Assembly (NCBI GenBank): GCA_965246885.1
Contig: OZ251992.1
Location: 384,001 to 448,000 of the forward strand
Direction of reading: 5' to 3'
DNA: 64,000 bases
DNA from: Abditibacterium sp.
GTDB taxonomy: Bacteria > Armatimonadota > Abditibacteriia > Abditibacteriales > Abditibacteriaceae
How positions within the stretch are numbered: the stretch's first letter is position 1; each line of letters starts with the position of its first letter. The position numbers and the translations under genes are program-made. The notes under the pieces were generated by a model. The model did no database searches and was not told where the DNA came from. It saw only the letters and a list, made by a program, of their open reading frames with translations. Shown here in pieces: positions 1 to 64,000 of this stretch.

Positions 1-1437
1 GTACTCGAAGGGCGGGGGCGCGGCGCCATCTTTCCATGCGTTGAGGATGGGGTCAACGATGCCCCACGCAGTTTCGCTTTCGTCGCGGCGGGTGAAGAGC
101 GTCGAGTCGCCGATAAGCGCGTCGTGGAGCAGGCGCTCGTAGGCTTCAGGCGGCTCGGCGCCGAAGGTCTCAGCGTAGTCGAAGCTCATGCGCACGTCGC
201 GGATTTCGTTGCTTCCCGGCACTTTGGCGTTCATGCGGAGCGCGAAGCCGTCATTGGGCTGGATGCGCATCACGAGCATGTTGGATTTGAGGCGCGCGCT
301 GGACTCTTCGTTGTAAAGCACGTTGGGCACGTCCTTCCAGCGAATGACGACTTCCGAGACGCGCTCTTCGAGGTTCTTGCCGTGCCGCAAGTAGATGGGC
401 ACGCCGCTCCAGCGCCAGTTGTCCACTTCGAGCTTCAAAGCGACGTAGGTTTCGACGTGCGAATCGGGAGCGACGCCTTCAGCGGTTTTGTAACCCTCGT
501 ATTGGCCGCGCAGGGTGTTGCGCGCGACCTGTTCGGGCGTCATCGGCTTGATGGCGCGCAGCACTTTGAGCTTTTCGTCGCGCACGTCGTCGGCGCCAAG
601 GCTGGTCGGCGGCTCCATGCACACGAGGCTCATCACTTGGAACATGTGGTTGACGACCATATCCCGCAACGCGCCAGAGGTTTCGTAGTAGCCTGCGCGC
701 TTGCCGACATCCACCTTTTCGGCGACGACGATCTGGATGTGATCCACGAAGTGCGAGTTCCAGATTGGCTCCCACAAGAGGTTGCCAAAGCGCAGCGTGA
801 GGATGTTCTGCACAGTCTCCTTGCCAAGGTAGTGGTCAATGCGAAAGACCTCCTCTTCGGGGAAATACTTGGCGATGAGTGCGTTGAGGTCGCGGGCCGA
901 CTGGAGGTCGGTGCCAAAAGGCTTTTCGACGATGACGCGGCGCCAGCCTTTGGCACCAGCCTTGCGCGCGCTCTTGCGGATCTCGCCGAGGTTCTGAATG
1001 ACCGGCGCGAACTCTTCGGGCGGGATGGAGAGGTAATACAAGCGGTTATCGCCCGCACCGACTTGTTGGCCGACTTGGACGAGCCGCTCTTCCAACTTCT
1101 GGTGCGAGGCCGCGTCGCCGTAGCCTTCGCCCTGCTGATAGAAAATGCGGCCTTCCAACCACTTCCACTTGGCCTCGTCGAACGGGAGGCGCGCGAACTC
1201 CTTGATGCCCTCGCCCAAACTTTGGCGAAAAGCGGCCTCGTCTTGCGGGCGGCGCCCGAAGCCCACGATGGCGAACTCGTCGGGCAGTAGGTTCTGCGCG
1301 GCCAAGTCGTAGAGCGCGGGAAGCAACTTGCGGCGCGTCAGGTCGCCCGTCGCGCCAAAGATGGTCATCACGCACGGCGGCGAGCAGCGCGAACCGGAAC
1401 GCGGGGAAGCGGAGTTGGAAACGGTGGAGTCGGACAT
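1..1437 (-). CDS. zwf: Glucose-6-phosphate 1-dehydrogenase (3' end runs off the window)
   Basis: Manual minus-strand translation from ATG at 1437: MSDSTVSNS...VMTIFGATGDLTRRKLLPALYDL, with RIDHYLGKETV and DMVVNHMFQ motifs. Absent from the ORF track because it has no stop inside the window. Confidence 0.95.
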   Translation of the reverse strand, partial: MSDSTVSNSASPRSGSRCSPPCVMTIFGATGDLTRRKLLPALYDLAAQNLLPDEFAIVGFGRRPQDEAAFRQSLGEGIKEFARLPFDEAKWKWLEGRIFYQQGEGYGDAASHQKLEERLVQVGQQVGAGDNRLYYLSIPPEEFAPVIQNLGEIRKSARKAGAKGWRRVIVEKPFGTDLQSARDLNALIAKYFPEEEVFRIDHYLGKETVQNILTLRFGNLLWEPIWNSHFVDHIQIVVAEKVDVGKRAGYYETSGALRDMVVNHMFQVMSLVCMEPPTSLGADDVRDEKLKVLRAIKPMTPEQVARNTLRGQYEGYKTAEGVAPDSHVETYVALKLEVDNWRWSGVPIYLRHGKNLEERVSEVVIRWKDVPNVLYNEESSARLKSNMLVMRIQPNDGFALRMNAKVPGSNEIRDVRMSFDYAETFGAEPPEAYERLLHDALIGDSTLFTRRDESETAWGIVDPILNAWKDGAAPPPFEY

Positions 1438-1548
1438 AAGAAAAGGCGCCTGAGGCGCGGCGGCGCGCGCTTTGTAGGATAGCCGCGCGTCCCCCTTCGC
1501 GTTCAAGATACGGGCCGCGCCGCCCCGGCTGGAAGACAATTACCCGCA

Positions 1549-2340
1549 CTAAACGGGCGCGGTTTCGGATGCGGCGGCGATGGCGGCCTCGACGGGCGAC
1601 AGGGCACGGCGCGCGGGGTCGAAGTTCATCGGCTCGTGCAAGCCGACAGCGGGATTGCAAATGAAGCGCACGTCACCGCCGGTCTTGACGCTGCGCGCGT
1701 GGAGCATGAACGGATGCAACAGCGCCACGTCGCCCGGCTCGCCCGTGAGTTCGACGGCGCGCGCCGTTAGATCGGGAATGGCGGCGCAGACGCGCCCCGC
1801 CAATTGGTGGACATCCAACCCTTCCGGCTCGGACGCGGCCAAAATGCGCGCCGCGACGCCGTGCGAGCCGGGGCAAACCGCCGTGCCGCCCTCGCCGCGC
1901 GCGATGTCGGAGAAGATAAATAGCGGCAACAGCCCTTGGTCGCGGCTGTTCAAGTGGTGGTGAAACTGGATGCCGTCCACGTGCCAACCTTTGTCGGGCG
2001 CCGTCCAAGGCGGCGCGGCGAAACCGGGAAACGCGACGGGCCACCAGCCGAGAGTGTTGGGCACCCAATAGCGCCCCGCGCCCAGAAGCTGGTCGAGCGC
2101 GGCGAGAACGCGGGGTTGCCACACGCGGGTAAACGGCTCGCCGCCAAAGGACTTCTGGATGTGAACCACTTCGCGCCAAGTGTCGGGCGCGGCGCGTTGC
2201 ACGCCCTCTTTTTCCAGTTCGCGCCACAGCGCGGCGCGCACGTCCTCCGCCAAAGCGCGCGGAAACGCGCCGCGAAGGAGGGTGTAGCCGTCGCGGGCGA
2301 ATTGTTCGAGTTGGTCGGCGCAAAGAATGGGTTGGGACAT
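1549..2340 (-). CDS. Phytanoyl-CoA dioxygenase family (2OG-Fe(II) oxygenase)
   Basis: MSQPILCADQLEQFARDGY start, HxD motif (WHVDG), PGSH, and GDVALLHPFMLH distal His. Confidence 0.85.
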   Translation of the reverse strand: MSQPILCADQLEQFARDGYTLLRGAFPRALAEDVRAALWRELEKEGVQRAAPDTWREVVHIQKSFGGEPFTRVWQPRVLAALDQLLGAGRYWVPNTLGWWPVAFPGFAAPPWTAPDKGWHVDGIQFHHHLNSRDQGLLPLFIFSDIARGEGGTAVCPGSHGVAARILAASEPEGLDVHQLAGRVCAAIPDLTARAVELTGEPGDVALLHPFMLHARSVKTGGDVRFICNPAVGLHEPMNFDPARRALSPVEAAIAAASETAPV

Positions 2341-2354
2341 GGCGGCTTTCAAGG

Positions 2355-3164
2355 TTAACCGACAATTTGCGGCCACGCGCCGCACAGATGGCCCTCGTGA
2401 AAGCGAATCTCGCCCGCCCTTAGCGCGCTTTCGAGGGCGGACGGCGCGAGGTTGCACAGCGTGCCCTCCCTCGTGACGACGCACTTGCCGACTTCTTCGG
2501 GCGGCAGCACTTCCACGATCTCGCGCGCCGATGCCAGCATCGCGCGCCACTTGGCGCCCAGTGCGAGCGGGTCGGGCAGAGTGCCGTCGAAGGACAGTTT
2601 GCGCAGTTCGGGAGCGGAAAAGCGCGTCGAGCGCGTCGCCTCGTCGAGCAGGAAGAGCGGCGAGTAGCCGGGGTCTTTGCCGCACGCCGCCCACGCCAGA
2701 AAGCCCAGATGCTGCAAATTATCGCTACAGGTCATGGTGTCCACCCAATCGCGTGGCTCGATGCGCCCGACGAAAGCCAGCACTTTGTTCGTCGCGCTGT
2801 CGAGGGGGTGGAGTGTCAGCCCCAAGTCGGGGTGTTCTATGAGCGGAAAGAAGCGAAACGCACTGTCGTAGGCCCACTGCATCACGAGTTCCTCGCCGCC
2901 GCGTTCGATGCGCGCTTCGATGAAGGTCGGGAAACGCCGCAACTGCTGCACGGCGTAGCCGCTCCCTTCCAACAGGGCACGGTCTTCGTCCCACGACTGG
3001 CCAACCGCCGCTTCGCTGTCGTGGAACACGTCCACGTCGTCCGACAAGCGCGTGCCGCCCAAGAGGAGGTTGAGAGCCACGCCACCCGCGACATAGCCTT
3101 TTTGCGCGGCGCGGTTTTGCGCCAGCAAACGGCAGACAGTGCGCTGAAAGGGAGTGAGGGCCAT
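2355..3164 (-). CDS. AbiEii/AbiGii-like nucleotidyltransferase (putative type IV toxin)
   Basis: YVAGGVALN...RLSDDVDVF Pol-beta-type NTase motif; later NKVLAF...RIEPRDWVD motif typical of AbiEii-like proteins. Confidence 0.7.
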   Translation of the reverse strand: MALTPFQRTVCRLLAQNRAAQKGYVAGGVALNLLLGGTRLSDDVDVFHDSEAAVGQSWDEDRALLEGSGYAVQQLRRFPTFIEARIERGGEELVMQWAYDSAFRFFPLIEHPDLGLTLHPLDSATNKVLAFVGRIEPRDWVDTMTCSDNLQHLGFLAWAACGKDPGYSPLFLLDEATRSTRFSAPELRKLSFDGTLPDPLALGAKWRAMLASAREIVEVLPPEEVGKCVVTREGTLCNLAPSALESALRAGEIRFHEGHLCGAWPQIVG

Positions 3165-3167
3165 CGT

Positions 3168-3362
3168 TTAGACCGCCAAGCGCCGCCGCAGGAGCATCGC
3201 GCGCACGAAAATCGCGCGGTCGCCGCGCGCAGCGATGTCCTTCAATACCCCGCGCGCTTCCTCGCTGGTCTGCGGATAGTAATCGGCGCGCATCCACCAC
3301 AGCGCGCGGGCGCGGTGCTCGTCCATGAATTGCCAAATTTCGCGTTTGAGGTCGTCGTTCAT
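3168..3362 (-). CDS. Small protein, putative antitoxin partner of the nucleotidyltransferase
   Basis: 64 aa (MNDDLKREIWQFMDEHRARALWW...). Stop lies 3 nt before the NTase ATG, consistent with a two-gene operon. Confidence 0.6.
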   Translation of the reverse strand: MNDDLKREIWQFMDEHRARALWWMRADYYPQTSEEARGVLKDIAARGDRAIFVRAMLLRRRLAV

Positions 3363-3434
3363 CGCCCTTCCAGTTTGCCGCGCCCGAAGATGGGACGGAC
3401 GGACGAAAATTGGCGACACTGGCGGCTGATTCCG

Positions 3435-4070
3435 ATGCAGTCACCTTTTTCCAACACGAACGCGTTTGGCGCCCGCTCGACCGACGCCCGCTTTGGCTTC
3501 CAAAATTACATCATCAAGCGCAAGGCGCTGCAAATGTTCGGCGCCACGCTCTACCTCTACGGCCCCGACGAGCAGATGATCATGTGGGGGCAACGCCAAG
3601 CGTTCAAGCTCAAAAGCGAACTGACGCTGTTTTCCGATGACACGCAGTCGCAGGCCATCATCCGCCTCGTGCCGCGCACCATCCTCGATATGTCGGCGGC
3701 CTACGATGTCTACGACGCCATCACCGGCCAAAAGGTCGGCGTCTTTAAGCGCAAGGGTTTAACCTCCATGCTGGTGCAGGACACATGGACGATCATGGAC
3801 ACCCAAGACCGCGAAGTCGGGCAAGTGCAAGAGGATTCGGCGCTACTGGGCTTCATCCGGCGCTACGTCGAAAACGCGGCGATTCTATTCCCGCAAAAGT
3901 TCCACGCCACCCTGAACGGCGTTCCCGTCGCCGTGTATGCGCGCCATAAAAACTTTTTCACGTCGCGCATGGATATAGACTTTTCCGCCGACACGAACGC
4001 CCTCTTCGACCGCCGGTTGGGGCTGGCGATGGCAATGCTCCTCGAAGCCGTCGAGCATAAAGGCCGCTAA
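3435..4070 (+). CDS. LURP-one/scramblase (Tubby C-terminal-like) family protein
   Basis: Pattern IKRK...LYLYGPDEQ..QAFKLK...YDVYDAITGQKVG.FKRK...WTIMD..DREVG...DRRLGLA. ATG 3435 chosen over the long upstream extension. Confidence 0.7.
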   Translation: MQSPFSNTNAFGARSTDARFGFQNYIIKRKALQMFGATLYLYGPDEQMIMWGQRQAFKLKSELTLFSDDTQSQAIIRLVPRTILDMSAAYDVYDAITGQKVGVFKRKGLTSMLVQDTWTIMDTQDREVGQVQEDSALLGFIRRYVENAAILFPQKFHATLNGVPVAVYARHKNFFTSRMDIDFSADTNALFDRRLGLAMAMLLEAVEHKGR

Positions 4071-4072
4071 AC

Positions 4073-5068
4073 ATGCAATACACACCCAACTCCGCGCGCT
4101 ACGACGCGATGCAATACCGCCGCGCCGGTCGCTCCGGCCTCAAACTGCCCGCCGTATCACTTGGCCTGTGGCACAACTTCGGCGGCGTGGACAGCCTCGA
4201 AAACGTGCGTGCCATGCTGCGCACCGCCTTTGATTTAGGCGTCACCCACTTCGATTTGGCCGACAACTACGGCCCGCCTGCCGGGAGCGCCGAAGCGAAT
4301 TTTGGCTTGCTCGTCAACCAAGACTGGCGTCCCCTGCGCGACGAACTCATCATTTCCACCAAGGCAGGATGTGGCATGTGGCCGGGGCCGTATGGCAACT
4401 GGGGGAGCCGCAAATACTTGTTGGCCGGCTTGAACGCCAGTTTGAAGCGGATGAACCTCGATTATGTGGACATTTTTTACCACCACCGCCCCGACCCCGA
4501 CACGCCACTCGAAGAAACGATGGGCGCGCTCGCTTCGGCAGTTCAAAGCGGCAAGGCGCTCTATGCCGCGATTTCCAACTACCCCGCCGAGCGCGCCGCA
4601 CAAGCTGCGCAGATTCTGCGCGACTTGAAGGTGCCGTGCTTGCTCGACCAGCCGTCTTATTCCATCTTCAACCGTTGGCTCGAACGGGACGGCTTGCTCT
4701 CCACCCTTGAAACCGAGGGAGTCGGTTGTATCGTGTTCTCGCCGCTCGCGCAGGGGATGCTGTCGGATAAGTATCTCGGCGGCATCCCGTCCGATTCGCG
4801 CGCCGCCAGTGCGACCGGCTCTCTATCAGAAAGCGCCCTGTCGCCCGAAGCCATCGAGCGCATCCGCGCGCTCAACGCCATAGCGCGCGAACGCGGACAA
4901 TCCCTCGCGCAAATGGCACTCGCGTGGTGCCTGCGCCATCCGCAAATGACTTCGGTACTCATCGGCGCAAGCAAACCCGCGCAGATAGAGGACAGCGTGG
5001 GCGCCCTGCAAAACCTCGACTTTTCCGCCGAGGAATTGGCGCGCATTGACGAAATCGCGCCGAGGTAA
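4073..5068 (+). CDS. Aldo/keto reductase (L-glyceraldehyde 3-phosphate reductase, YghZ/Gpr-like)
   Basis: GRSGLKLPAVSLGLWHNFG, FDLADNYGPPAGSAE, ISTKAG and DYVDIFYHHRPD motifs. Confidence 0.92.
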   Translation: MQYTPNSARYDAMQYRRAGRSGLKLPAVSLGLWHNFGGVDSLENVRAMLRTAFDLGVTHFDLADNYGPPAGSAEANFGLLVNQDWRPLRDELIISTKAGCGMWPGPYGNWGSRKYLLAGLNASLKRMNLDYVDIFYHHRPDPDTPLEETMGALASAVQSGKALYAAISNYPAERAAQAAQILRDLKVPCLLDQPSYSIFNRWLERDGLLSTLETEGVGCIVFSPLAQGMLSDKYLGGIPSDSRAASATGSLSESALSPEAIERIRALNAIARERGQSLAQMALAWCLRHPQMTSVLIGASKPAQIEDSVGALQNLDFSAEELARIDEIAPR

Positions 5069-5080
5069 AGGTGTTCCCGC

Positions 5081-6307
5081 TTAGGAGAACATCTTTTTCA
5101 GGAACCCGCCTTTCTTGGCGGGTTCTTCCATTGGCGCGGCTTCGAGGCCCAGTATCTCGTGCGCTAAACGGTTGATCTCCTTGGCGATGGGGGTGGTGGG
5201 GTCGTAGATGACGAACGGCTTGCCCTCGTTGATGGAGCGCACCACGATGCGGCCATCGGAGGGGACTTTGGAGATCATCTTGACGCCCAACACGTTCTCG
5301 ACATCGGCGAGGGAGATGCCGACATCGGAGTTGGCGCGGTTGAGCACGGGCTGTATCTTTTCGGGCGTGTAAAGTTGCCGCAGCATCTCCAAGGCGGTGC
5401 GGGTCTTGTGCAGCGCGAGCAGGTCGAGCGAGGTGAGGAGCAGGACGGTCTTGGCGGCGTCGAGAACGGCGAGGGTGGTGTCTTGGAGTTGCGAGGGCGT
5501 GTCCACGATAATGACATCGTAGTTGTCACGCAGGGTGTCAATGACTTGCTCGACGGTGTAGACGGTGATGGACTCGGCGTATTGCGGCGTCGAAGGCGCA
5601 ACCAACACTTTGAGGCCCGATTCGGGATGCACCGTCAGATACTGCTCCAACAGTTCGGCGTCAATCCCGCCGTGCCCCTTCTGGGCGAGGCCCGCGATGG
5701 TGTTTTGCGGGGACAGGTTGAGCATTAGGTCTATGTCGCCGAACTGCAAGTTGAGGTCAACCAGCGCCACGCGCGGCGGCTTGCCTTCGGCGCCCAAGAT
5801 TTTGGCGAGCGCGACGGCAAGGTTGGCCGAGAGCATGGATTTCCCGGCGCCGCCTTGGGGCGAGTAGATGGCGATGACATCGCCGCGTTTGCGCGAGGGG
5901 TCTTGCGAGGGCGGCGCGGCGAAGTCGCGTTGCTTGGCGGCGGTGGTGTGAACGTGGCGAACGGCGGAGAGAAGGTCGTCGTTCGAGACGGGACGCATCA
6001 AGCAGTCACGGGCGCCAGCGCGCATCAAGCGGCGCATCAGTTCCATATCCGCGCCGTCGAGGAGGACGATGGTCGCGGTATCGGCGTTAGCTTCGGCGAT
6101 TTCGTCGAGTATGGACAGCGAATCGCCGCCCAAAAGGGCGCCGTCGAGGAGGACGACCGCCGGGCGCAATTGACGGCACAAATCGAGGGCGCTGCGCCGG
6201 TCGTTGGCACTACCGACCACCGAGACTTCGGAGTCGCGCGACAACATGATTTCCAAGTCGCGGCAGGAATCGGCGCGGGGATCGGCGAGGAGGACGGAAA
6301 TAGGCAT
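5081..6307 (-). CDS. cpaE: Flp/Tad pilus assembly protein CpaE/TadZ (receiver domain + MinD-like ATPase)
   Basis: N-terminal REC-like domain, deviant Walker A SPQGGAGKS, VDLNLQFGD, IIVDTP; lies downstream of cpaB-cpaC. Confidence 0.88.
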   Translation of the reverse strand: MPISVLLADPRADSCRDLEIMLSRDSEVSVVGSANDRRSALDLCRQLRPAVVLLDGALLGGDSLSILDEIAEANADTATIVLLDGADMELMRRLMRAGARDCLMRPVSNDDLLSAVRHVHTTAAKQRDFAAPPSQDPSRKRGDVIAIYSPQGGAGKSMLSANLAVALAKILGAEGKPPRVALVDLNLQFGDIDLMLNLSPQNTIAGLAQKGHGGIDAELLEQYLTVHPESGLKVLVAPSTPQYAESITVYTVEQVIDTLRDNYDVIIVDTPSQLQDTTLAVLDAAKTVLLLTSLDLLALHKTRTALEMLRQLYTPEKIQPVLNRANSDVGISLADVENVLGVKMISKVPSDGRIVVRSINEGKPFVIYDPTTPIAKEINRLAHEILGLEAAPMEEPAKKGGFLKKMFS

Positions 6308-6420
6308 GAGAGCAGGTGGAAAGTCTAAGGAGGCGGAAACAGAACCCGGAGAGTAAGCGATGGGCACGCCCATCGGTGGCTGTCGCGCGTGCCCGTCACT
6401 TACTCTCCGGGTTCTTGTTA

Positions 6421-9372
6421 TCAACCGGGCGCGCGTGTGGTGGATTGGAACAGGATGGCGTTGGAGTCTTGGCGCGACGGGAGTTGCGGGAACGACGGCA
6501 TGCGGTCTTTAAACGCTTCCGTTGTTGGGGTCGCGGGCAAGGAGTCTATGCGCGGGGTCATGAAAATGGCCAACTCCGTTTCGTTGTTCTCGAAGCGGTG
6601 CGACTGGAAGAGGGAGCCGATGATGGGGATGCTGCCCAAGATGGGCACGCGGCTGGTCTGCTGGCGCTTCTCGTTGGTGATAAGGCCGCCCATGATGATG
6701 ACGTCGCCGGGACGCACGGCGAGCGAGGTGTCAATGGAGCGCACGGTTTCGCCGGGGATGAGCGCACCATTGAGGTTGATTTCAAAGGTGCGGTCGGGCT
6801 GGGTGATATCGGCGCGGATTTGCAAGAGGATGGTGTTGTCGTCGGACACGGTCGGGCGCATCGAGATGATGACACCATAGCGCCGGAACTCGACGCTTTG
6901 CGCCGTCGCGCCCGTTGTGGCGACGGCGGACGGGACGGGTCGCTCGCCGCCGATGGTGATTTGCGCGGGCATCCCTTCGACGGCGCGGATGTTGGGGCGC
7001 GACAGGACGCGGGCGTCGCCGCGCGATTCGAGGGCGTTGAGTTGAACGCGGAACGGGTCAATGAAGCTCCCGCCGCCAAAACCGCCAAAACCGTTGCCAG
7101 CGAGGGCTTGGCCCTCCTTGAAGGTGGGGGAGATGGTGCGCGTCGTTACGCCGTTCGAGATGGTCTCGCCCGTTGTGGTGGCCGTGCCGAACTGCGCGCC
7201 CAAGTTGCGTAGCGCGGTGCGGGAAATCTCCACGACGCTGGTTTCAACAGTCACGTTGCGCACCGTCGCTTGGGAGGGGTCGGTGATGCGCACAAACATT
7301 TGCACGCCCAGCGCCCGCAAGTAGCCGCCTGCCGGGTCGTAGGCAGGGAGCGCTGGTTCGATGCCCGATGGCCGCAACGTGCCCGCCGCGCTTTGGAACA
7401 GGATGGTGCCGTAGCGTTTGACGGTTTCATAGTCGCCGCGCGTGGCGACGGTGCCGTAGATGGCGGCGGAGTTGGGCGAGGTGCGCGAGACGGTCACAGT
7501 GGTAATACCCGTCACGGCGCGCAATCGCTCGGTGAGCGTCCTGTCTTCGCCTTGGAGCGCCTGCGTTTGGTAGTAGGGGTCTTGCGCGCTGGTTTGACCG
7601 GGCACGACGATAAAGGGCATGACGGGCTGGCCGAGCGAGGGCAAGATGCGCAAAATCGCTTCGGCGTCTTCGGCAGAGGCGGCGCGCGCTTTGAGAGCGA
7701 GACCGCCCGGAAGCGCGACGAGTTCAATACTGGAGTTGCCCGTCAAGCGGCGCAAGTTGCTTTGCAGGGCGCCTTCGGGACTGGCGCTGTAGGTGCCCGT
7801 CGAAACGGTGTCAATGGTGGGCGCGCTGGAGTCGGCGTATAAAGAACTCAGAACGCGGCTCACATAGAAGGACGCAGTGGCCTGCGCGCCCTCAACTTCG
7901 GCGGCGTTGCGGAGTGTGCCCGTCAAGCGCGCGGCGAGGGTGCCGTCGGGCAAACGCACGACGGACGTGCGCACGCGCGGGTCGGCGAGCGCGATTTGAA
8001 TGGACGCCTCGACAGCGCGCGGGTCGCGCGACAATAGAGGCGCAGCCGAGGTGCCGCCGCGTGCGACGGTTTGGACGCGGTAAACGTTGGCGCGTCCAAC
8101 GGCGTCGCCGGGGTAGCGCGCGGTGAAGACGGCGAGGGTCGAGATGCCCGCTCCGGTGCCGGTCACGGCGATGGTGCGGGCGTTAATGGCGCGGGCGTCC
8201 ATCACGTTCGGATCGGAAAAGAAGACCGACAGGATGTTGTCGGGGAACGACACCAAGCGCGCCAAGCCTTGCGTCACTTCGATGCCGGGGCGCGGGCCAC
8301 CCATAGCGACGCCGTGCGGCAGGTGTGAGGTGGTGCGATACGGTACGCTCGCGTTTTGGACGCGGGCGGGTTGGGGCAGGATGGGCGACACGCGCGCCGG
8401 ACGCGGCGCGGGGAATCCGGCATCGGCGGGCGGAAGGGGGCGGAGCACGACGGCCCCTCCCGGCGTGGCGGAAAAGGTCGGCGGACGCTTCGCGGGAGTC
8501 GGCGAACCGGTCGCGCGCGCCCCGGAATGACCCGCCGACGCTGGGAGATCGGGCAGAGAGGGCGTTGGAACGGCGAGCGAGTCGTCCGGCAAGTTCAGCG
8601 TGCCCCCATTCGCCGTGCCCGCCCCCGCCGGAGTGGGTAGCGTCGCGCCGAAATTGGTCGGGCCGTTGGGCGTTCCGGCGGGCGGGTTGATGACCGCGCC
8701 GCCATTGGGAAACCCGGCGGGAGCCGTCGCGGAGTTAACACCGGACGAAAACAAGCCGCTTCCCGCTCTGTTTAACGGTTGCACACCGCCCAGATTGGAG
8801 GGGATAGTTGGCATCTGCGAGAGCGGGTCGGAGGCCGCGAGTTGCGATTGCGCGCGTTGCGTCACAAGCGGTTGCTCAACCGCATGGGCAGATACAACAG
8901 CGACTGGAAGCGGAGCCGGAACGGGCGCCATTGGAATGGGCATCGGCGGCGTGGCGAGGGAATGTGAGTGGGCGACAAAGCGGAACAGGAGATGGTCGCG
9001 CGTGCCATCGGGGTTCTCGACGCGCACCCGGACGGCGCCGGGAGAAAGGGCGCGCACGGTCAGCGTGCCGCTTTGCGCGTTGATGTGCGCGTTTTGGGCG
9101 CCGCTCACCACGATCCAGCGCGCGCCGGACGCAAGCGGAAAGCAGGCACTTTTGCCCACACGGAGCATCATCGGCGGCGCCACAACTGGCGCGAGCGAGG
9201 CGCTATGAGCGCGCGGCGCATAAAAGGCGGGCCACACGAGGACAAACCCCAAACACAGCGCGCGGCGCCGACGCAGGGAAAAGAGCGGTTCGGGCGCGGC
9301 GAGCGAGCGGGTCAAAACGCGCGGCGTCCGGTGCGAACGCAGGGCGGACGCGAGAAATGGCGAAGAATTCAT
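6421..9372 (-). CDS. cpaC: Flp/Tad pilus secretin CpaC/RcpA-like, with a long Pro-rich N-terminal region
   Basis: C-terminal secretin motifs (ARVLSRPNI..EG.PAQITIGGERPV, VEFRRYGV, IMGGLI, VPILGSIPIIGSLF, ETELAIFMTPRI) plus a pilus-formation N-terminal domain. Start position uncertain. Confidence 0.85.
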   Translation of the reverse strand: MNSSPFLASALRSHRTPRVLTRSLAAPEPLFSLRRRRALCLGFVLVWPAFYAPRAHSASLAPVVAPPMMLRVGKSACFPLASGARWIVVSGAQNAHINAQSGTLTVRALSPGAVRVRVENPDGTRDHLLFRFVAHSHSLATPPMPIPMAPVPAPLPVAVVSAHAVEQPLVTQRAQSQLAASDPLSQMPTIPSNLGGVQPLNRAGSGLFSSGVNSATAPAGFPNGGAVINPPAGTPNGPTNFGATLPTPAGAGTANGGTLNLPDDSLAVPTPSLPDLPASAGHSGARATGSPTPAKRPPTFSATPGGAVVLRPLPPADAGFPAPRPARVSPILPQPARVQNASVPYRTTSHLPHGVAMGGPRPGIEVTQGLARLVSFPDNILSVFFSDPNVMDARAINARTIAVTGTGAGISTLAVFTARYPGDAVGRANVYRVQTVARGGTSAAPLLSRDPRAVEASIQIALADPRVRTSVVRLPDGTLAARLTGTLRNAAEVEGAQATASFYVSRVLSSLYADSSAPTIDTVSTGTYSASPEGALQSNLRRLTGNSSIELVALPGGLALKARAASAEDAEAILRILPSLGQPVMPFIVVPGQTSAQDPYYQTQALQGEDRTLTERLRAVTGITTVTVSRTSPNSAAIYGTVATRGDYETVKRYGTILFQSAAGTLRPSGIEPALPAYDPAGGYLRALGVQMFVRITDPSQATVRNVTVETSVVEISRTALRNLGAQFGTATTTGETISNGVTTRTISPTFKEGQALAGNGFGGFGGGSFIDPFRVQLNALESRGDARVLSRPNIRAVEGMPAQITIGGERPVPSAVATTGATAQSVEFRRYGVIISMRPTVSDDNTILLQIRADITQPDRTFEINLNGALIPGETVRSIDTSLAVRPGDVIIMGGLITNEKRQQTSRVPILGSIPIIGSLFQSHRFENNETELAIFMTPRIDSLPATPTTEAFKDRMPSFPQLPSRQDSNAILFQSTTRAPG

Positions 9373-9402
9373 GGCGAAAAGGACGAAATGGGACGGCGAA
9401 AA

Positions 9403-10671
9403 TTAGCTCGCAGGAGCGGGTAGCGGCACGGTCTCGGTGCGCAGGATTTTGCCGTCGCCGTAAACCGGAATCGAGTAGCTTTGCTGGGGTGTCGGCGCGG
9501 GCGCGGCGGAGGCGGAAAGGCCGGAGTCATTCGGCGTGTTGAGATTACCACCGACTTTAGCGGGCGTAACACCTCCGGCAGACGGGAAGACCAGCCCACC
9601 GTCATTCACTTCGAGCGGACGCTTGCCGCCGCGACGCAAGCGCGGCCCGCCGCTTCGCGGTGCCGCTCCAGCAAGACCGGCCAGCGACTTCATCATGTCT
9701 GCTCCCATCTTGGCCACCGGGTCGTTACTCCCTTTTTTGTGGTTTTCGGCGTAGGGCGCGATTTGCAACTTCGTCACCGATACGCTTTGCACGCCTGCCG
9801 TTCCCAAAGCCCCATCGGGGCCATCTTCGGTGGGCGCGATTTCCGTCGAACGGTTGCCGGGAAGCGCGGGGCGCACGAGGAAGTCGAGTGTCGCGTTCGA
9901 GGCCAGAGCCAGTTGCAACTGCGCGGCTTGGCGCGGCGTCACTTCCAGCGTCAGCGCCGGGTCGGGGCGCGGCGCATTGGGCGCGGGGGTGGGCGTTGCG
10001 GCGGGAGCAGCACTGGCGCCACCGTTGCCATCGCCCGCGTCAGCGCCGGTTTTGCTGCTCGCTTTCAGTGGCCCGCGCATGGCGGCAGACACGTTCGGAA
10101 AATCGTTCGCCGATACGTCCACGCCCAAGACGCGCACGTTTTGAATGAGCGTGCGCGACTCTTGGCCATCGAAGGCGGCCAGAACGTCTATCGTGTTGCC
10201 GATGCGAACGAGGTCGTGGAGCGTGGGCTTGTTCGCAATGGGCACGATCATCGCGCGCGTTCCGGGACGGAGCAGACCGGCGATGCCGGTTTCCGACACG
10301 TGGCCAACGAAGTCGTTTGCGGGGCGGATTTTGGAACCGGCGGGAATGTCCACGCGCGTAATGAAGCCCGCGCCCTGCCCTTCGATGTCGGTGATGTACT
10401 CCTTGGTGGATGGCACATCGGACGGCCCCATCGTGAGCATATCGGGCGTGACGATGGAGTTGGCCGGGATGTCCACCCGCGCCGTAGCGATGCGGCCCGT
10501 CGGCGTTTTGGCTGAGACGGTCTGCGCGTTCGGGTCAGAAATGGCGTCGTTTGTCAAAGCGACGCTTTTGGGAGCCGTGCGCAAGTGCGACAAGGAGCGG
10601 AAAGCGCCGTAGAACCCAACGGCTCCCACAATGAGGAGCAAACCCACGAGAATTTTGCGGTTAGAACGCAT
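9403..10671 (-). CDS. cpaB: Flp pilus assembly protein CpaB/RcpC
   Basis: N-terminal TM helix, SAF-like domain (ARVDIPANSIVTPDML), LRPGTRAM..., GNTIDVL, LIQNVRVLGVD, LTLEVTPRQAAQL. Confidence 0.88.
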   Translation of the reverse strand: MRSNRKILVGLLLIVGAVGFYGAFRSLSHLRTAPKSVALTNDAISDPNAQTVSAKTPTGRIATARVDIPANSIVTPDMLTMGPSDVPSTKEYITDIEGQGAGFITRVDIPAGSKIRPANDFVGHVSETGIAGLLRPGTRAMIVPIANKPTLHDLVRIGNTIDVLAAFDGQESRTLIQNVRVLGVDVSANDFPNVSAAMRGPLKASSKTGADAGDGNGGASAAPAATPTPAPNAPRPDPALTLEVTPRQAAQLQLALASNATLDFLVRPALPGNRSTEIAPTEDGPDGALGTAGVQSVSVTKLQIAPYAENHKKGSNDPVAKMGADMMKSLAGLAGAAPRSGGPRLRRGGKRPLEVNDGGLVFPSAGGVTPAKVGGNLNTPNDSGLSASAAPAPTPQQSYSIPVYGDGKILRTETVPLPAPAS

Positions 10672-10905
10672 GGCAAATAGGAAGAAGCCGCCCGTCGCGC
10701 CGCCCTTTGCGAGGGGCCAGCGAGAGGTTAAGGTCTTAACTCTCTTCGCTGAGGCAACGTTGTCGCCAAGCCCCGCCGCAAAGCGCGCGAGTTCGCGCCC
10801 CTGCGTGCCCTATTTTAACGGTTAAACCGCCTCAGCACCACTTCCGCCGCCAAAACAGCCCGCGCGCGGCGGGCTGTCAGGAGCATTTGCAGGGACAAGT
10901 GCGGC

Positions 10906-12423
10906 TTAGCCCGCTTCCAGCGCCGCTTCGCGTTCGCGCTCGGCGGTAGGCGAGGGGAGCAAACTGACGCGGGTGATGCGCACGCGCTCGACGGCTTCGA
11001 CGCGAATCTTCGCGCCATTGATTTCCACCTCGTCGCCCACTTTGGCGGGGCGCCCCAGTTCGGTCAGCACCAGCCCCGCGACGGTATCGGCCTCATCTTG
11101 GCGAAAGCCGGTCTCGAAGCGCGCGTTGATTTCTTCAATGAGCGTGCGCCCCGCCAGAAAGGTGCGTCCTTCGGCGTCCTGCCCCAACTCTTCGGGTTCC
11201 ACTTCGTCGAACTCATCCGACATTTCGCCGAACACTTGATCGAGCAGGTCGCCCAGCGTCACCAAGCCCGCCGTGCCGCCGAACTCGTCTATCACGATGG
11301 CCATCTGCTGCCGCGTCTTCTTAAACTGCACCAGCAGTTTGTCGGCAGTCGAGGTTTCCGGCAAGCGCAACGTTTCGCGCATGATGGGCATCAGCGAGAC
11401 TAACTCCTCATCCCCGCCCGCGCCCAGCTTGGCGATGAACGGCACTAAGTCCTTGAGGTGCACCACGCCAATTACATCATCGAGCGAACCCGTATACACC
11501 GGCACGCGCGAGTGCGGATGCGAATGAACCCACGCCCGTAGCGCCAAGCGCGGCAGTTGGAGCGGCAGGGCCTGCACCTCGACGCGCGGCACCATCACTT
11601 CGCGTAGCGTCAAGTCCGAAAAGCGCACCACGCGGTGCAAGATGTCGGCTTCGATGGCGTTAAGTTCGCCGCCCTCATGCGAGCGGGACACCAGCAAGTC
11701 CAACTCTTCGGGCGAGTGGACGTTGTCGTGCTCGCCCACTTCCTTCACGCCCAAAACGCGCAAAATCGCGCGCGCCACGCCCGTCAAAGCCCACACGAGC
11801 GGCGTCGTGAGTCGCACAAACAGCGACATCGGGCGCACGCACAACATGGCCACCGCTTCGCTCCTTTGCAGGGTGATGGACTTGGGCACCAGTTCGCCCA
11901 GAATGACGTGCAACGACGTCATCAGCAGATACGCCAGCACCGTCGCCACGCCCACGCGCGTCAGCAGGAGCACCGAATCGGGCATCCACCAGAACAAGCG
12001 CCACATGAGCGGCTCCAACGTGTTCTCGCCCACGCTACCCAAAATCAGCGAGGCGACCGTCACGCCGATTTGCGTCGCGGCAATGTACTTGTCCAGCCGC
12101 CGAATGGCGCGTTGCACCGCCTTGGCGCCCGCCGAGCCTTCTGCCGCGAGTTGGTCAATGCGCGTCTTGCGCACGGCCACGAGGGAAAACTCCGACGCCA
12201 CGAAGAAGCCGTTGAGAAGCACGAGCGCGAGCACAACGGCCAGTTTCCAACCGATGCCGCGCAGGTCACCTTCAGGGGCCGGAATCGAGGTCGCGGGCGC
12301 GGCGAGGGCCGCAACGGGCAAGGTGAGGACGCCCAAAAGGGCCAACAAAAGCGCGCGGCGCGGCCAAGGGGCGCGACGCGCGGAGCGACTTCGAGGAAGC
12401 GCGGGGTCTAAAGACGGTTGCAT
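10906..12423 (-). CDS. Hemolysin/CNNM-family protein (DUF21-CBS-CBS-CorC), probable Mg/Co transport
   Basis: LNGFFVASEFSLVAVRKTRI, TQIGVT, HVILGELVPKSI, VMVPR, HSRVPVY, IDEFGGTAGLVT, DTVAGLV. Confidence 0.92.
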   Translation of the reverse strand: MQPSLDPALPRSRSARRAPWPRRALLLALLGVLTLPVAALAAPATSIPAPEGDLRGIGWKLAVVLALVLLNGFFVASEFSLVAVRKTRIDQLAAEGSAGAKAVQRAIRRLDKYIAATQIGVTVASLILGSVGENTLEPLMWRLFWWMPDSVLLLTRVGVATVLAYLLMTSLHVILGELVPKSITLQRSEAVAMLCVRPMSLFVRLTTPLVWALTGVARAILRVLGVKEVGEHDNVHSPEELDLLVSRSHEGGELNAIEADILHRVVRFSDLTLREVMVPRVEVQALPLQLPRLALRAWVHSHPHSRVPVYTGSLDDVIGVVHLKDLVPFIAKLGAGGDEELVSLMPIMRETLRLPETSTADKLLVQFKKTRQQMAIVIDEFGGTAGLVTLGDLLDQVFGEMSDEFDEVEPEELGQDAEGRTFLAGRTLIEEINARFETGFRQDEADTVAGLVLTELGRPAKVGDEVEINGAKIRVEAVERVRITRVSLLPSPTAEREREAALEAG

Positions 12424-12521
12424 GTAAAAGCAGACAAGGCCATGCCGCGCGAAACGGGGCACGCCAAAGAAACGCGGCGGAGCGAGAACCGTTCCGAATT
12501 TAGCAGATACTCCACCTGTCG

Positions 12522-12623
12522 GGGGCAGCGCCCATAGGGGCAGCGCCCATAGGGGCAGCGCCCATAGGGGCAGCGCCCATAGGGGCAGCGCCCATAGGGG
12601 CAGCGCCCATAGGGGCAGCGCCC
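12522..12623. repeat. Perfect 15-bp tandem repeat (GGGGCAGCGCCCATA) x 6.8
   Basis: Six identical units plus a 12-nt partial unit, between divergent genes. Confidence 0.97.
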
Positions 12624-12723
12624 GGGAAAATTTATTGCCCGCGCGCCCGCGAAATGCCCCACAAAGGGCGCGCGGCGTGATAAAATGCCGTCAACGGTTT
12701 GCCCAAACCCGTCCCGATTCCTC

Positions 12724-13926
12724 ATGCCTCGCATAGATTCCCTGACGGCGCAAATGCGCCAACGCTCGGTCAAGCGTGTGTCGGTGCGCTCCGACGAGAA
12801 GATGCAACTCTTCGACGACCAAGGCCGCTTGCTGGGCGCCGGAGCCGCCTTGTCGGGCGAGGTCATCGCGGGCTTGCTGTCGCAAATCGCGCCTTCTTCC
12901 TTGGACGGCACGCCCATCTCGTTCCCCTATTCCGGGCGCGACGGGCAATTCGAGGTTTCCATCAAAGACGGCGGCAAAGATTTCGACCTCCACGCCCTGT
13001 CCTTCGCCCACAGTGCCCCGCTTCAAACGCACTCCCAGCCGCAAACCCAAAGCGTTACGGTCGCTGACTCAACTTTCACCGTGCCCGACGTGGCGCCCGC
13101 TTCGGCCCCCGCCACCGCTCCAGTTGCTGCGCCCGCCCTGCTCGCCGAGTGGTTTTACCTGAGCGGAGCCGAGCAAGTCGGCAACAACTCACCCGATCAA
13201 ATCCGCGCCCTCATCGCCGGAGGCCAAATCAGCCCCGACACCCAAATGTGGACGGCGGGCATGGCGGATTGGCTCCCCGCCTCACAAACCGAGTTCGCGC
13301 CCTTCCTGCCCGACCCAAGCGCCGCGTCCGCGAGCGGTCACACGTCCGGCGCCGCTTTTGAAAAGCCCCGCACCTACGGCAACGGCCCCTACAACATCTA
13401 CGGCTCCGGCGACGACGACAACACCAGTGGCACCGGCGAAGACGCCGAAGTGCCCTTGGAAGCGCGCGGCCTGTTCAACGTCGGCGCCGCGCTGTTCCCC
13501 TCGCTGTGGTGCTACTGCATGGGGCTGGAATCGTGGGGACGCGCCATCTTCTTTTTCAACATTATCTGGTGGAGAATGCCCTGGATGTTGTTCCCCTTCT
13601 TCTTGTTGCTCAAAGTCCTCGCCTGCCTTTACTTGGGCGTTTGCGGCAACCGCTTGGGATGGCAACACCGCCGCTTCACATCGGTGCAGGACTTCAAAAA
13701 GTGCCAGTTCCTGTGGGCCACCGTCTCGGCGGGCGTGACCGCTTTCCTCGCCCTTGCAATCGTGCTCATCATGATGTGGGCGCAGGGCCAAGCCAACATC
13801 TACAACGCCACCCTTCATTCCGGCTCGTCGTCAAGTAGCACGATTCCTCCCGGCAACGGCAAACCGTTTGGCAACTTGCCGGGCGCCGATCCATCCGTTC
13901 CCTCTCCCGCTCCCGGCACGCCGTAA
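12724..13926 (+). CDS. GYF_2 (DUF4339) domain membrane protein
   Basis: WFYLSGAEQVG...IRALIAGGQISPDTQMWTAGMADWLPA is a GYF_2 signature. C-terminal TM helices with FNVGAALFPSLW...GNRLGW...F..CQ..W. Confidence 0.75.
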   Translation: MPRIDSLTAQMRQRSVKRVSVRSDEKMQLFDDQGRLLGAGAALSGEVIAGLLSQIAPSSLDGTPISFPYSGRDGQFEVSIKDGGKDFDLHALSFAHSAPLQTHSQPQTQSVTVADSTFTVPDVAPASAPATAPVAAPALLAEWFYLSGAEQVGNNSPDQIRALIAGGQISPDTQMWTAGMADWLPASQTEFAPFLPDPSAASASGHTSGAAFEKPRTYGNGPYNIYGSGDDDNTSGTGEDAEVPLEARGLFNVGAALFPSLWCYCMGLESWGRAIFFFNIIWWRMPWMLFPFFLLLKVLACLYLGVCGNRLGWQHRRFTSVQDFKKCQFLWATVSAGVTAFLALAIVLIMMWAQGQANIYNATLHSGSSSSSTIPPGNGKPFGNLPGADPSVPSPAPGTP

Positions 13927-13944
13927 GCCACTCCCTTCAACGGG

Positions 13945-13977
13945 CACGCCCGCGACTTCGGGGAAGTCGCGGGCGTG
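13945..13977. terminator. GC-rich hairpin between convergent GYF gene and tRNA-Thr (probable terminator)
   Basis: CACGCCCGCGACTTC-GGG-GAAGTCGCGGGCGTG, a perfect 15-bp stem followed by TTCTT on the + strand. Confidence 0.7.
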
Positions 13978-13987
13978 TTCTTGGGTC

Positions 13988-14061
13988 AGCCGCCTGCCGG
14001 AATCGAACCGGCGACCTTCTCATTACGAGTGAGACGCTCTACCATCTGAGACTAAGGCGGC
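13988..14061 (-). tRNA. tRNA-Thr (anticodon CGT), CCA not encoded
   Basis: Reverse complement GCCGCCT TA GTCTC AGATGGTA GAGC G TCTCA CTCGTAA TGAGA AGGTC GCCGG TTCGATT CCGGC AGGCGGC T folds as a cloverleaf. Confidence 0.95.
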
Positions 14062-14239
14062 ACCTCTGATGTAGCCAAAGGCTACAGAGAATTATAAACG
14101 GCGCGCGCCCGCGCCGCAAGGCGAATCGGTGACTGAAGCGTCCCTGCCCCGGCCCACTTCGTTCCGCCCGCTCGTGACGGCAGAGGCGGAACTCCTCGCT
14201 TCGCGGACGGCGACGGCTCGTCCGCCGCCTTCCCCGGAC

Positions 14240-14362
14240 AAAAGAATTACCTCCCGGATTCTTCCGCAGACCTCTGGGAATCGCTGACAGAGGGCGGCGA
14301 AGCGGCGCCAGACGTCTGCCACCCTTTCACCGCCCTCTGTCTTGGCGCCGCCCGCCTCTGGA
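14240..14362. repeat. Degenerate 21-nt periodic intergenic tract (family member 1 of 4)
   Basis: CCTCTG/CGTCTG words at 14271, 14313, 14334 and 14355 (multiples of 21); AAAGAATTA at 14241. Confidence 0.6.
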
Positions 14363-14423
14363 ATGGCTCCGGGAGGCCGGTGGGAGCGTGACGCACGTCT
14401 ATCGCCGCTTCCCAGAGGGCGTT

Positions 14424-15437
14424 TTATTTGGCGGCGAGGCGCGCGCTGTATTGGCGGGCGTAATAATCTTTGTAATCGGCGCCGTCGCGGATGGGGCGCC
14501 ACCAATCCTCGCGGGTCTTATACCAACTCACCGTTTGTTCGAGGGCGGTTGCGAACTCGAAGCGGGGCGCGTAGCCGAGGGATTTGATTTTGTCGAAATT
14601 GAGCGCGTAGCGGCGGTCGTGACCGGCGCGGTCTTCGACGTGCTTGATGAGGGATTCGGGCTTGCCGGTCAAGCGCAGGATGTCGAAAACGACGTCCTTG
14701 TTGTAACGCTCGTTGCCGCCACCGACGTTGTAGGCTTCGCCCGGCGTGCCCGCTTCGCCCGCGATGAGGATGCCTAAAGCGTGGTCGAGGGCGTAGATCC
14801 AGTCGCGGCGCTGCAAGCCGTCGCCATAAACCGGGAGGGCGCCATCGTCTATGGCGTTGGTCGTCATTAAGGGGATGAGCTTTTCGGGGAACTGGTAGGG
14901 GCCAAAAGTGTTCGAGCCGCGCGTGGTGATGACGGGCAAGCCGTGCGAGATGAAGTAGGAGCGCGCAATCAGTTCGCCGCCCGCCTTGCTCGCGGCATAC
15001 GGCGAGCGCGGCTCCAACGGGTCAGTTTCAAGCGAGTAACCGTGTTCCACGTCGCCATACACCTCGTCCGTCGAGACTTGAATAAAGCGCGAGATGCCCG
15101 CTTTTTTAGCGGCTTCGCACAGGACGTAGACGCCGTAGACGTCGGTTTGCACGAAGGCGCCCGCGAGGTTGGGGTCGCCCATGAGGGAGCGGTCTACGTG
15201 CGATTCCGCCGCGAAGTTGAAGACCATGTCGCAGCCCTCCATCGCGTGCGCGACGATTTGGGGGTCGCAGATGTCGCCCTCGACGAACGCGGCGCCCGTG
15301 CCTTCGAGGTTCTCACGGCGTCCGGCGTAGGTCAGCTTGTCTATCACGACCACTTCCCAGTCGGGGCGCTCCGCTTCGACGAGGCGAACGAAATTGGAGC
15401 CGATAAACCCGGCGCCGCCGGTGACGAGAATCTTCAT
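14424..15437 (-). CDS. rfbB: dTDP-glucose 4,6-dehydratase
   Basis: ILVTGGAGFIGSNF, DKLTYAG, FAAESHVDRS, VSTDEVYG, SPYAASKA, PYQFPEKLIP, RAGHDRRY. Confidence 0.95.
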   Translation of the reverse strand: MKILVTGGAGFIGSNFVRLVEAERPDWEVVVIDKLTYAGRRENLEGTGAAFVEGDICDPQIVAHAMEGCDMVFNFAAESHVDRSLMGDPNLAGAFVQTDVYGVYVLCEAAKKAGISRFIQVSTDEVYGDVEHGYSLETDPLEPRSPYAASKAGGELIARSYFISHGLPVITTRGSNTFGPYQFPEKLIPLMTTNAIDDGALPVYGDGLQRRDWIYALDHALGILIAGEAGTPGEAYNVGGGNERYNKDVVFDILRLTGKPESLIKHVEDRAGHDRRYALNFDKIKSLGYAPRFEFATALEQTVSWYKTREDWWRPIRDGADYKDYYARQYSARLAAK

Positions 15438-16354
15438 ACCGCCTTAAAATCTACCCGAAACCGCGAGGTGTCGCGTCGCTGCGCGTGGTCGTGTGTGACG
15501 AACGATGCGCCCTGCCGGTCTATCTCCAAATGCCGTGAGAACACGCCCGCGTACAGTTGCGGGATGATGTCGCCCCGCCCGATGCGCCCATAGCCGCGCG
15601 AGTCGGGACAATGTATCTGCCAGACGTTGCCCCCGGCCTTGTAGGGCGGGAACAAGTGATGGTCGGGGTGCAAGTGAATGTGCCCCGACATCCAAAACGT
15701 CGGCGCCTCGCGCGCCAGCATCGCCCGAAGCAGGTCGCCCTTCGGCTCTATCGAAGCCGAGCGCGATTCTTCGTAGTACACCAAATCCAACCGCCCGCCC
15801 AACAAAACCGGCGCGTGGCAAAACACAAAAAGCGGCAAGGGCGTGTCCAGTTGCCCCCCGAACCACGCGAGTTGCGCGTCGGAGATGGTCTCTTGCTTTC
15901 GGTTGCCGATGTCGTCCAGGCTGAGAAACACAAAGCGGCCCAAGGCCGAATCGAACGCGCGCCACAACCCATCCACTCGCCAAAAGCTCTGGAACTGGTC
16001 GAGTTTGGCGCGCTGCTCGGCGTCGCCCGCTTGCTCCCAATACTCGCCGTATTCGGGCGAATCGTCGTCCACCGACTCAAAGTAGAACTCGTGATTGCCC
16101 GCGAGGGCCGTGAACGGACGCGCTACCCCCACCGCGAAGTCGCGCACCGCGTCGTACTCGCGCGGCGTTGCGTAGGCGCGCACCATGTCGCCCAGAAATA
16201 CCACATAATCCGCGCGGTCGAGATACGCGCGGTTGCCCAGAATCATCTCCGGTTGCGGCGTGCGCGGCAAGTGCAAGTCGGAAAACGGCAGTATGGTGAG
16301 GCCGTCGGCCAGTTGGGGCAAGGGCGAGGGCGGCGTTGGGACGGGACGAAGCAT
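15434..16354 (-). CDS. Calcineurin-like metallophosphoesterase
   Basis: SDLH, LGDMV, AGNHE, CHAP and SGHIH metal-binding motifs; overlaps the rfbB start by 4 nt. Confidence 0.85.
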   Translation of the reverse strand: MLRPVPTPPSPLPQLADGLTILPFSDLHLPRTPQPEMILGNRAYLDRADYVVFLGDMVRAYATPREYDAVRDFAVGVARPFTALAGNHEFYFESVDDDSPEYGEYWEQAGDAEQRAKLDQFQSFWRVDGLWRAFDSALGRFVFLSLDDIGNRKQETISDAQLAWFGGQLDTPLPLFVFCHAPVLLGGRLDLVYYEESRSASIEPKGDLLRAMLAREAPTFWMSGHIHLHPDHHLFPPYKAGGNVWQIHCPDSRGYGRIGRGDIIPQLYAGVFSRHLEIDRQGASFVTHDHAQRRDTSRFRVDFKAV

Positions 16355-16363
16355 GAGAAAGGG

Positions 16364-17128
16364 TTACGAGGTCGGAGTCTGACGCCCCGCCCGCGCTTCC
16401 TCAATGCGCCGCGCGCGGTCTACCAACTTTTCGCACGAGGGCGTCAGGTGCGTCATCAGGTTGCCGTCCACACGGCCCAGTCGGAGCATGACGCCCGTCG
16501 AGAGCATGTTCAAGACCATCTTTTGCGCCGTCCCCGCTTTCATGCGGCTCGACCCCGCGAGCGCTTCCGGGCCGACAAAAGGCGCGATAAACACGTCGCA
16601 ACGCCCCTTCATGGCCGCTTCGGGATTGACCGAAATGCCCGCGCTCCAAGCTCCGATGGCGCGGGCATGGTCGAGGGCGCCCAGCACATACGGCGTGCGC
16701 CCCGATGCCGCGAGGCCGACCAAGCAGTCCCCCGCCCCGAAGCCCGCCGCCGCTAAGTCGCGCGCGCCGTTTTCGGTGATGTCCTCGGCGCCCTCTTGCG
16801 AGCGGAACATCGCCTCGCGCCCGCCCGCAATCAGCCCTTGCACAAGGTCGGGAGGCGTGCCAAAAGTCGGCGGGCACTCGCTCGCGTCCACTACACCCAA
16901 CCGCCCCGACGTGCCCGCCCCACTATAAAACAAGCGGCCCCCTTGCGCCAAGCGCGCGGCAATGGCTTCGACCGCCAGAGCCACTTGCGGCAACACGAGG
17001 CGCACGGCGGGCGCCACCAGATGATCTTCGTCGCTGATGAGCGCGAGCGCCTCAAGCGTGGGCAAGCGCGACAGTTCGAGGGTGCGCGGGTTGACGCCTT
17101 CGCTGGGCAAGTTGGAAAGGTCGGTCAT
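16364..17128 (-). CDS. murQ: N-acetylmuramic acid 6-phosphate etherase (short C-terminus)
   Basis: GAGTSGRLGVVDASECPPTFG, EGAED, AASGRTPYV, VGPEALAGSSRMKAGTAQKMVLNMLST. Confidence 0.93.
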   Translation of the reverse strand: MTDLSNLPSEGVNPRTLELSRLPTLEALALISDEDHLVAPAVRLVLPQVALAVEAIAARLAQGGRLFYSGAGTSGRLGVVDASECPPTFGTPPDLVQGLIAGGREAMFRSQEGAEDITENGARDLAAAGFGAGDCLVGLAASGRTPYVLGALDHARAIGAWSAGISVNPEAAMKGRCDVFIAPFVGPEALAGSSRMKAGTAQKMVLNMLSTGVMLRLGRVDGNLMTHLTPSCEKLVDRARRIEEARAGRQTPTS

Positions 17129-17154
17129 GGAAGATAGTTTGCCGTCGCGCGCTT

Positions 17155-17727
17155 TCACACCGGCCAGAGCGTCTTGGCATCGGAGATGGCGCGTCGGAGT
17201 TGCACGGGGTCGGTGCCGCGCGCTCCGCGCAGGTCGGCGCCGCGCAGGTCGGTTTTGTCGAGGTTGGCGCGCCCCAAGTTGGTGCCGCGTAGCCACGCGC
17301 CGCGCAAATCGGCGCCCACGAGAAGCGCGCCGCGCAGGTCGGCGCCGTGCAAATGAGCGCTTCGCAAGCGGGCAAAAGGCCACTCGACGCCCGCCAGACG
17401 CACGCCCGATAAGTCCAAAGGCCGGTGCTCGAAGCGCAAAGGCCGCCCGCCCAAGGCCGACAGCGCGGCGCCGACATCAAGGGGCAAGCGCTCCTCGGAT
17501 AGGGGCCGCTCAAAAGTGCGGCGGCGCACAAAGGCCGATAAGACATCCTCGACCGCTTCGCCCCACTCGTCTGCTTCGTTCCACAGCGCGCGGCACAGCG
17601 CCACCCCCGCCAAGCGCGCCGCGATGCCCTCTCCTGCCAGAAGCGCCGCCGCCGTTTCAAAGCGCGCCGAGGCGTTTCGCGCTGCGCGGCGCGCGAGCAG
17701 GTGGTCGAGTTCGGGCGGCAAGAGCAT
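17155..17727 (-). CDS. Pentapeptide repeat protein
   Basis: A(D/H/W)LRG pentapeptide repeats (ARLRS AHLHG ADLRG ALLVG ADLRG AWLRG TNLGR ANLDK). Confidence 0.8.
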   Translation of the reverse strand: MLLPPELDHLLARRAARNASARFETAAALLAGEGIAARLAGVALCRALWNEADEWGEAVEDVLSAFVRRRTFERPLSEERLPLDVGAALSALGGRPLRFEHRPLDLSGVRLAGVEWPFARLRSAHLHGADLRGALLVGADLRGAWLRGTNLGRANLDKTDLRGADLRGARGTDPVQLRRAISDAKTLWPV

Positions 17728-17746
17728 GGCGGAGGGAGGCGGCCTC

Positions 17747-18718
17747 TTAAACGGCGCTTCGCATGGACGGCAAAGCCATATCCGCTTCAGAGGGGGCCGA
17801 TGCGGACGGAGTGGCAGGCGCGGCGCGCGGCGGGGTGTTGGCGGCAACCGGGTCGAATTCGGGGCGCACGTTTTCGGGTAGCTTGGTGGCTTTGTCCATG
17901 TGCGCGGTTTGCAACTGGGCGACGGTGAGGCCCGACGCGCCAGTGAGGTCGGCGCCTTCAAGGTGTGCGCCATCCAAAACAGCGCCCGCCATATGAGCCT
18001 TCCACAGCCACGCGCCGCGCAAATCGGCGCTTTGCAACACGGCGCCTTCGAGGTTGGCCTCGTAAAGCTGCGCGTTTTCGAGGTTGGCGAAGGGCGCATA
18101 CACGCGGGCGAGGGCCACGCCGTGCAAATCGAGGCGGCTGTCGGGCGCATCGAAAGCGCGGGTGCGGCGCCCAATGACAGTCAAAATCGCTTGCACGTCG
18201 GCACCGGGGCGGGCGGGCGCGATGTCCTCCTCGCGCCAAGGCGCGCGCGAACGGGCGAAAGCGGCGAGGACTTCCATGACCGGCCCGTGATCGGCTTTGG
18301 ACTCGCGCGCCAAACGTTCGAGCGCGTAAATGCCGCCCAAGCGCACTTCGAGCGACTCGTGCCCCAACAAGGCCATCGCCCCGGCGTAGCGCGCCGTTTC
18401 GCCCGCTTGGGCCGCGAAAAAAGAGGCGCGCTCGGACGCGGCTTGCGTCGCGCTGCTTTGTTCCAAGACATGGCTCATCAGGCGCAAGTTGTGGCTCAGT
18501 TGCACCGCGCACCACGCGAAGACACCCGCGAGAAGAGAAAGGGCAAAAGCGCCGCGCCACTGCGCTTCCAAGGAGAACTTCGTCGCAGGAGCGACGGGCA
18601 AGCCATGCACCGCGACCGACGGCCCGCCCAAAAAGAGGGCGACGATGATGGCCACCGCAACGACCGCGCGAATGGGAAAGGGCGCGGGTGTGTTGGCGTC
18701 GGGGGGTGCGGACTGCAT
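17747..18718 (-). CDS. Membrane-anchored pentapeptide repeat protein
   Basis: Two N-terminal TM helices, RLGGIYALERLA...VMEVLAAFAR...ADVQAILTVIGRR segment, then pentapeptide repeats. Start could be 18778. Confidence 0.82.
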   Translation of the reverse strand: MQSAPPDANTPAPFPIRAVVAVAIIVALFLGGPSVAVHGLPVAPATKFSLEAQWRGAFALSLLAGVFAWCAVQLSHNLRLMSHVLEQSSATQAASERASFFAAQAGETARYAGAMALLGHESLEVRLGGIYALERLARESKADHGPVMEVLAAFARSRAPWREEDIAPARPGADVQAILTVIGRRTRAFDAPDSRLDLHGVALARVYAPFANLENAQLYEANLEGAVLQSADLRGAWLWKAHMAGAVLDGAHLEGADLTGASGLTVAQLQTAHMDKATKLPENVRPEFDPVAANTPPRAAPATPSASAPSEADMALPSMRSAV

Positions 18719-18928
18719 GGAAACAAAGGAAATAGCGGCTTCGCCGTTGGCATCCGGCGAGGGGGAAGCGAGCGGCATGCCCTTGGGTTTTCCTTGAAAA
18801 CCGGACGCGCACCCATAAAAAGCGGAGCCAAGTCCCCTGAAAAGTTCCGTAGGCAAGGGGAAGCAAACACCGATTTCGCCGTTTTCTAAGAGGTTGCCGA
18901 CAAAAGGCGCGGCGTTTCGCCAAAGCAA

Positions 18929-18956
18929 AGCGCCCGCTTCAGGGGAAGCGGGCGCT
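18929..18956 (-). terminator. Probable intrinsic terminator downstream of the response regulator
   Basis: AGCGCCCGCTTC-AGGG-GAAGCGGGCGCT 12-bp stem; the minus strand continues TTGCTTT. Confidence 0.6.
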
Positions 18957-19003
18957 GGGAGTTGGGTTGCTGTTTCGGCGCGCGACGAAGCGGCGCCGTT
19001 TGG

Positions 19004-19717
19004 TTAGTCCACGACTTTGAAACCTAAACCCCGGTCGGTGACGATGAAGCGCGGCGAGGAGGGCGACGGCTCGACTTTCTCGCGCAAGCGGTGGATGTAG
19101 GCGCCGAGGTTGGAAGGGTTGATTTTGGTGCCTTCACCAAAGGCCTCGTCCACGAGTTGTTGGCGGCTCATCATCACGTTCTTGCGGGCCATGAGCGCGC
19201 GGAGCAGGGCGAACTCGCGCTTGGTGAGCGAGATGGGGCGGATTTCGCCGTTCTCCAAGCGCATGTAGACCTCGCGGCGGTCAGCGTTGAGGAAGATGGG
19301 GCCAGCGCGCAGGGCGACGGCGCGCGACGGCGCTTCGGCCCCTTTGCCTTTGAGCATGGCGATGTGCAAACGCGCGCCCAACTCGGCGGTGCGGACGGGC
19401 TTGACCAGAAAGTCGTCGGCGCCCACTTCGACTGCCGCGACCGCTTCGCTCTCGTCGCCGCGCTGGGTCAGGACGATGATGGGCGCGCTCGTCGCGTAGT
19501 CGCCTTGAGCGCGCATGGTGCGCAGCAAGTTCTCACCGACGCCCTCGCCGTTGATGTTCATCAAGATGGCGTCGGGCCGGGCTTCGCGCAACTTGTCGAG
19601 GGCGCCCTGTTCCGAAGTGGCCAGCGACGACTCGAAGCCGACTTCTTTGAGTTGTCCCGCGATGCCCTGAAGGGCGGTCTTGTCGTTTCCTACGACTAAA
19701 ATATGTTTGATCTTCAT
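19004..19717 (-). CDS. OmpR/PhoB-family response regulator with an atypical receiver
   Basis: REC fold with GADDFLVKP and a C-terminal winged helix (LTKREFALL...YIHRLREKVE...IVTDRGLGFK). Confidence 0.88.
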   Translation of the reverse strand: MKIKHILVVGNDKTALQGIAGQLKEVGFESSLATSEQGALDKLREARPDAILMNINGEGVGENLLRTMRAQGDYATSAPIIVLTQRGDESEAVAAVEVGADDFLVKPVRTAELGARLHIAMLKGKGAEAPSRAVALRAGPIFLNADRREVYMRLENGEIRPISLTKREFALLRALMARKNVMMSRQQLVDEAFGEGTKINPSNLGAYIHRLREKVEPSPSSPRFIVTDRGLGFKVVD

Positions 19718-20144
19718 AACGGGGTTTCCGTGTTTGTGGCGGACGCCGTGCGTGTGCACGGCGTCCGCGCCCCTTCTTGAACCCTGACAGGACTTGCCAA
19801 AGCCAAGAGAGATGATAGTTCGGAGCGAGCTTCTAACGATCCGGGTCGCCGAGGCGTTGCACTCCTTCTCCTTTCAAGTGTTAAGCCAATGACGCTGTCT
19901 TAATCCTTGGAAAGCTCCTCTTTTCGGGAAAAAGTGTTGCATTTTTTACTTTCGCCCCGCCAACAGTCGCCCTCTCCCACTAAATCACTTTTGTGGAGTG
20001 TGATAGAAACGCGCGGAAGCCGCCTGAGATTTCCAATAGCTTTCGCACGATGGGTGTGGAGATTTGCGAGGAATAGGCGAGCGGTTGGACAGTCCGGCCC
20101 GCCAGTGCCACCGCGCGCAGCAGTGCTTTTACACTATTCTTGTT

Positions 20145-20597
20145 TTGCCCGTCCTCAAGAAACCCCTGTCCCCGCGCCGCGACGAGATTTTCCAGCCGCT
20201 CGACAAGCCGCGTTACCTTCTCAACGGCGACCGCTTCCCCGATCTGTACACTCTCCTCGAAACCCCGCGCGACGCGACGCGGCGCGCACTCGAAGAGGCC
20301 ATCGTCGAGGCCACCTCGCAACTGCTCGCAGTCAACTTTTCGCGCGGCATGACGCCCCGCCTACGCCTCGTCGAACGTTTTACACCTGATTTCCGCCTGC
20401 TTCTGCTCGACCCCAAGCGCCGCGCGCGCTACGATGCCCTGCTCCTCGCCCACGAACGCGGCGACCAGACCGCCCCACCCTACGCCGCCTTTCTCGCGGG
20501 TGAAGAAGGCGAATCCCTCCTCCAACGCGCCCGTCGCCGCGCCAAAACCGTCGGCGAGCGCCTCGTGGTAACGTGGCGCGATTCGCCATATATTTAA
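20145..20597 (+). CDS. Hypothetical protein with J-domain-like segments
   Basis: FPDLYTLLE...ATRRALEEAI...LLDPKRRARYD resembles J-domain helices but has no HPD. TTG start is uncertain. Confidence 0.55.
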   Translation: MPVLKKPLSPRRDEIFQPLDKPRYLLNGDRFPDLYTLLETPRDATRRALEEAIVEATSQLLAVNFSRGMTPRLRLVERFTPDFRLLLLDPKRRARYDALLLAHERGDQTAPPYAAFLAGEEGESLLQRARRRAKTVGERLVVTWRDSPYI

Positions 20598-20605
20598 AGC
20601 AGATT

Positions 20606-21502
20606 ATGTCCAACTCCTCCCTCTTGCTCCTCTACGCAGTGGCGAATCTGGCTGGGTTTTGGCACACAGGCAAGGCAAGCGCTCAAACCCGCGATTCACC
20701 CGGCGGCCTTGGATACGACTCCGGTTTGGGCGCGCGCATTAGCGCCATGTGGCCCCTTGGACAGCAGCAGGAAGGCAATTCCAAATACTTCGTCATCTGG
20801 CGCGGCAAACCAACTGCCTTTCCGCTTTACGTCGAGGCGGGTTGGAATGGCGGTTCGGTTCGTCCCAACGAGCCTAACATCCGCGTGCGAGTGCGCGCCT
20901 TCGGCGAAAAAGGGCGACCAGCCGGACAAATCAACGGGCCGGGAGCAAGCGACGATACCTTTCTCACGAAAAAGACTTGCACTTTCACGCCACCCAAACC
21001 GGGCATTTACAAACTTACTTTAGAATGGTTGGATGTTAGTGGTCACGTATTGCCTCAGTGGGATCCCAAGCCCAAAGGTCGTCAGATGCTGAGCAACGAC
21101 AGCACCCTCGCGCGCACCATGACGCTCTGCGTGTATCAAGTGCCGCGCCCGCAGGCCATCGTCATTTTGGGTGGTTGGCAAGCTGTGCCCGGCGAGACCG
21201 ACCTTTACAAGCGGTCAATTGGCATCAATTGGAACAACCCTCGCACAACGCCTCCGGGTTACTCCTATTATGTGGCCAGAACCGACGTGCCCAAGCAACG
21301 CGCGGTCAAATTGCGTGTTGCCCCCGTCTTCCCGGTTAAGGGATTGGACAAAGTGTCGTGGCTGTCCGCATCCGTCGTGAACGTTAATATGATGTTTGGC
21401 TACCAAAACGATGTGGCCACTCAATTCTTCCGCTACTTCCCACTCCGCGATACGCCGCGCGATTTGGACTCCTACCGCGTCAAAGTTCAGGTGCTACCGT
21501 GA
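20606..21502 (+). CDS. Hypothetical exported protein
   Basis: 298 aa ORF with a signal-peptide-like N-terminus (LLLLYAVANLAG...ASAQ); stop overlaps the next start (GTGA). Confidence 0.6.
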   Translation: MSNSSLLLLYAVANLAGFWHTGKASAQTRDSPGGLGYDSGLGARISAMWPLGQQQEGNSKYFVIWRGKPTAFPLYVEAGWNGGSVRPNEPNIRVRVRAFGEKGRPAGQINGPGASDDTFLTKKTCTFTPPKPGIYKLTLEWLDVSGHVLPQWDPKPKGRQMLSNDSTLARTMTLCVYQVPRPQAIVILGGWQAVPGETDLYKRSIGINWNNPRTTPPGYSYYVARTDVPKQRAVKLRVAPVFPVKGLDKVSWLSASVVNVNMMFGYQNDVATQFFRYFPLRDTPRDLDSYRVKVQVLP

Positions 21503-22608
21503 GACAACCTTTATCGGGCGCCGAAAAGAGTTTGGGGGGTGCACTCGCGCTGCTTTTTGTGGCGGTGGGCACGTTTTTGGTGTGGAAGAAGGCGTCGTCT
21601 CCGCTTCTGGTGGGAACATTGCTGCCCGTGACGAGCGCCCAATTTCTGGCCGATGACAGGATTTTGGTCGTGACACAGTCGCCCTCTGGCCCGTTTCCAG
21701 TTGTGGCCGTAACGCACACGGATGGCGCCCAAACAAGTGTGTCGCGGGTGTGGGATTCGCAGATCAATGTTTATAGCTCGCCCGTCTCAGCCGATGGCCG
21801 ATGGTGGTTGGTGCGCGATTACAACTTCCGCAACCCGACCATCTCGCTTTTCGATTTGAACTCGCTCATACAGGTTCGCACTTTTACAGGAGATGGGTCG
21901 TGGCTGGATTCACGTCATTTTGAGATAGCGACGAAGGGCGTCGCGCAAACATGGGGCATCTCCAAACAGGGCGGCCTATCCTTGCAAAGTCAACATATAT
22001 TTTCCCGGCCCACCCTGCGACAACCTTCTCCCGATGGCAAAGCCGCGCTTCGCGTGGTCGAACAGAAGAAACGCGTGCTGGAAACGGACACGAACTCGTC
22101 TACTTATTCCTTGGTGCCGCGCGACTATCTGCGCTCACAAACCACCGTAGTCGCGGTTCCGGGTGGCAAACCGATTGGCGCCTTGTCCGGGGACTCATGG
22201 CGCTCGCTGTCATGGCGTGAAGGCGGCAAGCAACTTTGGGGGCTGGCTTTTGTGGACGGTGTGTTTCCCGGTCGCGGCGACATTATGCGCTTCGACCTCG
22301 CCACGTGCCGTAGCACCGCCACGCGCTTGGAAATGCCGGAGAACGTGTTGCGCTCTTACTCCTTGTCCTACTTAGAGTTCCGCTTTTCGGGCGATGGGCG
22401 GATTTTGGTGGCGTCAACTCTTGATGGCGCCCTGCTTGTGTGGGGCGCGGCGGACGGGCATTTTCTCCGGCTCCTTCCTTCGCCAAACGACCGCTTTTAC
22501 CGGACGCTTGGCCCTCCGCAAATCTCCGCCGACAGCCGTTTGCTCTTGCGCCCCACCCCACAAGGCGTCGAAATCTACCGCACCGAACAGTTTTTACCCC
22601 GTCGTTGA
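21499..22608 (+). CDS. Membrane-anchored WD40-like beta-propeller protein
   Basis: N-terminal TM; SADGRW, SPDGK, FSGDGRILVAS..DG.LLVWGAADGHFLR and ISADSRLL blade motifs. Confidence 0.65.
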   Translation: MRQPLSGAEKSLGGALALLFVAVGTFLVWKKASSPLLVGTLLPVTSAQFLADDRILVVTQSPSGPFPVVAVTHTDGAQTSVSRVWDSQINVYSSPVSADGRWWLVRDYNFRNPTISLFDLNSLIQVRTFTGDGSWLDSRHFEIATKGVAQTWGISKQGGLSLQSQHIFSRPTLRQPSPDGKAALRVVEQKKRVLETDTNSSTYSLVPRDYLRSQTTVVAVPGGKPIGALSGDSWRSLSWREGGKQLWGLAFVDGVFPGRGDIMRFDLATCRSTATRLEMPENVLRSYSLSYLEFRFSGDGRILVASTLDGALLVWGAADGHFLRLLPSPNDRFYRTLGPPQISADSRLLLRPTPQGVEIYRTEQFLPRR

Positions 22609-22695
22609 AAGAGCACCCAAATTTTTTTCGTTCTTTTCTCCTATTGTTCGCGTCTTCTATTCCCGCGTTCCGGTTTCCGGCTCCCGCTTTCGACA

Positions 22696-23967
22696 ATGGC
22701 TAATCCCCTCCGCGATTTTTTCTTTGGCACTCTCTCCGGCCAAACGGTTCCGAAAAAGGAATTGACCGATGCGCTCACGCCGCGCCGCTCTTTTGCCGAC
22801 GTCATTCTGCCCGCTTCGACGCGCCAGCAGCTCGAATACGCGCTCGTGCAAATCAAGAAGTCCGACCTCATCTTCGGCACGTGGGGCTTGGGCGAGCGGC
22901 ACGCGACGGGCCTTGCGCTCGCCTTCAACTTCGCGGGGCCGCCGGGAACGGGCAAAACGATTTGCGCCGAAGCCGTCGCCTTTGAAGTCGGCAAGCGCCT
23001 CCTTGTTGTGCGCTACGCCGAAATGGAATCTCTTTGGGCGGGCGAAACCTCAAAAAACGTCTCGGCAGTGTTCCGGCTCGCCAAAGAAACCGACGCCGTT
23101 TTGTTTTTCGATGAGGCCGACGCCATCGCCACGCGCCGTTTTGGAAGCGTGACGCAGGGCTACCAGCGCGAAGCGAACGCGGTCGTCAACGTCCTGCTCA
23201 AGGAATTGGAAGAGTTCGACGGCGTGGTGATTTTCGCCACCAACCTCGCGCAGAACTTCGATCCGGCCTTCGAGCGCCGCATCCGCACCCACATTCTCTT
23301 CGAGATGCCCGACGCGACGGCGCGCGAGAACATCTGGCGCGTCCAACTGCACGCCCGCAAGACGCCCCTCGCCGACGACGTGAACTTCAAAGCCCTCGCC
23401 GAAAAGTACGACGTGGCGGGCGGCGACATCAAAAACGCCGTCCTCAAGGCCGCGCAAATGGCGAGTGCCGAACCCGTGCCAGACGCCGAGAAGAAGATAC
23501 AGCAACGCCACTTCATCGCGGGAATCGAGGAAGTGCTCAAGTCCAAGACCGTGATGGAGCAGTCCATCGTGGACGGCGACGGCTCCAATCGCGGCCCGAT
23601 GGACGCCGGAACGATGAGCCAAATCTCGACCGCGTTTTCGCAACTCGCCACCAATCAAAGCGCGATGGGCGATGACCTGCACGCCCTGACGGAGCGCTCC
23701 GGGGCCATCGAAGCGCAGTTCTCCGCTCTCCCGGAACTCTTTCAAAACTGGGAAGCCGCCCAAAACGCTGCCCGCGCCGCCCTCCGCGAGGACTTCGTGG
23801 GGCAATTAGAACGCTCCGGCGCCCATGCCATCGAACTGCGCACCGACCTCGCCCGCTCCGACGAGCGCCTGAGCGCTGCCCTCGCGCAAACCAAGCTCGC
23901 GTTTGCCGTTGGCATCGTGGGCATCCTCACCGGAATCATCGGCATCATCGTCGCCTTCATGCGGTGA
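22696..23967 (+). CDS. AAA+ ATPase with C-terminal coiled coil and TM anchor
   Basis: Walker A GPPGTGKT, Walker B VLFFDEAD, ATN...DPAFERRI arginine finger, GGDIKN; hydrophobic C-terminus. Confidence 0.9.
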   Translation: MANPLRDFFFGTLSGQTVPKKELTDALTPRRSFADVILPASTRQQLEYALVQIKKSDLIFGTWGLGERHATGLALAFNFAGPPGTGKTICAEAVAFEVGKRLLVVRYAEMESLWAGETSKNVSAVFRLAKETDAVLFFDEADAIATRRFGSVTQGYQREANAVVNVLLKELEEFDGVVIFATNLAQNFDPAFERRIRTHILFEMPDATARENIWRVQLHARKTPLADDVNFKALAEKYDVAGGDIKNAVLKAAQMASAEPVPDAEKKIQQRHFIAGIEEVLKSKTVMEQSIVDGDGSNRGPMDAGTMSQISTAFSQLATNQSAMGDDLHALTERSGAIEAQFSALPELFQNWEAAQNAARAALREDFVGQLERSGAHAIELRTDLARSDERLSAALAQTKLAFAVGIVGILTGIIGIIVAFMR

Positions 23968-24108
23968 GGCCCCGAAAAAGAACGCGCCCATACATCTCGT
24001 GAAAACTCTGGCATTGGCTATAATCTGCTTATCGTTTCTCGCGGGTGAGTTCGCGCGGCAGCCCAAAGGGAGCGATGGGCGTGGTAATTGGAGAGGAGAC
24101 AAACCGAT

Positions 24109-25769
24109 ATGCACAGAAAAATCACAATGGGGGGGGGCAATCTAAGCTGCTCTGCTTGTTCGCCGCTTTATGCGCTGGAGTTCCAACCGCCGCTCACGCG
24201 GGGTCTTATACGGTCAAATATACGGGTGGAGGCGCCACATGCCAGCAAAATCCGCCAGCGTATGTGACTGTCCCGGCCTCCTTGGACGGCAATGGCTACT
24301 ATGGTTCCATTGGTGGGGCATCAGATGGTTCGGCCAAATGTGCGGGCACCATGACGGCCACCTTCACATGGAAGCCCGTTGATATAAACGATTCGCCACC
24401 GACAAATGTTGTCATCGCCGAAGAGGAACAAACATCTGCGAGTTACTACAGACGCGGTAGGACAGGGCCGATAAATGTGCCCGTCGTCAATGATCTGGGC
24501 TTCACTTCCACCGTCACCACATCCGTGACCACATCTACAGCCACAGCGAATGGCACGCGCTACTAGACAGTGTCGAATCCCGGCGCCAGCTTTTCGGTTA
24601 ACGTTTCTCCTGCCGCCACAGTTGACGGCCAAGGTCTTGGCGGAACTGGTCAGGCACAAATTGCTTACAAAGCCACCGCGACCCCGTTGGAAATCGTCTT
24701 GACCGGCGGGATTGGAGCGAAAGGCCAAAAGAGGTTTCTCATCGGCCAGCAAGTGAGCGCCTCGATCAACTCTGGCAGTGTCCCCATCCTCCTCAACAGT
24801 TACAATTGGAGCGCGGATAATGGCTCGCCGTTCAGCACCTACAACGTGGTGTGGAAAGATGCATCCTCGCCCACATCGGCGACATTTGTTCCTTTGGGCG
24901 CGCAGACGCAACCCACCACGACGTTCTACTTCAAGCAAGTCCCGGCGGGCAGCGACAACACAAAAGGTGTACTGGCGAATGTCTCCACGCCAGTGAAGTT
25001 ATTTGTGCCCCCAGGAGCATTGCCCGCCGGGGGGTTGACGACGACCTTGACATGTCCCTGCACGATTGATTTCCCAACCAAAACGCTCGATGTCCACTGC
25101 GGCACCCTCCAGCCTCTGCCCAACGCCACCAATCCACAGGCATTGGGGCTTGCTGGCGTCACGACCCCAGCTGATATCACCACGCCTACACCAATCCCCT
25201 GTGGCATCTACTGGCGTGGAAAGGTCACGACGCCGATGGTCGGGGCTACTGACGGTTATCCTACAGGCGCCGGTTGGAACGTGACCCAGCTCGTAAAAGT
25301 GGCGCTTTTGCGCACAGAGAAAGGCGTCGCACAGGATGCGCCTGCCAATGATCTCAAAGACCTCGCTTTAGACGGCACATTTGGTTATGGGCCTACCTAT
25401 CCCAGTCTTTACCCTGCCGACGGACAATATCCTTGGGGGAGTCAGGACATCGCCAGCGTAGCCCCCATTGATGCAGATACGACGGCTATTTCGCTCAACG
25501 ACGGCTTCTTCGACTACATGATGTATTTGCCGCCCGGAAATGGCAGTTGCTTCGTGCCGCTAAGCAAGTTCAAGTGGTTTTGCACAGGTCAGGCGCAACT
25601 CGTCAAAGGTTCTCCAAGCGTTTGGCAATACAACATACCCACTCCAAGCGCCGGATGGTCATCGGAAGGAGAGTATCCAGATCACCCGCAGTGGACAACC
25701 AACGTGGCCAATGTGCCCACCGTGGGCCAAGGCTTGCAGTGGAGGACAAAACCCACACCCCCGCAGTAG
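24109..25769 (+). pseudogene. Large secreted beta-rich protein interrupted by a G9 frameshift and an in-frame TAG (pseudogene or phase-variable gene)
   Basis: RBS GAGAGGAG then ATG 24109. The signal peptide (KLLCLFAALCAGVPTAAHA-GSY) is in another frame after G9 at 24129-24137. TAG at 24564-24566 separates two same-frame ORFs. Confidence 0.7.
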
Positions 25770-25781
25770 AAAAGGACGACT

Positions 25782-26621
25782 ATGCAACCCATAAACAAAA
25801 CTCTCGGTGTAGGCGCTGCGATGATGGTCGCTCTCACCCTCGCGCGCTTGGCTTGTGCCCAAGGGCAAGTCGCGCCCGCACCGCCCAACAACGGTGTCGG
25901 TACCAACGCGACGCTGGGCGGCCCAAACGCGGAGTTCGGGAAGGTGATGGACGCCATATACAAACGCATCGGTGACGCCGACGCCAAAGCGCAAAAGCTT
26001 TTAGAGGCGGGGCATTTGGCCGAAGCAGAGCAAGCGTGCTACGAGGCACTGGCGATCAACCCCAAATATCCTTACATAGAATCACAGCAACTGTTGGGCG
26101 ACGTTTACCGCGAGCAGGGACGCTACAAGGAGGCCATCGAGATGTATCAGAAGTCGCTCACACACGGCGAGGGCGACGATGCCGTGCCGCTCTACTTCGC
26201 GTGGTGCTACCTCAAGATGGGCGACCTGCCCAGCGCCCGCAAGTTCTACTCACCTAAGCAACAAGCTCTTGTCGTGGGCAAGAGGGATCAGGCCGCCTAT
26301 TTGGGGATGCTGCCGGGCGACAAAACCGCCAAGCAGATGGAGATCAGCCTCATTTTGGCGCTGGGAGGACACAGAGACGCACATGGCGAACGCCTCTGGA
26401 AAAAAGTGCTGGTCTTGGCGCCTCAGAACGCGTTGGCCGCATGGTGGATCGCAAACGACTTGGATTTTCTCGGCAAGCGCGACGAAGCGGCGCCTTATTG
26501 GGCACGCGCGGCGGTCTTCGGCAGGGGCTTCGTCGCCCGCGAGGGGCGTATCGAAGTCCGTAATCACCTGATGCCCGACAAAGCGGCGCAAGCCCTACGC
26601 GACGCCAAGCGGATTCGGTAG
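25782..26621 (+). CDS. Exported tetratricopeptide repeat protein
   Basis: Signal peptide (ACA-Q); TPR consensus EALAINPKY...LGDVYREQGRYKEAIEMYQKSL; RBS AAGGA upstream. Confidence 0.8.
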   Translation: MQPINKTLGVGAAMMVALTLARLACAQGQVAPAPPNNGVGTNATLGGPNAEFGKVMDAIYKRIGDADAKAQKLLEAGHLAEAEQACYEALAINPKYPYIESQQLLGDVYREQGRYKEAIEMYQKSLTHGEGDDAVPLYFAWCYLKMGDLPSARKFYSPKQQALVVGKRDQAAYLGMLPGDKTAKQMEISLILALGGHRDAHGERLWKKVLVLAPQNALAAWWIANDLDFLGKRDEAAPYWARAAVFGRGFVAREGRIEVRNHLMPDKAAQALRDAKRIR

Positions 26622-26645
26622 GGGTTCGTCGTTTTCCCTTCGCCT

Positions 26646-26791
26646 GGGCGGGGATATAAAATCCCCGGCATCCGGGCGCAAGCGCCCAAGCGTCCTGCCG
26701 GACGCGCCACATCGGTAATGTGCCATGTGGCAGCGCGTTCGGAGAACGCTTGGCGAAGCCGGATGCCGGGGATTTCATATCCCCGACGCCC
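26646..26791. repeat. REP/MITE-like palindromic element (family B)
   Basis: Arms GGGGATATAAAATCCCCGGCATCCGG ... CCGGATGCCGGGGATTTCATATCCCC, each with an internal hairpin, between convergent genes. Confidence 0.75.
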
Positions 26792-26819
26792 TCACGGGCG
26801 CATTCCAAACATCATTCTC

Positions 26820-29800
26820 TCACACGGCGCCCGCCAGCGCGCCTTTTTTGGGCAACACCAGCGCGGTGGTGACCGCGTAGCCGAAGCGGGTTTCGACATC
26901 GGCGGCGGAGAGGGGGCGGGCGAAGAAGTAGCCTTGGCCCCAATCGCAGCCCAAACTGAGCAGGTGCGCGGCTTCGCCCGCTTCCTCGACGCCTTCGGCG
27001 ACGACCTTTAAGTGCAGGGCGTGCGCGAGGGAAATCATGCTCGACACGATCACTGAGTTGCCCCCCGGCTCGTCTATCTTGGTGACGAACTGGCGGTCTA
27101 TCTTGAGGTAGTCGAAGGGGAAGTCGCGCAGATACGCGAGCGCGGAGTAACCCGTGCCGAAGTCGTCAATGGCGAGCGAAACGCCAAGTTCTTTGAGCGC
27201 GTTGAGGGTTTCGAGCGTTTCTCCCGTTCGCTCGACGATAGCGGACTCGGTGATTTCCAAGATGAGGTTGGCGGGCGGAAATTCGGTCTCGGCCAACACC
27301 AGCGCGACCGACGCGACGAAGCCATCCATGCGCAGTTGGTGCGGCGAGACGTTAACGGCCATCCTGAGCGGCAGGCTATGCCGCGCGTGCCACAGTTGGG
27401 CTTGGCTGCACGCGGCGCGGAGCACCCATGCGCCGAGCGGCGCGATCAGCCCTGTTTCCTCGGCGATGGGAATGAATTCGCCCGGCGCCACGAGTCCGCG
27501 TTCGGGATGCTCCCAGCGCACCAAGGCTTCAAAACCGGTGAGGGTATCGCGCGTCAAGTCCCACTTGGGCTGAAAGCGCAGCGAGAACTCCTGCTTCTGT
27601 AGAGCGCGGCGCAGGTCGTTTTCGGTGTCCAAGCGCTTGAGCGCGCCCTCGCCCAGATGCGATTGGTAGATTTCGTAGCGCGCTTTGCCCCGTCGCTTGG
27701 CCTCGTAGAGGGCGGCGTCGGCTTGGCGCAGCATCTCGTCGGGATGGTTGTAAAGGCCGCTCGAAAAGGTGATGCCAATCGAAGGCGTCGTGAAGACTTC
27801 CCGCCCGCCGATGAAGAACGGCTCCCGCAGCGCTTCCAACAGCCGCTCCGCGACGTTGATGGCGTAGCGCGGCCCGTCCATCTGCTCCAACAGGATGACG
27901 AACTCATCCCCGCCAAAGCGCGCGGCGGTATCTCCGGCGCGCAGGGAATCCTTCAAGCGGCGCGCGATGCCCAGCAGCATCTCGTCGCCCACGCCGTGCC
28001 CCAGCGAGTCGTTGATGTATTTGAAGTTGTCCAGATCAATGAACAAGACGGCCACCGTCCCTTCTTCGCGGCGCTGAATCAGGGCGTGTTCAAGACGGTC
28101 TTTGAGGCGCTTGCGATTCGCCAGCCCCGTCAGGCCATCGTGCGAGGCGTGGTAGTAGAGGCTCGCTTCCATTACGCGGCGCTCCGTGACGTCCGACACC
28201 GAAGCCACCATGCCCGCGAAATGGCCGCGCTCGTCCATGAGCGGCGCCGCGTTGACTGACACGATCAGCCGCTTTGCGTCGGCGCCCTCGCAAGCATATT
28301 GCACCTCATACACCGACTCACCGAGCATCTTCACGCGCACAAAGGGCGACTCATCGGGCGAAAGCGGCCCCCCCTCGACCGTCGTCATTTTCCAAGTGGG
28401 CGAGTCGAAGGTGCGCGCGCAAATCTCCTCGCGCGTCAGGCCAAAGACGCTTTCTGCCGCGAGGTTGGCAAACGAAATTTGCCCGTCGGCTTCGGCGATA
28501 ATGATGGCGTCGGCGGCGGTCTCGACGATGAGTTCCAATCGCTGTTGCGAAGCGCGCAACGTCTCTTCGGACGTCTTCCTGTCCGAGATGTCAATGCACA
28601 CGCCCACCATCTTGAGCGCTTCCCCATTGCCGCGCAAAAACGTCTCATCGTCGGCGGCGCCTTTGGGCAAGAGCGCCTTGCCGCGCAACATCCAGTGGCG
28701 GCGCGCGCCATCGGCCCGAATGACGCGAAACTCGACCGTCACGACCTCCCGCCGCACAAACGCGCGCGAACACGCCGACACCACTCGCCCCTTATCGGAC
28801 AGGAAGATGTGCTCCAACCACGCCGACCACGTGCGCGGAAACTCTCCACACTCATAACCGAGCAGGGAATCTATATCCCCGTGCCACTCCAACTCGTCCG
28901 AGTGCTGCCCCAACACAAAAAAGGCGTCGCCTGCGCCCAGCCCGGTCTGCGCCATCTCACGGAAGAGGTGCTCGGAGTGCCGCAGGCGGTTGGTGAATAT
29001 CTGGAGTGTGGCGAAAGTCGCGTTGATGTTCGAGCCAAGGTGCGCGATTTCGTCGTCGCCCGTCACCGCGACGCGGCGCGACAAATCGCCCGACCCGCGC
29101 ACATCGTCAATGAACGTGTTCAGCCCCGCGAGCGGAGACAACACCAACCGCTCTAACGGCACAATCGCCGCCATGAGCGAGAATAAGCCGCACCCGAACA
29201 AGACCAGCCCGAACGCGTTGAGCGCAATTTCCCCGCGCGACGAGGCGACGTTGGGAGAACTCATCTCCAACAGCGCGGCGGGCTGATCGTAGACGTCCAG
29301 CAACCAATCGGAGATGGTCGTCGCCTCGCTTCCGTGCGTAAGGGTGCCGCTTTTTAAACTGCGCTCTTGCGCGCTTAACTGGTCGAGAGGGCGCACCCGA
29401 ATGGCGTAGCCAAACTCGGCGAAATCGCCTTCCAACTGCGAAGCCGAAATGCGGCGCGCGGTGATAATGGTTCCGCGCGGCGGCGCCGTTCCATCGTCCG
29501 AAGTAACGGGAAGCGCCGACAGCCACAACAGGCCGTCCGCCGCTTCCAGAAATCCACCGTGCGGCGCGCTCTCGTCCCGACTGAGCAGGGCATCGTCGGG
29601 GCGTAAATGAGCGCGCAGTTCGGGCGGAAGCGGCAACGGATGCCCCGCTTTGTCGCGGTAAGAATGCCACAACAGTTGCCCCTGCGTGTCCGTGACAGCG
29701 ACCAAGTCGAAGCGGTTAAAGCGCAAAACCGGCGCGCTAAAATTACGTTGCGCCCACGCCGCGTCGTGCGTCGGCACCCAGTTGTAAAGCTCGTTCCACG

Positions 29801-30005
29801 CGCTCCACCCGCGTAGCCCCAGCGCTTCTTTTTGAATCGAGCGCGATAGGGCGATCTGGGCGCGCGCCATTTGCCTGCGCGACTCCGTTTGCTCGACGCG
29901 CGTGAACTCGCCCAGCACAAGCGGGCGAATCGCGCAGTACACCACCAGTAACAGGGCCGTCAGGACGCCCGAAATGAGGAGCAGAGTTTTAGTGCGAAGC
30001 GTCAT
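26820..30005 (-). CDS. Diguanylate cyclase/phosphodiesterase (CHASE4-HAMP-PAS-PAS-GGDEF-EAL)
   Basis: TM-periplasmic domain-TM, HAMP (GDDEIAHLG), PAS domains, HDGLTGLANR, RFGGDEF, FEALVRW, DDFGTGYS, VVAEGVE. Confidence 0.93.
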   Translation of the reverse strand: MTLRTKTLLLISGVLTALLLVVYCAIRPLVLGEFTRVEQTESRRQMARAQIALSRSIQKEALGLRGWSAWNELYNWVPTHDAAWAQRNFSAPVLRFNRFDLVAVTDTQGQLLWHSYRDKAGHPLPLPPELRAHLRPDDALLSRDESAPHGGFLEAADGLLWLSALPVTSDDGTAPPRGTIITARRISASQLEGDFAEFGYAIRVRPLDQLSAQERSLKSGTLTHGSEATTISDWLLDVYDQPAALLEMSSPNVASSRGEIALNAFGLVLFGCGLFSLMAAIVPLERLVLSPLAGLNTFIDDVRGSGDLSRRVAVTGDDEIAHLGSNINATFATLQIFTNRLRHSEHLFREMAQTGLGAGDAFFVLGQHSDELEWHGDIDSLLGYECGEFPRTWSAWLEHIFLSDKGRVVSACSRAFVRREVVTVEFRVIRADGARRHWMLRGKALLPKGAADDETFLRGNGEALKMVGVCIDISDRKTSEETLRASQQRLELIVETAADAIIIAEADGQISFANLAAESVFGLTREEICARTFDSPTWKMTTVEGGPLSPDESPFVRVKMLGESVYEVQYACEGADAKRLIVSVNAAPLMDERGHFAGMVASVSDVTERRVMEASLYYHASHDGLTGLANRKRLKDRLEHALIQRREEGTVAVLFIDLDNFKYINDSLGHGVGDEMLLGIARRLKDSLRAGDTAARFGGDEFVILLEQMDGPRYAINVAERLLEALREPFFIGGREVFTTPSIGITFSSGLYNHPDEMLRQADAALYEAKRRGKARYEIYQSHLGEGALKRLDTENDLRRALQKQEFSLRFQPKWDLTRDTLTGFEALVRWEHPERGLVAPGEFIPIAEETGLIAPLGAWVLRAACSQAQLWHARHSLPLRMAVNVSPHQLRMDGFVASVALVLAETEFPPANLILEITESAIVERTGETLETLNALKELGVSLAIDDFGTGYSALAYLRDFPFDYLKIDRQFVTKIDEPGGNSVIVSSMISLAHALHLKVVAEGVEEAGEAAHLLSLGCDWGQGYFFARPLSAADVETRFGYAVTTALVLPKKGALAGAV

Positions 30006-30087
30006 GTCGGGGGGTGCTGTTCTGAAAGAAAGTTTCGCTTGCGCGCGCCGGACGCGCCAAATCCGGCTTTACACTATGACGCGCATC

Positions 30088-31968
30088 ATGTCGCTATACA
30101 CCGAGTTTTCCAAGGGCTGCTCCCTTTTCCAGTTTTTCGCCATTTCCGAAAGTGAAGCCGCACCCGCGCCCGCCGTCACTCCCAAACGGAGCGAAGTCCC
30201 CGTCGAAATGACGTGGGACTTAACCCTCGTCTACCCCTCCCCCGCCGCGTGGGAGGCCGACTTCGCGCGCATCGAAGCCGCCCTGCCCGCCTTTGACGCT
30301 TTCTCCGGCCAATTGGGAAACGCTCGCTCCCTCTTGGACTGTTTGAAATTGCGCGACGAATCCGGCGCCCAAATCGGCAAGTTGGGTTCCTACGCGTCCC
30401 TCTCCAAATCCGGCGACAACACCGACGCCGATGCGCAGTCTCGCTTTGACCGCGTCAGTGGTCTGTACGCCCGCCGCGCCGCCGCGACCTCGTGGATCGA
30501 ACCGCAAATCCTCGAATTGGCGCCCGATGCCTTGCGCGCGATGTTAGATGCCGAGCCGGGATTACGCGTCTATGACTACTACTTCCAAACGCTTGAACGC
30601 GAGCGCGCCCACACCCGCTCCGCCGAAGTCGAGGAAGTCCTCGCCCTCCTCAGCGAGCCACTGGGCGCCGCACAGACCGCCTTTCGCCAGTTCGACAACG
30701 CCGACCTCAAGTTCCCGAACGTTCTCGACGAGAACGGAACAGAGCAGGAACTCACGCACGGCAAATACATTAACTTCCTTCAAAGCCCGCACCGCGAAGT
30801 GAGACAGCGCGCGTTCGAGGCGATGCATGGCACTTTCGCCGGGTGGCGCAATACGCTCGCGGCCACCCTTGGCGGAACCGTCAAAACCCACGTCGCCCTT
30901 TCCCGCGTGCGCGGCTACGAGTCCGTGCTTCACATGGAACTCGACCCCGACGCCATCCCCACCAGCGTTTATACCAACCTCATCTCCACCGTCCACGAAC
31001 GGCTCCCCGTCTTGCACCGCTACCTGCGCCTCCGCAAAAAGCGCCTTGGGTTGGACACCCTTAAGATGTGGGACTTGTACGTTCCCATCGTGCCCCAAGT
31101 CGAGCGCAAAGTCGCATATGAAGAAGGGCGGCGGCTGGTCATGGAATCTATCAAGCCACTCGGCGAACAGCCCACGCAAATCATCAAACGCGGCTTCGAG
31201 GAGCGCTGGATAGACGTGCTCGAAAACGAAGGCAAGACCAGTGGCGCTTTCTCGAACGGCTCGTTCCTCACCCCGCCTTACATGTTGCTCAACTACCAAG
31301 AAAAGCTCGAATCCGTCTTCACCCTCGCCCACGAATGGGGTCACTCGCTTCATTCTTACCTTTCGCGCGAAACGCAGCCGTACGTGTATTCCGGCTACAC
31401 CATCTTCGTCGCCGAGGTCGCCTCCACCCTGCTCGAAGCCTTGCTGTCGCATTATATGCTCGAAGATGCGCGCGCCAAAGGAGATAAGGAGTTGCAGATG
31501 TATCTCCTCAATCAAGTCGCCGAACGCTTCCGCACGACCCTGTTCCGCCAGACTCTGTTCGCCGAATTTGAATTGCGCATCCACGAAACCGTCGAACAGA
31601 ACGAAGCCTTGACCGCGCAGAAGATGAGCGAGATTTATCTGGACATCAACCGCGCTTACTACGGCGCCGAAGTCGAAGTGGACGAGGTCGCCGCCATCGA
31701 ATGGGCGCGCATCCCGCACTTCTACTACGGCTACTACGTCTACCAATACGCGACGGGCATCTCGGCGGCGCAAAGTTTGGCGAAGCAGATTCTGGCCGAA
31801 GGCGCTCCCGCCGTCGAACGGTATCTCAGCTTTTTGCGCGGCGGCAGTTCGCAAACTTCCATTGACCTCTTGAAAGGCGCTGGAGTGGATATGACCTCCC
31901 CCGCTCCCATTCACGCCGCATTGGATGCTTTCGAGGACGCCGTCGCGCAAATGGAAAGCCTCGCGTAG
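30088..31968 (+). CDS. pepF: Oligoendopeptidase F (peptidase M3B)
   Basis: KRSEVPVEMTWDL, WIDV..NEGKTSGAFS, TLAHEWGHSLHSY zincin motif, FVAEVAS, WARIPHFY...YVYQYATG. Start codon uncertain. Confidence 0.95.
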   Translation: MSLYTEFSKGCSLFQFFAISESEAAPAPAVTPKRSEVPVEMTWDLTLVYPSPAAWEADFARIEAALPAFDAFSGQLGNARSLLDCLKLRDESGAQIGKLGSYASLSKSGDNTDADAQSRFDRVSGLYARRAAATSWIEPQILELAPDALRAMLDAEPGLRVYDYYFQTLERERAHTRSAEVEEVLALLSEPLGAAQTAFRQFDNADLKFPNVLDENGTEQELTHGKYINFLQSPHREVRQRAFEAMHGTFAGWRNTLAATLGGTVKTHVALSRVRGYESVLHMELDPDAIPTSVYTNLISTVHERLPVLHRYLRLRKKRLGLDTLKMWDLYVPIVPQVERKVAYEEGRRLVMESIKPLGEQPTQIIKRGFEERWIDVLENEGKTSGAFSNGSFLTPPYMLLNYQEKLESVFTLAHEWGHSLHSYLSRETQPYVYSGYTIFVAEVASTLLEALLSHYMLEDARAKGDKELQMYLLNQVAERFRTTLFRQTLFAEFELRIHETVEQNEALTAQKMSEIYLDINRAYYGAEVEVDEVAAIEWARIPHFYYGYYVYQYATGISAAQSLAKQILAEGAPAVERYLSFLRGGSSQTSIDLLKGAGVDMTSPAPIHAALDAFEDAVAQMESLA

Positions 31969-31970
31969 CA

Positions 31971-32140
31971 AAGAAAGAATTGGGCGCGGCCACTGTTCGC
32001 CGGGTCGCGGCAACGGTCGCCGCAGGCCTGCCGACAAAAGAATCAGCCCGGCGGACGGAAGAATTAAGCGCGCCGCCAAAAGAACTAACCCGGCGGACGG
32101 GAGAATTAACTCTGCGGCGCGAGAATTAAGCGCGCCGACA
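31971..32140. repeat. Degenerate 21-nt periodic intergenic tract (family member 2 of 4)
   Basis: AGAA(T/C) words with the G at 31977, 32040, 32061, 32082, 32103 and 32123; consensus about AAGAATTAAGCGCGCCGNNNN. Confidence 0.8.
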
Positions 32141-32288
32141 GTTCGCCGGGGCAGGCGGATGACTCCGGGAGACCGCGCAACGCTTATTAGGTGTCGCACG
32201 GCAACCGACGCGCGTCCGCCTCGTCTTGACCTACCCGGTTTCTCGCCGGGCCGACTCACCCCCTGCCGTACCCAAGGAGAAACACAAT

Positions 32289-34262
32289 ATGGAATTATCA
32301 ACTTTAAGCGTCGAAGAGGCCGCGTCCCCAGACGCGCCGCCCTTTCCCGACGAAGACAATACTGACACACACCACAGCCCCGCCCCCACCGAATCCGAAG
32401 AAGAATTTTCACCCGCGCTGCTTTTTCTCGAAGACTTCGTTGTCACCGCCCTCCTGTCCGCCGGACGCCCCCTGAAAAACGGCGAACTTGCCCAAAAAGC
32501 CGAGGCGGGCGGTTGGACGCTCAACCGTCCTGCGCTTCGTCAAGCGCTCGCCGCGTCCAAGCGATTGCACAACGAAAACCGCGAGTGGGAAGGCGCTTGG
32601 CGCTTGCAACGCCGCGCCCTGCCGCGCGAAGAGCGTTTGCGCGTGCCGGTCGAAGCGCTTGTGCGCGAGTTCTTGGAAATGGTCGGCAAGCCGCTCCCCG
32701 TTCCCGTCATCGCCCGCGAAGTCGCGGCCATGCGCAACGCGCCGGACTCGAATTTGAAAGACGCCGTCGCCACCATCTTGCAAACCGCGCCGTACGCCCT
32801 CAAAGTCGGGCAGGGCGCCTTTTTGCACGAGAACTTCGCGCTCAAAACCGGCGCGCCGCGCGAGGAAGTCACCATCCGCGAGAACCGCTTGCACCTGGAC
32901 GCCGACTTTCAAGGCTTAATCGAGTTCGCCCAAGTCGAGGCGAAAGACGCCGCAGGCATCGCGCGCGAACTGATGGAGTTCACCGGCGGCCCGCTTTCGC
33001 AACGCGTGATTGGCTTCTTCGTCGCGCGCGCGCAGGGCCGCGCCTTTTCGCCCGCCAAGCTCGCCGAGGTGCTCAACGACCGCGCGCAATTTCAGCCGCT
33101 TTTGGGCGGATTTGTGTCACTTCAAGAGGCCCTGCCCGCTCTGCGCGACTCGGCGGTGGAGTTTCTCAGCGAAGTGGGCGGCGAAGCCGAAGCCGTTGAC
33201 CCCGAAGCGCTCTTGCGCTTGCGTGTCGCACCCAAAGATGTGGTCTTTCCCTCCGAAGAAGCATTAGAAACATTGAAAGAAGTGGGCCGTAACGCCCAAG
33301 GGGAGCCGATTCACACCGCCAAAGTGGTTTTGGATGTTTGGGATGTCGAGCCGGACGAACCCACCCTCGTCGCGCAAGTCCAAGGGTTGAACGAGGCGCT
33401 ACGCCGCGATACCCAGAACTGGATGCCTTTTGGCTTGGGCCGCTTTTTGCTGCTCGATTCCGTTCCTGCGAGCGCGCGCGAAGTGCCGCCGCGTCTCAAA
33501 CCCGCGACCGCGACGGGGAAGAACCGCATCACAAACGAGCTGTTCGACTTGGAGATGGACGACGCCGGACTCGATGGCGACGGCGCCGCGTTTGTTCACT
33601 CGCCCGAATGGGACGATATTGGCGAAGAAGGCGAAGTGGAGGGAGCGCGTCTGGGAGCGCTGACGGCCCATGTCCCGATTTTGAACCATCACTACGAAAC
33701 CGGCACGTTGCGCATCCGGGCGATGGACGCCGCCGTGTGGGAACTCAAAGCGCCCTTCTCGCGGCTCACCCTGCATCAGCGCACCGACGACGCGGGTGAA
33801 CTGCCCTTCGAGGTGTGGGTCTCGCGCGAAAACGGTCTCGCGTCGGGCGAAGAACTACGCGGCTGGTTCATGGAAAACTTGGGGCCGTCGGGCGGCGTTG
33901 CCAAAATCGAGCGCGAGGGTGATAAACTCTGGATCGCGCGCGATCCGTTCGACCCGCGCGTGTTCCTGACGGAGAACCGCGTCGAAGACCTCGAAGATTT
34001 GCGCGCCGGAGCCGCCTTTCTCTCGCTTACGGAACTGCTGGTCAAGATTCTGGGCGACTCGAAAACCGGCTTGGAGTTGCCGCTTTTGTGGGCGCACGCC
34101 AACATCGTGCGGCGCACCTCGAAGCGCCTGCTCGCTTCCGTCCTGAGCCTTTACGCCCCGTTCACCGTCAAACAACGCGGCCAGAACGCGTGGGTTTGGA
34201 CGCTCGACCCGACCAAAGACACCGAGTTTAAAAAGGGCAAGCGCCGCTTCGTGCGGGAGTAA
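32289..34262 (+). CDS. Hypothetical protein (657 aa)
   Basis: Strong RBS AAGGAGA, host-like codon usage, acidic N-terminal tail; no family recognised. Confidence 0.8.
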   Translation: MELSTLSVEEAASPDAPPFPDEDNTDTHHSPAPTESEEEFSPALLFLEDFVVTALLSAGRPLKNGELAQKAEAGGWTLNRPALRQALAASKRLHNENREWEGAWRLQRRALPREERLRVPVEALVREFLEMVGKPLPVPVIAREVAAMRNAPDSNLKDAVATILQTAPYALKVGQGAFLHENFALKTGAPREEVTIRENRLHLDADFQGLIEFAQVEAKDAAGIARELMEFTGGPLSQRVIGFFVARAQGRAFSPAKLAEVLNDRAQFQPLLGGFVSLQEALPALRDSAVEFLSEVGGEAEAVDPEALLRLRVAPKDVVFPSEEALETLKEVGRNAQGEPIHTAKVVLDVWDVEPDEPTLVAQVQGLNEALRRDTQNWMPFGLGRFLLLDSVPASAREVPPRLKPATATGKNRITNELFDLEMDDAGLDGDGAAFVHSPEWDDIGEEGEVEGARLGALTAHVPILNHHYETGTLRIRAMDAAVWELKAPFSRLTLHQRTDDAGELPFEVWVSRENGLASGEELRGWFMENLGPSGGVAKIEREGDKLWIARDPFDPRVFLTENRVEDLEDLRAGAAFLSLTELLVKILGDSKTGLELPLLWAHANIVRRTSKRLLASVLSLYAPFTVKQRGQNAWVWTLDPTKDTEFKKGKRRFVRE

Positions 34263-34337
34263 AGCGCGAGCGGCGGGGTGCGCGTTTCTTGGCGCAAAAT
34301 GCGCACCCCGCCGCCTTTTGGGGCGTCCGAAAGAAGC

Positions 34338-35570
34338 ATGAAATGGTTGCTCTTTCTGCCCGTTGTGGCGGGCGTGGCTTTGGCCGCGCGCGCGCAGTTC
34401 TCCCCTTCTTCCCCCAAATCTTTGTCCGTTCCGCCGGTGCGTCTCGTGGGTGTGCCGACGGGACAAACAAACGCGCTGGGCCTGACGGTTCCGGCTGGGT
34501 TCCGCGTGAGCGTGTTCGCGGAAGGCTTAGACCGCCCGCGCCGCCTTGCGGTCGTGCCCAAAAAGGGCGGTAAAGGGTATGATGTGGCCGTCTCGCTTTC
34601 CTATGATGGCGAGGTCGTGCTGTTGCGCGATTCCAACGGGAGCGGCGTGGCGGATTCGCGCACTACGCTCTTGTCCGGCCTGAACCAACCCTACGGCCTC
34701 GCCTTCGACGGCACGTCCTTATATGTGGGCAACACCGATGCCGTGTGGCGTTATCCCTTCACCCCCGGCCAGACCAAAGTGACGGGTGGGGGGCGCAAGA
34801 TTGCCGATCTTACGCGCGGCGGCTACAACAACCATTGGACGCGCAACTTGCTGTTTGACGCTTCCAAGCGCAGCCTGTTTGTGACGGTTGGCAGTTCGTG
34901 CAACGTGTGCGAGGAAGGCGATCACCAGCGCGCCGCCCTTTCGGTTATGCGCCCCGATGGTTCGGGCAAGCACGTGGTCGCAAGCGGCCTACGCAACCCG
35001 ACGGGCCTCGCTTGGAACCCCGCGAACAAGAGTTTATGGACGGTGGTCAACGAGCGCGACCAACTGGGCGACGACCTACCGCCCGACTTCCTCACCTCCC
35101 TCGCGCCGGGCCGCTTCTACGGCTGGCCCTACGCCTACACCGACCCCGCGCGCCGCGTCGTGCCCGACCCGATCTTTGGCGCCGCCCATCCCGACCGCGT
35201 TCGGGCGACCACGCCGCCCGATTTCCCCGTCCAAGCGCACTCGGCGGCGCTGGGTGTGGCGTTCTACCCGTTGAGCGATGCGGGCGGGAATTTTCCCGCG
35301 CAGTATCGCGGTGACGCTTTCCTCTCCTTTCACGGATCGTGGAACCGCGCTCACAAGACCGGCTATAAGGTCGTGCGCGTTCACTTCGCGCACGGCAAGC
35401 CCGTCGAGGTCTCCGATTTCGTGACCGGTTTCTTGAAAGGTGAATCGAACTGGGGCCGCCCCGTTGACATCCAACTCGCGCCGGACGGCTCGCTGCTCTT
35501 TTCCGATGATCAGGGCGGCAAGATATGGCGCGTTTCCTACGTCGGCGACGGAAGCGGACGGGCCTCGTAA
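34338..35570 (+). CDS. PQQ-dependent sugar/L-sorbosone dehydrogenase family protein
   Basis: Signal peptide; NNHWTR, VGSSCNVCEE, SGLRNPTGL, VNERDQLGDDLPPD, FYGWPY, HGSWNR, WGRPVD. Confidence 0.9.
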   Translation: MKWLLFLPVVAGVALAARAQFSPSSPKSLSVPPVRLVGVPTGQTNALGLTVPAGFRVSVFAEGLDRPRRLAVVPKKGGKGYDVAVSLSYDGEVVLLRDSNGSGVADSRTTLLSGLNQPYGLAFDGTSLYVGNTDAVWRYPFTPGQTKVTGGGRKIADLTRGGYNNHWTRNLLFDASKRSLFVTVGSSCNVCEEGDHQRAALSVMRPDGSGKHVVASGLRNPTGLAWNPANKSLWTVVNERDQLGDDLPPDFLTSLAPGRFYGWPYAYTDPARRVVPDPIFGAAHPDRVRATTPPDFPVQAHSAALGVAFYPLSDAGGNFPAQYRGDAFLSFHGSWNRAHKTGYKVVRVHFAHGKPVEVSDFVTGFLKGESNWGRPVDIQLAPDGSLLFSDDQGGKIWRVSYVGDGSGRAS

Positions 35571-35600
35571 ACATGAGCGCGGCGCGTTACAATTGTTCCC

Positions 35601-36452
35601 GTGCGCCGCTTTGTGCCTTTTCTCGTGCTGCTTTTGACGCCCGCGCTCGCCGTTGCCGCGCCCAAGCTCGACACGTCGGGAACGCAAGAACGCGACGTGG
35701 TGTTCGTGCGGCACGGCGCGCGGGCGCTGTCGGTGCATCTGCTGCGCCCGTTGCCGCTTCCCAAGACGACGTTGCCGGTCGTGCTATATTTTCACGGCGG
35801 CGCGTGGCGCAACGGCTCGTATCAGAAGATGTCGCCGACACTCATCGCGCTCGCGCGGGCAGGCGTGGCGGTGGCGTCGGTCGAGTTCCGCGCATCGGAC
35901 GAAGCGACGTTTCCAGCACCCCTTGAGGACGCGCGGGCGGCGGTGCGCTGGGTCAAGGAGCAGGGTGCGGGGTATTCGCTCGACGCCAAGCGGTTGGGGG
36001 TGTATGGCCTTTCGACGGGTGGACTGTTCGCGGGATTGCTCGCGTATTCGGGTTCGAGCGCCCGCGCCGCCTGCTTGCAAAGCGCGCCCAGTGACCTCAA
36101 TACGCTCCGGGGCGCGCGGCTGGATTGGCAAGCGCCCGACTCGCCCCTCGCGGCAATGATGGGGGTTCCGCTTTCCAATCATGGGGCGTTGGAGCGCGCG
36201 AGTCCTCTTTTTTATGCCGACGAGGACGCGCCGCCCACGCTACTGTTGGCTGGTGCGCAGGACACGTTTATCAATCCAGCGCAAAGCGAGGCGCTCTATG
36301 AGAAGCTGAAGCGGGCGGGGGCGCGAGTGGAGTATCAGGTGTTCGAGGGACAAAACCACGACCTGCGCGACGCGCAGGACGACGTGACGCACGCGGTAGT
36401 TGCGTTCTTCGGGCGCGAGTTGGCACCCAAGACGCCACACTCCAAGCCATGA
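35601..36452 (+). CDS. Exported alpha/beta hydrolase (esterase/lipase)
   Basis: HGGAW oxyanion motif, GLSTGG nucleophile elbow, PPTLLLAG..D and a C-terminal His. Confidence 0.88.
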   Translation: MRRFVPFLVLLLTPALAVAAPKLDTSGTQERDVVFVRHGARALSVHLLRPLPLPKTTLPVVLYFHGGAWRNGSYQKMSPTLIALARAGVAVASVEFRASDEATFPAPLEDARAAVRWVKEQGAGYSLDAKRLGVYGLSTGGLFAGLLAYSGSSARAACLQSAPSDLNTLRGARLDWQAPDSPLAAMMGVPLSNHGALERASPLFYADEDAPPTLLLAGAQDTFINPAQSEALYEKLKRAGARVEYQVFEGQNHDLRDAQDDVTHAVVAFFGRELAPKTPHSKP

Positions 36453-36904
36453 ACCGCGACCTCATCGCCCGCGCCGTCATCGTGCGCGGCGGCGCCCTGC
36501 TTGTCAACGGCAACATCAACAAAAAGACCGGGGAGAAGTACATAGCCCTGCCCGGCGGCCACGTTGACCCCGGCGAGCACTGCACGGAGGCCCTCCAGCG
36601 CGAAATCGAGGAGGAGCTATCCGCCGTCGCGCAAGTCGGCGCGCTCCTCTTCGTCACCGAGGACATTTATCCGGGCCGCGAGAAAGACGAAAAGGCGCGC
36701 CACGAACTGACCCTCTTCTTCGCCGCCACCCTTTCCGGCGAAACGACGCGCGCCGACGGCACCGTCGCCAGCCCCGAAGCATGGAAGCAACTGCACTGGC
36801 TGCCCTTGGCGGAGCTTCCCGCCGCCCATCTGCTGCCCCGCAGTGCCAAAGCGCGCTTGTTGGACGAATCCGCGCCGCTCTACCAGTTCACGGACTCCCG
36901 CTAA
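36449..36904 (+). CDS. NUDIX hydrolase
   Basis: Nudix box PGGHVDPGEHCTEALQREIEEE. Confidence 0.9.
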   Translation: MNRDLIARAVIVRGGALLVNGNINKKTGEKYIALPGGHVDPGEHCTEALQREIEEELSAVAQVGALLFVTEDIYPGREKDEKARHELTLFFAATLSGETTRADGTVASPEAWKQLHWLPLAELPAAHLLPRSAKARLLDESAPLYQFTDSR

Positions 36905-36910
36905 CGGGCG

Positions 36911-36936
36911 GGGGCAACCACGTGGGTTGCGCCTAC
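36911..36936 (-). repeat. GTAG-type REP-like palindrome
   Basis: Reverse complement GTAGGCGCAACCCACGTGGTTGCCCC: GTAG followed by an imperfect hairpin. Confidence 0.5.
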
Positions 36937-36953
36937 ACACTTCTCCCCCCATT

Positions 36954-37625
36954 ATGTCCCTCATCGAACTGCGCGCGGTCGAGAAATCTTACGAAGTCGA
37001 GTCGCGCCGCGTGCACGCGTTGCAGGGCGTCGCTTTGGAGGTGGCGCGCGGCGAGTTTTTGGCGGTCGTCGGGCGGTCGGGGTGCGGCAAGTCCACCCTC
37101 CTGAACCTGCTCGGCGGCATGGACAGGCCCACGAGCGGGCAAGTATTAGTGGACGGGCTGGACGTCGCCGCCCTCGACGAGCGCGGCCTGACCCGCTACC
37201 GCCGCCATACCGTCGGCATCGTCTTCCAGTTCTTCAACCTCATGCCCCTGTTGACGGCGACCGAAAACGCGGCGCTTCCCGGCCTGCTCGCGGGGCGCCC
37301 CAAGCGCGAAACGCTCGCCCGCGCGCGCGAACTGCTGGCCAGCGTGGGCTTAGAGCACCGCTTGGATCAAGGCGCGAGCCTCCTGTCGGGCGGCGAGATG
37401 CAGCGCGTGGCGGTCGCGCGCGCGCTTATCAACGACCCGCAACTCCTCCTCGCCGACGAGCCGACCGGCAACCTCGACAGCGCCTCGGCGCAATCCGTGT
37501 TGGAAGCGTTGTCCAACCTCGCGCGGCAAAATGGCAAGACCGTCGTGATGGTTACGCACTCGCGCGAAGCCGCCGCCATCGCCGACACCACGCGCGAAAT
37601 GAGCGACGGGCGGTTTATCGTGTAG
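36954..37625 (+). CDS. ABC transporter ATP-binding protein (LolD/MacB-like), no adjacent permease
   Basis: GRSGCGKST, VFQFFNL, LSGGEMQRVAVARAL, LADEPTGNLD, VTH. Confidence 0.93.
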   Translation: MSLIELRAVEKSYEVESRRVHALQGVALEVARGEFLAVVGRSGCGKSTLLNLLGGMDRPTSGQVLVDGLDVAALDERGLTRYRRHTVGIVFQFFNLMPLLTATENAALPGLLAGRPKRETLARARELLASVGLEHRLDQGASLLSGGEMQRVAVARALINDPQLLLADEPTGNLDSASAQSVLEALSNLARQNGKTVVMVTHSREAAAIADTTREMSDGRFIV

Positions 37626-37685
37626 GGACGCTGCTTGCCGCGTCCGCACCCCACAGTGACGAGAAGGACGCTGCTTGCCGCGTCC
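37622..37685. repeat. GTAG-type REP-like hairpin, two direct copies
   Basis: GGACGCTGCTTGCCGCGTCC at 37626-37645 (preceded by GTAG) and again at 37666-37685, between convergent genes. Confidence 0.65.
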
Positions 37686-37692
37686 TTATTCT

Positions 37693-38241
37693 TTATTCCT
37701 TGATGGCGAGGGCGCCGCAGGCGCACAGCGCGCCGCCGGTTTGGAAGTAAGAGGTGCGCCCGCACCGCCCGCAATCGAAGCGCCACCCGACGGGCCGCTT
37801 CTCGGTTTTGCGCGCGGGGACGATGTTTTGAGCGCGGAGCAAGCGGGCGCGCAGGTCGTCGTCGGGCACCATCATCTCGCGGCGCGCGGCAGTTTCGGCG
37901 CGGCTGCGCCGCTTTTTGGGCGCTTCTTCCTCCATTGGAACGGCTTCCGCCCCGTTTTCGACGCGCTTGGAAACGTTCTGCCCGTATTGTTCCGCCAAAT
38001 TCGCGGGGACGCGGGGGCGTCTGCTCTTTTTGGCGGGCGGTTCGGCGGGTTTACCCGCCTTTTGAAGCTGTTCGCGCGCTTGGGCAGCGCTGATCTCTGG
38101 CGTGGGGGCGGGGGCATCGAACAACTCGGCAAGTGTGGGCGGCGCGGCGGGGCGCGCGGCGGCGTGGGGAGCGTGGGCGCGGGCCGTGCTCTTGGACGAG
38201 GGGGAGGAGGGCTTCTTGCCGCGCGCCGAGGAAAAGGACAT
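37693..38241 (-). CDS. Basic low-complexity protein with a C-terminal Cys4 zinc-ribbon-like motif
   Basis: Lys/Arg/Pro-rich N-terminus and C-terminal GWRFDCGRCGRTSYFQTGGALCACGA. Confidence 0.65.
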   Translation of the reverse strand: MSFSSARGKKPSSPSSKSTARAHAPHAAARPAAPPTLAELFDAPAPTPEISAAQAREQLQKAGKPAEPPAKKSRRPRVPANLAEQYGQNVSKRVENGAEAVPMEEEAPKKRRSRAETAARREMMVPDDDLRARLLRAQNIVPARKTEKRPVGWRFDCGRCGRTSYFQTGGALCACGALAIKE

Positions 38242-38419
38242 GGTTTTAATCATAGCGAAACGGCGCGGGGAAGCGCCGGAGGTTTCATTGATTCGAGTGA
38301 CCCGAAGTATAGCGGCGCATCAGCGTTTGAAAAGGGCAGCGCGGAGAAATTTTGGGATGCCCGTAAACCCTGACAAAGCGCTTCCCGCGCGGTGCGCGCT
38401 TTGCGACTGTTGTGCCCGT

Positions 38420-39109
38420 ATGTCTCCTTTTGAACAAGCGATGGCGCTCGCGGTGCAACTGCCCCTTGCCGAGCGCGAGCGGTTGGGGCGCGCGCTGGGC
38501 CTCAAGCTGGAAGCGCCGCGCAACCTGTTGCCCCTCGCCAAAGCGCCCGACCCATCGGCGGCCAACCCAACGGAGTGGCGGGCGCGCGAGCGGGGGCACG
38601 CCGTCCTCGACACGCCTCAAGCCGCGACGGGCGCGATCGGCGCCGACGCGTTGCGGGGTATGTGGGGGCACATGGAACTGCTCGACTTCGCGGAAGATTC
38701 GACGCTGACCGAGACCGTGTCGCGCTTGCCGATGGGGACGCCGGTCGTGGTGCACACAAGTGTGGTGCTCGATTTGGCGCTGGGCGGCGAGGCCACGCGC
38801 GCGTTTTGGGCCAAGCCGAACGTGGAGGTGCGGCTCGCCACGCCGACATACCTGTCCATATTGGAGGGGTGCGAGGACGAGGCGCAGCGCGCGCGGGTGC
38901 ACGACTTTGTGGCGCCCTTCGCGGTCTTGTCGTTGGGGCCGATGGCCTCGAATCGCGCGGTGCAACTCATGCTGGCGGGCGACGGCGAACTGGGCGCGCT
39001 CGATGCGCTCGTGGCGGCAACGGCTTTGGCGCACGAAATCCCGCTCGTGACGCGCACGCCGCGCGCCTTCGCATCGGTGGCGGGCCTTCAGGTGGCGGTT
39101 CTGGCGTGA
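38420..39109 (+). CDS. PIN (VapC-like) domain protein with an N-terminal antitoxin-like extension
   Basis: DALVAATALAHEIPLVT...F..VAGLQV VapC C-terminal motif; N-terminal LPLAERERL...LRGMWG segment. Confidence 0.75.
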   Translation: MSPFEQAMALAVQLPLAERERLGRALGLKLEAPRNLLPLAKAPDPSAANPTEWRARERGHAVLDTPQAATGAIGADALRGMWGHMELLDFAEDSTLTETVSRLPMGTPVVVHTSVVLDLALGGEATRAFWAKPNVEVRLATPTYLSILEGCEDEAQRARVHDFVAPFAVLSLGPMASNRAVQLMLAGDGELGALDALVAATALAHEIPLVTRTPRAFASVAGLQVAVLA

Positions 39110-40158
39110 CGCTTCCCGGTTCCAACCCCGATTTGGAAGCCCACTTCGACGCGGCCCGCGCCGTTTTGGGCGGTGTCGTCGCCTCTCTTCCCGCGCGCGT
39201 CGCGGCCTTGTGCGACGTGGACGCCGATGGCCTCGCGGCGGCGGCTGTCTTCGAGCGGGTCATGGAGCGCGCGGGCCATCCCGTCACCATCGTCCTGCCC
39301 GACCGCGAGCGCAACGCTTGGACTCCCGAAAACCGCCGCCGACTGGCGCAAACTGCGCCACAGTTTACCTTTGTCCTCGACCTCGGTTCCCGCGACGAAA
39401 AGGTGCTCGACGGGGTGCCCGCGTGCTTCATTGACCACCACCGGCCCGAAGGCGCCCCCGAAGGCGATACGCTCATCTCCGGCTACGGGTGGAACCCCAT
39501 CCCCAACACGTCGTGGATGGCGTACGAACTGGGCGCGGGGCTATGCGACCTCGACGGCTTGGACTGGATTGCCGCCATTGGCACCTTCTCCGACCTCGGC
39601 GAGCGCGCGCCTTGGCCCTTGCTCGACATCTGCAAGAAGCGATACACCGCCAAATGGCTCAAAGAAGCCACTGCCCTCGTCAATGCCCCGCGCCGCGCGT
39701 CCGGCTTTCGCCCCGAAATCGCCCTGCAAGCCTTGCGCGAGCACGCCAGCCCCAAGGAGCTATGCGAGTCCACCTCCGACTCGGCGCGCACCATCCGCGA
39801 CGCGCGCATGGAAGTCAAAGCCGCCCTCGAAGAAGGCAAAAAAGCGGCGCCCAAGTTCGCGGGTGACGTCGCAATTATCGAAGTCAACTCCCCCTGCCAA
39901 ATCCACCCGCTCATCGCGCAAATCTGGCGCGGGCGCTTGCCCAAATACCACGTCCTCGCCGCCAATACGGGCTACATGGCGGGCCGCGTCAACTTCTCCG
40001 CCCGCTCCGCGCCGGGTAAAAGCGTGCTCGACTTTCTCAAATCGCTCGACGCAGGAGAAGGCGAGGGCCACTTCGGGCACGGCCACGACCAAGCGTCCGG
40101 TGGGAGCTTGCCCTTGGAACGGTGGGAGAAACTCAAGCGGGCAATGGGGTTCGTTTAA
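39106..40158 (+). CDS. DHH family phosphoesterase (RecJ-like, DHH + DHHA1)
   Basis: DVDADG, LDLGS, IDHH, IGTFSD, FSAR and GHGHDQASGG motifs; GTGA overlap with the upstream gene. Confidence 0.87.
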   Translation: MTLPGSNPDLEAHFDAARAVLGGVVASLPARVAALCDVDADGLAAAAVFERVMERAGHPVTIVLPDRERNAWTPENRRRLAQTAPQFTFVLDLGSRDEKVLDGVPACFIDHHRPEGAPEGDTLISGYGWNPIPNTSWMAYELGAGLCDLDGLDWIAAIGTFSDLGERAPWPLLDICKKRYTAKWLKEATALVNAPRRASGFRPEIALQALREHASPKELCESTSDSARTIRDARMEVKAALEEGKKAAPKFAGDVAIIEVNSPCQIHPLIAQIWRGRLPKYHVLAANTGYMAGRVNFSARSAPGKSVLDFLKSLDAGEGEGHFGHGHDQASGGSLPLERWEKLKRAMGFV

Positions 40159-40264
40159 ACGCGGAACGCTCCCAATGCGGGAAGCATTGGCTTTTGGGAA
40201 CTCCTTACTTTGTTGCTTATAAGTCGAATCCGCGCCGCATCGGTTGGGCGTCCGTTCCACCGCC

Positions 40265-40984
40265 ATGACAATCACGCCTTCGATTTTGCCCTCGGTGCGC
40301 GCGGAGTTGCACGAGCGGTTCCTGTTTAACTTCCGCGTGCCGGTCGCGGAATTGGAGCGGGAGTTACCGGCGCCTTTTCTGCGGGTGCAACCCTTCGGTG
40401 AGTGGGGCGTTTTATCATTTTGCTTGCTCGATTTGCGCGGCCTGACCGTCGCGCCGCTTTCGACTGCCGTTGGCTTGAACTCGCTTTCCTGCGCGCCGCG
40501 CTTTGCGGTGCTCGATGACGAAAACGACGGCGTGCCCGCCGTGTTTGTGACCGAGCGCTTTTCCAATTCGGCGTTCGGCTCATGGTTTTCGTCGCTGGGC
40601 TTTTCCGCGCCCCACCCCTACATCGAAGCGCGCATCGGGCACGACGCCGGTCGCACCACGCTTTACGCCGGGATGCCGAACGACGAACCCATGTTCGAGG
40701 CAACCGTGCGCGGTGGGCCGAACACCTCGCAAATCTGGCCCGACACGCGCACCTTTGGCGAGTTCATCTCGTCAGCACTTCGCAGCTACGGCCTGTCGCG
40801 CCACGAAAACCGCCTGACGGTGATGGATTTGCGCAAAAACGAGGGCACCTACGAGCCGCTCGAAGCCACGCGCGTCGGCGGCGCTTTCGTCCAAGAATGG
40901 CAAGACCGGGGCGCCGTCCTCGACAGCGTTTTCCGTACGATGGGCGGGCGCTACGAGTGGACGTATCACGGGCTGACCAACTGA
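40265..40984 (+). CDS. DUF2071-like protein
   Basis: RFLFNFRVP...LPAPF..Q...WGVLSFCLLDLRGL...APRFAV pattern. Confidence 0.65.
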   Translation: MTITPSILPSVRAELHERFLFNFRVPVAELERELPAPFLRVQPFGEWGVLSFCLLDLRGLTVAPLSTAVGLNSLSCAPRFAVLDDENDGVPAVFVTERFSNSAFGSWFSSLGFSAPHPYIEARIGHDAGRTTLYAGMPNDEPMFEATVRGGPNTSQIWPDTRTFGEFISSALRSYGLSRHENRLTVMDLRKNEGTYEPLEATRVGGAFVQEWQDRGAVLDSVFRTMGGRYEWTYHGLTN

Positions 40985-40994
40985 GGCCCCGGCG

Positions 40995-41816
40995 TCAGTC
41001 GCCGTCCATCGCGCGCAACAGGGACAGCATGAGGCCGGAGTGTTCGCCGTTGCCCTGATGGTGATACGCGACGGACAGGTTGCGCAAGACGCGGGCGATG
41101 ATTTCGCGCGCCGACGCCGACGAGCGCATCTCGCCGGGCGCAGCTTTTTCGAGGGTGGCGACTTCGCGGGGGCTGAGCATCCGCCCCCGATTATACGGGT
41201 CGAAGATGCAGCCTTGGCGCCGGTCGCGCGCGAGGAAGTGGCCCGGAAAGTTGCACCCCTCAATGCTCAACCCGACCCGCGCGCCCACGAGGATGAAGAC
41301 GCACGACAGGGAAATGGGCAGGCCCGTCCCTTCTTCCAGCACCCACAGGAGGTTGGAGTTGTGCGGCTCGTAGAACTCCTCTGGCGTGGCGCCGCGAAAA
41401 GCGCGGTACTCGAACAAAAAGCCCGCTAAGGCGAGGGCATCGCCCGCGTCATCGGTCGCCTCGAAATCGCGCGCGAGGGCATCGAGCGCCGCCCCGCCCC
41501 GGCCCGCAACGTCGTTCCCACATTGCCAACTGGCCAACACCCACAGCGCGCGTTCGAGATACGCCGTTTCCGGCTCCACCGTGTTCAGTTCCCGCCACTC
41601 GCGCCACAAGAGCGCGGTTGCGTCTTCGGGCGACAGTGGCAAATCGAGCGCGAGCGTTTGCAGCGCCAAACGCTGCGCGCCCGTCAAGACGATGTTCTGC
41701 GCTTCGATTTCCTCCCATATCCCTGCTCCCAACGTGCGCAAGCGCGCCGCCACCTTCTGCGCCACAACGGGCGAGGGGTCATCGAGCAAGCGCAAGAGAA
41801 AAGGGAGGTCGGTCAT
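40995..41816 (-). CDS. SirB1/transglutaminase-like superfamily protein
   Basis: FYEPHNSNL..VLE..TGLPISLS...G.NFPGHFL...IFDPYNRG...IIARVLRNL. Confidence 0.88.
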   Translation of the reverse strand: MTDLPFLLRLLDDPSPVVAQKVAARLRTLGAGIWEEIEAQNIVLTGAQRLALQTLALDLPLSPEDATALLWREWRELNTVEPETAYLERALWVLASWQCGNDVAGRGGAALDALARDFEATDDAGDALALAGFLFEYRAFRGATPEEFYEPHNSNLLWVLEEGTGLPISLSCVFILVGARVGLSIEGCNFPGHFLARDRRQGCIFDPYNRGRMLSPREVATLEKAAPGEMRSSASAREIIARVLRNLSVAYHHQGNGEHSGLMLSLLRAMDGD

Positions 41817-41826
41817 GGGATGATGC

Positions 41827-41933
41827 AAGCGAATAAATTCGCAGCCAGCAAAGTCGTCGGCCTTCGCCGACGCGTCGCAGTTAACCCCGTCAACGAAGGT
41901 TGACGTTCCGGCTGGCTGCGACTTCATTCGCTT
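41827..41933. mobile_element. Palindromic element family A, copy 1
   Basis: AAGCGAATAAATTCGCAGCCAGC ... GCTGGCTGCGACTTCATTCGCTT (2 mismatches), with internal GGCCTTCGCCGACG and CAACGAAGGTTG words. Confidence 0.85.
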
Positions 41934-41939
41934 ATCGTT

Positions 41940-42323
41940 TTAGTTCAGCAGCGATGGCAGGTGCAGCAGAAACGGCGCGATGGCGGCCTCAAAGCGCGTG
42001 CCGTCGCCCTTTATCATGCCATACGCGCCGCGCATCCACCCGAAATCCGTCGGAAGCGGACAAAAACTTTCATACGTAAACTCTTCGCCCGGACTGAGCA
42101 CCGGTTGCTGGCCAATCACTCCCTCGCCGCGCACCTCTTCGACGCCGCCCGCCGCGTCCGTGATGACCCAGTGCCTATCGAACAACTGCACCGACTCCTC
42201 ACCTGTGTTCATCACGGTAATCTGGTATGACCAAAGCCACTGATTCTGGTCGGGTTGCGACCGCTCGGATTGATAAGACGGGCGCGCGGTGATCTTCACG
42301 CCCTGCGTTTCACAAGTTGACAT
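41940..42323 (-). CDS. apaG: ApaG protein
   Basis: YQITVMNTGEESVQLFDRHWVITDA..VEEVRGEGVIGQQPVL.PGE.F.Y.S.CPL.T..G.M.G.Y. Confidence 0.95.
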   Translation of the reverse strand: MSTCETQGVKITARPSYQSERSQPDQNQWLWSYQITVMNTGEESVQLFDRHWVITDAAGGVEEVRGEGVIGQQPVLSPGEEFTYESFCPLPTDFGWMRGAYGMIKGDGTRFEAAIAPFLLHLPSLLN

Positions 42324-42428
42324 GGTGCAAATTCCCTTGACGGGAAGAAGCCAAGTTTAAACCAACCTCGGCGAGGGCGTCACCACCTTCTACCACTCTC
42401 TCACCGCCGTGCGCCGCGTGCGGACAGA

Positions 42429-42560
42429 CGTCTGTCGGCGCGTGGCGCACGTCTGTCTTCCGGTCACAGATGTCTGTCTTCCAATGCCAGACGTCTGGCA
42501 TTGCGTGGCGCATGTCTGTCGGCGTGTGGCAGACGTCTGCCGACGGAAAATTTACGTCCC
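42429..42560. repeat. Degenerate 21-nt tandem repeat (family member 3 of 4)
   Basis: (C/T)GTCTG at 42429, 42450, 42471, 42492, 42513 and 42534, and CGTCCC at 42555: exact 21-nt spacing. Confidence 0.85.
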
Positions 42561-42586
42561 GCGCCGCTTGCGGCAAACTGGTCATC

Positions 42587-44515
42587 ATGGCGACAGCACT
42601 CCCCCCTGCGGGCCGCGTTCCCGATTTGCCGCCCGGTTGGGAAGTCGAGCGGCCCGCCCTACTCCGGCGGCGCGCACACGCGCTCATTTTAGGACTCACG
42701 CTTTGCTTTGGCGCGATGGGCGCGAAACTGTATTCTCTGCAAGTGGTGCAGGGCGCTTCGTTCATCGCGCAGGCCAAGCGCAATCGGCTGGCGCATGTTT
42801 CGATTCCCGCGCCGCGCGGCGTCCTGCTCGACTGCAGAGGACAGATTTTGGCAACCACCCAAGCGCTCCATGCGGTCTCGGTCGTTCCGGCGTTGCTGCC
42901 GTCGGCGCGCACGCAAAAAGAGGAGCGCGCGCGCTTGCTCAGGTCGCTGGCGTTTCTGATTCACACGACGCCCGACGCCATCGAAGCCACGCTCACGACG
43001 GCCCGCCAAAAGCGCGGCGCGCGCTACTTCGACCCGATTCAGGTGGCGACCAATTTGGACATGCCCACGATGGCGCGTTTGGTCGAGAACCGCCCGCGCT
43101 TGGATAACGCCATCCTGCTAACGGATGATTTGCGCCGCGTGTATCCCGGCGGCGAACTGGCGGGGCATGTGCTGGGCTTCGCGCAAACGGCCAGCGAGGA
43201 AGACCTTCAGCGCGCCCAAAAGCGCGGGGCGCCGCTTCACCCCGATGACCGCGTCGGCAAGACCGGCTTGGAGCGCTACTACGACCGCGAGTTGCAAGGC
43301 GTGCGAGGAGAGGAGACCTTTGAAGTGGACGCGCAAAGCCGCCCCGTCGCGTTGCGGGGCCGCACCCCCGAACACGCGGGCAACACCTTGCAACTCTCGC
43401 TCGACGCAAAGCTCCAGCGCGCCGCCGAAGGCGCTCTGGCGGCGGCCCGTAACTCTGGGGCGCTGGCGGCCATAGACCCGCGCAACGGCGAGATACTGGC
43501 GCTCGCCTCGCGCCCCGGCTTCAACCCCAACACCTTTTCTTTGACGGGGGCGGGGTTTCAAGCGGCGTATCGGCAACTGCTGCATGACCCCAAGCACCCG
43601 ATGCTCAACCGCGCCGTCACGTCGCGGTTTCCGCCCGGCTCGACGTTTAAGCCCTTCGTGGCATCGGCGGGCTTGGAGCGGGGCGCGGTGTCGCCCTATT
43701 CGACGGTGGATTGCCCCGGCTACTTCGTGATGGGCCGCAAGTTCGGCTGTTGGGCGGTGCACGGCGGCGGGGTGAACCTGTCCGAAGCGCTCGCCAAATC
43801 GTGCGACGTGTATTTCTACCAACTCGGCCTGCGCTTGGGCAATCCCGAATCATCGGGGCCAACGTATTTGGCGCACGTGGCGCGCGGCTTTGGCTTTGGG
43901 CACCGGACGGGGATAGATTTGTCGAGCGACGAGGGCGGGCTGATGCCCGACCCGGCGTGGCGGCGCCGCTTCAATGCGCACCGTCCGGCCTTGCAACGCT
44001 GGTTTCCGGGCAATACGCTCAATATGAGCATCGGGCAAGGCGACGTGTTGGCGACGCCGCTCCAGATGGCGGTGGCAACGGCGGCCATTGCCAACGGCGG
44101 CACGCGTTGGACGCCGCATCTGGTGCGCGAAGTGCGCGACGCAAGCGGGAAACTGCTGCGCCGAGTCAAGCCTCAGGGAGCGGGTGTCGGGATTTCGGCG
44201 CGCAACTTGGCGATCGTGCGCGCCGGGATGCGCGACGTCGTAACGAACGGCACGGGCAAGCCGTGCAACTTGCCGCAGGTGGAGGTCGCGGGCAAGACCG
44301 GCTCGGCGGAGGACGTTCACAACGCGCTTCCGCACTCGTGGTGGATTTGCTACGCGCCCGCCGAGCACCCCACCATCGCCATTGCCGTCGTGGTGGAAAA
44401 CTCCGGGCACGGGTCAGAAAACGCCCTGCCCGTCGCCCGCGCGGTGCTGGACGCCGCCTTTGCGCCAATGCAAGCGAATGAATTCGCAGCCAGCAAGAAC
44501 GTCAACCTTCGTTGA
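42587..44515 (+). CDS. mrdA: Penicillin-binding protein 2 (class B transpeptidase)
   Basis: N-terminal TM, APRG.LLD, GKTGLERYYD, PPGSTFK (SxxK), SCDVYFY, SIGQG, AGKTGSAE. Confidence 0.93.
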   Translation: MATALPPAGRVPDLPPGWEVERPALLRRRAHALILGLTLCFGAMGAKLYSLQVVQGASFIAQAKRNRLAHVSIPAPRGVLLDCRGQILATTQALHAVSVVPALLPSARTQKEERARLLRSLAFLIHTTPDAIEATLTTARQKRGARYFDPIQVATNLDMPTMARLVENRPRLDNAILLTDDLRRVYPGGELAGHVLGFAQTASEEDLQRAQKRGAPLHPDDRVGKTGLERYYDRELQGVRGEETFEVDAQSRPVALRGRTPEHAGNTLQLSLDAKLQRAAEGALAAARNSGALAAIDPRNGEILALASRPGFNPNTFSLTGAGFQAAYRQLLHDPKHPMLNRAVTSRFPPGSTFKPFVASAGLERGAVSPYSTVDCPGYFVMGRKFGCWAVHGGGVNLSEALAKSCDVYFYQLGLRLGNPESSGPTYLAHVARGFGFGHRTGIDLSSDEGGLMPDPAWRRRFNAHRPALQRWFPGNTLNMSIGQGDVLATPLQMAVATAAIANGGTRWTPHLVREVRDASGKLLRRVKPQGAGVGISARNLAIVRAGMRDVVTNGTGKPCNLPQVEVAGKTGSAEDVHNALPHSWWICYAPAEHPTIAIAVVVENSGHGSENALPVARAVLDAAFAPMQANEFAASKNVNLR

Positions 44516-44575
44516 CGCGGTGTCGGCGAAGGCCGACAATCTCGCTGGCTGCGAATTCATTCGCTTGCATTGGCG
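44463..44575. mobile_element. Palindromic element family A, copy 2 (overlaps the 3' ends of two convergent genes)
   Basis: Perfect 32-bp inverted repeat CGCCAATGCAAGCGAATGAATTCGCAGCCAGC at 44463-44494 and 44544-44575. Confidence 0.9.
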
Positions 44576-44778
44576 GCGCCCTCCCCCTCATCATGCAACG
44601 CCGCCTTCAGCGTAGCCTTGGCTTTAATCCTCGCATACCCGACGAAGAGCATCAGCGCACCCCAGAACACGAGCGAGAACGCGAGTAACCCCTGCAAAAA
44701 CGCGAGCGCCGCCGCGTGCCACGCAACCAAGGCGACAACGCCCATGACGATCAACACCAAACCAACGAGCAATGCCAT
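44557..44778 (-). CDS. Small two-TM membrane protein
   Basis: MALLVGLVLIVMGVVALVAW...FLQGLLAFSLVFWGALMLFVGYARIK; directly downstream of trmFO. Confidence 0.7.
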   Translation of the reverse strand: MALLVGLVLIVMGVVALVAWHAAALAFLQGLLAFSLVFWGALMLFVGYARIKAKATLKAALHDEGEGAANASE

Positions 44779-44811
44779 AAACCTTGCCGCCAAGGTTACA
44801 AAACGGGCAGA

Positions 44812-46161
44812 CTATAGGGCGCGTCTCACGACGCGCCCCCCGGCAAGGGCAGGCTCCTTTGCGAACGCCTCAAACGCCGCTTGGCCCCGTTCGACGAACG
44901 CTTCGGCTTTGCCCTCCTTCTTCCACTTGCGCCCATCGGCGCGCGCTTCCAAGGGCGGGAGCAGCGCCCAGTTCGAGTTCATCGGCTGAAAATGCTTGGC
45001 GTCCGCCGTCGTGATGTAGTGCGACAGGCTACCCAGCACCGTCTCGCGCGGGAAGACTTGCGGTTCCTCGCCCCTCACGAGGCGTGCGGCGTTGCGGCCC
45101 GCGATGAGACCCGCCGCTGCGCTTTCCAAATACCCCTCGACGCCGGTGAGTTGCCCCGCGAAGAAGAGGTCGTCGCGGATGTTGCTTTGGAACGTCGGGC
45201 GCAAGACGGAGGGGCTGTTGAGGAAAATGTTCTTGTGAATGACGCCGTATCGGACGATCTCGACGTTCTGGAGGCCGGGGATGAGGCGCAGAACGCGGGT
45301 CTGCTCGCCCCACTTGAGCCGCGTTTGAAAGCCGACGAGGTTGAACATCGTTTGTTCCAAGTTTTCGGCCCGCAGTTGCACGGCGGCGAAGGGCCAGCGC
45401 CCGGTCGTGGGGTCAGTGAGTCCGGCGCCGCGCATCGGGCCAAAGCGCATGGTGAGGCGCCCGCGCGTCGCCATCTCCTCGATGGGCATGCAACTCTCGA
45501 AATAGGGCACGTCCTCATCGTTGTGGGCGTCGGCCTTTTCCGCGCCGAGTAGCGCCTCGCGCAGTTCGTCGTATTTGGCTTCCGACAGGGCGGCGTTCCA
45601 ATACGCGGCGTCGCCCTTGTCGTAGCGAGAAGCGAGGAAGAGGGTGTCGAAGTCGAGCGAATCGGCGTCCACGACGGGCGCGACGGCATCGAAGAAGTTG
45701 AGAAACCCCGCGCCGAGGGTCGCTTGAATCGAAGCCGACAGCGCCTCGCTCGACAGTGGCCCACTCGCCACGATGCAAGGCGTATCGGGGATGGCGGTGA
45801 CTTCCTCGCGGATGATTTCGACGTTCGGGTGGGCTTCGAGGCGCTCTGTCACGCCGCGCGCGAACTTCTCGCGGTCAACGGCGAGCGCGCTCCCGGCAGG
45901 CACGGCGCTCTCGTCGGCGGCGGTCAAGATGAGGGAATCGAGGCGGCGCATCTCCCACTTGAGTAGCCCCGTCGCTTTGTCGAGGGTGTTGGACTTGAGC
46001 GAGTTCGAGCAAACCAACTCCGCCAAGTTGCCGGTCTGGTGGACGGCGGTGCCCTTCGTCGGACGCATTTCAAACAGCCGCACGCGTGCCCCGCCCTGCG
46101 CCGCTTGCCATGCGGCCTCGCACCCCGCGAGTCCGCCGCCGATGATGGAAAAGTCGTTCAT
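44812..46161 (-). CDS. trmFO: FAD/folate-dependent tRNA (uracil-5-)-methyltransferase TrmFO
   Basis: IIGGGLAGCEAAWQ, LAELVCSNSL, VPAGSALAVDR, FFDAVAP, NLVGFQTRLKWGEQ, FAGQLTGVEGYLESAA, FQPMN. Confidence 0.96.
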   Translation of the reverse strand: MNDFSIIGGGLAGCEAAWQAAQGGARVRLFEMRPTKGTAVHQTGNLAELVCSNSLKSNTLDKATGLLKWEMRRLDSLILTAADESAVPAGSALAVDREKFARGVTERLEAHPNVEIIREEVTAIPDTPCIVASGPLSSEALSASIQATLGAGFLNFFDAVAPVVDADSLDFDTLFLASRYDKGDAAYWNAALSEAKYDELREALLGAEKADAHNDEDVPYFESCMPIEEMATRGRLTMRFGPMRGAGLTDPTTGRWPFAAVQLRAENLEQTMFNLVGFQTRLKWGEQTRVLRLIPGLQNVEIVRYGVIHKNIFLNSPSVLRPTFQSNIRDDLFFAGQLTGVEGYLESAAAGLIAGRNAARLVRGEEPQVFPRETVLGSLSHYITTADAKHFQPMNSNWALLPPLEARADGRKWKKEGKAEAFVERGQAAFEAFAKEPALAGGRVVRRAL

Positions 46162-46167
46162 TGCGGT

Positions 46168-47601
46168 TTAGTTTGAGGCGGTGCCCATGTCGTCGCGGCA
46201 CGTGCGGGCGGCGGCTTTGGCGTCCTCCAATGTCGCCACTTCCCCGCTCAGTTGCAAGAAGTAAACGCGCTCGCAAACCTTCCCGAACACCGGGCCGGGT
46301 TTCCAGCCCATTTCGAGAAGGTGTCGGCCTTGGAGAAGCGGGGCGGGCGGGCCGAACTCGACCCCGGCGGCACGTAGTCCGGTCTCGAACCAACTCGCGG
46401 CCTCGTCGAAGCCGCGCGCACGGGCGAGTTTGAGGGCCAGTTGCGGTGGCACGCGCGCGGCGAAAAAGCGGAACTCTTTGGCTTCGACGGGGGCGCGGCG
46501 GAACCAGTCGGGCGCGACCTTGCGGGCGCCGACGAGCTTGATAACAAGGGCGCGCACGTCTACGGCGTCGCCGCGCCCTTTCAGGCGGTGGATGCCGAGG
46601 TCGTCGAGCAGACGTTTGGTATCGCGCCAGCCCAAGAAGGAGCCAAGGGTAGCGAGCGTAAGGGCGATGGATTCGGGGAAATCGAGGGCGCGGGCTTCGA
46701 TGGCGGCGCGGTCGAGGGCAGCAGGGATGGTCGAGCGAATGAATTCGCAGCCAGCGAGGTCGTCGGCCTTCGCCGACGCAGGGGCAGTCACCCCGTCGGC
46801 GAAGGCCGACGACCTCGCTGGCTGCGAATTCATTCGCTCGCCCTCGCGCTCTAACGCCCGTTCTAAGGAGGGAAACAGCCGCGCGAAAACGCCGGTCTCG
46901 CGGCCCGCCCGCAAACCAATGGAGGGGCGGGCGGCGCGGAGGAGCCACTTTTCCCATTCGCCCCACACGCGCTCGCGGGGCAGGTCGTCCAAGGGGGTGG
47001 CGCGGCACAGCGCGGCGGTGGCGGGGTCAATCGTCAGATCAAAGCGGGCGGCAAATTGCACGGCGCGTAGGACGCGCAGCGAATCTTCGCCGAAATGCCG
47101 CTCATCTACGGCACGGAGCAGGCGGGCCTCCAAGTCGCGGCGCCCGTTGAAGGGGTCTACGATGTCGCCCGTTAACGGGTCGCAGAGGATGGCGTTGAGC
47201 GTGAAGTCGCGGCGGCGGGCGGCGTCTTCGATGCTGGCAAAGGGGTCGCCCTCGACCTCGAAACCCTTGTGGCCCGTCCCGGTTTTGCGGTCGCGGCGAG
47301 GAAGCGACACGTCCAACTCGAAGCGTTCGCGCTTGCCGCTCGCGTTACGGGCGTGCCAGACGAGCTTGAGGACGCGGAAACTCTCGCCAACCGCGTCCAC
47401 GCGACCGAGCGTTTTCAACACGGCGCGCAGCTGTTCGGCGGGCAGGCCGTAAACCTCGATATCGGCGTCTTTGGGGGCAAGGCCAAGCAAGGCATCGCGC
47501 ACGAAACCGCCCACTAACAAGGCGCGTCCGCCGAGCGGTTGGACGGCGCGCGCGAGTTGGCGGGTCTTGTCGAGGAGGGGCGAGGTGGGAAGAGGAAGCA
47601 T
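46168..47601 (-). CDS. cca: Class II tRNA nucleotidyltransferase (CCA-adding family) carrying an in-frame palindromic insertion
   Basis: LVGGFVRDALLG..PKDADIEV, RRDFTLNA, DPFNG..DL, FGEDSLRVLRAVQFAARF, ERVWGEWEK, PLLQGRHLL..GWKPGP.FG. Exact specificity (CCA, CC or A adding) cannot be determined here. Confidence 0.88.
   Translation of the reverse strand: MLPLPTSPLLDKTRQLARAVQPLGGRALLVGGFVRDALLGLAPKDADIEVYGLPAEQLRAVLKTLGRVDAVGESFRVLKLVWHARNASGKRERFELDVSLPRRDRKTGTGHKGFEVEGDPFASIEDAARRRDFTLNAILCDPLTGDIVDPFNGRRDLEARLLRAVDERHFGEDSLRVLRAVQFAARFDLTIDPATAALCRATPLDDLPRERVWGEWEKWLLRAARPSIGLRAGRETGVFARLFPSLERALEREGERMNSQPARSSAFADGVTAPASAKADDLAGCEFIRSTIPAALDRAAIEARALDFPESIALTLATLGSFLGWRDTKRLLDDLGIHRLKGRGDAVDVRALVIKLVGARKVAPDWFRRAPVEAKEFRFFAARVPPQLALKLARARGFDEAASWFETGLRAAGVEFGPPAPLLQGRHLLEMGWKPGPVFGKVCERVYFLQLSGEVATLEDAKAAARTCRDDMGTASN
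46732..46840. mobile_element. Palindromic element family A, copy 3 (inside the cca coding sequence)
   Basis: Perfect 47-bp inverted repeat (46732-46778 and 46794-46840) with a 15-nt loop. Confidence 0.93.
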
Positions 47602-47620
47602 GAATTGGCAAACTGGGCGC

Positions 47621-47806
47621 ATGCCCTTAATCTCCGAGTGGTTCAAAGAAGTATTGATGTGCCCCGTGTGTCGCGGTGAGTTGGAAGAAGACGAAGCGAA
47701 ATCGCTCTTGCGCTGCCCCAAAGATGGGTTGGAATTCCCCGTGCGCGACGGGATTCCGATGATGCTGGTGAATGACAAGCCGGAAGGCGCGCCTTCCCCG
47801 GCGTGA
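47621..47806 (+). CDS. Trm112/YcaR family protein
   Basis: VLMCPVCRGEL...LRCPKDGLEFPVRDGIPMML. Confidence 0.9.
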   Translation: MPLISEWFKEVLMCPVCRGELEEDEAKSLLRCPKDGLEFPVRDGIPMMLVNDKPEGAPSPA

Positions 47807-48786
47807 CGCCCACCCACTCCGCCATGCCGCCCGACTTGTCCATCGTCATCCTCAATTGGAACGCGCGCGATTATTTGCGCGCCTGTTTGCGCTCGCTTGA
47901 AAACGTGGCGGGGGAAGTGGCGTTCGAGACCATCATCGTGGACAACGACTCGCGGCTCGACGACTCTCCCGCGATGGTCGAGCGCGAGTTTCCGGGTGTG
48001 ACGCTCATTTGCAACCCCCAGAACAACGGCTTCTCGGCGGGGAACAACCTCGGCTGGAAGGCGGCCAAGGGGCGCCATGTGTTGTTCCTCAATCCCGACA
48101 CGGTTGTCGAAGCGGGCGCATTGGAAGCGTTGGTTGCGGCGCTGGACAGCGACGCCCACATTGGCGCCGTCGGGCCGCGCATGACGTACCCCGATGGCGA
48201 GTTGCAATTCTCGGCGCGCGCCTTTCCCAACTTCGGGGCGGGGCTGTTTCGCAACTCCTTTCTGGGCCGCCTGTTCCCCAACAACCCTTGGTCGCGCGCC
48301 TACTTGGGCGAAGGCTTGTCGCGCGACCGGAATCAAGACGTGGACTGGCTGAGCGGCTCCGCCCTCGCCGGAAGCCGCGTCGCCTTGGAAGCCGTCTGCC
48401 TCCACAACGGCCCTTGGGACGAGGACTACTTCATGTATTGCGAAGACATTGACCTGTGCTACCGCCTCAAAGAGCGCGGCCTGCGCCGCGTCTACGTTCC
48501 CGGCGGCACCATCCAGCACCACATCGGCAAGTCGAGCGACCTCGCGCAAGCCAAGTCCATCCGGCGCCACCACGCCGCCATGTGGCAGTTCTACCGCAAG
48601 CACTACATGAAAGGCGCGGGCGCCCTGCTCGCCCCCGTCGCGCTGCTGGGCATCGGCATCCGCGAAACCGCCGCCGTCTTCAAAATCTGCCGCACCTACG
48701 CCCGCATGGGCGTTTTGCGCCTGTTCCTACGCCGCAAAGCCCGCGCGAAGGGGCTGGGCTGGTTTTTTAAGAAGGGGGGCGGATGA
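47803..48786 (+). CDS. Glycosyltransferase family 2 (WbbL-like)
   Basis: LSIVILNWN, VDNDS, NNGFSAGNN, LFLNPD, VDWLSGS, DEDYFMYCEDIDLC. Confidence 0.92.
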   Translation: MTPTHSAMPPDLSIVILNWNARDYLRACLRSLENVAGEVAFETIIVDNDSRLDDSPAMVEREFPGVTLICNPQNNGFSAGNNLGWKAAKGRHVLFLNPDTVVEAGALEALVAALDSDAHIGAVGPRMTYPDGELQFSARAFPNFGAGLFRNSFLGRLFPNNPWSRAYLGEGLSRDRNQDVDWLSGSALAGSRVALEAVCLHNGPWDEDYFMYCEDIDLCYRLKERGLRRVYVPGGTIQHHIGKSSDLAQAKSIRRHHAAMWQFYRKHYMKGAGALLAPVALLGIGIRETAAVFKICRTYARMGVLRLFLRRKARAKGLGWFFKKGGG

Positions 48787-48788
48787 TG

Positions 48789-48893
48789 GCCAGCGAATGA
48801 ATTCGCAGCCAGCAGAAGCGTCGACCTTCGTTGACGCGATGCTTCCGTCGGCGAAGGCCGACGTTTTCGCTGGCTGCGAATTCATTCGCTGGC
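48789..48893. mobile_element. Palindromic element family A, copy 4
   Basis: Perfect 25-bp inverted repeat GCCAGCGAATGAATTCGCAGCCAGC starting 2 nt after the glycosyltransferase stop. Confidence 0.9.
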
Positions 48894-48972
48894 TGCCCCC
48901 GCTTTTTCTTTGCGCAAAATAAGGGGTAATCGGCCCTGACGCGGCGCCGGTTTCTTGGTATGTTGTAAGCGT

Positions 48973-49323
48973 ATGCCCGACCGCCAAAGCGTGGGGCGGC
49001 GCTTCATTGACTTGCGGCCCGACGCGCCCACACCGCTCTACCCCGTCGAACTCGAACGCCGCCGCCGCGTGCGGCGCATCGGCGACCGCCCGCCTTTCGA
49101 CGCCCGACGCCGCCACCGCCGCGCGCCGCTTCTGTTTTGCGCGCTGTGGACGTGCGCGTGGTGCGGGGGTGAACTGCGCCGCCAAGGCAACATCGCCGCC
49201 AATGCGCGCCGCTTCGTGCTGGTCGAGCACCCCCAACTGCGCGCGTGCGACTGCCTCGAATCGCGCTTGGCCGGAGCGCTCGTCGTCTTGACGTGGAAAT
49301 TCCAAAGCGGGCCGGAAGCGTAG
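48973..49323 (+). CDS. Small Arg-rich, Cys-containing hypothetical protein
   Basis: 116 aa with CAWC and CDC motifs and host-like codon usage; immediately upstream of, and in frame with, the helicase. Confidence 0.5.
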   Translation: MPDRQSVGRRFIDLRPDAPTPLYPVELERRRRVRRIGDRPPFDARRRHRRAPLLFCALWTCAWCGGELRRQGNIAANARRFVLVEHPQLRACDCLESRLAGALVVLTWKFQSGPEA

Positions 49324-49326
49324 AGG

Positions 49327-50973
49327 TTGCTCGCGTCCGCTCACACTAAGGGCGTGTTTCGGCGGCATCAGGCAGCGTTTGGAGAGCTTTGTAGCGGCAT
49401 TGCGGACGGCAAGATCGGCAATGTGCGCTCCATCATCTGCTCCATCACCCCCGGCGGCGGCAAGTCGCTCCTGCCGGTCATCGCCGCCAATACCCTCATC
49501 CCCCGCGTGGCCGACCGCATCGCGTGGATCGTGCCCCGCCGCTCCTTGCAAGAGCAAGCCGAAGCCGAGTTCGCGGCGGGCCGCTCGCGCGAACTGCTCG
49601 GCAACCGCCACCTCATCCGCAAAACCACCGGTGAATTAGACCCGTGCCGGGGCTTGTCGGGCTTTTGCACCACCTACCAAGCCATCGGCGCCAACAACAT
49701 GTTCTTGGTGGACGAGTTCTCGCGCCACCGCTACGCCCTCGTGCTCGACGAGCCGCACCACGTCGAGGAAGGCGGCGCGTGGGAGCGCGCCCTCGCGCCG
49801 CTTGTGAAGCGGGCGGCCCTCACCGTGTTCATGTCCGGCACATTGGAGCGCGGCAACCGCCGCAAGATTGCCTTCCTCGGCTATGGCGATGCCATGAACG
49901 GCGAGGTCGTGGACTTAACCGGGCGCAGTGGCGCCGTCGTCCAGTACTCGCGCGCCGACGCCCTCTTCGACAAGGCCATCCTGCCCATTCACTTCGAGCT
50001 AATGGACGGGACGGCCAACTGGATCGGGCGCGACGGCGTCACCTATGGCACGCGCCTATCCGACGCCGGAAAAGACACCAACGAGGCCATTTATACCGCG
50101 CTCAAGACGGAGTTTGGCCTGCACCTCCTCGACGAGTGCGCCGCCCATTGGAACGCTTACCGAGTCGAGCACCCGCGCTCGAAGATGCTCGTCGTCACCG
50201 CCAACATCGAGGACGCCAAGCGCTACCTCGCCCATGTCCAAGGCGCGGGTGTCAAAGCCGCCATCGCTACCTCCGACGACACCGCCCTCGCCACGCGCGC
50301 CATCAACAAGTTCAAGCTCACCGAGGGCAAGAGCGCCATCCACTGTTTAGTCACCGTCGCTATGGCTTACGAGGGGTTGGACGTGCCGCCCGTCACCCAT
50401 ATCGCCTGCCTCACGCACATCCGCTCCAAGCCTTGGATCGAGCAGATGATCGCCCGCGCCACCCGCATGGACTTCGGCGCGGGCGCGTGGGAGGAGCAGA
50501 TGGCGTTCGTTTATGTCCCCGACGACCGCCTCATGTGCAACATCATTGGACGGATGCAAGAGGAACAGATTGTCGCCGTGAAAGCCCGCCTCGAAGAGGA
50601 TGAGTTCGAGTTGGAAGCCGAGTCGCGCGCCCAAAACGACCCATCGGAGCGCAAAACCATCACCCCCGTCGGCTCCGGCGCGCTCACAAGACGCTCAAGC
50701 CGCGTCGGGCACGGCCCCAACGAGACCCCCGCCGTCCCCAACGAAGCCGTCATCCTCACCCCCTCACAGCAGGAATCCGCGCTCCGCGAGCGCATCCAAG
50801 CCTACTGCAAGGGCGTGGACGCCCTGCTTTTCGACCGCTCATGGGGCGAGACCAACAAGCGCGTCGTCAAGACCTTCGGCAAGTCCCGCCAAAACATGCA
50901 CTTGGACGAACTGCTGCGCGTGCTGACGTGGCTGGAGGAGATGTACCCGCTCGGTTCGATGAGCCGGAAGTAG
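49327..50973 (+). CDS. Superfamily 2 (ResIII/DEAD-like) helicase
   Basis: TPGGGKS (motif I), TTYQ, LDEPHH (motif II), MSGT, MAYEGLDVP, EQMIARATR. Real start may be GTG 49354. Confidence 0.88.
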   Translation: MLASAHTKGVFRRHQAAFGELCSGIADGKIGNVRSIICSITPGGGKSLLPVIAANTLIPRVADRIAWIVPRRSLQEQAEAEFAAGRSRELLGNRHLIRKTTGELDPCRGLSGFCTTYQAIGANNMFLVDEFSRHRYALVLDEPHHVEEGGAWERALAPLVKRAALTVFMSGTLERGNRRKIAFLGYGDAMNGEVVDLTGRSGAVVQYSRADALFDKAILPIHFELMDGTANWIGRDGVTYGTRLSDAGKDTNEAIYTALKTEFGLHLLDECAAHWNAYRVEHPRSKMLVVTANIEDAKRYLAHVQGAGVKAAIATSDDTALATRAINKFKLTEGKSAIHCLVTVAMAYEGLDVPPVTHIACLTHIRSKPWIEQMIARATRMDFGAGAWEEQMAFVYVPDDRLMCNIIGRMQEEQIVAVKARLEEDEFELEAESRAQNDPSERKTITPVGSGALTRRSSRVGHGPNETPAVPNEAVILTPSQQESALRERIQAYCKGVDALLFDRSWGETNKRVVKTFGKSRQNMHLDELLRVLTWLEEMYPLGSMSRK

Positions 50974-50977
50974 CTCT

Positions 50978-51101
50978 TGCCCAGCGACTCAAGTCGCGGG
51001 CAACCTACGGCAAAGCCTCCCTTCGGAGGCTACGCGCCTGCACACTCAGTCGGCGCAGGCCGACTTTGCCGTAGGTTGCCCGCGACTTGAGTCGCTGGGC
51101 A
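50978..51101. mobile_element. REP/MITE-like palindromic element (family C)
   Basis: Perfect 38-bp inverted repeat TGCCCAGCGACTCAAGTCGCGGGCAACCTACGGCAAAG (50978-51015 and 51064-51101); each arm holds a GCGACT-CA-AGTCGC hairpin. Confidence 0.85.
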
Positions 51102-51110
51102 GAAGACACC

Positions 51111-52295
51111 ATGCAACCCGCCACCCCACTTGACCCATTAAACCCCTTCGCCGCCTTGCGCGCGGAAGCGGCGACCTTGGGCGCGGAAGCGGACGGGGTG
51201 TTCGCGGGGCAGTTTTGGACGGCGGGGCAGCGTCAGGGGCACTCGTTGCACGAGGTTTCATACCGCGCGTGCTTCAAGCCGCAACTGGCGGCGTTCTTTA
51301 TCGAGCGGTTTTCGCGGCCCGGCGAGTGGGTGTATGACCCGTTCATGGGGCGCGGCACGACCGTTTTGGAAGCGGCGCTGCGCGGGCGGCGGGCGTGGGG
51401 GAACGACCTCAACCCCGTGTGCGCGCGCTTGATTGCGCCCCGCTTGCAGCCGCCGGACGCGCTCGCGGTGCGGGAGAGGTTGGCGATGGAGCTACCGACG
51501 TCCGCCCTTGAGAGCGGGGAGTTGCTGGCGTTCTACCATCCGTCCACCCTCGCGGAGTTGGAAGCGTGGCGGCGCTATTTTGCGTCGCGCCGCGCGGCGG
51601 GGAGTTTCGACGGCGTGGACGGTTGGATCGAAATGGTCGCGTGTAGCCGCTTGAGCGGGCACTCGCCCGGCTTCTTTTCGGTGTATACCTTGCCGCCCAA
51701 TCAAGCGGTGTCGGTCGCGTCGCAACGGAAGATCAACGCCCGCCGCGCGCAAACGCCGCCCGCCCGCGATACTCGCGCCCTCATTTGGCGCAAGACGGCG
51801 CAACTGCTCGGCAGTCCGGCGCGCCCTGCGCCGCTCGCGCACCGCGTCACGACGGCCTGCGCCTCGCACTGCCCAGAGTGGGCGCGCGGGCAAGTGGACT
51901 TGGTCCTCACCTCGCCGCCGTTTCTCCATGTGGTGGACTACCGCGCCGACAACTGGTTGCGCGCGTGGTTCTTGGGCGTTAACCAGACGGACGCCGCGCT
52001 GTGGCAACCCCCGCAATTAGAGGAGTGGCGCGCGTCCATGAAGCGGGCCTTCACTGCGTGGCACGGGCTACTCAAGCTGACGGGCGCCGTCGTCGTTGAG
52101 GTGGGCGAGGTGCACGGCGGTAAGCTCGACCTCGAAAAGGTCGTCGCGGGGGTCGGCGAAGAAGCGGGCTTTGCGGTCGAGGCCATCCTTATCAACGGCG
52201 GGCGCTTCACTAAGACGGCGAACTGCTGGGGGATAGACAACATGAGCAAAGGCACCAACTCCAACCGGCTGGTCGTGTTCTCACGGCAGGCGTAG
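51111..52295 (+). CDS. Site-specific amino (N4-C/N6-A) DNA methyltransferase
   Basis: SAM-binding VYDPFMGRGTT precedes catalytic VDLVLTSPPF; N-terminal HEVSYRACFKPQL. Confidence 0.82.
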   Translation: MQPATPLDPLNPFAALRAEAATLGAEADGVFAGQFWTAGQRQGHSLHEVSYRACFKPQLAAFFIERFSRPGEWVYDPFMGRGTTVLEAALRGRRAWGNDLNPVCARLIAPRLQPPDALAVRERLAMELPTSALESGELLAFYHPSTLAELEAWRRYFASRRAAGSFDGVDGWIEMVACSRLSGHSPGFFSVYTLPPNQAVSVASQRKINARRAQTPPARDTRALIWRKTAQLLGSPARPAPLAHRVTTACASHCPEWARGQVDLVLTSPPFLHVVDYRADNWLRAWFLGVNQTDAALWQPPQLEEWRASMKRAFTAWHGLLKLTGAVVVEVGEVHGGKLDLEKVVAGVGEEAGFAVEAILINGGRFTKTANCWGIDNMSKGTNSNRLVVFSRQA

Positions 52296-52339
52296 GGTCG
52301 CAAGAAGCGACCCGGCCCGTTTCCGCCAAACTGCTCCTC

Positions 52340-53677
52340 GTGTTGCACCTCGTTTTCAAGCCCCACCGCGAAACGCTACGCGCGCAAACGTCGGACGCGC
52401 AGAAGCTGTTCGTGCTCCTCAAGGTCATTCCCTCGGCAAGCGTGGGCGCGGTTCGCCCGCCCCTCGCGCTCGCGTTTGTGGTGGACACGAGCGGCTCGAT
52501 GCGCGAAGCGGGCGAAAGCGGGGGCCAAAGTTCCAAGTTGGAGGTCGCCATCCGCGCAGCGCAAAACGCGTTGGGAGACGCGCGGCTGGTGGAGGGCGAC
52601 CTCGTGAGCGTGATTCAGTTCGATGACCGCGCGCGCGTCGTGCTACCGCTCGCGCCTTTGGGAGATCGGCGCGCGGCATCTGCGGCGCTCAAGACGCTCG
52701 GCGGCTACACCGGGGGAACGCAAATCGCCAAGGGGCTGGAAGCGGCGCGCGGCGAATTAGCGCGCATCCTCCAAGCGGGTGTCGCGCAACGCGTGCTCTT
52801 GCTGACCGATGGGCAAGCCTTTGACGCCGAGTCGTGCCGCACTGCCGCCAAAGCACTTGCGCTGGCAAACGTGCCCCTTGTGGCGATTGGCGTGGGCGAT
52901 GACTACAACGAGGAACTCTTGCGCGACCTCGCCGAAATCGGGCGCGGGCGGCCCTACCACCTGTCCGAAATCGAGCGCTTGGAGGAAGTGTTCGGCATGG
53001 AAGTGCAGTCGTCCACGCGCGAAGTCGTGACGGGCTTGCGCGCGCACGTTCAGACCACCCCCGGCGTGACGCTGGGCGGCGCGACGCGCGTGTATCCCGA
53101 CTTGGCCGAAATGCCCGTTAGCGCCTTGGCCCCCGACGCGGCGACGGCGCCACTGGGCAACATCGCGGCGGGCGACTATACCGTCTTCATTCTGGAGATG
53201 ACCATCGCCGGAGCCGCGCGCGCGGTCGGGCGGGAGCGCTTGGCGACGGTGCAACTCTTCGGAAGCACCTCGACCGCCGCCGGGGAAATTGAGTCGCCCG
53301 CGACTGAGCTTGTCGTTTCCCTCTCCCTCGACGACGCCGATGCGGAACTGGTCAACGACGAAGTGCTCGGCTACGTCGAGCAGCGCAACGTGGACAGGCT
53401 GGTTCAAAACGCCGTCCGGCGCGCCCAAAGCGACGTTCCCGGCGCCCAGAAATCGCTGCGCATCGCGCTCGACATCACGCGCCGCATCGGAAACGCGCGC
53501 GCCACGCGGATGCTCCAACAGTCGCTTGACGAACTGGGCACGCGCGGCCAACTGTCGTCCTCCACGCGCAAGACCGTCCTACTCGAAACCCGCACGCGCA
53601 CGGTGAAGACCAAAGTGGCGGACGCCCTCGACGACGTTCCCGCCGACGACGACATCCACCGCCTGACGGGGGCTTAA
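52340..53677 (+). CDS. von Willebrand factor A domain protein
   Basis: MIDAS VVDTSGSM, GGTQI, LLTDGQ, IGVGDDYNEELL. Confidence 0.9.
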   Translation: MLHLVFKPHRETLRAQTSDAQKLFVLLKVIPSASVGAVRPPLALAFVVDTSGSMREAGESGGQSSKLEVAIRAAQNALGDARLVEGDLVSVIQFDDRARVVLPLAPLGDRRAASAALKTLGGYTGGTQIAKGLEAARGELARILQAGVAQRVLLLTDGQAFDAESCRTAAKALALANVPLVAIGVGDDYNEELLRDLAEIGRGRPYHLSEIERLEEVFGMEVQSSTREVVTGLRAHVQTTPGVTLGGATRVYPDLAEMPVSALAPDAATAPLGNIAAGDYTVFILEMTIAGAARAVGRERLATVQLFGSTSTAAGEIESPATELVVSLSLDDADAELVNDEVLGYVEQRNVDRLVQNAVRRAQSDVPGAQKSLRIALDITRRIGNARATRMLQQSLDELGTRGQLSSSTRKTVLLETRTRTVKTKVADALDDVPADDDIHRLTGA

Positions 53678-53719
53678 GAGCCTTGCCACTCGAAGGGCAA
53701 CGCGCGAAACTGCGAACGT

Positions 53720-56700
53720 ATGTTCTGCCCCCTGTGCGAGTCGGAGAACCCTGCCGCTTCCAAGCGGTGCCGCGCGTGCGGCGCCTCCTTGGGCGCACGG
53801 GAAGCGTCCGGGCCAAACGAGGCGCCCGATGCGCTTGCGGTCGGCTCCGTTTTGGGGCGGCTGTATTTGGTCGAGGGCATCTTGGGGCAGGGCGGGTTCG
53901 GCATTACTTACCGTTGCCGCGACCAGATGTTGGAGCGGCCCGTCGCGGTCAAGGAGTTTTTCCCGATGGGCAGTCGGCGCGCGGGCGTAGCTGTCGAGCC
54001 GGGGCGCACCTCGTCCGACCAGTTCCGCGAAGCGCGCGCCCAGTTCCTGAGCGAAGCCAAGCTGCTCGCGCGCTGCCACCATCCCGGCGTGGTGATGGTG
54101 CACACCGCTTTCGAGGAGAACGGCACGGCGTACATGGTCATGGAGCTTTTGCACGGCCAGAACCTGATGCAGCTTATGGACGCCCGTGCGGGCGCGACGC
54201 CCGAAGCCGACGCCCTTGCGCCCATCGAGCGCGTCGGGCAGGCGCTGGAATACGTGCACTCCCAAGGGCTTCTGCACCGCGACATCAAGCCGGAAAACAT
54301 CATCGCTTGCGACGACGGGCGCGTAATGCTCATTGACTTCGGCACGGCGCGTGAATACGCGCAAGGGCAGTCGCAAGGCCACACCGTCGCCGTCACACCG
54401 GGTTTTGCGCCGCTCGAACAATACGCCAAGCAAGCCAAGCGCGGCGCCTTCACCGACGTTTACGGCTTGGCCGCGACGCTGTATTACTTGCTGACGGGCG
54501 CCCCGCCGCCCGCCGCGAGTGACCGCGCGATGGGCGTGGTCGTGCGCCCCCTGCGCGAGCAGAACCCACGCGTGAGCGCCCCCGTCGCGCACGCGGTCGA
54601 AGCCGGATTGCAAATGGAAATCGCCCGCCGCCCGCAAAGCGTGCGCGCTTTTCTGGAACTGCTGCACGCCCCCGCAAGCGAAGCGCCCACCCTCCTGCCG
54701 CCGACGCCCTTCCCACCCGCGCTTTCCCAAGCCGAAACAGAAGCAAACCTGCAAGCACAAATCGCGGGATTCGTGTCGCTTTTGCCCGCTCCCAATCCGA
54801 CAATCCCCCTCGCGCCCACCCCATTCGCGCCCGTCGCGCTCGCGCCACTCGCCCCAGCCCCAGATAAACCCTCGCTCCCGCGCCCATCGTCCGCATCGTT
54901 GCCCTCGCCGTTCACCTCGTCGTCCTTGGCGCCCACCACGCCGTATCTGCCGCCCTCGACGCCGCTCAATCAGGGCGGCGGCATCGGGGTGAATGACACG
55001 ACACCCAGCAACATACTCCGTTGGGTTGTCGGCGTCCCTATCCTCATCACTTCCATGTTGATGGCGCTTCAATGCGCCACCAGTCCCCCTACTCCGCCCA
55101 GTTCCATCACTTGGACATCCCCCGGCAACCCGCCTAACTTCTCGCCGCCTAATTACTCCTCGCCGCCAACCAACTACTCGCCCAACTTCAGCACCCCCGC
55201 GCCCGCCGGAATCACGGAACCCCTTCCCGGCATCGCCCCGTTGTCGGTGCAAAAATTGCCGGTGAGTCTGGGTGCTAAATTGGGGGACTCCGCACCCTTT
55301 TTCCCCAATTGGGCCACCTTCTCGCCGGACGGCAAGTGGGTGGCCTACTGCGATGCCGCGAACGTGGTACGCGTGTGGAGCCAAAGCGCGCGTCGTGTGG
55401 TGCGAACGTTGCCGCAACCCAAGGAACACCCCATTCGTGAGATGAGTTTTGCCCCTTCCGGTAAGCTACTGGCCACATTTTACCGAGGAGAACCAGATTA
55501 CGGATGTAACCGCGTCAGCGTGTGGAATGTCCAATCGGGGAAAGTTCTGGGAACACTCGATGTCGGTTCAGAGGGAGAACGGTTCGATATAGGCGCGGTG
55601 CGCTCCGATGGGCAGGTCTTACTCTATCATGGCACAAGCTGGAGTAACAGCGCGACCCGCCCCACTTCATGGTTTTGGTGGAATCCGCGCACGGGCAGCA
55701 AAACTCCATCGGCTCTTGGCCGTAGAGTAGTTGACAACGAAGTGGCTTTTTCGCCACAAACTGGGAAGTTGGTCACGGGCGACCGCGCTGGCCACATCTC
55801 TTGGTTCGATGCGCGCACTGGGGCGCTGACGGCGCAAAACAAAGCTCTTTTAACCGTGCGCCAGTTCCGCGCGTCATCCGCCTACCGCCAAGTGTTGGAG
55901 TCCTCTCTGGAGGGCAAACAGCTTGACGCTCCGCTTATGGTGGACACGCTGAAATTCTCCTCGAACGGCTCCTTTGTGGCCAGCCGGAACTTGGGGGAGA
56001 TTTGCGTTTTCGACCACAACGGCCAGTCGGTGGGAACGATAACCGCGCCCTTCTCTTCCACCTTCGCCGTCTCGCCTGATGGTCTTTTAGTTGTGGACTC
56101 TCCCTTCTCGTATGCGTCCGAACAGGGCATCCAACTTCTTGCGCTTGGTCAGGGGCAGGGGGCGCGTCTGCTTGTTCGCAAACCAATGAAGGGATATGGG
56201 GGCGCCGTCACTTTCTCGCCCGATGGCAAGCGCGCGCAGGCTGTCGTGCAGACCGCCGAAGGCATCGCGCTGTACACATGGCCCGTGAAGGAGCATAAAC
56301 CAAGCGTCCCGCGCGTCGCCGGGGTATCCGCCCCGTTTAGCTTCGCGCCTTACGCGCTTACCGGAACGAGGGGATTTAGCTCTTCTCCGGGAGCGGCGCA
56401 CGCCGTATCCGATAAGTTTGTTGCCTCAGTGAGTAATGGGGCCGCCTACATCAATGACGTGGGTGGTTCATCGATCAAAACGATGGGGGTAAACGTCGGG
56501 GGAGCCGTCCAACAGGGCGACTTGGCCGCGTCGCCCGATGGCGGGCTACTGGGTGTGCGCGGCCCGACCGGACAAACGCAGGTGTTGAAAGTGGACGGGG
56601 GGGCGCCGCTTTCCTTCAGGGCGTCGCCGCCTTCTCCTGCCAACGGGAATCCCCAAGGCCAAAACAAGAGCCTCGTCTTTTCGCCCGACCACCGCTTAGT

Positions 56701-57364
56701 GGCGCTTGTGGGAGCAAACAGTGGCAGCGAGGTCGTGGAGTTGTGGGCTTTGCAGGGGGTACCCCGGCGTCTGGCGTCCATCAGTCACACCGCGCCCGCG
56801 ACTGCCCTCGCGTTTTCGCCCAATGGCCGCGCCTTGCTCATCGGATACAAGGGCGGCGCCGTGCAGTGGTTTGATGTGTGGACGCGAAGGGTGGCGGCGG
56901 AGACCGCGATTGACTCGGCGTCCACTGCGGTCGCGGCCATTGCTACTTCGGGCAAGGGTTGGTTGGTCGCTAAAAAGAACGGCGGCACTTTGAGCGTCGT
57001 TCGCTACGGCGGCGCGGATACGGCGGACAGCGCTACAGCAAGCGCGGCGCTGTCGTCGCCCAACGTGCTGTTTTCGGTAGAAGCTACCACCGACATCGCC
57101 GCCTTCTCGCCGGATGGCAACGTATTGGCGGCGCCGTTCGTGGGTGCCAATAGCCAAAGCATCAACTTTTGGAACGCGGCGGCGGGGTCGTTCTTGCAAA
57201 AGTTGTTAGTCAGCCAACTACCAGACGATAATCCACTGCGCTTCCAATCCCTCTCCTTCTCGCCCGACGGCAAGCGCCTCTCCTGCTTGCGATTCAACCC
57301 ACAGAACTCTGTTGCCGAAGTTGGGACGTGGCAGCAACCCGCCGCGCCAAGGTCGGGGAGTTAG
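53720..57364 (+). CDS. Hanks-type Ser/Thr protein kinase with N-terminal zinc ribbon, TM helix and C-terminal WD40 repeats
   Basis: CPLC...CRAC; LGQGGFGITY, VAVKE, HRDIKPEN, DFG, APLEQ; Pro-rich linker, TM, and many FSPDG blades. Confidence 0.92.
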   Translation: MFCPLCESENPAASKRCRACGASLGAREASGPNEAPDALAVGSVLGRLYLVEGILGQGGFGITYRCRDQMLERPVAVKEFFPMGSRRAGVAVEPGRTSSDQFREARAQFLSEAKLLARCHHPGVVMVHTAFEENGTAYMVMELLHGQNLMQLMDARAGATPEADALAPIERVGQALEYVHSQGLLHRDIKPENIIACDDGRVMLIDFGTAREYAQGQSQGHTVAVTPGFAPLEQYAKQAKRGAFTDVYGLAATLYYLLTGAPPPAASDRAMGVVVRPLREQNPRVSAPVAHAVEAGLQMEIARRPQSVRAFLELLHAPASEAPTLLPPTPFPPALSQAETEANLQAQIAGFVSLLPAPNPTIPLAPTPFAPVALAPLAPAPDKPSLPRPSSASLPSPFTSSSLAPTTPYLPPSTPLNQGGGIGVNDTTPSNILRWVVGVPILITSMLMALQCATSPPTPPSSITWTSPGNPPNFSPPNYSSPPTNYSPNFSTPAPAGITEPLPGIAPLSVQKLPVSLGAKLGDSAPFFPNWATFSPDGKWVAYCDAANVVRVWSQSARRVVRTLPQPKEHPIREMSFAPSGKLLATFYRGEPDYGCNRVSVWNVQSGKVLGTLDVGSEGERFDIGAVRSDGQVLLYHGTSWSNSATRPTSWFWWNPRTGSKTPSALGRRVVDNEVAFSPQTGKLVTGDRAGHISWFDARTGALTAQNKALLTVRQFRASSAYRQVLESSLEGKQLDAPLMVDTLKFSSNGSFVASRNLGEICVFDHNGQSVGTITAPFSSTFAVSPDGLLVVDSPFSYASEQGIQLLALGQGQGARLLVRKPMKGYGGAVTFSPDGKRAQAVVQTAEGIALYTWPVKEHKPSVPRVAGVSAPFSFAPYALTGTRGFSSSPGAAHAVSDKFVASVSNGAAYINDVGGSSIKTMGVNVGGAVQQGDLAASPDGGLLGVRGPTGQTQVLKVDGGAPLSFRASPPSPANGNPQGQNKSLVFSPDHRLVALVGANSGSEVVELWALQGVPRRLASISHTAPATALAFSPNGRALLIGYKGGAVQWFDVWTRRVAAETAIDSASTAVAAIATSGKGWLVAKKNGGTLSVVRYGGADTADSATASAALSSPNVLFSVEATTDIAAFSPDGNVLAAPFVGANSQSINFWNAAAGSFLQKLLVSQLPDDNPLRFQSLSFSPDGKRLSCLRFNPQNSVAEVGTWQQPAAPRSGS

Positions 57365-57367
57365 CCT

Positions 57368-58477
57368 ATGCGCTGCCATATTTGCAGTGCGCCTGCGCCC
57401 GCCGAGGGCGTCGCTTGCCGCGCGTGCGGCGCGCGGTTGCGCGTGGCCACCTCCGCCGTCGTTGCGCCGCGCGCGCCGCTACCGACTTTGGCGCCGGTGC
57501 CGGTGGGCGGGGCGAGGGAGGAGGCGCGAGTTCTACTGGCGCATATTCGGCGGGCAGTCGGGGCGCCGCGCATCGTGGCGGGCGGGTTCATCGGGGGCGC
57601 GGCCGGCGCGGCCCTGCCGATGTTCGTCCTTGAGAATGGGGCGCTGCAAAGGTGGGACGTGGCGGGCGGACTTTCGGCCCCTTCTCCGGCGCCGCATTAC
57701 CGCAAGGGAAAGAATGGCCCGATCACCTGTGCAGCGTTCGCGCCGACGGAGGGTTTCTTTGCAACGGGGCACGAGTCGGGATTGATAACGTGGCACCGTC
57801 TCGCGGCGGGCAAGCGGGAGGTCGCATTGTGCCCCGCGCATCGGGGGCGGGTCTTGTCGCTTGGCTTTGCGGGGGCGCGTTTATGGAGCGCGGGGAGCGA
57901 TGGAAGCGTCGTTGCACTTGAACCAAGTGCAACGACGGTTGGGAGAGAGCAAATCGTCCTCGACGGACTCGCGTGGCTGGTGTGCATGACGGTTGCGCCC
58001 GATGGCGCGTGGCTGGCGCTTGGCGGCGACGGCGGGGAATTGGAAATGCGGCGCGTTTCACCCGATGGGGAAGCAAAACGGCGCGAATGGGCGGCGGAAC
58101 TGGGCGGCGCCCGGATGAAGTCGCTCGCCTTTTCAACAAACGGCAAGATGCTTTACGGGCGCGACGCGACGGGAACGGTGCGTTTGTGGGCCGCGCAAAC
58201 CGGCCACGAACTTCAGTCGTTCCCCTCAGACACAGACGCGGGCGGTGCGGCGCCTGCCCTCGCGCCCGACAACCGTTTGCTTGCCCTTGCCGGAGCGCAT
58301 CGGGAAGTGCGCCTCTTCGACGCATGGACGGGCGCCGCACCTCCGCCGCTTGCGCTTCCCTTTGAGGGCGCCCACTCCCTTGCGTTTGCCCCTTTATCAG
58401 AAGACGGAGGCCGCCACACGTTGCTGTTGGCTACCGGAGCGAATGTCGCCGCCATCTGGAAAATCGGACTACCATAA
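57368..58477 (+). CDS. Zinc-ribbon + WD40 repeat protein
   Basis: CHIC...CRAC N-terminus; AFAPTE, VAPDG, LAFSTNG..VRLW and LAPDN blades. Confidence 0.78.
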   Translation: MRCHICSAPAPAEGVACRACGARLRVATSAVVAPRAPLPTLAPVPVGGAREEARVLLAHIRRAVGAPRIVAGGFIGGAAGAALPMFVLENGALQRWDVAGGLSAPSPAPHYRKGKNGPITCAAFAPTEGFFATGHESGLITWHRLAAGKREVALCPAHRGRVLSLGFAGARLWSAGSDGSVVALEPSATTVGREQIVLDGLAWLVCMTVAPDGAWLALGGDGGELEMRRVSPDGEAKRREWAAELGGARMKSLAFSTNGKMLYGRDATGTVRLWAAQTGHELQSFPSDTDAGGAAPALAPDNRLLALAGAHREVRLFDAWTGAAPPPLALPFEGAHSLAFAPLSEDGGRHTLLLATGANVAAIWKIGLP

Positions 58478-58566
58478 CACGGCGGCGCCTAACTTTGGCG
58501 CTTAATCCGGCCTCTTGGCAAAAAGCGTGAATTAACGGGCCACAAATAGCGTTTCGTCGGGCGGAT

Positions 58567-60105
58567 GTGGCACACATCGCAGTCAAGGCGAACGCAAAGG
58601 TTCCCGACCCTATGGCTTTACTTCCCGGTGGCACCCGGCCCCGCTTCGGCGGCGCATCCGGCCCAATTCCTCCCCTTCCCAACGGCAACGGTGGCGGCTC
58701 GGCCCTTGCCGAGCGGCCCGCGCCCGCTCCGGCTTCCGCGCCCGAAGAGGAAAAGGTCGCCCCCAAAACCGAGGGCGGCGCGGTCGCGTCGTTCCTGCTG
58801 TCGGAAATGGAGATGCCGGTGGATGCCGACGACGCCGACTTCGACGACGAGATGCTGCGGCTTTCCCATAAAATCCACCTCGTTTTGGTGGACGAGTTGG
58901 GAGGGCAGCAGTTCAAGTCCGACGACCGCGAACGGCTCCGCCCCGTCGCGCAACAGGTGATGAACGACGTGCTCAAAGACGAGAAGCCGCTCATGCCCAA
59001 GCGCCGCGCCGTGCTTCTGGAGGAAGTGCTCAACGAAGTGCTGGGCTTCGGGCCGATGCAATACCTGCTCAACGACCCCTCCATCTCGGAAATCATGGTC
59101 AACAGCCCCGTTGACATCTTCATCGAGCGCAAGGGCAAAATCTGCCGCTCCCGGCGCAAGTTCGTGGACGACAACCACGTCATGAACATCGTTGACCGCA
59201 TCGTCCGGCCCCTTGGCAAAACCGCCAACGCGCGCACGCCGATGGTGGACGGACGCCTCCCGGACGGAAGCCGCGTCAACATCGTTATCCCACCGCTCGC
59301 GCTCAACGGGCCGAGCATGAGCATCCGCAAATTCTTCAAAAAGAAGCTCGACTCCGAAGCCCTCGTTACCTTCGGCTCCATGACCGAGGGGATGCGCCTG
59401 TTCTTGGAAGCCGCCGTCAAAGCGCGCATGAACATCATCATCGCGGGCGGCACCGGTTCGGGCAAAACCACCACGCTCAACATCACCTCGAACTTTATCC
59501 CGCAAGGCGAGCGCGTCGTCACCATCGAAGACGCCGCCGAATTGCAGGTGTATATCCCGAACATCGTGCGCCTCGAATCGCGCCCGAAGAACATCGAAGG
59601 CGAAGGCGAAGTCACCATCCGCGACCTCGTGAAGAACGCCCTTCGTATGCGTCCCGACCGCGTGATTGTGGGCGAATGTCGCGGCGGCGAAACGCTCGAC
59701 ATGCTGCAAGCGATGAACACCGGTCACGAAGGCTCTCTCTCCACCGTTCACTCCAATACGCCGCGCGACACCATCTCCCGCTTGGAAACGCTGTGCTTGA
59801 TGAGCGGCTTGGAACTTCCGATTCGCGTTATCTCCAAACAAATCTCCAGCGCCGTCAACCTCATCGTCCAGCAAGCGCGCTTGTCGGACGGGAGCCGCAA
59901 AATCACCCACATCACCGAAGTGCAGGGCATGGAAGGCGACACGCTTTTGCTGCAAGACATCTTTATCTTCGAGCAAAAGGGCCGCACGTCCGAAGGCAAA
60001 GTCATTGGCCGCCACCGCGCCACCGGCTTTCGCCCCAAGTGCATGCACGAAATCGAATCGCGCGGCTACTCCTTGCCGCGCAACCTGTTCCAACCCGAAG
60101 GATAA
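58567..60105 (+). CDS. cpaF: Flp/Tad pilus assembly ATPase CpaF/TadA
   Basis: LGFGPM..LL.DPSISEIMVN, DGRLPDGSRVN, GGTGSGKTT, TIEDAAEL, ALRMRPDRVIVGECRG, AMNTGHEGS. Start could be ATG 58612. Confidence 0.96.
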   Translation: MAHIAVKANAKVPDPMALLPGGTRPRFGGASGPIPPLPNGNGGGSALAERPAPAPASAPEEEKVAPKTEGGAVASFLLSEMEMPVDADDADFDDEMLRLSHKIHLVLVDELGGQQFKSDDRERLRPVAQQVMNDVLKDEKPLMPKRRAVLLEEVLNEVLGFGPMQYLLNDPSISEIMVNSPVDIFIERKGKICRSRRKFVDDNHVMNIVDRIVRPLGKTANARTPMVDGRLPDGSRVNIVIPPLALNGPSMSIRKFFKKKLDSEALVTFGSMTEGMRLFLEAAVKARMNIIIAGGTGSGKTTTLNITSNFIPQGERVVTIEDAAELQVYIPNIVRLESRPKNIEGEGEVTIRDLVKNALRMRPDRVIVGECRGGETLDMLQAMNTGHEGSLSTVHSNTPRDTISRLETLCLMSGLELPIRVISKQISSAVNLIVQQARLSDGSRKITHITEVQGMEGDTLLLQDIFIFEQKGRTSEGKVIGRHRATGFRPKCMHEIESRGYSLPRNLFQPEG

Positions 60106-60129
60106 GCGCGCCGCGCCCATTAAACAGCT

Positions 60130-61092
60130 ATGCAAACCATGCTCATTCTCCTTGTGGTCGTCAACATCATTGGGTTGGCGGCGACAAAAATGAAAAAGAA
60201 GTCTGCCGTTACCACTGATGGCGTCTCGGTCGCCTCGGTGCAGGACACCATCACCCGCTCCAAGAACGAGCGGTTCGCGCTCATCGCCCGCTTCATGAAG
60301 GGGCGCAAAGACGCCGGTCTCATTGAGCGCAACCTCACCACTGCCGGGTTGCTCATCAAGCCGTCGGAGTTCTTCTTCATCAACTTGCTGGTGCTGGCGT
60401 TCATGGTGCTGATGGCCATCGCATACTTGTCGCTCAAGTGGCCCAACGATGGCGCCTTCTTTACCCTTGTCAAGCGGATGTGTTTTCTGGGCACGATGGC
60501 GCTCATTGGGTGGAAAGGGCCGCAAGGCTTTTTGCAGTTCAAAGCGAACGGGCGCCGCGCGAAGTTGGAATATCAACTCGCCGACGCGCTCACCATCATC
60601 TCGTCGGGACTTAAGGGAGGCTACTCCTTTGCTCAGGGCCTCGACATGGCGGGCACGCAGATGGAGGAACCGATTAAGTCGGAAATCGAGCGCGTCATGC
60701 GCCTCATTCAACTGGGTCTGGACACGCCCAAAGCGCTCACGCAAATGTCCGAGCGCGTCAACTCCTACGACTACGACATGACCGTGAGCGCCACCAACAT
60801 CCAGTTGGCCGTCGGCGGCAACTTGTCCGCGCTGTTGGAAGGCATCTCGGCCACCATCCGCGACCGCATCCGTTTGCGCCGCGACGTGGCGGCCCTCACC
60901 GCTCAGGGGCGCATTTCCGGCGGCATCCTCTTCGTGTTGCCCCTTGGCATTGCCTTCTTTTTGTGCGGCATCAACTGGGATTACATGTCCTCCCTCTTCA
61001 CCGAAAAGGGTATGTACTTCGTCTATGGCGCCATGACCATGCAGGGCTTGGGCTTTCTGTGGATGAAGAAACTTCTGGACTTCGATAATTAA
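60130..61092 (+). CDS. tadB: Tad pilus inner-membrane platform protein TadB
   Basis: QLADAL..ISSGLKGGYS, VGGNL..LL..IS.TIRDR..LRR.V.ALTAQGRISG. Confidence 0.9.
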   Translation: MQTMLILLVVVNIIGLAATKMKKKSAVTTDGVSVASVQDTITRSKNERFALIARFMKGRKDAGLIERNLTTAGLLIKPSEFFFINLLVLAFMVLMAIAYLSLKWPNDGAFFTLVKRMCFLGTMALIGWKGPQGFLQFKANGRRAKLEYQLADALTIISSGLKGGYSFAQGLDMAGTQMEEPIKSEIERVMRLIQLGLDTPKALTQMSERVNSYDYDMTVSATNIQLAVGGNLSALLEGISATIRDRIRLRRDVAALTAQGRISGGILFVLPLGIAFFLCGINWDYMSSLFTEKGMYFVYGAMTMQGLGFLWMKKLLDFDN

Positions 61093-61110
61093 CCTCCGTC
61101 AACCACCACC

Positions 61111-62109
61111 ATGCAACACATCATGACCCCGTTTATGATCCTGATCTGGCTCGGCTTTCTGGCCTGCTTGGGATTGGTTTTGTCGGCGCAGTTCACGCGC
61201 GCGGGCTTCCAAAAGCGCCTCCAGCAAACGCTCACTCCCGACGAGGACGAAGTGGACGACCTTTTGTCCGAGCAAAACAAAGCCGAAATGGAGAAGTCCT
61301 TCGTCGCGCGCCTCATGACGCCGGTCGTGAAGAAGTTCGGCGCGCTGTTTCGCGGCTCGGCGCGCGCTTCGGCGGGCGCGCAGGTGCGCGACATGCTCGA
61401 ACAAGCGGGGCACCCGATGGGCATGCACTACCCCGAATTTCTGGGCCTCAAACTGTTCTGCCTGATCTTCTTTACCGGATTCGCGATGATTTCGGGCGTG
61501 TTCATCGTCCCCTTGATGCTCGGCTTGTATGGCATGGGCGGCGACCCCACCACCACCATCATCATGGAAGGCTTATACGTGTTGATTGGCGCCTACATGG
61601 GCTTTTCGGGGCCGACGTTTTGGCTGCGCAAAGCCGTCAACAAGCGCCTCAAGCAAATCCGCAAGTCAATGGCGGACGTGGTAGACCTTATCGTTCTCGC
61701 CATCGAAGCGGGTCTGGGCTTCGACCAAGCGGTCGGCCAAGCGGTGCAAAAAACGACCGGCCCGCTATCGGAAGAGTTGGCGCGCGTTTTGGACGAAATC
61801 CGCGTCGGCAAGCAGCAGGGCGAAGCGTTCCGCGACATGGCCAAGCGCGTTCGGATGTCCGAACTCACGCTTCTGGTCGCCGCCATCGACCAAGCGACGC
61901 GCATGGGCACCGGTCTGTCGCACGCGCTCCGGTTGCAAGCGACCGAAATCCGCGAGCGCCGCATGAGCTACATCAAAGAGCAAGCCGGAAAACTGCCCGT
62001 CAAAATGATGATGCCGCTTGTATTTTGCATCTTCCCCGCGCTGTTCGTGGTCATCCTCGGCCCCGCCGCCGTGAAGATGATGGAAATGTCGGCGCGCGGC
62101 GAAATTTAA
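61111..62109 (+). CDS. tadC: Tad pilus inner-membrane platform protein TadC
   Basis: VDLIVLAIEAGLGFDQA, GPLSEEL, GTGLSHALR.QA...R.RR, AGKLPVKMMMPLVFCIFPALFVVILGP. Confidence 0.92.
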   Translation: MQHIMTPFMILIWLGFLACLGLVLSAQFTRAGFQKRLQQTLTPDEDEVDDLLSEQNKAEMEKSFVARLMTPVVKKFGALFRGSARASAGAQVRDMLEQAGHPMGMHYPEFLGLKLFCLIFFTGFAMISGVFIVPLMLGLYGMGGDPTTTIIMEGLYVLIGAYMGFSGPTFWLRKAVNKRLKQIRKSMADVVDLIVLAIEAGLGFDQAVGQAVQKTTGPLSEELARVLDEIRVGKQQGEAFRDMAKRVRMSELTLLVAAIDQATRMGTGLSHALRLQATEIRERRMSYIKEQAGKLPVKMMMPLVFCIFPALFVVILGPAAVKMMEMSARGEI

Positions 62110-62111
62110 GC

Positions 62112-62250
62112 TCTGAATTATGCGGGCGACGCGCTGACAGACCTCTGTCGTCGCGTCGCCCATGCGTGCCGATGGAAGAATTAGCCGCGCCACCCAAAGA
62201 ATTAAGCGCGCCGATGGAAGAATTAAGCGCGCCAGCGCGTCGCCCATGTC
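62112..62250. repeat. Degenerate 21-nt periodic intergenic tract (family member 4 of 4)
   Basis: GAATTA at 62115, 62178, 62199 and 62220 (spacing 63, 21, 21); AAGAATTAAGCGCGCC is shared with 32059. Confidence 0.8.
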
Positions 62251-62329
62251 TGTCGTAGCGGCGCCGATGACGGTGGAAGGGTGACGGAGGGCGGCGGCGG
62301 TGCGGCGCGGGTTCGTTAACCTTTCCCGT

Positions 62330-63229
62330 ATGGCAACCGCTCCGCACGCGCCGTTTGGCCCCCTGCTCACCGCGATGGTGACGCCGTTTCACGCCGATTT
62401 TTCCTTGGATTACGAGAAGGCCGAGCAAGTCGCGGCCCATCTGCTCGCTAATGGCTCGTCGGGCCTCATCGTTTCAGGCACGACCGGCGAAAGCCCGACG
62501 CTTTCTCCCGAAGAAAAGCTGGAACTGTTCCGCCGCGTGAAGCGCGTGGCCGGACACGCGCCTGTCGTCGCCAACACCGGAGACAACGAGACCGCCTTTT
62601 CGGTCGAGTTCTCCAAGCAAGCGCAGGAAACCGGCGTGGACGCGCTGCTGCTTGTCGTGCCGTATTACAACAAGCCCTCGCAAGAAGGGCTGTTTCGGCA
62701 CTACGAGGCGATAGCGAACGCGGTTAATTTGCCGTGCGTGTTGTACAACGTGCCGGGCCGCACGGCGCGTAATATGGCGCCCGCGACGCAGGCCCGCCTC
62801 AGCCGCATCCCGAACATCGTCGCCACCAAAGAAGCGAGCGGCGACATGATCCAGACCGCCCACATCCGCGCCCTGAGTGACCCCGACTTTGCCATTTATT
62901 CCGGCGACGACGCCGCGACGCTTCCCATGCTGCCCTTGGGTTGCTGCGGCTGCATCTCGGTGCTGTCGCACATCGCTGGGAAGCCGTTCCTCCAGATGAT
63001 GGAGTCGTTCTGGGCGGGCGATTATGACACCGCGCGCCAATTGCACTTGCGCCTCCTCCCAGTTATCGAGGCCATCTTCCCCGCGAACGCGCCCAACCCC
63101 GCCCCCATCAAGGCCGCCCTCAAACTACAGGGCCTCGACACCGGCCCCCTTAGATTGCCCCTGTTAGAGTGCGACGCCGGGGAAGTCGCGGAGTTAAAGC
63201 AGGTGTTGCAAACGGCGGAACTGCTTTAA
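62330..63229 (+). CDS. dapA: 4-hydroxy-tetrahydrodipicolinate synthase
   Basis: TAMVTPF, GTTGESPTL, PYYNKPSQEG, LYNVPGRT, KEASG, YSGDD. Confidence 0.96.
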   Translation: MATAPHAPFGPLLTAMVTPFHADFSLDYEKAEQVAAHLLANGSSGLIVSGTTGESPTLSPEEKLELFRRVKRVAGHAPVVANTGDNETAFSVEFSKQAQETGVDALLLVVPYYNKPSQEGLFRHYEAIANAVNLPCVLYNVPGRTARNMAPATQARLSRIPNIVATKEASGDMIQTAHIRALSDPDFAIYSGDDAATLPMLPLGCCGCISVLSHIAGKPFLQMMESFWAGDYDTARQLHLRLLPVIEAIFPANAPNPAPIKAALKLQGLDTGPLRLPLLECDAGEVAELKQVLQTAELL

Positions 63230-63283
63230 CCCACAGAGGCGCTACTTCCAGCGCCCTCGCGGGCAACCGGAGAAGCCGCGCTC

Positions 63284-63400
63284 TGTCATTCCGAGGGGAG
63301 CCTTGGCGACGGGAGGAATCTACTTTCGCCCTCTGCTCGGTGGCAAACAGGCCGCGGGGATTAGATTCCTCCCGTCGCCAAGGCTCCCCTCGGAATGACA
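63284..63400. mobile_element. REP/MITE-like palindromic element (family D)
   Basis: Perfect 39-bp inverted repeat TGTCATTCCGAGGGGAGCCTTGGCGACGGGAGGAATCTA (63284-63322 and 63362-63400). Confidence 0.88.
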
Positions 63401-63432
63401 AATTGCGACTCTGTAAGGTATCTTTTACTGAG

Positions 63433-63732
63433 ATGAACCGCCACCGCGCTTTCACGGGCGAATGGATGCCCCGCTTCTTTGTATGCGTTGTGGATATTAC
63501 CTTTTGGGGTGTTGTCTTGGCGCGCGTGTCGGGTTTGTCTGAGCCAATCTCTTTTGGTTTGTTGACGCTCTTGGCGATTGCCCTCTCGTTTTTGTGCGCG
63601 GCTGTTTGCGAGCGCGACGCGCAAAAGGCGGCGATTTTGTCGGATTGGTTTCTCTATTTCCCTGTCGTCGTCGCGTTGGGTTTGGTTGGTTGGGCCGCTT
63701 GGTTCGTGTTGTGGCCCAAACTCTCCAAGTAG
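63433..63732 (+). CDS. Small three-TM membrane protein (MNRHRA leader)
   Basis: 99 aa with three hydrophobic segments; T-rich coding strand. Confidence 0.65.
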   Translation: MNRHRAFTGEWMPRFFVCVVDITFWGVVLARVSGLSEPISFGLLTLLAIALSFLCAAVCERDAQKAAILSDWFLYFPVVVALGLVGWAAWFVLWPKLSK

Positions 63733-63744
63733 CCTAACAATTTG

Positions 63745-64000
63745 ATGAACCGTCACCGCGCCTCCTTTTCGTGCTTCCATGCGCTGGGTTGCGGATTGCC
63801 GCCGCTTTACTCGCTGTGCTATGCGCCGATTATCGCCCGCTTTTTGATGGCGCACGGCGTTCCTAAATGGCTTGGATGGGTGCTGGGATTCGCCGGATTT
63901 TGGGGAGGGATGAACTTGGGGCACCGTCTCGCGGTCGTTTTGCCGCCGAGGTTTGCGAAACTGGCGAACGTTATCGAGTTTGCCGTGTGGGTGTTGCCTG
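63745..64000 (+). CDS. Small membrane protein (MNRHRA leader), truncated by the window end
   Basis: Manual translation MNRHRASFSCFHALGCGLPPLYSLCYAPIIARFLMAHGVPKWLGWVLGFAGFWGG..., open to position 64000. Confidence 0.6.
   Translation, partial: MNRHRASFSCFHALGCGLPPLYSLCYAPIIARFLMAHGVPKWLGWVLGFAGFWGGMNLGHRLAVVLPPRFAKLANVIEFAVWVLP

Follow-up and report, generated by a model that had tools for sequence, protein, structure and literature searches.

A mostly intergenic hairpin doublet found in frame in the cca gene of an Abditibacterium genome

Results

The cca locus and its insert

The locus comprises cca (46168..47601, minus strand), which encodes a putative class II tRNA nucleotidyltransferase of 477 aa with matches to PF01743 and PF12627, and trmFO (44812..46161), which lies 6 nt downstream on the same strand and is likely transcribed together with cca. 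All coordinates are those of the window, the whole 64,000-nt stretch of DNA that was analyzed, unless a contig or locus is named. The window belongs to a genome of 3.56 Mb in two contigs (92.7% complete). A scan for promoters and terminators returned matches at chance level only, and a lookup of public runs listed no RNA datasets containing cca.

A perfect 47-bp inverted repeat with a 15-nt loop occupies positions 46732-46840 within cca, as had been described in an earlier reading made without database searches (hereafter, the sequence-only reading). The left arm (46732..46778, plus strand) contains hairpin 1 (46735-46748) and hairpin 2 (46761-46778), a two-hairpin unit that also flanks Y1 transposase genes in relatives. 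It is followed by a spacer of 15 nt that varies among copies (46779..46793) and then by the right arm (46794..46840, minus strand), the perfect reverse complement of the left. The minus-strand frame of cca remains open across the repeat, and the peptide quoted in the sequence-only reading follows directly after LFPSLERALERE. RNA folding of positions 46720-46852 gave -118.7 kcal/mol (z = -15.5), and none of 200 shuffled sequences was as stable. A perfect 47-bp stem in an mRNA could slow ribosomes or attract RNase III.

An alignment with orthologues, proposed earlier as a check, gave a clean gap: the span from P244 to D297 holds 54 residues in the cca product and 19 in all 94 aligned homologues, an excess of 35 aa. 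The alignment took in 94 of the 119 listed homologues; P0003 and P0011, among those left out, are also empty at this site, and none of the 119 has a repeat insert there. Matches of the tblastn type in relatives likewise break near residue 257 and restart near residue 292. The inserted core, a REPIN-like doublet with ends that match those of family copies, measures 105 nt (46734..46838) and encodes, on the minus strand, residues 258-292 of the enzyme; the in-frame peptide claimed earlier is real, and its size of 109 nt and 36 aa was a slight overestimate. The site minus its insert would read Gly-Ala-Thr-Ile, where orthologues have Gly-Ala/Asp-Glu-Ile. There would thus be no space for a target duplication at this one site. 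The outer CG pairs of the 47-bp repeat are likely target sequence.

Just downstream of the insertion site, P0003 and P0011 (locus L002) carry an unrelated internal tandem duplication of 31 aa, which is a second sign that the region tolerates extra sequence.

The host enzyme

The catalytic motifs of class II CCA-adding enzymes are intact in the cca product, namely GGxVRD/DxD (31-47), RRDF (130-133), EDxxR (172-176), and ER (210-211), which we take to be the motifs named by the letters A-E, and they are invariant across the product and its homologues. The structure predicted by AlphaFold (mean pLDDT 92.7) has the fold of a CCA-adding enzyme, and the top Foldseek matches were enzymes of this kind. 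The model shares the head, neck, body, and tail arrangement, together with the catalytic motifs, of the class II enzymes from Thermotoga maritima (3h37/3h3a) and Bacillus stearothermophilus (1miv). All NCBIfam equivalog models scored below their cut-offs on this protein.

Profile searches of the genome returned one match each for PF01743 and PF12627, both of them cca, and no match for the archaeal-type PF09249; an intact cca elsewhere, which the sequence-only reading had named as a refuting case, was thus looked for and not found with these profiles. Exactly one PF01743 match was present in 23 of 25 other genomes of the family (one genome had none and one had two fragments), and the single gene of these relatives is the orthologue of cca. 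The tRNA-Thr(CGT) gene of the window (13988..14061, minus strand) lacks an encoded CCA, as had been noted, and CCA follows the discriminator base in none of the 50 ARAGORN tRNA calls for the whole genome, a set that includes some false calls (two "tRNA-Stop," "SeC," and one Val resemble repeat hairpins). According to the accessible part of PMC10673834, tRNA genes without CCA make the CCA-adding enzyme essential. Since cca encodes the sole class II enzyme found and none of the tRNA calls encodes CCA, its product would be a CCA-adding enzyme, and, judged from sequence, cca is very likely an essential, single-copy, and working gene, in line with the earlier suggestion of a probably important enzyme.

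Of 173 conserved columns, the cca product retains 171, an ordinary value for the set, in which it ranks 57 of 95 when counted from the bottom. In relative-rate tests with two outgroups, it had accumulated fewer changes specific to its lineage than had three relatives, in all six comparisons; its branch was long in one tree (0.22 vs a median of 0.14), and no acceleration appeared in the relative-rate tests. A pseudogene reading of cca was therefore unsupported. Column conservation and rate tests are blind to selection after the insertion, because a very recent insertion leaves no rate signal.

Both junctions of the element are crossed, without differences, by contigs of two public runs, and no listed joint skips the element. 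Together with one X2 contig that covers the unique loop, the orthology of the relatives' single PF01743 gene, and the intactness of every catalytic motif, these contigs make it scarcely credible that cca is dead or the hairpin an assembly artefact, with CCA added by a gene absent from the assembly. Such an explanation would draw on the 92.7% completeness of the assembly and on the fact that none of the contig pieces listed covers the element from end to end, both runs being from one study that is possibly the source of the assembly.

The HD site and the landing place

The sequence-only reading had remarked that the HD motifs of the enzyme look degenerate. This is correct for the cca product and is common to its close relatives: neither H.EG[DS] nor HD[LIVF]GK occurs in any of 119 close homologues, and both are also absent from the cca product and the 10 closest metagenome loci. 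Among distant loci, H.EG[DS] was found in 65 of 70 and both motifs in 60 of 70, and in HD-bearing relatives a longer loop, containing HxEGD, stands where cca carries its insert. The cca product thus lacks the intact HD phosphatase motifs of a multifunctional CCA/HD repair enzyme; the HD phosphatase is described in the accessible part of PMC10673834 as a separable repair activity.

Because the motifs are missing in all 119 close homologues, the HD site was lost family-wide first, with the element landing later in the freed loop. The insert as a cause of HD loss, a link implied by the sequence-only reading, is ruled out by the same insert-free homologues, none of which keeps the motifs. We infer that HD loss made the site permissive. 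The cca product differs from other class II CCA-adding enzymes in this combination, coming from an HD-bearing lineage in which the HD site is deleted family-wide and carrying a 35-aa repeat-derived loop in its place. Across the homologues P0002-P0120, the tRNA-end repair site has been lost in the whole family, in its only CCA-adding enzyme.

In the AlphaFold model, the insert lies in a predicted loop joining helices 244-259 and 292-303, with a pLDDT of 63-65; low values are expected for columns without alignment depth and are not proof of disorder. Structure prediction, another check proposed earlier, is consistent with a permissive site, which is a helix-to-helix loop inside the vestigial HD/body region and not the domain junction that had been supposed. 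The insert is likely a flexible loop that the enzyme tolerates.

The repeat family

The insert consists of DNA of a repeat family with 59 loci in the genome (blastn), so the peptide is repeat-derived, as had been claimed. Fifty-five loci are longer than 60 nt, and 53 of these are doublets of 89-119 nt. Placed on our own gene model of 2,998 genes, 30 of the 55 long copies lie between co-directional genes, 16 between convergent genes, and 7 between divergent genes, leaving 2 inside called genes. Of the 46 intergenic copies outside divergent pairs, 42 overlap or stand no more than 30 nt from a 3' end. In this genome-wide count, the copy in cca was the only internal in-frame copy (1/55 long copies).

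Four other candidates for in-frame copies were rejected. The second apparent one (C1:1479577) is upstream of where phosphomannomutase truly starts, C1:3245065 likewise lies upstream of the start of its gene, C1:175895 is a weak 44-nt match that is likely due to chance, and L233 (genome G006) is intergenic.

The three further copies noted earlier in the window belong to the family. One is intergenic, just past the apaG stop (41828..41932); one overlaps the 3' end of mrdA (PBP2), whose stop and final 13 or so codons it provides (44473..44565); and one is intergenic, 6 nt after a glycosyltransferase stop (48792..48890). They are related and not near-identical, with 81% identity for the one full-length ungapped pair. 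About ten other copies in the genome overlap the last 9 nt of a gene and supply its stop, and three doublets stand in tandem in a BIME-like cluster (G000:C1:1049838-1050141).

Related DNA was detected in 12/12 genomes of the same genus, 3/12 other genomes of the family, and 0/16 more distant genomes searched. Named close homologues of the cca product come from Abditibacteriota, including Abditibacterium utsteinense, which very likely places the genome in Abditibacteriaceae, and the lineage is not Rickettsia, as had been proposed. An "RPE-like family" that habitually enters proteins, also proposed, does not agree with the counts: one of 55 long copies is internal, none of 41 copies tested in relatives has coding-like sequence on both sides (by a model trained on our own genome), and no NCBIfam model corresponds. 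Family copies usually have two of their three phases open, and 27 of the 53 full ones have a length divisible by three; special design is therefore not required for a copy to land in frame.

Each arm of the family consists of two small hairpins. The GTAG/GTGG guide is absent from the arm consensus, and only 23 of 96 stretches of arm plus flank contain the 4-mer at any position. Direct repeats of 2, 3, 4, and 5 nt were found at the ends of 5, 0, 3, and 0 of 48 copies, so that a few 4-nt repeats exist. A classical MITE of the DDE type was rejected on the lack of target-site duplication (0/48 at both 3 and 5 nt) and on termini that are not TA. Complementarity of 6 nt or more between the flanks outside the core was found in 10 of 48 copies vs 0.3% of cross-paired controls, which suggests that the family inserts into, or is copied across, existing palindromes. 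Rfam contained no match to the element.

Searches with the insert peptide were negative within their scope. Four open translations matched no NCBIfam model at E values up to 10. A 25-row profile, built from one open phase of the two, had 16 matches among 1.84 billion cluster representatives, 13 of them shorter than 90 aa, and none of the 6 inspected was a recognizable enzyme with an internal insert; this search is a weak one, as insert-bearing variants sit behind 50% representatives and the cca product itself was absent from the results.

The arms of the cca element are perfect, the sequence occurs in one study only, and all 119 homologues lack a repeat insert at the site, as would be expected of a very recent, mildly harmful insertion that impairs the enzyme or lowers cca-trmFO expression through its hairpin and persists by drift in one population. 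An RPE insert altered the substrate affinity of Rickettsia guanylate kinase, according to the accessible part of PMC2229807. Arm symmetry cannot date the insertion, however, because identical 42-nt arms are common in the family (15/53 copies). No identical donor is left in the genome, where the closest other copy has 91% identity, and neither run lists an empty allele (contigs drop rare variants). We consider this account rather unlikely, yet a serious contender to a near-neutral loop.

Candidate transposases

Family arms lie on both sides of three of 46 Y1 loci, in a REPtron-like layout: L188 (967-1542) and L189 (668-1472) in G004, and L190 (758-1505) in G009, both genomes of the same genus. 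The 46 loci tested (5 from our own genome and 41 from relatives) are a subset of all those listed. The three are distinct low-copy genes that form one clade (support 100/100), and they group apart in the tree from L036, a true RAYT of our own genome. The L188 protein scored 54.8 with NF033573 (IS200; cut-off 55) and 21.8 with NF047646 (RAYT; cut-off 80), which counts against a textbook RAYT. The motif Y---Q--HH is present in L188, L189, L190, and L032. It is the signature of TnpA-Y1 subclass 1.2, for which the accessible text of the defining paper (bioRxiv 10.1101/279083 = PMC6006769) gives no repeats or role. An IS200-like transposase linked to repeats has a precedent in Group 3 of IS200, which is RAYT-like and which accessible passages of PMC5581495 connect with abundant flanking 16-mers without duplication.

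Mobilization of the family by an L188-type transposase is likely, on the evidence of this arrangement. No gene of the cognate clade was found in our own genome (best match 43%; assembly 92.7% complete), so the mobilizer of the cca element would be lost, missing from the assembly, or a cross-acting relative. That gap is also what would be expected if the repeat spread without any Y1 transposase, by recombination, template switching, or another enzyme, the copies next to tnpA being ordinary intergenic insertions; the flank complementarity given above (10/48 vs 0.3%) points to a hairpin-driven copying or repair step of this kind. We hold this to be improbable, given that arms bracket three related tnpA genes in two genomes and that other Y1 genes of our own genome (L032, L034, and L036) are each flanked by their own repeat families, as in REPtrons.

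L032 is flanked by a sister repeat, and a doublet of this sister family stands in the window at 50978-51101, with an identical first hairpin and a longer linker.

Other hairpin families

A genome-wide scan for long hairpins returned 248 of them, belonging to several families. Copies of a second family, the one that flanks L036 (the true RAYT), are found in frame in queA (L128, G000:C1:190575), polX (L130, G000:C1:837475), and hsdM (L129, G000:C1:528070). The queA insert amounts to 34 extra residues vs three of four relatives, the fourth having extra residues of its own there; the polX insert amounts to about 17 residues vs relatives, and the hsdM insert to about 19 vs one orthologue. Seven candidates from families other than that of cca were compared in all: these three had clear gaps, two were ambiguous against relatives (a PD-(D/E)XK protein and a glycosyltransferase), one, an alpha-amylase linker, was rejected for having no gap, and one was without a usable orthologue. 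The last is an in-frame copy in a PAP2/PMT membrane protein gene (L134, G000:C1:1994576-1994702), for which five genomes held no usable orthologue; it belongs to another long hairpin family of about 12 loci that is also seen in the window at 63274-63410.

The window further contains a member of a small hairpin family with about eight loci in the genome (6341-6415), a 15-bp tandem array (12507-12626), and two related tandem arrays with a 21-bp period (32023-32147 and 62140-62247).

Two of the four clear in-frame cases in the genome are tRNA enzymes (cca and queA), and tRNA-related targets are listed in the accessible part of PMC3733652. Such a pattern might be taken to mean that the insert was co-opted, its RNA hairpin tuning cca-trmFO expression or its peptide forming a new contact surface, and REP hairpins are described elsewhere as affecting mRNA stability and translation (bioRxiv 10.1101/279083, in part). 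But a share of two in four carries no statistical weight, and the insert occurs in a single genome, resembles every intergenic copy, and offers no testable synonymous-only drift from the family pattern. Co-option is very unlikely on these grounds, and a tolerated, near-neutral loop is preferred.

Discussion

The comparison with known systems places the cca repeat closest to REPINs and REP doublets as these are described in the accessible text of Bertels and Rainey 2011 (PMC3116915). Both consist of two inverted palindromic units with a variable spacer that form a long hairpin, both are dispersed and almost all extragenic near 3' ends (53/55 between genes here), and both flank single-copy HUH/Y1 transposase genes (here L188, L189, and L190, which are not in our own genome). 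The cca family differs in lacking the GTAG/GTGG guide at the hairpin foot, in having two hairpins in each arm, in numbering tens of copies vs hundreds for REPINs, and in being linked to an IS200-like transposase with Y---Q--HH that NCBIfam models do not class as a RAYT.

Intragenic GTAG/CGTC REPs and TIR repeats offer a second parallel. The accessible portion of PMC3733652 places a minority of them in the reading frame of conserved genes, tRNA enzymes among these, puts the gain from a dimer at 20-30 residues or more, catalogues REP dimers within repair and tRNA genes, and notes that stop codons often come from the repeat ends; the TIRtrons of the same source are tyrosine transposases flanked by non-REP palindromes. 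The cca repeat differs from all of these as a new sequence family in a new phylum, and four supplementary files of that paper held no entries for cca, nucleotidyltransferase, or queuosine.

Rickettsia palindromic elements, the model chosen in the sequence-only reading, are alike in being hairpins of about 105-150 nt in frame in conserved housekeeping enzymes (PMC10969869 and PMC2229807, as far as their accessible text goes). The cca repeat has no sequence match to them, a candidate transposase is visible for it, and 1/55 of its long copies is internal, whereas nearly half of the RPEs are intragenic in R. conorii. No RPE model of NCBIfam matched the cca product; TIGR01045 found nothing in the genome, and this model was also silent in 14/14 controls.

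The transposases resemble TnpA-Y1 subclass 1.2 (PMC6006769) and IS200 Group 3 (PMC5581495), which are described in the accessible parts of these papers as low-copy and IS200-related, and the likeness of L188-type proteins to subclass 1.2 rests on Y---Q--HH (also found in L032) together with low copy number. In contrast to subclass 1.2, whose members that text describes as generally without the end structures of IS200 and as coming for the most part from Cyanobacteria and Bacteroidetes, several genes here are bracketed by dispersed hairpin doublets. A literature search on TnpA subclass 1.2 and IS200 returned only the defining paper, and one on palindromic repeats in Abditibacteriota returned none, with most subscription journals outside the search.

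We think it quite probable that the 105-nt core is a copy of a mostly intergenic hairpin doublet, likely moved by an IS200-like Y1 (HUH) transposase, that came to lie in frame in cca and likely forms a near-neutral loop on a working CCA-adding enzyme. The transposase would recognize the two-hairpin arm in single-stranded DNA, and the doublet would be pasted into a short palindrome-like site, at its middle and with no duplication of the target. Most coding insertions would then be purged. The copy in cca may have escaped this fate through a length divisible by three, a phase free of stops, and a position in a loop that would have been without a role since the HD phosphatase was lost. Given that CCA is encoded by none of the tRNA genes and that the search for a second CCA-adding gene was negative, cca is presumably translated and its enzyme active.

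A wider hypothesis is offered more tentatively, as an open proposition that we would not yet call probable. Subclass-1.2-type IS200-like Y1 transposases may mobilize guide-less REPIN-like doublets in Abditibacteriota, pasting them into short palindromic sites with the target left unduplicated, and may, together with the true RAYT family, feed peptide loops into cca, queA, polX, and hsdM. The cca copy would mark the exact ends of the element, and loss of the HD phosphatase would have opened its landing site.

In-frame insertion of selfish repeat DNA into genes is already known from Rickettsia and from many REP-bearing species, and the present case is not surprising in kind. It is an unusually clean one, in which protein sequence derived from a repeat is part of an enzyme that is very likely indispensable to the cell. 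Orthologous empty sites fix the net length of the insert, the earlier loss of the HD site offers an explanation for its tolerance, and the clean empty sites make a comparison of the enzyme with and without the insert simple. An intergenic, Y1-linked hairpin doublet that rarely hits coding sequence, and here did so where an essential enzyme has a permissive loop, explains the cca insert well. The pairing of the repeat with subclass-1.2-type transposases is a more promising lead than the cca insert itself. A repeat that brackets IS200-like Y---Q--HH transposases, and not RAYTs, offers a substrate for a subclass without an assigned role.
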